Positions 1 to 26,506 of a DNA stretch of 26,506 nucleotides are shown in pieces. The stretch spans positions 1 to 26,506 of IMG/VR virus record IMGVR_UViG_3300010362_000091; one strand, 5' to 3'. This DNA is from a virus. Taxonomy: Duplodnaviria > Caudoviricetes. The translations under genes and the position numbers were made by a program. The notes under the pieces are model-generated. The model was not told where the DNA came from. It ran no database searches and was given only the letters and a program-made list of their open reading frames with translations. Positions within the stretch are counted from its first letter, which is position 1. The number at the start of each line of letters is the position of its first letter.

Positions 1-63
1 GCCGCAATCGGGGCAGCGCCCGGCCTGCAGGTCGTCGACGAGGGTCGAGCCGCTCGCGCTCAT
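1..63 (-). CDS. Hypothetical protein, N-terminal part only (MSASGSTLVDDLQAGRCPDCG..., CxxC motif); runs off the window
   Basis: ATG at 63-61 overlaps the stop of the upstream ORF (ATGA); frame is open to the window edge. Confidence 0.5.
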   Translation of the reverse strand, partial: MSASGSTLVDDLQAGRCPDCG

Positions 64-236
64 TGCAGTGCCACCCATAAAATCGCAATACCCACAGCGG
101 CCTCAAGGTAGGCGAGCACGACAGCGTAAACCCACATCCAAGCGGGCATGGCCTGTGACCAGCCGGAAACTTTATCGGCCCACTGGAAGGCGCGCACGAT
201 CACGGCCGCACCGCCGACGATTAGGATAGCCGTCAT
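60..236 (-). CDS. Small membrane protein, 58 aa (MTAILIVGGAAVIVRAFQWADK...AVGIAILWVALQ)
   Basis: Translated by hand (below the ORF-track cutoff); ATGA overlaps at both ends; two hydrophobic segments. Confidence 0.6.
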   Translation of the reverse strand: MTAILIVGGAAVIVRAFQWADKVSGWSQAMPAWMWVYAVVLAYLEAAVGIAILWVALQ

Positions 237-895
237 GCCGCCACCGCGGCGTCGACGAGCGTCATCGCCGCCCGGATTTCATGGTCTAGCGCGACGACCG
301 CCTCCGGCCCCTGGCGCTCGGCGATTTCGCGCAGGGCCGGGAGGCCCGTATCAATCGAGGCCATCACCTCGTCCCGGGTCGCCGGACGTCCCTCGGCAAA
401 GAAGCGCACATGCTCGGGCGACCCGATGCGGAATAGCGTCCCGCCGTCGGCGCGAAATATCTTGTAGCCTCCCGTGATCCAGATCAGCGCGACGCCGGGA
501 TTGCGCCGGATCATGATCCCGCCGGGCTCGACCGCCTCCGCCGGGCGGTCCTTATCGTTGCGCCGCATCCGCGGTCGGACGAGGAACGGGCACGCGCGCA
601 CCGCATATTCGGCGCAGTCGCGGTGGCATGGCGGCTCCGACGAGACGCGATTGACCGCGCACATGGGACCGATCACGAAGGCCAGATGGCGGCCGAGCGT
701 CTCCCCGCACAACCAACATAGATTGCCCCGGACCGCGCGCCCGACCTTGGGCGCGTCGACGACCCGGAAATCCGGCGCCCCGTCGAGCCACGCCACGAAC
801 CAGGGGACCGGATAGCCGGTCGCGGAGATCGGTCGCCGGCGCATGCGCTCCGGGATCGGGATGTCGCGAATTGAGGCGTTGAGCTTGTGGTCCAT
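233..895 (-). CDS. Cys-rich phage hypothetical protein
   Basis: ORF 233..949, likely start MDHK at 895; motifs GYPVPWF, LCWLCG, EPPCHRDCAEYAVRACPFL. Confidence 0.75.
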   Translation of the reverse strand: MDHKLNASIRDIPIPERMRRRPISATGYPVPWFVAWLDGAPDFRVVDAPKVGRAVRGNLCWLCGETLGRHLAFVIGPMCAVNRVSSEPPCHRDCAEYAVRACPFLVRPRMRRNDKDRPAEAVEPGGIMIRRNPGVALIWITGGYKIFRADGGTLFRIGSPEHVRFFAEGRPATRDEVMASIDTGLPALREIAERQGPEAVVALDHEIRAAMTLVDAAVAA

Positions 896-1083
896 TGGGG
901 ACGCAACTCCAGGGCGGGGCCGGCACCCGGCCCCGGTATCCCGGATCATATCTGCCGTAATGGCAGCCGCGCAATAGCGGCCGGGGCGGGCCCGGGGACG
1001 GCGGCGCGCCCGGCCCGCTAGCGCGTGCGCCGACGGGCGGAAAAACGCACGGGCGGGCGCCCCCTGGCCGCGCGGCGGGCCTT

Positions 1084-1410
1084 TCAGTAGGTCGGGGGGG
1101 TGAACTTGTAGAACTCTACCCCGCGTTTTTCGGTGACGCAGAGGGCGGCGAAGGCGGCGATTGTTCCGGCGAGGCAGAGGGTTGAGTCGCGGTGGGCCGT
1201 CAGGCGATCCGCGGGATTAGCGCCGCGGTCGAGCAGGACGCGGGCGGCCTCACAGACGACGGCCCCCCGGCCGACGGCGAGCTGGCCGAGATCGGCATGG
1301 ACGACCGCGGTCCGGCCGGACCCGGCCGGATCGAGCCGGACCGAAATACACGACCGCTGGCGCGGATCGCGCGGGATTTCGCCGACGTCGCGTTCAAGCG
1401 TGTCGACCAT
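1084..1410 (-). CDS. Hypothetical protein
   Basis: ATG at 1410 preceded by GAGGAGG. Confidence 0.6.
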   Translation of the reverse strand: MVDTLERDVGEIPRDPRQRSCISVRLDPAGSGRTAVVHADLGQLAVGRGAVVCEAARVLLDRGANPADRLTAHRDSTLCLAGTIAAFAALCVTEKRGVEFYKFTPPTY

Positions 1411-1554
1411 GGCCTCCTCCCGGTCCCGGTATTCCCGGATCATATGCCGGGATGGCGGCGGCGCAAGTTGCGATTGTGGGGGCCGCTGGTGCGTCGGCGC
1501 CCGTCCCCGCTATCGGCCCCGGCCGACGTCCCGCCAGCGCATGGGCGGCCCACG

Positions 1555-2151
1555 TTAGGGGGCGCGGGCGCGGCCGGCGCCGCCGCAGCCGCAGGACGTC
1601 GTCCGCCCGGCGCGCAGATTCGTCTTGGCGACCGTCACCGTCTCGCCGCAGACGCAGCGGCAATGCCATCGCTTGTCGCCGGCATAGTCGACGGCGGTCA
1701 GGTGGCCATAGGTCCGACCGGCGATGTTCTTGTAGCGGGCGCGGGATTGTCGCGGCGGGGCCGGGCGGGCGGTCATTGCCGGCGCGTCGGATCGGCGCGG
1801 CCCCGGCTTGGCGCGACCGCGGGTCAGCGCCTGCTCGACCGTCCAGCCGTAGCGAAGGCGCGACTCGATGGTCCGCCGCGGCATACAAAGCTCGGCCGCC
1901 CACGCGGCCATCGTCTGTGTCTTGCCATGGGCGGCGAATAGGCGCTCGGGGGGATCGGTCGGGGTCGGGGGCGGAGCCGGAGGCGGCGAATGGGCGAGGT
2001 GGAGCTTCAGCAGGCGGTCGACCGGCCCAGGGATCGGCGCCCCTGAGGCATAGCCTTGAGACGACCGGAGCGACACGCCGAGGAGATCGGCGGCCCCTTG
2101 CTGCGTAATTCCCAAGGCGGCGAGCGTGGAGCGGTATTCGGCGGCGTCCAT
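1555..2151 (-). CDS. HTH protein fused to HNH/AP2-endonuclease-type DNA-binding modules, with no nuclease domain seen
   Basis: N-terminal HTH (LGITQQGAADLLGVSLRSSQGYASG); GKTQTMAAWAAEL..TIESRLRYGWTVEQALT; GRTYGHLT..WHCRCVCG..LRAGRTTSCGC. Confidence 0.7.
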   Translation of the reverse strand: MDAAEYRSTLAALGITQQGAADLLGVSLRSSQGYASGAPIPGPVDRLLKLHLAHSPPPAPPPTPTDPPERLFAAHGKTQTMAAWAAELCMPRRTIESRLRYGWTVEQALTRGRAKPGPRRSDAPAMTARPAPPRQSRARYKNIAGRTYGHLTAVDYAGDKRWHCRCVCGETVTVAKTNLRAGRTTSCGCGGAGRARAP

Positions 2152-2388
2152 GGGCGATTCCCTCGGCGGTGGTGGTCCGGGCCAGAATATATGCAAGGAT
2201 TGCGCATCGCCAATATTTGATTTTTGACGCGACGTCGTCCGGTCCTGCCGCGCGGGAAAAAGATCAATGTTCACAAATGCGCAATCTTTGCGGCATCGCG
2301 TTTCCGGGGGCAATCCGGGGGGCAATTTTTCCCCGGAATTCGTCCGGATTGATCTAAATTCGCCTGGATTTGCCCCCCGATGCGCGAC

Positions 2389-2415
2389 AAAAAAGGCGCC
2401 CCGCGAGGGGCGCCT
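2389..2415 (-). terminator. Rho-independent terminator downstream of the tRNA fragment
   Basis: Minus strand AGGCGCCCC-TCGC-GGGGCGCCT followed by a T run. Confidence 0.8.
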
Positions 2416-2442
2416 AGTCTAGCGATTTCAATTGGTTAGCGG

Positions 2443-2491
2443 TGGCTGGGGGAGAAGGATTCGAACCTTCATCGACGGAGTCAGAGGCCGT
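2443..2491 (-). other. 3' half of tRNA-Gln(CUG), the att core; not a complete tRNA
   Basis: Minus strand ACGGC-CTCTGAC-TCCGT CGAT GAAGG-TTCGAAT-CCTTC TCCCCCAG CCA gives the anticodon loop, T arm and CCA; no D arm or 5' acceptor strand upstream. Confidence 0.85.
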
Positions 2492-2506
2492 TGGAGCCAG
2501 CCGGGA

Positions 2507-3790
2507 TTATTCCGCAGATGCAATGGGTTGCGGCCCCGTGTCGTTGGCGGGGGCAATTTGGGGGGCAATTTTGTTCCGGGCTTGATCCCGGGCGGCGCGC
2601 GTGGCGACGTCCTGGACATTGCGGACGGTGTCGTCGCTCGGGTCGGCGTAGAATTTGGCGGTGGTGGCGATGTCGGCATGACCGAGCATCAGTTGCGCCG
2701 CCTTCAGGTTCCCGGTCGCGTCGACGACCCGCGATCCCGCGGTATGGCGGAGATCATGCAGGCGGGCGGGAACGCCGGCGCGCGACCAATGGGTCTGGCG
2801 GTGCGCGGTGAAGCGCCCGTAGGTCATCGGGTATCGGACGCCCCGCAGCAGGTCGACCGTCCGGCCGTTGCGGGGATGGACATATTTGACCCGGCGCCGC
2901 GCCCAGAAGGTAAAGACCGCGGTCGGGTGCCGGTCGGGCCGGTTCCATTCGGTCATGATGATGGCCCAGGCCTCGGCGCCGAGCGGGACCCGCTGCGGCG
3001 ATCCGCCCTTGGTGTCGGGGATTTTCATCATGCGGGCGTCAAAGTCGATCTGGAACCATGTGAGGGAGAGGAATTCCTGCGCCCGGCGGCCGGTGACGGT
3101 GCCGAATTTGCGGACGATCATAAAATCCTCGAAGCCATGCTTTAGCTCGTAGGCGTCGAGCCGTGCCTCGGCCTGCGGCGGGATCGCGAGATCGCGCGGG
3201 CGCGGTCGGTGCGTCTCCTTGAGCCAGTGCATCTTCCAGCCGATCTTCGCGACCTGCGCGGATCGACGTCCGCCGGCGTGGTTGAGAATGCGCCGGACGA
3301 GCCGCAGGGTCTTGTTGACGGTCGTCGTGGTGATCGGCCGCGCGCCCCGCTTCGGGTCGGTGCGGGTATGACTGCGGCGGGCGCTAATCAGGTCGGTGAT
3401 GTCGACGTCGCGAATCGCGGTCAGGAGCTTGGTCGCGCCGATCTGCGCGCGGACGAAGGCGACCTGCGGCCCGTCTTTCAGGACCGGCCGGCCCGCCGCG
3501 TCCGATGCCTTCTGGACGAGACCGTCCTCGTCCAGGTATTGAGCGACGTCGCGCAGCCAATGATCGCAGGCCTCGCCCCAGGTCATGGGTCCCAGGCCGA
3601 TCTGCCGCCCGCGCGCGTTCTCCTCCAGCGCCTTGCGCCGCTCCTCCTTGGCGATGGCCTCGGCCTCGCGTTTGTTCTTCGTCCCGGTTGTCCCCTTGCG
3701 CGGCTTGGTCTCGCCGGGGATCACGAAGCGCCAGGACCAGGGCCTGGTGACGTCGCCCCGGGTGATGTATTTCCCCGTCAGATCGCTCAT
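2507..3790 (-). CDS. int: Tyrosine recombinase (phage integrase), ~427 aa
   Basis: TGRRAQEFLSL (R), TKGG (K), HDLRHT, LGHADIATTAKFY; start MSDLTG with GGGAGA RBS; adjacent to the att core. Confidence 0.93.
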   Translation of the reverse strand: MSDLTGKYITRGDVTRPWSWRFVIPGETKPRKGTTGTKNKREAEAIAKEERRKALEENARGRQIGLGPMTWGEACDHWLRDVAQYLDEDGLVQKASDAAGRPVLKDGPQVAFVRAQIGATKLLTAIRDVDITDLISARRSHTRTDPKRGARPITTTTVNKTLRLVRRILNHAGGRRSAQVAKIGWKMHWLKETHRPRPRDLAIPPQAEARLDAYELKHGFEDFMIVRKFGTVTGRRAQEFLSLTWFQIDFDARMMKIPDTKGGSPQRVPLGAEAWAIIMTEWNRPDRHPTAVFTFWARRRVKYVHPRNGRTVDLLRGVRYPMTYGRFTAHRQTHWSRAGVPARLHDLRHTAGSRVVDATGNLKAAQLMLGHADIATTAKFYADPSDDTVRNVQDVATRAARDQARNKIAPQIAPANDTGPQPIASAE

Positions 3791-3828
3791 TGCCGATTTC
3801 TCCCGTGTTGGTAGTGGGCTCGCTATAT

Positions 3829-3843
3829 ATGCCAATATGGCAT
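3829..3843. promoter_or_regulatory. Operator-like palindrome ATGCCA-ATA-TGGCAT upstream of int
   Basis: Perfect inverted repeat; the same motif recurs in several other intergenic sites. Confidence 0.65.
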
Positions 3844-3887
3844 GGCGGTGCCAAGGCGAGCCTGCGGGACATCCCCGCTCATATTTT

Positions 3888-4160
3888 TCAGGGGCGCGCC
3901 CGTCCGCCGCCGCGCGGCAGCGGACGGTCCTGCCGCATGTGCGCCCACAGCGTCGCGACGTCGACGAGGGTGAAGACGAGGCGCGGCCGATTCCGACCGA
4001 GTCCCTTCGACCGGGCGACGACATGTCCGGCGCGCACATGCTCGCGCAGTTGATCCTGGTCCATCTCGAGGAGCCGCGCGACGCGCGGCAGCGACAGGAA
4101 CACGTGACCGCGAAAGGCTTCGCGGATCGCTTCCGGCAGCGCGCTCGCCTCCGCGGTCAT
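3888..4160 (-). CDS. Excisionase-like winged-HTH protein, paralog 1
   Basis: LSLPRVARLLEMDQDQLREHVRAG..GLGRNRPRLVFTLVDV; immediately upstream of int. Confidence 0.7.
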   Translation of the reverse strand: MTAEASALPEAIREAFRGHVFLSLPRVARLLEMDQDQLREHVRAGHVVARSKGLGRNRPRLVFTLVDVATLWAHMRQDRPLPRGGGRARP

Positions 4161-4169
4161 GCGCCCCCC

Positions 4170-4874
4170 CTATGCCCGGCGCCGGCGCGGGGCGTCGACC
4201 GCGTCGGCGTTTGCCTGCTCGCCGAGCCGGATGGCGAAGCGGCCCCACCCGAGCTTGCGCGAGGCGCCGACGCCGATTTCCCGGCCGGCAAATTCGACGA
4301 AGTCCACCATCTTGCGATAGGCGACGATGTCCTCGGAAAACGCGACGAAGCCCTGGCCGACGAACGGCCCGAGGAACTGGTTCGACCGCAGCGCGCGCTG
4401 ATTTGATAGCGTCTGGCCGGTCCCGGATTTCACCTGCACGAACCGCTCCCAGACGCCGTCGCCGACGGACTTCCCGGTCGATACGTTCGACACCTGAAGA
4501 ACGGTGCGGATTTGCTCCTTGCGGGCGATCCGGATCGCCGACGACGCGAGGTCGGCGGCCTGCGCTAGGCATCCGTAGAGCTGGTGCGCCGGGATCGTGA
4601 TCTCGTCGCCCGGCCGGCCGCGCATCATGTCGTCGTCGCCGACGTCGCCGAAGGTATAGAATTGGCGCTCGGCGCGGGCCTGGAGCTTTTCGTAGTCGTC
4701 CATCGACATGTCGTGCGCGGCGAGATAATCGCGCAGCGCCTTGACGCGCTTCTCCTCCGACCGCGCGCGGCGGGTCCCCGACTCCTTCTGGATGTTGATG
4801 AGCTTCTCTAGCTCGGGCCAATAGGGGTGGGCGATATAGCCCTTCGTGAAGGTCAATTCGACCGGATAAATCAT
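4170..4874 (-). CDS. Orphan RAMP-superfamily (Cas7/Csm3-like) protein, 234 aa
   Basis: ITIPAHQLYGCL resembles the RAMP IPGSSLKGAL motif; C-terminal Gly-rich loop AGREIGVGASRKLGWGRF; AAGGAG RBS. Confidence 0.75.
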   Translation of the reverse strand: MIYPVELTFTKGYIAHPYWPELEKLINIQKESGTRRARSEEKRVKALRDYLAAHDMSMDDYEKLQARAERQFYTFGDVGDDDMMRGRPGDEITIPAHQLYGCLAQAADLASSAIRIARKEQIRTVLQVSNVSTGKSVGDGVWERFVQVKSGTGQTLSNQRALRSNQFLGPFVGQGFVAFSEDIVAYRKMVDFVEFAGREIGVGASRKLGWGRFAIRLGEQANADAVDAPRRRRA

Positions 4875-4996
4875 AGCGGTGCTCCTTGGTTGACGTTGGC
4901 GCTGGCGATGGCGACGGCGGCGGCGTAGGCGACGGCGTTGGCGAAGGCGAGGGCGCTGGCGAAGGCGTTGGCGGGAGCGCCGGCGAGGTCGATCAT
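4871..4996 (-). CDS. 41-aa Ala-X mini-ORF spanning hexamer array 1 (MIDLAGAPANAFASALAFANAVAYAAAVAIASANVNQGAPL)
   Basis: ATGA overlaps with both neighbouring genes. Confidence 0.45.
   Translation of the reverse strand: MIDLAGAPANAFASALAFANAVAYAAAVAIASANVNQGAPL
4892..4993 (-). repeat. Hexamer array 1: 17 units of CGCC+NN (GGCG+NN on plus)
   Basis: Plus-strand NN series: tt ct at ac gc ta ac tt aa ag ct aa tt gg cc ag at. Confidence 0.95.
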
Positions 4997-5259
4997 GGCG
5001 CGGCCACCCGTCGGCGGGACCGGGGCGCGCCGTTGGAAATGCGGCGCCAGAACACCTCGACGTCGCCGAGGGTGAAGACGCGGCGCGGGCGCTGCGTGCC
5101 GATGCCCTTGTTGTGCCAGGGCAGCCGGCCGGAATCGAGATGGCCGCGCAGGGTATTGCGCGAGAATTCGAGCGCGACGGCTAGCTCGTCGAACGACAAA
5201 TAGGCGCGACCGCGGAAGGCGTCGCGGACCTTGTCGGGGAGGGTGGCGCGATTGCTCAT
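4993..5259 (-). CDS. Excisionase-like winged-HTH protein, paralog 2
   Basis: LPDKVRDAFRGRAYLS..KGIGTQRPRRVFTLGDV aligns with 3888..4160. Confidence 0.7.
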   Translation of the reverse strand: MSNRATLPDKVRDAFRGRAYLSFDELAVALEFSRNTLRGHLDSGRLPWHNKGIGTQRPRRVFTLGDVEVFWRRISNGAPRSRRRVAAP

Positions 5260-5720
5260 CGGCGCCCCCGGGACGATGGCGTCGTCGTTGGCGTCGGCGC
5301 AGGCGACGGCGTAGGCGCAGGCGTTGGCGGGGGCGCCGGCGAAGGCGTTGGCGTCGGCGTAGGCGACGGCGGTGGCGTAGGCGGCGGCGAAGACGTTGGC
5401 GCAGACGAGGGCGGTGGCGCGGGCGTGGGCGCAGGCGGTGGCGCGGGCGTGGGCGCAGGCGTGGGCGCAGGCTTAGGCGTTGGCGGGGGCGTCGGCGTAG
5501 GCGGGGGCGACGGCGACGGCATAGGGCAGGCGAACAGCGGGCCGGGCGGCTCGCGCTCGACGGCGGCGCGGTAGTCGGCGGCGATCTCCTCCATGGTTGC
5601 AATTTCGCGGCGCGCAAGCTCCTCGGTCATGCTCCCGGACGCGACGGCGCGGGGATAGACCTTGAGGCGCCAGCGGACCTCGCGCTCGGCGCAGCGGAGC
5701 TTGTCGACCGCGGTCGCCAT
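5256..5720 (-). CDS. Phage hypothetical protein with a Pro-X tail encoded by array 2
   Basis: Start MATAVDKLRCAEREV at 5720, just after the upstream stop; its own stop overlaps the next start. Confidence 0.7.
   Translation of the reverse strand: MATAVDKLRCAEREVRWRLKVYPRAVASGSMTEELARREIATMEEIAADYRAAVEREPPGPLFACPMPSPSPPPTPTPPPTPKPAPTPAPTPAPPPAPTPAPPPSSAPTSSPPPTPPPSPTPTPTPSPAPPPTPAPTPSPAPTPTTTPSSRGRR
5272..5523 (-). repeat. Hexamer array 2: 42 units
   Basis: Plus-strand NN: at tc tt tc ca ac ta ca tt gg cc aa tt tc ta ac gt ta gc aa tt ca ag gt cg tg ca gt cg tg ca tg ca ta tt gg tc ta gg ac ac ta. Confidence 0.95.
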
Positions 5721-5721
5721 G

Positions 5722-6936
5722 CTAGACGGCCTCCACCCGGGCGGCTCGGCGGATGTCCTGAATGCGCTTTTCGAGATCCTCGACCCGCGCGCGGAGCGCG
5801 TCGTTCTCGGCATTCAATCGGTCAATGACGGCCTCGCGTTCCTCGGCCTCGCGCATCAGCCGGGCGCGGTCGTTCACCGTCTCCTCAATGTCGGAAATGA
5901 CGACGTCGGCCTGCTGAACCAACTTGTCGATGTTGGCCTTCACATAGCCGAAGGTGTCGGTGGTGATCAGCGTCATGGGATCTAGCTCCGGCCCGGCATG
6001 GATCGCGGCGCCGGCCACGCGGACCCCCGTCGACCGGCTGACAAGAAGGAATCCCGCGCACGCGACGAGCGCCGACAGCGCGAGCGCAAATAGGATCGAC
6101 CGGACGCCCGGCGCGGGACGGGGCGGGAGCGGGATCGCGACCGGCAGCGGCGCCGCGGGGAACGCGTCCGTGAAGGCCGCGGCGACTCGGTGCGAGGGCG
6201 AGGGCGGAGGCGGCGTCGAGGGCGATAGCGTGGGCGTTGCCGCAGGCGTTGGCGATGGCATTGGCGGAGCCGAGGTCGACGGCGAAGGCGCGGGCGTTGG
6301 CGGTGGCGTTGTCGTCGGCGGTGGCGATGGCGTAGCCATTGGCGCAGGCGCTGGCGATGGCACGGGCGGAGGCGTTGTCGTCGGCGTTGTCGTTGCCGCT
6401 GGCGTTGGCGCGGGCGATGACGGCGGCGGTGGCGAAGGCGCCGGCGCTGGCGCAGGCGCAGGCGTCGGCGAGGGCGTTGCCGTCGGCGTCGGAGAAGGCG
6501 TCGGCGATAGCGAGGGCGCGGGCGATGACGTCGGCGCTGGCGGGGGCGACGGCGAAGACGATGGCGTTGGCGCGGGCGCGGGCGTTGGCGAGGGCGCAAC
6601 ACGGGACAGGATCGCGGCGCGGCGCGGGACGCGGCGATGCAAATTTGCATTGGCCCTGAGCGGGCCGGACCAGCAGCGGCGGCCGCGGACAAGACGATAC
6701 GACCAATAGCCGGCGCGGGCCGCCGCCGGCGGCAGCGTCGACCGGCATCCCGCCGGGCGGCGCGCGCTTGAGACGTCCGACAGTCCGCTGGCGGCGGTGG
6801 GTTGGTCGGACGTCCGCGCGGCCGCCGGCGGGGCGATCACCGCCGTGTGCGCGGCGACGATGATGGCGGCAAATGTGAAGGTGGGGCCGTGCCTACCGCG
6901 CGCATCACGGTCATTGGCCGTGCCCCTTCGCGGCAT
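5722..6936 (-). CDS. Putative membrane protein: signal/TM segment, Cys-Trp domain, Pro/Thr/Ser stalk (array 3), TM helix, coiled coil
   Basis: Part of ORF 5722..7107; [16 protein letters not shown]; [20 protein letters not shown]; [19 protein letters not shown]. Start uncertain (6936 or 7008); an internal ATG at 5976 with GGAG may give a separate 84-aa coiled-coil protein. Confidence 0.55.
6191..6598 (-). repeat. Hexamer array 3: 68 units
   Basis: Uninterrupted 6-nt period of GGCG+NN on plus, with occasional GTCG/GACG/GCCG/GGCA variants. Confidence 0.95.
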
Positions 6937-7004
6937 CTGAGCGCCCCCGCTATCGCCGCGCGGCAGCGCGTGGCGGGCAGCGCCGCGAAACTCAGACACG
7001 AAGA

Positions 7005-7415
7005 TCATTTGCGCCGCTCCTCGATCAGGGCGCGGACGTCGTCCGCGTCCGCCGGGTCGAGCAGGGGGAGCACCTGGTCGAGGATGACCGCGCGCGCGTC
7101 CTCCCAAAACGCCTCGAATTCGACCGCCGTCATGCCGGCGAGGCTATGCGGTATCGGGATCGGGTGCGTGCCCCGCGGCAGGACGGCGAGGTCGAAGTGC
7201 CCGGTGGCGACGGCGAGCCAGCCGCCGACGTTCTGCATTGCCATGCCGCGCGCCCGGCCGATCCGGGCGACGATCATGTGGACGTAGTCGCGGAACGCCG
7301 GCGCGGACTGGATGACGCGGACGCGCACGGTCTCGCCGATGGCTAGCTCGGCCATCTTGGCGCGGGCCGCGTCGTCGGCCGGCACCAGGGCGTTCCGGAC
7401 TACGGAGAAGTCCAT
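7005..7415 (-). CDS. DUF1367-like phage protein
   Basis: [17 protein letters not shown] and [21 protein letters not shown]; located downstream of bet. Confidence 0.6.
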
Positions 7416-7416
7416 G

Positions 7417-8529
7417 TCATCCCCCGGCGAGCGGATTGCCCGGCGCGACGTCGAGCTTGCGCTTCTTGACCGCGGCGACGAGGCGGACGTGGATCTTCGG
7501 GGCGTGCGCCTCCATCTGCGTCAGGATCAGGTGGTTGGCCTTCTCCCAGGCCTCGATCCCGGCGACCGATTGCAGCGGCTGGATGGCGTTCAGGAAGCGG
7601 GCGCCCCATGATCGCCACTCCTCCTGCTCGCCGAGCGGGATTTCCTGCGGCGCGATTTCGCCGGTCTCCGGGTCGACGTCGAGCCCGTCGTCCGGGCCGT
7701 TGGGCGGCGGCGGCTCGGGGCCATAGTCGGGCGTTGGCGCAGGCGTAGCCGTTGGCGGGGGCGCTGGCGGTGGCGATGGCGACGCCGCAGGCGGCGGCGC
7801 TGGCGTCGGCGAAGGCGACGACGTGGACGTTGGCGATGGCGATGGCGGTGACCAGTTGTCGGCCGGGCGGGGCGCCGCGTCGGGCGGGCCGGCCTCGCCG
7901 CCGGCCATCTCCTCGTCGGAATAGTCCGACTCCTCCGGGAAGGCGGCGCGGAGGCTCATCGCCTTGGCGACCTTGAGCAGCTGGCCGCGCGGCCGGCGCG
8001 CCCACATGTCGTTGGGCAGCTCGCCGCCGCCGACGCGGCCATAGGCCTCCGCCCAATAGACGGGCTCGACGAAGGAAACGCGCTGATTGCCGACGATCCG
8101 GTAAACGGTGACGGAGCACCACTCGGGAAACGTGAGCGGGATTTCGGCGTCGACCCATTGGCCGCGCACGCGCTTGCGGCCGCGGAAGGTCTGCGTTTTT
8201 TCCGGTCCCCATTGCGGCGGGTCCATGCCGGCCCAGGCGCCGGTGCGCGCCGCCGTCACCTGCACCTCGTTGATCGACGGCCACACCGTCTCGACCTCGC
8301 GGCCGAGCGCGCTGTTCCACATGCTGACGATATTGACGGCGTGCTTCATCGGATCGAGGCCGCGCTTGCGGCAATAGGCGAGCGCGAGCATGACGGCCTC
8401 GGCGCTCCGGGCGTTGGGGAAGATCGCCTCGACATAGACGCGCCAGTCGACGGGATCGCAGTCGGCATAGGCCGGCATGGGCAGGCGCGGCGGCGGCGGG
8501 ACGGCGGGGACGGGGGCGGGCACGTTCAT
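7417..8529 (-). CDS. bet: Bet/RecT-family single-strand annealing protein
   Basis: YCRKRGLDPMKHAVNIV, AARTGAWAG, MWARRPRGQLLKVAKAMSLRAAFPE; paired with a YqaJ exonuclease. Confidence 0.88.
   Translation of the reverse strand: MNVPAPVPAVPPPPRLPMPAYADCDPVDWRVYVEAIFPNARSAEAVMLALAYCRKRGLDPMKHAVNIVSMWNSALGREVETVWPSINEVQVTAARTGAWAGMDPPQWGPEKTQTFRGRKRVRGQWVDAEIPLTFPEWCSVTVYRIVGNQRVSFVEPVYWAEAYGRVGGGELPNDMWARRPRGQLLKVAKAMSLRAAFPEESDYSDEEMAGGEAGPPDAAPRPADNWSPPSPSPTSTSSPSPTPAPPPAASPSPPPAPPPTATPAPTPDYGPEPPPPNGPDDGLDVDPETGEIAPQEIPLGEQEEWRSWGARFLNAIQPLQSVAGIEAWEKANHLILTQMEAHAPKIHVRLVAAVKKRKLDVAPGNPLAGG
7730..7849 (-). repeat. Hexamer array 4: 20 units inside the bet linker
   Basis: Plus-strand NN: tt ca ta tt gg ct gt at ac ca gc ct tc aa ac tg tt at at gt. 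Confidence 0.9.
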
Positions 8530-9356
8530 GCGGCGGTCTCCTTGAGGCTCACGGCGCCGGCGCGATTGCGCCGCACCTGGACGCCGGCGAAGTGCAGCTT
8601 GCCGACGTCCTCGGGAAGCAGGGATTTGACGCCGGCGCGGGCGGCGTCGTTGCGCTCGGCCGCGGCGCGGGTCTCGCGCCATGCGCCGAGGTGCTCGCAC
8701 ATGGCGGCGGCCCAGTTGTGCCGGGCGCGCTCGTCGGCGTCGTCGAGGTTGACCGTCCGCCATTGCTCGGGCGGGACGATCCGCGCCATGGGGACGACCG
8801 CGACGGGCGGCGTCAGCGACTCGACGCACGACCAGAACTGATCGACGCGCTGCCAGACCAGCGCCTCATATTCGGGGTCGATGCGGACCTCGATCTCCTG
8901 CGGCGCGGCGCCGCCATGGACGACGAGGAGCGCGGCGCGGTCGGCGCCGGTGCAGCCGCGCTGGCCGATCAATTGGGGGATGTAGTGGACGACCCAGTCG
9001 TCCAGGCGGTTGTGGCCGTCGATCCATTTGCAGTCGAGGCAGGTCCGGTCGTCGGCGCGCCACGCGTCGAGGGTGCAGCAGAAGAACGGGCGCGCGGGAT
9101 GGACGACGACCTCGCCGCGCCGGGATAGCTCGTGGCGGGTGCGGCGCTCGTGCCAATCGAGGGCGAGCGGCTCGACATGCGCCCCGAGCACCATGGCCCA
9201 GTTATCCGCGGAATCGCGGGGCTTCCACGCCGGGTCGCCGATGCACTCCAGCCATTTGTCGTGGATCGCGGGGCCGTCGCCCTCCATCAGGTGCGGCAGG
9301 AACGACGCCGTGATTTTCTCGGCGCGGGCGGCGCGCTGCGCGGGCGACAGCGTCAT
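8526..9356 (-). CDS. YqaJ-like (lambda exonuclease family) recombination nuclease
   Basis: RAEKITAS, G.HVEP, CTLDAW, LDCK, YIPQLIGQ, FWSCVE; ATGA-coupled. Confidence 0.85.
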   Translation of the reverse strand: MTLSPAQRAARAEKITASFLPHLMEGDGPAIHDKWLECIGDPAWKPRDSADNWAMVLGAHVEPLALDWHERRTRHELSRRGEVVVHPARPFFCCTLDAWRADDRTCLDCKWIDGHNRLDDWVVHYIPQLIGQRGCTGADRAALLVVHGGAAPQEIEVRIDPEYEALVWQRVDQFWSCVESLTPPVAVVPMARIVPPEQWRTVNLDDADERARHNWAAAMCEHLGAWRETRAAAERNDAARAGVKSLLPEDVGKLHFAGVQVRRNRAGAVSLKETAA

Positions 9357-9751
9357 CGCTTGCCTCCCCCCGCCGCCGGGAGCGCGTATCGCCCCTTGCT
9401 CGGCGAGATGATCTTGCGCTGCTTCTTCAGCAGCGACATCGCTGTGCTCACGGATCTCGGATTGCGCCCGAGGCGGCCGAATTCGGCCTGGACCTGCTCC
9501 GTCGTCGCCGCGCCGCCGGCCGCCTTCAGGAAGTCGAAGGCAATCTGGTCGCCGGTGCGCGGGTCGCCGGGACGGTCGGCGTCGGCATGCGACCGCGGCC
9601 GATGCTGGTGTCGGCGCCGCGGACCGTTGGCGGCGCCGTCGTCGCATTGGCGGACGCCGATTAGCTCGGCCTCGCCGTCGAGGGTTTGCAGGATCACCGG
9701 CAGGCGCTTGGCGCTAGCGCGGATCGTCACGTCGAACAGCTTCGTCGTCAT
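9353..9751 (-). CDS. Hypothetical protein with a C-terminal wHTH-like segment
   Basis: ATTEQVQAEF..SVSTAMSLLKKQRKIISPSKGRYAL; similar to 22270..22728. Confidence 0.6.
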   Translation of the reverse strand: MTTKLFDVTIRASAKRLPVILQTLDGEAELIGVRQCDDGAANGPRRRHQHRPRSHADADRPGDPRTGDQIAFDFLKAAGGAATTEQVQAEFGRLGRNPRSVSTAMSLLKKQRKIISPSKGRYALPAAGGGKR

Positions 9752-10247
9752 GGTTGGCGGCTCCTGGCGCTGGTAGGAGCGGCTTCATTTCACCGCTCTT
9801 GTAAATTGCGGCGATGCGCGGCTTGACGTGCTGCGCGACGGTCCGCCCGTCGGGCATGACGACATGCGGCATGAACTCGGTCTCGAAATCGGTGATGCCG
9901 GCCTCGATGGCCTCAAGCTTGGCGAGCAGCACGAGGCGGAGCGCGCGCCATGACGACCGGCACGCCTGCTCCCAGGCGGCGAGCGCGGCCTCGGGCGACC
10001 GGCGCGCGCGGACGCGCGATTGATTGACCCGCGACAGGGTGAACCGCTCGTCGTCGCGACGCGGCAGCGGAAGCTCGAACATGATCCGCCGGGCCTGCGC
10101 CTCGAACAAAATCATTGCGCGGTCGGACGTGTTGTAGAAGGCGGTCGACGTCGCGCCATAGCGGACGAGCAATCGCTCAATTTCCCCGCGGGTCCGCTCA
10201 ACGGGGACGTCGGATTCGGCGGCAAAGCGCAGGCGAGTCGCGACCAT
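9714..10247 (-). CDS. Phage hypothetical protein
   Basis: SDVPVERTRGEIERLLVRYGA..WRALRLVLLAKLEAIEAGITDFETEFMPHVVMPDGRTV; GGAG RBS. Confidence 0.8.
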   Translation of the reverse strand: MVATRLRFAAESDVPVERTRGEIERLLVRYGATSTAFYNTSDRAMILFEAQARRIMFELPLPRRDDERFTLSRVNQSRVRARRSPEAALAAWEQACRSSWRALRLVLLAKLEAIEAGITDFETEFMPHVVMPDGRTVAQHVKPRIAAIYKSGEMKPLLPAPGAANHDDEAVRRDDPR

Positions 10248-10323
10248 GGGCGCGCTCCCGGGGGCGGCGGCGGCGGATTGGGGATCGGGGTCGCGCGGGG
10301 GCGGCGGCCCCAATTACCTTTTA

Positions 10324-10366
10324 ACGGTACGGCGCCCCCCCTAAGTCGTCAACACCTAAGGGTGTT
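10324..10366 (-). promoter_or_regulatory. pL-like sigma70 promoter with adjacent palindrome
   Basis: Minus strand TTGACG-N17-TACCGT (10352-10324); AACACC-TAAG-GGTGTT at 10351-10366. Confidence 0.6.
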
Positions 10367-10577
10367 ACCGGAACATCGCATACAGCAAAGAGCGAACGCG
10401 GCGATTGTTCGCGGGCCGGGCGAGCGGCTACATGATCCGGGGGGCTATGTCGTCCGGCCGACGCAATGGGTGGGGGCGTGGCAGATCGCCGCAGCCGCGG
10501 CGGTCCCGGATAGGGGATTCCGGGGTTTCCCTGAGGATCGGTGTCGCTATACCGCGGGGGCTGTGGATAACTCGGGG

Positions 10578-11207
10578 CTATCGCGAGTACTTGCCGATGA
10601 CCCGTTGGCACCGCGGCCATCGCGCCTTGTCGTATGAGACCGGCTTGGTGCCCCGGTTCCATTGGCGCAATTGCCACGCCCGGTCGGAATTGCCGACGAG
10701 CCGGCCGAGGGCGGCGGCGGCGCCGTCGCCGATCAGGAGAACGTCCTTGCCAAGTTCCGGGGGCATATGGGGATGGATCAGCGCCGTATCGCCGACCTCA
10801 AAGGCCGGCTCATGCGCGGTCGTCGACACCAGCACGCCGTAGGCATCCTTCACGGACTTCAGCGGCGCGGGCCGCAGGGTGTAGCTAATTGGTTCCGCCG
10901 TCAGCATCATGTCCCACCCAACGCGCTCGCTGCCATGCACCGGCAGGTCCCGTTCGTCGGCAAATAGGGGAATAGCCGACGGCGGGGACGCCGGCGGCAG
11001 GGCAGGGCTGCTTCCTCCCGGTAATGACTGTTCGGTGACAATACCAAGGTGGGTCGCTATCCGCGACATGTATCGTGAAAACTTGATCTGCCCGCGCTCG
11101 ATCTTGTCGATGGTCTGCATATGCGACCCGACGGCGCGGGCGAGGGCCTGCTGGCTCATCCCCAACTCCTTGCGCCGTCTTTTGATTTTTTCACCTAGCT
11201 CGCTCAT
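10578..11207 (-). CDS. cI: CI-like repressor (XRE HTH plus degenerate S24 domain)
   Basis: LGEKIKRRRKELGMSQQALARAVG..IERG; AYGVLVSTTAHEPAFEVGDTALIHP; divergent from a cro-like gene. Confidence 0.85.
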   Translation of the reverse strand: MSELGEKIKRRRKELGMSQQALARAVGSHMQTIDKIERGQIKFSRYMSRIATHLGIVTEQSLPGGSSPALPPASPPSAIPLFADERDLPVHGSERVGWDMMLTAEPISYTLRPAPLKSVKDAYGVLVSTTAHEPAFEVGDTALIHPHMPPELGKDVLLIGDGAAAALGRLVGNSDRAWQLRQWNRGTKPVSYDKARWPRCQRVIGKYSR

Positions 11208-11354
11208 CTGCATCCGGGCCCCCGCCGTCGGCTAATACCCAAACATATCACCTGCGCTACCTACGCGCGCCTAATATTGCGCTATATAGCCTTATATGAC
11301 CTTATAAAAAAAGAGGGTTGCGGGCGGCCCGGTCCGGGGGGCTAGCGTTACCGG

Positions 11355-11612
11355 ATGAGCCGGAAGTCGATGGAGCGGGCGATTGCGATCTTCGGGTCCG
11401 AGGCCAAGCTCGGGGAGGCCATCGGCTATACGCAGCACGCCGTCTGGCGCGCCAAGAGATCCGGTCGACCGTCGGCGGAGATGGCGGTCGCCATCGACCT
11501 AGCTACCAACGGGATCGTCTCGCGCTATGCCCTGCGCCCCGACGTCTTCGTGACCGACGTCGACGCGCAGCGCAAGAAGCACGCAGCAACCCTCCCGCGT
11601 TTTGTCGCCTAA
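11355..11612 (+). CDS. cro: Cro/YdaS-like regulator
   Basis: AIAIFGSEAKLGEAIGYTQHAV..AIDLATNGIVSRYALRPDVF. Confidence 0.8.
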   Translation: MSRKSMERAIAIFGSEAKLGEAIGYTQHAVWRAKRSGRPSAEMAVAIDLATNGIVSRYALRPDVFVTDVDAQRKKHAATLPRFVA

Positions 11613-11648
11613 ACAAGGAGTCGCCATAGCGGCCCCGCCGGGAGTCCT

Positions 11649-12080
11649 TTGCCAATGGCGGAAGCGCGTCAGCTTCATTTATTCGGCGGCCCGCGACAGC
11701 GCGGGACCGCGGCGCCCCCGCCGCTCGAATTCGCCCTTCAATGCATGGTCGCCGACACGCTGCGCCGCTGGTCGTCGCCGGGCTGGCTGTGGACGCACGT
11801 CGCGTCGGGCGAATTGCGCCAGCCGATTACCGCCGCGCGATTGCAGCGCATGGGCGTGCAGCGCGGCTGGCCGGATTTCCTCCTGCTGGCGCCGGGCGGG
11901 CGACCGCACGCGCTCGAATTGAAGCGGCGCCGGACCGGGCGCGTCACCGACGAGCAGGACGCGTTCGCGCAATGGTGCGCGGCCAACGGATGCCCGCACG
12001 CCTGCGTCGACACCTATCCCGCCGCGGTCGCCGCGCTGAAGCGGTGGGGCGCGGTGCGCACCGGCATCGAGACCTGGTGA
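11649..12080 (+). CDS. VRR-NUC / PD-(D/E)XK nuclease
   Basis: MGVQRGWPDF, LELK, GRVTDEQ. Confidence 0.85.
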   Translation: MPMAEARQLHLFGGPRQRGTAAPPPLEFALQCMVADTLRRWSSPGWLWTHVASGELRQPITAARLQRMGVQRGWPDFLLLAPGGRPHALELKRRRTGRVTDEQDAFAQWCAANGCPHACVDTYPAAVAALKRWGAVRTGIETW

Positions 12081-12084
12081 GCCC

Positions 12085-12444
12085 ATGGGACCCTCGTGCG
12101 AACGCTGCGGCCGGCCATTGCGTCTGGGCGTCCCGCTGTCGCCGCTCAAGGCGCGCCTGTTCGACGTCGTCGCGCGCGCCGGCGCGACCGGGATCGCCGG
12201 CGACGATCTGTTCGCCATTGCGCTCGGCGACCGCCGCGCGTCCCGCATGTCGGGGCTCAAGGCGCACGTCTGGCAGATCAACGCGGCGCTGGCGGCGACC
12301 GGCTATCGGATCGCCGGGCGCGGCGGCTTTTTCCGATTGATCGGACCGGAGGGCGAGAGGTGGAAACGTACTACTGGGGATGGCGCGACAACGACGGCGC
12401 GGCGCACGTGCGGCGCGGGTCCGGCGGCGTCGGCCGACCGCTGA
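12085..12444 (+). CDS. Hypothetical wHTH-like protein
   Basis: LSPLKARLFD..LKAHVWQINAAL..GYRI.GRGGFFRL. Confidence 0.5.
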   Translation: MGPSCERCGRPLRLGVPLSPLKARLFDVVARAGATGIAGDDLFAIALGDRRASRMSGLKAHVWQINAALAATGYRIAGRGGFFRLIGPEGERWKRTTGDGATTTARRTCGAGPAASADR

Positions 12445-12677
12445 AGCCCGGCGGCTTCGACTGGGGCTACCACAATGCCGCGGCGTCGGCGCTGGCGCTG
12501 GCGATCCTCCTCGACGTGCTCGGCGACGCCCGGCGCGCGCGGCGGCTGCAGCTGGTGTTTCGCGTGCGCGTCATTCAGCGGCTCGACCGCGGCGCGCGGT
12601 GGATGCTGACGCGGCGCGCGGTCCTCGATCATGTCGCGGCAATCGACCACGAGCAGGGGTTGCGAGAGGTGTCGTGA
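12360..12677 (+). CDS. DUF6166-like phage protein
   Basis: GFDWGY..ALALAILLDVLGD; GTG start at 12360 with upstream GGAGG. Confidence 0.6.
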   Translation: METYYWGWRDNDGAAHVRRGSGGVGRPLKPGGFDWGYHNAAASALALAILLDVLGDARRARRLQLVFRVRVIQRLDRGARWMLTRRAVLDHVAAIDHEQGLREVS

Positions 12678-13645
12678 GGGCGGACGAGCTAGCGCGGGCG
12701 CTAGGGGGGAAGAAGGCCGGTCGGCAGTGGCAATGCCGCTGCCCCGCGCACGCCGACCGCGACCCGTCGCTGATCGTCTTCGACGGGCGGTCCGCGGTGC
12801 AGGTCCGCTGTCTCGCCGGGTGCGCGCCGGCCGACGTCATCGCGGCCTGTCGGCGGCTCGGCGTCTGGCATGACGACGCGGCCGACGAGCGGGCGGCGAT
12901 TGCGGCCGCGCGGGCGCGGCGGCAGCAGGAACTGGACGAAAAGCGGGCGCGGGCGGAGGCGGAATTGCGCGCCCGGGCGCTGGCGATCTGGGACGAGGCG
13001 CGGCCGGCGGCCGGGACCGCGGTGGAGACCGTCTATCTGCGCTGGTGGCGCGGGGTAGAGGTGCCGTCGGCGGCGCGCGCGCATCTGCTGTCGGAGGTGC
13101 TCCGGTTCCATCCGGCGTGTCCGCGGCGCGGCGGGCGGGCGCCGGCCATGGTGGCGCTGATGCGGTCGATCCATGGCGACCGGCCGACGGCGGTCCACCG
13201 GACGTTTCTCGACGGCCAGTGGCGCAAGGCGGGCGAGCCCATGATGCTCGGCGCGGCGGCCGGGGCGGCGATCAAACTGACGCCGCACGACGCCACGTTC
13301 GCCGACGAATTCGTCTATTGCCCGCGGCTCAACATTGCCGAGGGGATCGAGACGGGACTGACGCAGCTGTGCCGCGGTCATGCGCCGCTATGGGCGCTCG
13401 GGTCGGCCGGGGCGATTGAGCGGTTCCCGGTTCTGTTCGCGGTGGGCGAACTTTGCGTCTGGGGCGATTTGGATTGGCCGACGTCGCGCGGCTACGGCGA
13501 GTTCGAGAACGCCGGGCCGGGCGAGCGGGCGGCGGCGATCTGCATCGCGCGCTGGCAGGCGGCGGGCCGGCGCGCGTTCGGTTTGATGCCGCGGCCGCCG
13601 GCGGCGGAATTTGCCGCGCGCGATTTCAACGATCAGGTGGCCTAG
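12674..13645 (+). CDS. Zn-finger/Toprim primase-like protein
   Basis: CRCPAHADRDPSL..CLAGC; LRFHPAC; AVHRTFL; IAEGIETG; GTGA overlap. Confidence 0.85.
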   Translation: MRADELARALGGKKAGRQWQCRCPAHADRDPSLIVFDGRSAVQVRCLAGCAPADVIAACRRLGVWHDDAADERAAIAAARARRQQELDEKRARAEAELRARALAIWDEARPAAGTAVETVYLRWWRGVEVPSAARAHLLSEVLRFHPACPRRGGRAPAMVALMRSIHGDRPTAVHRTFLDGQWRKAGEPMMLGAAAGAAIKLTPHDATFADEFVYCPRLNIAEGIETGLTQLCRGHAPLWALGSAGAIERFPVLFAVGELCVWGDLDWPTSRGYGEFENAGPGERAAAICIARWQAAGRRAFGLMPRPPAAEFAARDFNDQVA

Positions 13646-15058
13646 ATGGCCGACGACGACGACGAGAACGTCATCCCGATCAAGCCGGCGCCGGCCTATG
13701 CGCTCCCCGATTTCGTGCCGACGGGCGAGACCATGTGCGTCGAATTCGAGCGCCGCTATGGCGAGCGGCTTCGCCATGTCGCCCCGTGGGGGAAGTGGTT
13801 CATTTGGGACCAGGGCGTATGGGCCGAGGACGAGACGCTGCGCGTCGTCGACCTCGCCGGGCTTTTAGCGCGCGACATCGGCGGGATTGCGAAGAAGCGG
13901 CGCGAGCGCATGGCGATTGAGGCCTCGCGGACGGTGTCGTCGCTGGAGCGGCGGGCGCGGTCGGCGCCGGCGCTCGCGGCCCGCGTCGAGGCGTGGGACG
14001 TCGATCCGCTGCTGCTCAACGGGCCGCGCGGGACGGTCGATCTGGCGACCGGGCACATGCGCGGGCACCGGCGCGAGGACTATTGCACGCGGGCGACGGC
14101 GGTCTCGCCGACGCCGGCGCCGCCGCTGCGGTGGCTGACGTTTCTCCAGCGCGTGACCGGCGGCAATGCGGATCTGATCGGCTTCCTGCAGCGGGTCTGC
14201 GGCTATTGCCTGACCGGCCGGACCGACGAGCAGTGTTTGTTCTTCGTCTGGGGCCCCGGCGGCAATGGCAAGGGGACCTTCGTTCACACCATCACCAACA
14301 TCCTCGGGGGCTATGCCCGGGCGGCAGCCATCGAGACGTTCGTTGAGACGCGCTACGAGCGCCACCCGGAGGAATTGGCGACGCTGCGCGGCGCCCGGCT
14401 GGTGACCGCCTCGGAGACGGAGGAGGGGCGGGCATGGAATGAATCGCGGATCAAGGCGCTCACCGGCGGCGACGTCGTCCGCGCCCGCTTCATGCGGATG
14501 GACAGCTTCGAGTACGTGCCGCAGTTCAAGCTGCTCATTATCGGCAATAAAAAGCCGGCGTTCAAATCCATCGACCGGGCCGTCCGCCGGCGCCTGCACC
14601 TGATCCCGTTCACCGTCGAAATCTCCGACGAGGAGCGCGACAAGCTGCTCGACGAGCACCTGCGCGGCGAATGGCCGGCCATCCTTAGCTGGATGGTCCA
14701 GGGCTGCCTGGAATGGCGGGCGCGCGGGCTGGCGCCGCCGGCGGTCGTCGCCGCGTCGACGGCGGAATACCTGGAGGCGGAGGACGCCGTCGGGACGTGG
14801 CTCGAGGAATGCTGCGACCGGCTGCGCGACAGCTTCACCGCGTCGGCGGCGCTGTTCGCCGGCTGGAAGGCGTGGGCCGAGGCGCGCGGTGAGCGGGTCG
14901 GGACGATCCGGACCTTCGTCCAGAATTTGCAGGGGCGCGGCTTCGTGCTCGGCCGCACCGACCGGGCGCGCGGCTTCCGCGACCTGATCCTGACCCCGGA
15001 GAAGAAGCGGCCGGCCGACGACGGCGACGGCGACCCCGAGCTATGGCGGAACCGATGA
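13646..15058 (+). CDS. P4/D5-family SF3 helicase (primase C-terminal type)
   Basis: GPGGNGKGT Walker A, LRGARLVTASE, IKALTGGD, RRRLHLIPF. Confidence 0.92.
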   Translation: MADDDDENVIPIKPAPAYALPDFVPTGETMCVEFERRYGERLRHVAPWGKWFIWDQGVWAEDETLRVVDLAGLLARDIGGIAKKRRERMAIEASRTVSSLERRARSAPALAARVEAWDVDPLLLNGPRGTVDLATGHMRGHRREDYCTRATAVSPTPAPPLRWLTFLQRVTGGNADLIGFLQRVCGYCLTGRTDEQCLFFVWGPGGNGKGTFVHTITNILGGYARAAAIETFVETRYERHPEELATLRGARLVTASETEEGRAWNESRIKALTGGDVVRARFMRMDSFEYVPQFKLLIIGNKKPAFKSIDRAVRRRLHLIPFTVEISDEERDKLLDEHLRGEWPAILSWMVQGCLEWRARGLAPPAVVAASTAEYLEAEDAVGTWLEECCDRLRDSFTASAALFAGWKAWAEARGERVGTIRTFVQNLQGRGFVLGRTDRARGFRDLILTPEKKRPADDGDGDPELWRNR

Positions 15059-16140
15059 CCGTGCGGGCGGCAACGCTGTTCAGCGGGATCGGCGCCGCGG
15101 AGGCGGCGATGCCGGGCTGGTGCTGGCTGTGGTGCGCGGAGGTCGAGCGGTTCCCCGCCGCGGTCATGGCGGCGCGGCATCCGGCGGTCCCGAACCTTGG
15201 AGATGTTACGGCCGATGATTTCGTCAAGCGCGCCGCCGCCGTCGGGCGGCCAGATGTCGTTGTTTTCGGTTCCCCCTGCCAGGACTTCAGCGTCGCCGGG
15301 GGACGTCGCGGCCTGGCTGGCGCGCGCGGCAACCTCACGCTCGTCGCCCTGGGAGTTGTTGCACGACTTGAGCCCCGTTGGTTCGTCGTCGAGAACGTTC
15401 CCGGTCTCCTGTCGTCCGCCGACGGGCGCGACTTCGGGCTTTTCCTGCGAGCGGTGGATGACGTCGGGTATTCTGGCGCGTGGGCATGCCTGGACGCGCA
15501 GTGGTTCGGCGTGGCGCAGCGGCGCGCGCGTCTGTTCTTTGTCGGACACGCTGGAGACTGGCGCGGTCCCGCGGCGGTACTTTTTGAGCCCGAAGGCCTG
15601 TGCGGGGATTCTCCGCCGCGCCGCGGCGCGGGATCGGAACCTGCCGCAGGCGTTGCGAGCCGCACTGGCGGCGGCGGCTGGCCCGACGGCGGCGACGGCC
15701 GGCACAGCCACCTGATCCCGGCCGCGTTCGGCGGCAACGACACGCGCGGGCCGATTGACGTCGCGACCGCCTGCAACGGGCACGGCGGGCCGCATGGGCG
15801 GCTGGACTTCGAGAGCGAGACTTTCGCGGTGTGCCTCGCCAGCGACCCGATCCACGCGCGCGAGGTCGGCATGCCGCAGACGGCGCGTAACGGCGATCCC
15901 GGCGTGGTGGCGACGGCCGCCCGGGTGCGCCGTCTGACGCCGCGCGAATGCGAGCGGTTGCAGGGCTTCCCCGACGACTACACGCAGGTCTGCGACCGCG
16001 GGCGCCCGGCGGCGGACGGACCGCGCTACCGCGCAATTGGCAACGCCATGGCGGTCCCGGTGATGCGGTGGATCCTGGGGCGCGTCGAGGCGGTCGAGGC
16101 GATCATGGGGGGCGACCCCGAGTTATGGAGGAACCGATGA
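15055..16140 (+). CDS. dcm: DNA (cytosine-5) methyltransferase
   Basis: LFSGIG, GSPCQDFS, ENV, QRRARLF, RRLTPRECERLQGFP, IGNAMAVPV. Confidence 0.93.
   Translation: MTVRAATLFSGIGAAEAAMPGWCWLWCAEVERFPAAVMAARHPAVPNLGDVTADDFVKRAAAVGRPDVVVFGSPCQDFSVAGGRRGLAGARGNLTLVALGVVARLEPRWFVVENVPGLLSSADGRDFGLFLRAVDDVGYSGAWACLDAQWFGVAQRRARLFFVGHAGDWRGPAAVLFEPEGLCGDSPPRRGAGSEPAAGVASRTGGGGWPDGGDGRHSHLIPAAFGGNDTRGPIDVATACNGHGGPHGRLDFESETFAVCLASDPIHAREVGMPQTARNGDPGVVATAARVRRLTPRECERLQGFPDDYTQVCDRGRPAADGPRYRAIGNAMAVPVMRWILGRVEAVEAIMGGDPELWRNR
15197..15715 (+). CDS. Alternative-frame ORF nested in the methyltransferase (start uncertain)
   Basis: SLSDTLETGAVPRRYFLSPKACAGILRRAAARDRNLP looks protein-like and resembles C5-MTase-associated segments. 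Confidence 0.5.
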   Translation: MEMLRPMISSSAPPPSGGQMSLFSVPPARTSASPGDVAAWLARAATSRSSPWELLHDLSPVGSSSRTFPVSCRPPTGATSGFSCERWMTSGILARGHAWTRSGSAWRSGARVCSLSDTLETGAVPRRYFLSPKACAGILRRAAARDRNLPQALRAALAAAAGPTAATAGTAT

Positions 16141-16403
16141 CGGCGCCGCTGCGGCCATTCCTGCACAACGCCCAGATCGCCCGCGAGGCGCGGCGGATCG
16201 CGCACGCGGCGACGCGGCGCTGCGTCTATGGCCGCGCCGACAGCGACCCCGACTACCACACGCCGGGATGCAACCGGTTGACGGCGGAAATCCTGGCGCT
16301 GGCCATGCGGGTGAAGCTGGCGGCGGCCCAGCGCCCGGGACGGCGGCGGACGCCGGCCGAGGGTGTGTTCGTGTGCGCGGACGCGGGCGGGCCGCCGCGG
16401 TGA
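16137..16403 (+). CDS. Hypothetical protein
   Basis: ATGA/GTGA coupling at both ends; GGAGG RBS. Confidence 0.6.
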   Translation: MTAPLRPFLHNAQIAREARRIAHAATRRCVYGRADSDPDYHTPGCNRLTAEILALAMRVKLAAAQRPGRRRTPAEGVFVCADAGGPPR

Positions 16404-17011
16404 TTTACTTGAGCGGCGCCGTGCGCCCGAACCTGAGGCATCCGATGTTGGGCTACATGCACACGCCGCAGATGTGGAACGAGGTTCTGGCGGATGTGAC
16501 GTGGGCGGCCGACAGCGGGTGCTTCCGCGCGCCGGCGCGCTATTCGGACGAGGGCTACCTCGCCTGGCTGGCGGCACGGCCGCGGGACCGCTGTCTGTTC
16601 GCGACGGCGCCCGACGTCGTCGGCGATCATCGCGCGACCGTCGACCTATCCCGGCCGATGCTGCCGCGGCTTCGCGCGGCCGGATACCGTCCGGCGTTCG
16701 TCGCCCAGGACGGATGGACGGAGGGGGGGACACCGTGGGGCGAATTTGATGTGCTGTTTATCGGCGGCAGCACCGGCTTCAAGCTCGGCGCCGGCGGCAA
16801 GGCCATTGCCGCGGGGCGGGCGCGCGGCAAATGGATTCACATGGGTCGCGTCAATTCATTTGGGCGGCTGCGCGTTGCCGCGGCGCTCGGCTGCGATAGC
16901 GCCGACGGGACGTTCCTCAAATTCGCGCCGGACGTGAACGAGCCGCGTCTGATCCGATGGCTGGATAAATTGGCGGCGGTTCGCTTCCTGCCGCTTGGAG
17001 GACACACATGA
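16400..17011 (+). CDS. DpdA-like (TGT-fold) DNA deazaguanine transglycosylase
   Basis: WAADSGCF, APDVVGD, VAQDG, LFIGG, HMGRVNS, DSADGT; directly upstream of queE and queD. Confidence 0.7.
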   Translation: MIYLSGAVRPNLRHPMLGYMHTPQMWNEVLADVTWAADSGCFRAPARYSDEGYLAWLAARPRDRCLFATAPDVVGDHRATVDLSRPMLPRLRAAGYRPAFVAQDGWTEGGTPWGEFDVLFIGGSTGFKLGAGGKAIAAGRARGKWIHMGRVNSFGRLRVAAALGCDSADGTFLKFAPDVNEPRLIRWLDKLAAVRFLPLGGHT

Positions 17012-17628
17012 GTTACGCCGTCAAAGAAATCTTCGTAACAGTGCAGGGCGAGGGCGCCCATGCGGGGCGCGCGGCGGTGTTCTGCCGCTTCGCCGGGTGC
17101 AACCTGTGGAGCGGGCGCGAGGAGGATCGCGCGACGTCGACATGCCCGTTCTGCGACACCGACTTTGTTGGCGGCGAGAAATTTGCGAGCGCCGGGGAGC
17201 TCGCGGCGGCGATCCGGGCGGCATGGGGCGACGGGCGGCCGTGTCGGTTCGTGGTGTTCACCGGCGGCGAGCCATTGCTGCAATTGGACGACGCGCTGAT
17301 TGCGGCGGTGCATGCCCACGGCTTTGCGGTCGCGGTGGAGACGAACGGGACGCGCCCGGCGCCGGGCAAAATTCAATGGCTGTGCGTGAGCCCGAAGGCG
17401 GGGGCGCCGCTGGTGCAGGCCGAGGCCGACGAATTCAAGGTCGTGTTCCCGCAGGACGGGCTCGACCCGGAGGAGTTGCGCGGGCGGGTGTCGGCGACGC
17501 GGTTCTCCATTCAGCCCATGGACGGCCCCGAGGCGGTGGCGAATACGGCGGCGGCGGTCGCCTATGTCGTCGCGCACCCATGGTGGCGGCTGTCGCTTCA
17601 AACCCACAAATTTGCGGGCATTCCATGA
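17008..17628 (+). CDS. queE: 7-carboxy-7-deazaguanine synthase (radical SAM, Cx14CxxC type)
   Basis: EIFVTVQGEG, CNLWSGREEDRATSTCPFCDTDF, TGGEPLLQ, ETNGT, VSPK, WRLSLQTHK. Confidence 0.95.
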   Translation: MSYAVKEIFVTVQGEGAHAGRAAVFCRFAGCNLWSGREEDRATSTCPFCDTDFVGGEKFASAGELAAAIRAAWGDGRPCRFVVFTGGEPLLQLDDALIAAVHAHGFAVAVETNGTRPAPGKIQWLCVSPKAGAPLVQAEADEFKVVFPQDGLDPEELRGRVSATRFSIQPMDGPEAVANTAAAVAYVVAHPWWRLSLQTHKFAGIP

Positions 17629-17972
17629 CGACGCTGGTGGGCGCGCGGGCGACGTTTTGCGCGGGGCATTGGCTGCCGCAGCACGGGGAGACGCACGGGC
17701 ACTCCTACGAGGTGTGGGGATATGCGCGGGAGGGACGTTGCGCCGAGGTGCTACAGCGCGATTTGGCGGCGGCATGCGCGCTGCTCGACCACCGGATGTT
17801 GAACGACGTAATGGGGGACGAGCCGACCATGGAAAACATAGCGCGGTACGTGGCAGCGCGGGTGGGCGGCTTGGCCAAGGTCGTGGTTGCGCGGCCGGTC
17901 GAGGGTCTCGCGTGTGAGTATCACGCCGGCCCCCCGACCGCCGGCGTCGAGGCGGACCGGCCGCCGCCATGA
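17625..17972 (+). CDS. queD: 6-carboxy-5,6,7,8-tetrahydropterin synthase
   Basis: FCAGH.L, HGHSYEV, LDHRMLND, PTMENIA. Confidence 0.85.
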   Translation: MTTLVGARATFCAGHWLPQHGETHGHSYEVWGYAREGRCAEVLQRDLAAACALLDHRMLNDVMGDEPTMENIARYVAARVGGLAKVVVARPVEGLACEYHAGPPTAGVEADRPPP

Positions 17973-18079
17973 TGATGCTCGCCCCCGACCGCCGACGGAA
18001 CGGATGGTTGCTGTGGGCGGCGGTCGTCGCGTTCCTCGTGGTCCTGGTGATCGTCCTGCTGGCGGGGTGGGCGCGATGA
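17969..18079 (+). CDS. 36-aa single-TM peptide (MMMLAPDRRRNGWLLWAAVVAFLVVLVIVLLAGWAR)
   Basis: Translated by hand; ATGA overlaps at both ends. Confidence 0.6.
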   Translation: MMMLAPDRRRNGWLLWAAVVAFLVVLVIVLLAGWAR

Positions 18080-18579
18080 CGTGGCGTCTCTCATGGCGCG
18101 CCGATCCGGTGGCCCGGCGGATCGCCGACCGGCACTACAACCGGCAGGCCGTCGGGTCTCCGCAATTCGTCCCGCCCGGCGCCTGCGTCGTGCTGCGCGC
18201 CGACCATGCCCGGGCGGTATGGGTGACGTCGTGGCCGCGGCCCGAATACGTCAAGCACGAATGGCGCGGGCTGTGGGTCAACACGCTGTTCCGCAAGGAG
18301 GGCAGCGGGAAGGCCAGCGACATGATCCGGGCGGCGGTCGCCGCGACGCGGGCGCTATGGGACCCGCCGCCGGGCGGGCTGATCACGTTCGTTGACCCGC
18401 GCGCGGTCCCCGGGGTGATGGTGCGCGGCGAGCGCGTCTATGGGTTCTGCTACCTCAAGGCCGGATTCGAACACGTCGGCTTCACCGAGACCGAGGAATT
18501 ATGGGCGTGGCAGCTGCGGCCGGAGCGAATGCCCGCCGCCGCGCCGGCGGTCGGCATGCAGTTGAGGCTCGGGGCATGA
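18076..18579 (+). CDS. Mom-like GNAT-fold protein
   Basis: ADRHY, ASDMIRAAV, LITFVDP, YGFCYLKAGFEHVGFT resemble the Mom/GNAT pattern; DNA-modification context. Confidence 0.5.
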   Translation: MTWRLSWRADPVARRIADRHYNRQAVGSPQFVPPGACVVLRADHARAVWVTSWPRPEYVKHEWRGLWVNTLFRKEGSGKASDMIRAAVAATRALWDPPPGGLITFVDPRAVPGVMVRGERVYGFCYLKAGFEHVGFTETEELWAWQLRPERMPAAAPAVGMQLRLGA

Positions 18580-18803
18580 CGGACCGCCTGCCCGCACCGC
18601 CCCCGGGCGCCGTCATGACCGAGGCCGGCGCCTATGCCGCCGCCGCGGCCATTGTCGGGCTGGTCCGCGCCGCCGGCGCCGACGACGACGCGCTCGTCCG
18701 CACGATCGCCGCCCGCCTGCTCGCGATCCGCGCCGCCGGCCACGCCGAGGGCCGCCCGTTCTGGGCGAAATTCGAGAACCGGGGGCGCCGCGGACCGCGG
18801 TAA
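18576..18803 (+). CDS. Hypothetical protein
   Basis: ATGA overlap with the upstream gene. Confidence 0.5.
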   Translation: MTDRLPAPPPGAVMTEAGAYAAAAAIVGLVRAAGADDDALVRTIAARLLAIRAAGHAEGRPFWAKFENRGRRGPR

Positions 18804-18815
18804 AGGAGTTGGCCG

Positions 18816-19016
18816 ATGGACTGGGCGACGATCAAGCGGGCGGCAAAATGGCGCCGGGTCCGGTACGGCGCCGCCCTCGCCCGGCCAGAGTTTCGGGGGG
18901 CCTGCCAGGCCGTCGCCCGCAAGGCCGCCGGGACCGGCCCGACCTCGCCCCCGGTCAAGATCGTCGACCCCGACACCCGCCGCCTCATCGACGAGGCGCT
19001 CGCCCGCCGCCGGTAG
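18816..19016 (+). CDS. Hypothetical protein
   Basis: AAGGAG RBS; 66 aa. Confidence 0.55.
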   Translation: MDWATIKRAAKWRRVRYGAALARPEFRGACQAVARKAAGTGPTSPPVKIVDPDTRRLIDEALARRR

Positions 19017-19159
19017 GCCGAAAAATTCTTTCTCCCAAGAGACTTGCCCCCGGCGCCCGGGCCGCTAACTTCAGCCGCGGGCGAACAAGCGGCACTGGCC
19101 ACGGGCAAGCGAGGCTTCGGCACTAGCTCCACAGGCGGCGCGCCAGCGAAAACCCCGGA

Positions 19160-19190
19160 AAGGCCCCGCCGAGACGTCCGCGGGGCTTTT
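19160..19190 (+). terminator. Probable terminator of the rightward operon
   Basis: GCCCCGC...GCGGGGC followed by TTTT. Confidence 0.5.
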
Positions 19191-19366
19191 CGCGTTTTAT
19201 GCGGCGGGGCCACCGCCTCGGCAATTCGGCATTGCCGATATCTGCCGATCTGCCGACTTGACGAAACAGAACGAATCGTGACCCGCCCGCGTTGATCCCG
19301 GGGTCAATCCGGTCGCCCGACATTGCACCGGAAAATTCGCCGGCCCACACGACACCCGGTCGCATA

Positions 19367-19398
19367 TTGACCGGGACCGGCGGCGTGCCATTATGGCG
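19367..19398 (+). promoter_or_regulatory. sigma70-like promoter with overlapping operator, pointing into array 5
   Basis: TTGACC-N16-CATTAT with an extended TG; TGCCATTATGGCG overlaps the -10. Confidence 0.55.
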
Positions 19399-19620
19399 GC
19401 CCTTCGCCTACGCCACCGGCCCCGACCACGCCATCGCCCTCGCCGACGACGGAGCCAAGCCAACGCCAGCGGACGTCACGCCCCCCGGACCAAAACCCGG
19501 GGGGCGACCGCGTCCGCAATCCGTGGCACCATGACCGGGACCGCGCCGACGCCTCGCCCTCGCCGCCGCCCTCGCTGTCGCCCCGCCTTCGCCTCCGCCA
19601 TCGCAACGCCAACGCCCCCC
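19399..19620 (+). repeat. Hexamer array 5: two degenerate CGCC+NN blocks (~19399-19470 and ~19544-19618), non-coding
   Basis: tt CGCC ta CGCC ac CGGC cc CGAC ca CGCC at CGCC ct CGCC ga...; 1-nt indels break the period; both blocks are preceded by GACCGGGACCG. Confidence 0.75.
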
Positions 19621-19780
19621 GACCCGACATGTCGCGCCGATTTGTCGGGTCGCCCCCGCCGCTCAACCAATAGGCCGGACCGCCGCTACACTGCACCTTC
19701 CCGGCGAAAAATTCGTGTGGCAAATCTGCCATATACACCAGAAATTAGGCGGGGACCGGACCGCACCCTGGCGTTGTGGA

Positions 19781-20123
19781 CTTCTGACGCTTCTGACGCT
19801 TCTGACCCATCCGCCGGGACTAATGTGCTACATGAGATGCTGCGCCGCAGCACGGCATTCCCGCCGCAATCGTTAATCCTCCGCACGAGCTTCCCTAAGC
19901 TAAGTGCGGTGATCGGTCATAATGTCGCCACCATGGCGTCAATGCGTCAGCCAAAGCGTCATCCCATAAGCTATTGAACCGCTTCTATTAATGACGCTTC
20001 TGACGCTTCTGACACTTAAATGCTAAGATCCTACAACGGAGACACTTTAGGTCATGTTGCAGTGCAGGATGGCGTGGTGTTGTACATATAGGCGGTGACG
20101 TCAGAAGCGTCATTAAGCGTCAG
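19781..20123. repeat. CTTCTGACG iterons in direct and inverted orientation; candidate replication origin
   Basis: Three tandem copies from 19781; 18-bp inverted repeat TTAATGACGCTTCTGACG at 19988-20005 and 20099-20116 around an AT-richer core. Confidence 0.6.
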
Positions 20124-20902
20124 GACCCGCGCCTTCGCCGCCCGGCCGCCGTCCGCGGGCGACCTAAAAAGCACACTGTCAAATTGGCATGGCGGGGGGC
20201 GGGCGGGGCGGGGTAGCTTTAACTACCTCCGAAGCCTCCCGGCACCTCCCGACAGTCGACGGCAGCCGGCGACACCTCCCCGGCTCGCTTCAACCTCCTG
20301 CCGGGTGCTTCGACCGCCTTCGAAGCTCCGCGGGAGGCCCCGGCCGATCCCCCCGTCCGATCCGGTCGGCGGCGATTATCAACGGACCTTGAGTCCGCGG
20401 TCGTCGCGTCGCATTCGCATTGCTAATCAATTAGTTGCGGTACGCCAACCCGGCGGCGGGGGCAATAGGGGGGCAATTCTTGGCGCCCTCTCCGGTGCCT
20501 TCGCGGTGCTCTAACCTCCTTCCGTGCTCGGCCTCCCTGCCGGCGACCGTCGACGACGACCCGAACGACGTCGTCCGGGCAGCTCGCCTCAACCTCCTCC
20601 CCGAGACTCCTCCAGCCCGGCCGACCGGCCGCCCCCCTCCTCCCCTGGCTTCCCTCCCTGGTGCCCTCGCTTCAACCGAGCGAACGCATTTTTCGATTGT
20701 CCGGAAATTTTTGACGGCGCGGGCGCAGCGACTCACAGGAGTGAGGCAGGCACCCCCCCGGCGTCCAATCCGCCTCTTTCCGAGCGCCATAATGGCATAG
20801 GGGCCACATAGGCGCCGCGATTAGGGCGGGGGATAGGGGGCGGCGGGCGGCGGGTTGTCCCGGGCGATCTGGCGCTCGTCGGGTGATACCCCCCTAGCCG
20901 CG

Positions 20903-20934
20903 GCCCGCGGACCGGAAGGCCCGCGGGTTTTTTT
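20903..20934 (+). terminator. Rho-independent terminator
   Basis: GCCCGCGGACC-GGAA-GGCCCGCGGG followed by TTTTTTT. Confidence 0.75.
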
Positions 20935-20969
20935 GCGCAGGGTCTAGGAAAAAAGTCGGCACAAGCCCC

Positions 20970-21017
20970 ATGCCAATTTGGCATAGGCGGGGCTTTCGAC
21001 CCATGCCATTATGGCCT
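20970..21017. promoter_or_regulatory. Tandem operator palindromes ATGCCAATTTGGCAT and ATGCCATTATGGCCT
   Basis: Same motif as 3829-3843; upstream of the operon starting at 21059. Confidence 0.65.
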
Positions 21018-21058
21018 ATATGTTAGGGGCGCCCCGCGCGGGGCGGCGAGGAGGATTT

Positions 21059-21286
21059 ATGGGCTATAACGAATGGCGGGCGGCGATTGGGGCGGCGCTG
21101 CGCGACTGCGGGGCGGACCCGACGGCGGTTGCGGCGATTGCGGAGCATCTCTGGAAGCGCTGGTACATTGGGGCGCGGTCGCATGACGAGGTAGTCGCGC
21201 TAGCCGACGCGGCGGCGCACAACATTGCGGTGACGTCCGGTCGGCGGCGGCTAGCGGCGCGGCGCAATCGCGGGGGGCGGGCATGA
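21059..21286 (+). CDS. Hypothetical protein
   Basis: GAGGAGG RBS; ATGA-coupled to the next gene. Confidence 0.6.
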   Translation: MGYNEWRAAIGAALRDCGADPTAVAAIAEHLWKRWYIGARSHDEVVALADAAAHNIAVTSGRRRLAARRNRGGRA

Positions 21287-21711
21287 CGGCAATGTTGATT
21301 TTTGCCGCCGCCGACGTGCGGCGGGTTGCGGAGCACGCCATTGGCAGCCCGCGGCACCAGGACCACCTTGTCGCCTATAGCGACGACGGGGAGCCGATTA
21401 CCGAGCCCGGGGCGCCGGCGCTCCTCCTGGTTCACGACGACGGCGTCTATCTCATGAGCAACGGTTTGCCGCGCGATCTCGTCGCGGGCACGGGGGAGCG
21501 CGGCCGCTCGTTTGCCGCCTATGCCCGGGGGTGCGATCCGGCCCGGGACCCGGGCTGGTGGGACGCCTCGCGGGCGCTGGTGGGCGGCGACGACTTTGCG
21601 GAGACGCTGCCGTGGGCGCGCGAGGTCCTCGCGCAAGTTGTCCGCGGGGCCGACCGCGTTGTGATTGCGGTCAGCGACGGCCGGATTGCGCTCGTCGAGG
21701 CGAACCCATGA
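21283..21711 (+). CDS. DUF3085-family protein
   Basis: LLLVHDDGVYLMSNG, AYARGCDP, GGDDFAE. Confidence 0.8.
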   Translation: MTAMLIFAAADVRRVAEHAIGSPRHQDHLVAYSDDGEPITEPGAPALLLVHDDGVYLMSNGLPRDLVAGTGERGRSFAAYARGCDPARDPGWWDASRALVGGDDFAETLPWAREVLAQVVRGADRVVIAVSDGRIALVEANP

Positions 21712-21851
21712 CGGGGGCGGGGGCGGAGCGGCAGCTTCGGTTTGCGCGGATCGAGACCGATTTGACGGTGCTCAAGTGGATGGTCGGCACGGTGCTGGTC
21801 GTTGTGCTGGCGGGGTTTGGGGTTTTGTTTCGCATGATCGGGGTCGGCTAG
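21708..21851 (+). CDS. Small protein with a C-terminal TM segment
   Basis: RIETDLTVLKWMVGTVLVVVLAGFGVLF; ATGA overlap. Confidence 0.6.
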   Translation: MTGAGAERQLRFARIETDLTVLKWMVGTVLVVVLAGFGVLFRMIGVG

Positions 21852-21899
21852 CGCGGGGCGGGGCGCCGTGACAAAATGGCGGCGGGACGGAGGAATCGG

Positions 21900-22109
21900 A
21901 TGGCGAATCGGATGACCAAGACCGAGTATCGGCAGATTTTGCGGGCGCTCGATTTGTCGATCATTGGGGCGTCGCGGGCCTTCGGCTATTCGGCGCGGCA
22001 GACCTATCGCTATTCGACCGGGCGCGGGCAAATTCCGCCGCCGCTGGCGAAGCTTCTGCGGCTGGCGGCGCGCAATCGGCTGACGGTCGAGCAGATCGAG
22101 GCGCTTTGA
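21900..22109 (+). CDS. Small HTH protein
   Basis: EYRQILRALDLSIIGASRAFGYSARQTYRYSTG..IPPPLAKLLRL; homologous to the N-terminus of 1555..2151. Confidence 0.7.
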   Translation: MANRMTKTEYRQILRALDLSIIGASRAFGYSARQTYRYSTGRGQIPPPLAKLLRLAARNRLTVEQIEAL

Positions 22110-22136
22110 CCCGGGCCCCGTCAATACCCGAAGGGG

Positions 22137-22166
22137 TTGACACTGCCACCATGGCATTACACAACT
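22137..22166 (+). promoter_or_regulatory. Promoter -35 (TTGACA) immediately followed by operator TGCCACCATGGCA
   Basis: Consensus -35 element; the -10 is weak. Confidence 0.5.
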
Positions 22167-22269
22167 AGAACGGCTAATAACAATTGCATAGGATCGGCGC
22201 CCCCGGATCGGGGCGGGCCGGGCATTGGGGGGGCGCAATTCGACGACAACGACGGGAGGTAGGACGACG

Positions 22270-22728
22270 ATGCCAGCGACGAACGGCAATTTATTCCACG
22301 TCTGCGGGATATTCGAGGAGAAGCGGCTTTGGGATATCCTCCGCTTCATGGAAACGCAGAAGGCCTACAACATCGAGGTCCGCCCCGTCGCGCCCCCGGC
22401 GGGGCTTTTAGCGGCCCCAACGACGCGGCCGACGACAGCGGCCAGCGATCCCGACGCGCTCGTTGCGACCATGACCGGCGGGCGCCGGCCGCGCGCCGAC
22501 GAGGGGGCGTCCGGCCGGGCGCGGCGCGCGGTCGCCGCGGTTGTCGCCGCCGATCCGACCGCGACGTTCACGCACAGGGAGCTGGTTGCGCACGGGGCCG
22601 ACGCCAAGGGGGCCACGAACACCGTCTTCCTGCTCATCAAGGCGAAACTGCTCAAGCGCGTTTCGCAGGGGACCTATCGGGCCACCGCGCGTCTGCTCGC
22701 CGGTCATGACGCGGGGGCGGCGGAATGA
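22270..22728 (+). CDS. Hypothetical protein with a wHTH-like C-terminus
   Basis: GGAGGTAGGA upstream; similar to 9353..9751. Confidence 0.6.
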   Translation: MPATNGNLFHVCGIFEEKRLWDILRFMETQKAYNIEVRPVAPPAGLLAAPTTRPTTAASDPDALVATMTGGRRPRADEGASGRARRAVAAVVAADPTATFTHRELVAHGADAKGATNTVFLLIKAKLLKRVSQGTYRATARLLAGHDAGAAE

Positions 22729-23045
22729 GCACACATGGCAACGGCAAGCGCCACGACGGCGGCGGGCTCCGCCTCTATTGCTCATACAATTTCCGCGACA
22801 AGGACCCGATCATTGACCGGCTGCGGACGCTAATCCGCGACCAGCAGGTCAGCTACAGCGATATCGAAAAGGACAGCGGCGTGTCGGCGCAGACGCTCTG
22901 GCACTGGTTCAGCGGCGAGACGCGGCGGCCGCAATTCGCGACGGTGATGGCGGTCGTCCGCGCGCTCGGCTACGACCTGCAGGTGACCGAGCAGAAGCGC
23001 GTCGCCGGCGCCCAGGTGATCGAGCTTCGCCGGCGCGCGGGCTAG
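22725..23045 (+). CDS. XRE-family HTH protein
   Basis: VSYSDIEKDSGVSAQTLWHWFSGETRRPQFATVMAVVRALG. Confidence 0.8.
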   Translation: MSTHGNGKRHDGGGLRLYCSYNFRDKDPIIDRLRTLIRDQQVSYSDIEKDSGVSAQTLWHWFSGETRRPQFATVMAVVRALGYDLQVTEQKRVAGAQVIELRRRAG

Positions 23046-23196
23046 GTCGCTCACGCCCCGCGCGCAACGAAGACGGGGGCCGGCCCGACCGCATCCGCCG
23101 GCCCGCCGGCGCTCGAATGGTTCCCCGACGCCGCGCCGGGCGCATAAATGCGGTCGGGCGCCTCGTCGGGATGCTGCCGGTCCGGGGGTCAATGCA

Positions 23197-23466
23197 ATGA
23201 CGACCGACGACGACGGCGGCAACCAATACGCGGTGGCGGTCTTCTATCTCGACGAAAGCTACGAGTACGTCGCGCGGTGGGTCGACGGCGAGACCGCCGT
23301 GCGCACCTTCAAGCGCATGACCGAATCCATTGCCGCGCGCTGCGGCCTCGTCCGCCGGGTGATCGTCACCGACGGCGGGGACAACTGCAACATGGAGTGG
23401 ATTTACGGCGTCGGTCATACCTATCCGCCCGAGCTAGTCGCCCGCACCGGGGGGCCGCGGCAATGA
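23197..23466 (+). CDS. Hypothetical protein
   Basis: Protein-like composition; ATGA-coupled. Confidence 0.65.
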   Translation: MTTDDDGGNQYAVAVFYLDESYEYVARWVDGETAVRTFKRMTESIAARCGLVRRVIVTDGGDNCNMEWIYGVGHTYPPELVARTGGPRQ

Positions 23467-24023
23467 CGGCGCCGCGGGTCACGCTCGAATTCGCCGCCGC
23501 GCTGCCGCGCCGCTGCGGCGATTGCCAGCTATGCTGCCGGCTCCTCCCCGTCGCCGAGATCGGCAAGCCGGCGCTGACGCGCTGCCGCCATCAGGCGCAT
23601 GGCAAGGGCTGCCGCGTCTATGACTCGCCCGGCATGCCGGCGTCGTGCCGGCTATGGTCGTGCGCCTGGGTCACCGGGGCCGATACCGGGTCGCGCCCGG
23701 ACCGCGCTCATGCCGTCGTCGACATGCTCCCCGACTTTGTCACGCAGGAGACCCCCGAGGGCGAGCGCAAGACGATCCCGGTCGTGCAGGTCTGGATTGA
23801 TCCGAAATTCCCCGACGCGCACCGCGACCCGGCGCTCCGCGCCTACCTCGCCGGGCGCGGCGAGGAGGGCGTCGCCGCGTTAATCCGGTTCAATGAACGA
23901 GACGCCTTCCTGCTCGTGCCGCCGGCCATGACGCCCGACGGGAACTGGATCGAATGGCACTCCAATTGCGCGGTGCCGCAGCACACGTTCGCCGAGGTCG
24001 CCAAGGCGTGGGCGGGGGAATGA
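23463..24023 (+). CDS. YkgJ-like CxxCxxCC metal/Fe-S cluster protein
   Basis: CGDCQLCC..CRH..GCRVY..P.SCRLWSCAW. Confidence 0.75.
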   Translation: MTAPRVTLEFAAALPRRCGDCQLCCRLLPVAEIGKPALTRCRHQAHGKGCRVYDSPGMPASCRLWSCAWVTGADTGSRPDRAHAVVDMLPDFVTQETPEGERKTIPVVQVWIDPKFPDAHRDPALRAYLAGRGEEGVAALIRFNERDAFLLVPPAMTPDGNWIEWHSNCAVPQHTFAEVAKAWAGE

Positions 24024-24298
24024 GCCGGGCCCTCGCCAGCATATGCCCGTTTTGCGGCGAGGAGCACGAGCGGACGACCGCCGTCGTGAAAAAGGGCTTC
24101 GCCGGCGCCGAACCGCACATGCGGCCGGGCGATTTTACCTTGTGCTGGTTCTGCGGCGAATTCTGCGTCATGGGCGACAGCGGCATGCTGCGGCGGCCGA
24201 CGCATTCGGAGGCGCGACAAATCCGACGCGACCAATGCTGCGTCAAGCTGCGCGACGGCTGGCAGACCGTCCAGGCCGCCAAGGCGCGGCGCCACTAA
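24020..24298 (+). CDS. Zn-finger hypothetical protein
   Basis: CPFCG..PGDFTLCWFCGEFC; ATGA overlap. Confidence 0.65.
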   Translation: MSRALASICPFCGEEHERTTAVVKKGFAGAEPHMRPGDFTLCWFCGEFCVMGDSGMLRRPTHSEARQIRRDQCCVKLRDGWQTVQAAKARRH

Positions 24299-25167
24299 GG
24301 CGCGCGCGGCGCGAGGGCGAGCCGCAGCGTCCGTTCCTCGGCCCACAGGCGGTCGATCATGCCGCCGGGGCCGCCGGCGGCGACCAGAGCGGCGCGCGGG
24401 AACAGCCGCATGATTGCCGCCTGCGCGGTCGGCCCGACGGCGTCCGCGTCGTCGACAAGGACTAGCGGGCAATCGGGCGCCGGATAGAGCGGGCCGGCCA
24501 GGATGTCGGCGTCGTCGACGATCCCCTCGCGGTGCTTGAACTCGGCGTAGAAATCGGCGATTTCGGCGACCATCGAGAACGCCTCGGGCAGCGCCATGCC
24601 GCGCCCGCGCTCCTCGGCGTGCATGTCCGCTAGCGGTCGACCGGCCAGCCGCGCGCGCCCCGCCAATAGGAACACCGCCAGGACGTCGCGTCGCCGGGCG
24701 CGCAGGAACAGATGGTCGCCCGGGGCGTCGGCAAGCTCGCCGGCGCGGGCGATCCGCGCCGCGAATTCCTCGGCGGCGATCCGCATCTGTCCCTCCGTCG
24801 CCCGGCGCGCCCGCGGGCCGCGCCAGAACGCGACGTCGGCGACGCCCCCGGTCATGTCCGGGAACAGCACCTCCTCAAGCGCGACGCCCGGCCGGTGCAG
24901 GTCGGCGACGACCCGGCGCAGCATGTGGGCGCGGGCCGCGGTCGGGGCCAGCAGCGCAAACTGGCAGAGCGAAACCCCGAATTCCGCCACCGCCGCCGCC
25001 GCCACCGCGGCGAGCGCCGTCGTCTTGCCGGCGGCCAGCGGCCCGCGGATCGCGGCGACAAAGCGCCGCCGGGCCGCCAGGGCGGGGCGCAGGGCGTCGC
25101 CGCAGCCTTTGCTATCAACAAGGCCTACCTGTTCCGGTATATTCCTCGAGCGAGAGGCGGCGACCAT
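24295..25167 (-). CDS. Truncated or degenerate UvrD/SF1-helicase N-terminal domain (start uncertain)
   Basis: IRGPLAAGKTT (motif I), LLAPTAARA (Ia), LVLVDDAD (II), LVAAGG (degenerate III); no second RecA domain. Confidence 0.55.
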   Translation of the reverse strand: MVAASRSRNIPEQVGLVDSKGCGDALRPALAARRRFVAAIRGPLAAGKTTALAAVAAAAVAEFGVSLCQFALLAPTAARAHMLRRVVADLHRPGVALEEVLFPDMTGGVADVAFWRGPRARRATEGQMRIAAEEFAARIARAGELADAPGDHLFLRARRRDVLAVFLLAGRARLAGRPLADMHAEERGRGMALPEAFSMVAEIADFYAEFKHREGIVDDADILAGPLYPAPDCPLVLVDDADAVGPTAQAAIMRLFPRAALVAAGGPGGMIDRLWAEERTLRLALAPRAP

Positions 25168-25639
25168 GGCCGAGATTATCGCCCTAGAGGACGCGGCGGC
25201 GCAATTCGACCGGGACCGCCGGGCGTTCCGGCTGCGCCTCGCCGGCGTGTCGGTCGGCCGCATCGCCGAGGAGCTAGGCTGCGCCCCCGACCAGGTCGAG
25301 GCGTCGCTCGTGCGCATGTGCGGCGGGGTCTCGCCGGAAATGCGCCGGCGGACGATCCGGCTGGAGCTTGAGCGGCTCGACGAGTTGCAGAAGGCGCACT
25401 ACGCGGCGGCGGCGCAGGGCGGCGTTGCGGCCACCGCCGTCATTCTCAAAATCATGGAGCGGCGGGCGCGGATGCTCGGCCTCGACGCGCCGCCGACCGG
25501 CGACCCGCTGGCCGACGCCATGGCCGCCCGGGAGACGACCACCGACCGGATCGCCGCCGCCATCGAGCGGATCGCCGCCGAGCGGGAGCCCGCGGCGGTG
25601 ATCGAGGCCGAAATTGTCGACGACAGCAAAGGAGGCTGA
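25166..25639 (+). CDS. HTH protein, probable terminase small subunit
   Basis: LRLAGVSVGRIAEELG, LELERLDEL, ILKIMERRARMLGLDAP; upstream of terL. Confidence 0.7.
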   Translation: MAEIIALEDAAAQFDRDRRAFRLRLAGVSVGRIAEELGCAPDQVEASLVRMCGGVSPEMRRRTIRLELERLDELQKAHYAAAAQGGVAATAVILKIMERRARMLGLDAPPTGDPLADAMAARETTTDRIAAAIERIAAEREPAAVIEAEIVDDSKGG

Positions 25640-25641
25640 TC

Positions 25642-25854
25642 ATGGGCGCCCTCACAGCGGCGGCGCGCCGGCGGCTGCGCAGCAGTCAATTCGCGCTGCC
25701 GGGATCGCGCCGGTTCCCCGTGCACACGCGCCGCCACGCCGCCAACGCCAAGGCGCGGGCGACGCAGCAGTACAACCGGGGCAACATCTCGCGCTCGACC
25801 CGCGACAAAATCCACGCCCGGGCGAACAAGGTTCTGCGGCGCAAACGCAAATGA
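25642..25854 (+). CDS. Small basic protein, DUF6582-like
   Basis: RRRLRSSQFALPGSRRFPVH..HAANAKAR; AAGGAGG RBS. Confidence 0.65.
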   Translation: MGALTAAARRRLRSSQFALPGSRRFPVHTRRHAANAKARATQQYNRGNISRSTRDKIHARANKVLRRKRK

Positions 25855-26506
25855 GAATCGTGCCGCGGGATCGCTTCGGGGCGGAAATCCGCCGCGCCCA
25901 TGCGGCGCGGGAGGGCATGGCCGGGCTATCGCCGCGCAAGCGGGCGCGGCTCGCCGCCGAGCTAGGCGACGATCTGGCCGACGAATGGATCATGCTCGCG
26001 CGCGGCGCGCAGCTGCCGCCGGTCGACCTCGGCTGGTGCTGGCTGTTCCTCGGCGGCCGCGGCACCGGCAAGACGCGCGCCATGTCGGGCGCCGTGCACA
26101 TGGCGGTGCGCGCCGGGCTCGGCCGCGTCCATGTGATCGGCCCGACGACGTCCGACCTGCACGACGTCAACCTTGAGGGACCGGCCGGGCTCCTGGCGAC
26201 GGCGGCGCGCGACGCGCGCCCGCGCTGGGTCCCGTCGAAGCGCCGGCTCGAATGGCCGAACGGCGCCGTCGCCGTGTTCTTTTCCGGCGAGGAGCCCGAC
26301 TCGCTGCGCGGCCCGCAATGCGAGCTGGCGGTCGTCGACGAAATCGGCCGCATGCGATACCAGCAGGCGGTGTGGGATATGATGATGCTCGGGCTTCGGC
26401 TCGGCGATCTGCCCCGCGTCCTGGTGGCGACGACGCCGCGGCCGACGCCGTTCATGAAGAAGCTGGTCGCAATGTCGGACCTGCGGATCACCACCGGGTC
26501 GACCTA
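25851..26506 (+). CDS. terL: Terminase large subunit, N-terminal ATPase; runs off the window
   Basis: Translated by hand: WLFLGGRGTGKT, WPNGA, EEPDSLRGPQ, VVDE, GLRLG, ATTPRP. Confidence 0.92.
   Translation, partial: MRIVPRDRFGAEIRRAHAAREGMAGLSPRKRARLAAELGDDLADEWIMLARGAQLPPVDLGWCWLFLGGRGTGKTRAMSGAVHMAVRAGLGRVHVIGPTTSDLHDVNLEGPAGLLATAARDARPRWVPSKRRLEWPNGAVAVFFSGEEPDSLRGPQCELAVVDEIGRMRYQQAVWDMMMLGLRLGDLPRVLVATTPRPTPFMKKLVAMSDLRITTGST

Follow-up and report, generated by a model that had tools for sequence, protein, structure and literature searches.

This locus raises the question of what a single RAMP gene does in the early operon of a phage, and whether the six-base repeat arrays beside it belong to its function. 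The window, by which is meant the whole 26,506-nucleotide stretch of DNA analysed, from a caudoviral soil phage, was originally predicted to encode a standalone RAMP protein next to int/xis genes, with an anti-CRISPR decoy subunit or an RNA-binding regulator as alternatives to a guided effector. The gene lies in a leftward operon in the order repressor, yqaJ, recT, small genes, xis-like gene, RAMP, second xis-like gene, integrase and tRNA 3' fragment, the principal features of which are as follows.

2446-2516, minus strand: tRNA 3' fragment, likely attP (Rfam score under the gathering cut-off)
2507-3790, minus strand: tyrosine integrase (PF00589, phrog_1)
3888..4160, minus strand: xis-like HTH gene downstream of RAMP (weak Pfam wHTH match, E 0.013)
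4170..4874, minus strand: RAMP gene, Vipr-like; 234-aa ORF with RRM core, three-helix bundle insert, thumb hairpin and G-loop (from predicted model and profile comparison)
4993..5259, minus strand: the other xis-like HTH gene, separating array A2 from A1 (HTH_17, E 9e-5), a paralogue of the 3888..4160 gene
7417..9356, minus strand: recT and yqaJ/recE recombination genes, in the same leftward operon as RAMP

The integrase together with the tRNA 3' fragment (2446..3790) indicates that the phage is temperate, and the int/xis neighbours are as originally described. The integrase search yielded one relative only and the tRNA fragment search weak plasmid matches only. Xis-like HTH genes were found beside RAMP in five close loci only; the gene at 3888..4160, being confined to close relatives, is thus not a family-wide partner. 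No neighbour gene is family-wide within 3.5 kb of RAMP, many of the contigs being short, and no sigma-70 promoter-like site was found in 2300-11400. Direct repeats (GGGGGCAAT) at 2299-2345 and 2542-2588 flank the tRNA fragment and are likely integrase arm sites; a similar pair occurs near 20460 (20455-20480), distant from the integrase. Elsewhere in the window, 15055-17972 (plus strand) carries a DNA cytosine methyltransferase, an unnamed gene, a QueE-like radical SAM gene and a possible QueD-like gene, forming a DNA-modification cluster, while triple 9-base repeats of the TTCTGACGC type occur twice with an inverted copy nearby (19781-19806, 19992-20017 and 20095-20120) and resemble replication-origin iterons or operator sites.

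Both RAMP motifs of the original prediction are present in the protein, IPAHQLYGCL at residues 94-103 and GVGASRKLGWGRF at residues 201-213, and G201, G203, R206, G211 and R212 are invariant in an alignment of 120 homologues. The AlphaFold model (pLDDT 94.4) predicts a long beta-hairpin (strands 140-149 and 155-168) where a thumb-like region between the motifs had been proposed, and helices at 20-68 for the proposed charged insert near the N-terminus. In a Foldseek search against the PDB, CRISPR complexes, and not non-RAMP structures, fill all top 50 ranks (best hit type VII Cas7, E 5e-7), and the best VIA-align match was a Csm chain (Z 12.3, 148 residues aligned, rmsd 3.2); identity to solved Cas subunits is 7-21%. 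The fold search also matched three viral proteins at E < 1e-7, one annotated as a RAMP. The protein has no significant match to Pfam, PHROG or PADLOC, a PDB sequence search names nothing either, and PF03787 is matched weakly by 3 of the 120 homologues; the RAMP call is based on the fold because sequence profiles do not call the protein. On its predicted model, which combines an RRM-type core, a thumb hairpin and a C-terminal G-rich loop, the protein is a member of the RAMP superfamily.

Homologues number 322 by single-sequence search and at least 526 by profile search (at 90% clustering), none of them functionally named among the matches listed, with 191 representatives at 50% clustering (E<=0.001). 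A tblastn search of 50,697 GenBank phages gave no match. A second, independent set of contigs, which may derive from the same sample, spans 3800-5556 without any difference. One Planctomycetia genome (G020:C21:83427-85761) carries a RAMP of this family in two parts about 1.7 kb apart, probably split by an insertion.

The fold is shared with the backbone subunits of class 1 CRISPR systems (Csm3, Cmr4, type VII Cas7), each of which spans six RNA bases. Unlike those systems, the locus has neither a repeat-spacer array nor Cas5, Cas6, Cas8, Cas10 or Cas1, and whereas class 1 CRISPR pairs five of six bases, here four of six are fixed. PADLOC Cas models matched none of the 99 ORFs of the window, itself a 26.5 kb fragment; no CRISPR-type repeat family was found in it, and Cas1, the only Cas protein sought there, is absent from five near-complete relative phages. 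No full cas operon elsewhere on the element was thus found to account for the gene. As a viral locus it is minimal, having no CRISPR array and no further cas genes, and it lacks the repeat-spacer array and cas operon by which class 1 CRISPR-Cas is recognised.

What the locus has instead are hexamer arrays, four of them (A1-A4) upstream of RAMP and on its strand.

4889..4990, minus strand: array A1, 17 GCC-NN-C units, the last one immediately ahead of the ribosome-binding site of RAMP
5275..5520, minus strand: array A2, 41 units, in frame after a small gene that lies upstream, with a Pro-rich reading
6194..6595, minus strand: array A3, 67 units in a single unbroken 6-base phase
7733..7852, minus strand: array A4, 20 units, within the recT coding sequence
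19401..19618, plus strand: two short degenerate arrays of the GCC-NN-C unit, oriented with rightward genes and far from RAMP

The longest perfect GCC-NN-C run is 17 units, compared with at most 4 in 100 triplet shuffles. Across the 145 units of the window the G is kept in 144, the third-position C in 142 and the last C in 141, and at either N position all four bases occur, with an NN composition that is nearly independent and rich in A (A = 36% of NN). By inspection of the printed flanks, no obvious structured or shared 3' tail adjoins the arrays. The pair at 19401-19618 (plus strand) may represent orphan guides.

All four arrays are open in a Pro frame. A1 doubles as a 41-codon ORF in the Ala frame, its start and stop overlapping the adjoining genes, and A4 reads as a Pro/Ser/Thr/Ala linker joining the RecT domain to a conserved C-terminal part. 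The arrays might accordingly be mere protein-coding low-complexity linkers (Pro-Thr-Pro-Ser or Ala-X) unrelated to RAMP, a proposal favoured by the open Pro frame and by the location of A4 inside recT. Codon use contradicts both frames: A or T occupies the Pro wobble position in 86 of 145 array codons against 10 of 155 in the genes of the window, and Ala GCG is used in 0 of 145 against 183 of 340. Array sequence is therefore not codon-driven. Since the frame used also varies between arrays, the GGC, GTC and GAC units of relatives encode other residues, and the arrays of the relative L077 are short and intergenic, the linker proposal is largely refuted and barely credible.

Across the family, a period-6 array lies within 1.5 kb of RAMP in 90 of 105 rows, which include the window, the identical record L025 and about ten duplicates, while arrays of period 4, 5, 7 or 8 were found in 0 of 105. 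After deduplication, in which 14 rows (self, duplicates and two partial genes) and proteins below 150 aa were dropped, 75 of 89 loci carry, within 2 kb, a period-6 array of 8 or more units; among the 14 that lack one are short contigs and L022, which had been meant for exclusion. Many of the arrays end directly before the RAMP start. The family unit is G-X-C-N-N-Y, with G at 98-100% and NN free, or more generally Y-G-X-Y-N-N, with C as the usual X and G, A or T in certain sub-groups. On a quick protein tree with midpoint root, one split (SH-aLRT 92) separates all 16 purine-X loci (GGC, GAC) from all 59 pyrimidine-X loci (GCC, GTC); as this is a single split among kin, it reflects shared history and is not proof of co-evolution. 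The AA dinucleotide is enriched in the two 3'-most units of family arrays (24% versus 14% mid-array), and of all NN in arrays of the GCC type GG is the least frequent (1.7%). Very long GGC-NN-C arrays of 75-91 units occur at L009:5502-5951 and L020:3700-5166, where they would be annotated as Gly-X repeat proteins; some Gly-rich repeat ORFs of phages may be arrays of this kind.

The view of the gene as a solo RAMP thus stands insofar as no cas operon explains it, but not in its claim to be standalone regardless of the arrays, which travel with the gene and whose fixed letters follow the protein tree. The same two observations make a guided effector much better supported than the proposed decoy, a Cas7 mimic that would poison class 1 complexes or soak up crRNA, with the arrays incidental. 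A Cas7-like fold in the early region of a temperate phage, beside small HTH genes, would suit such a decoy; its identity to solved Cas subunits is only 7-21%, set against clear homology to Vipr (below), and it leaves the period-6 linkage and the match between motif and tree unexplained. We regard it as very improbable.

The free positions turn over. RAMP genes differing at 11-21 of 657 nt carry A1 arrays of 17, 23 and 31 units with 2-3 of 17 NN in common, and NN blocks of 8-36 units are common to different arrays and phages, those of A3 recurring in arrays of the relatives L028, L029, L031 and L032. Such blocks are preserved across phages with 68-79% RAMP identity, and adjoining units are about as alike as shuffled ones (300 versus 291 of 3164). 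With A1 swapped wholesale and blocks common between arrays, the pattern agrees with exchange by recombination among the arrays, for which the neighbouring RecET may be responsible. Adenine-specific, DGR-like diversification was considered and rejected: A was involved in 12 of 13 NN differences of aligned blocks, the blocks being non-independent and A making up 36% of NN. No reverse transcriptase (PF00078) was found in 10 relative records.

These data bear on the second alternative, a regulator of its own operon, in which RAMP would coat hexamer tracts on early mRNA to control translation or stability and the NN would be unread, hence free. Such a role agrees with the placement of the arrays on the strand of the mRNA, often with an end directly ahead of the RAMP start (A1 abuts its ribosome-binding site) and within open frames, that of recT included, as it does with the near-independent, A-rich NN composition and with the failure to find a target for this phage (below). 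Repeats homogenised by slippage should resemble their neighbours, which these do not, and NN blocks have been kept between phages whose RAMPs are 68-79% identical. Moreover, the closest characterised homologues of RAMP are DNA-guided, and a guide of L077 spells a conserved motif in codon phase. The regulator stays a minor rival and is, on balance, unlikely.

The closest counterpart of the locus is VIPR, a group of RNA-guided DNA silencers with a five-base unit (Vipr plus vrRNA) that was described in 2026. Profile searching, suggested originally as a check, named nothing in Pfam, PHROG or PADLOC and did succeed against Vipr: HHalign of the RAMP family with 102 aligned homologues of the Vipr of Escherichia phage SUSP1 (type II VIPR) gave a probability of 96.7 (E 3.6e-10, 157 columns). 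The SUSP1 gene was chosen by its length and by G-loop residues matching the published Vipr, and homology was judged against the SUSP1-like family and not the published list of 670 Vipr proteins. By this comparison the RAMP family is homologous to SUSP1 Vipr, while remaining distinct from VIPR in sequence (191 representatives, E<=0.001). Both are phage-borne single small RAMPs with G-loop, thumb and helix bundle (predicted here), without CRISPR array or other cas genes, and flanked by tandem repeats of fixed letters and free NN. Secondary elements follow the same order in the two models, with a three-helix bundle here and a two-helix bundle in Vipr. In Vipr, guanines are read by D177 and W178, and R179 sits in the Y3 pocket, according to the available text of 10.64898/2026.04.26.720927. 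In the profile alignment R179 corresponds to the invariant R206, and D177 and W178 to A204 and S205, a replacement that fits the changed fixed letters.

The unit itself is where the two part. All VIPR repeats are pentamers, with no six-base form, in the available text of 10.64898/2026.04.26.720920 including its PMC supplement PDF, and none appears in that of 10.64898/2026.04.26.720927. The array caller of 2026.10.15.759431 scanned periods 4-8, and the portion available describes no hexamer. As far as its text was accessible, 10.64898/2026.10.21.760802 reports non-canonical 5-mer arrays (GAC/NN, CAC/NN and others) beside Vipr-like folds, the other periods that it names being 7, 8 and 10. Altered fixed letters beside a Vipr-like fold are thus a feature shared with the present family, but the non-canonical VIPR arrays in the same accessible text are all 5-mers, from a survey that covered intergenic DNA and so could miss arrays staying open in frame. 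No paper on a six-base form was found in the literature text available, outside which data tables, figures and bioRxiv supplements could list family members. Here the unit has six bases and not five, with CGCC as fixed letters, so that it is not GGY/NN or a related 5-mer; the YGGC/NN of one sub-clade equals VIPR's GGY/NN plus one pyrimidine. Further differences are the changed G-reading residues of the G-loop, the extra bundle helix and the apparent lack of a conserved vap accessory gene (none family-wide within 3.5 kb, on contigs of which many are short). This last, like the want of an obvious structured 3' tail, counts against a VIPR-like reading, and so do arrays of up to 67 units compared with 9-16 in VIPR, and several arrays inside reading frames, all four of the window lying in open frames.

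Taken together, we consider it probable that RAMP and its arrays form a hexamer variant of VIPR that silences rival DNA. This reading draws on the fold match, the homology to Vipr and the family-wide period-6 linkage on the gene's strand, and equally on the four fixed and two free positions, NN turnover, the covariation of motif and tree and the absence of any other cas gene. RAMP would likely form a polymer on RNA made from the neighbouring (GCC-NN-C)n arrays, each six-base repeat taking up one subunit and the arrays presumably being transcribed within the leftward early operon, and the free NN pairs would likely recognise and silence DNA of rival elements. By analogy with VIPR structures, the fixed Y-G-X-Y bases would be flipped out, one more than in GGY; thumb and helix bundle would pass over one base of the target for every unit, leaving codon wobble positions unread, and binding would repress without cutting. 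The mode of action is most likely VIPR-like, yet with units that are not pentamers the locus does not belong to a described VIPR type.

Targets were sought for the arrays of the window. In local searches with skips of 0-4 bases, the guides matched no more often than their shuffled counterparts, either in 0.65 Mb of flanks or in 1.36 Mb that took in complete relative phages. Five exact seeds, four with a 1-base and one with a 2-base skip (skips of 0, 3 and 4 being searched locally only), returned 24, 20, 22, 9 and 4 matches in viral contigs, as many as chance would give and none extending into flanking units. This absence counts against the VIPR-like reading.

A lead came from L077, an actinobacterial relative with a RAMP 42% identical and three short, separated arrays. 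With a 1-base skip, the third of these (11 units) matched 52 of 301 actinobacterial genomes, from the order of genome G023, at up to 3 mismatches, compared with 3 for the reversed pattern. A single small-gene family accounts for 34 of the 52 matches, two at 21/22 and seven at 20/22; the skipped base is always codon position 3, and the single mismatch of the 21/22 matches falls on the family's variable residue. Translation of six matches places them at the C terminus of a small unnamed protein, whose gene is, in three larger loci, divergent from a long unnamed gene. A codon-aware estimate expects about 0.005 sites by chance at 21/22, 0.19 at >=20/22 and about 4 at >=19/22. The other 18 matches lie in other genes (one at 20/22; 14 in enolase and three more at 19/22), in agreement with chance. 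The candidate target family (L254:9942-10223, L255:9458-9808, L257:9838-10068 and L268) is a small actinobacterial protein with a conserved C-terminal ELIxFWAD, for which no Pfam or Atlas match was found.

Several points count against this match. The candidate target looks chromosomal and not phage-borne, and one gene family amounts to one event; a search of viral contigs for a degenerate form of the motif found none. From g1 and g2, the remaining guides of the L077/G023 cassette, and from an L021 guide came a single match each, no better than chance, and G023's own copy of the candidate gene matches at 16-17 of 22 only. In G023 the third guide (L263:674-760) differs from that of L077 at two NN and contains a single unit of five bases amid those of six; among 120 genomes of G023's taxonomic family no further member of the RAMP family was found. 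Given about ten long-range target attempts, the match is a lead at roughly p 0.02-0.05, and, coming from a relative, is not proof for this phage; it offers a first candidate for a natural guide-target pair.

The L077 match also bears on whether the effector follows a different rule, such as a skip of another length, pairing of three bases in each unit, or RNA targeting in the manner of type III Cas7. A unit one base longer and a bundle with an extra helix would accommodate such a rule, the 1-base skip derives from one guide, and the nearest solved folds are RNA-targeting Csm, Cmr and type VII subunits; with no Vipr chain among the PDB matches listed, that type III ranking says little. The L077 guide with a 2-base skip matched none of 151 genomes, compared with 17 with a 1-base skip, the sole significant match being of the latter kind; the viral matches of the window's own 2-base-skip seed likewise came to nothing. 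A different rule appears quite unlikely.

The hexamer VIPR variant can be extended into a bolder proposal, put forward tentatively as possible rather than probable. The family would use a second VIPR code, in which one RAMP subunit per six RNA bases reads three DNA bases. Guides would lie within the phage's own reading frames (A4 as both RecT linker and guide) and be reshuffled by the neighbouring RecET, and the family would link VIPR, with its 5-base step, to class 1 CRISPR, with its 6-base step, YGGC/NN arrays being the intermediates. A hexamer variant of VIPR would show that guides can be dual-coded in protein genes, which intergenic surveys overlook, and would provide a small programmable DNA binder built on another scaffold. 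The RAMPs of CRISPR have been proposed to descend from VIPR, which steps five bases per subunit compared with the six of Cas7; a six-base step in a Vipr-related family as widespread as this one (at least 526 proteins at 90% clustering) would make the transition testable in one small protein.
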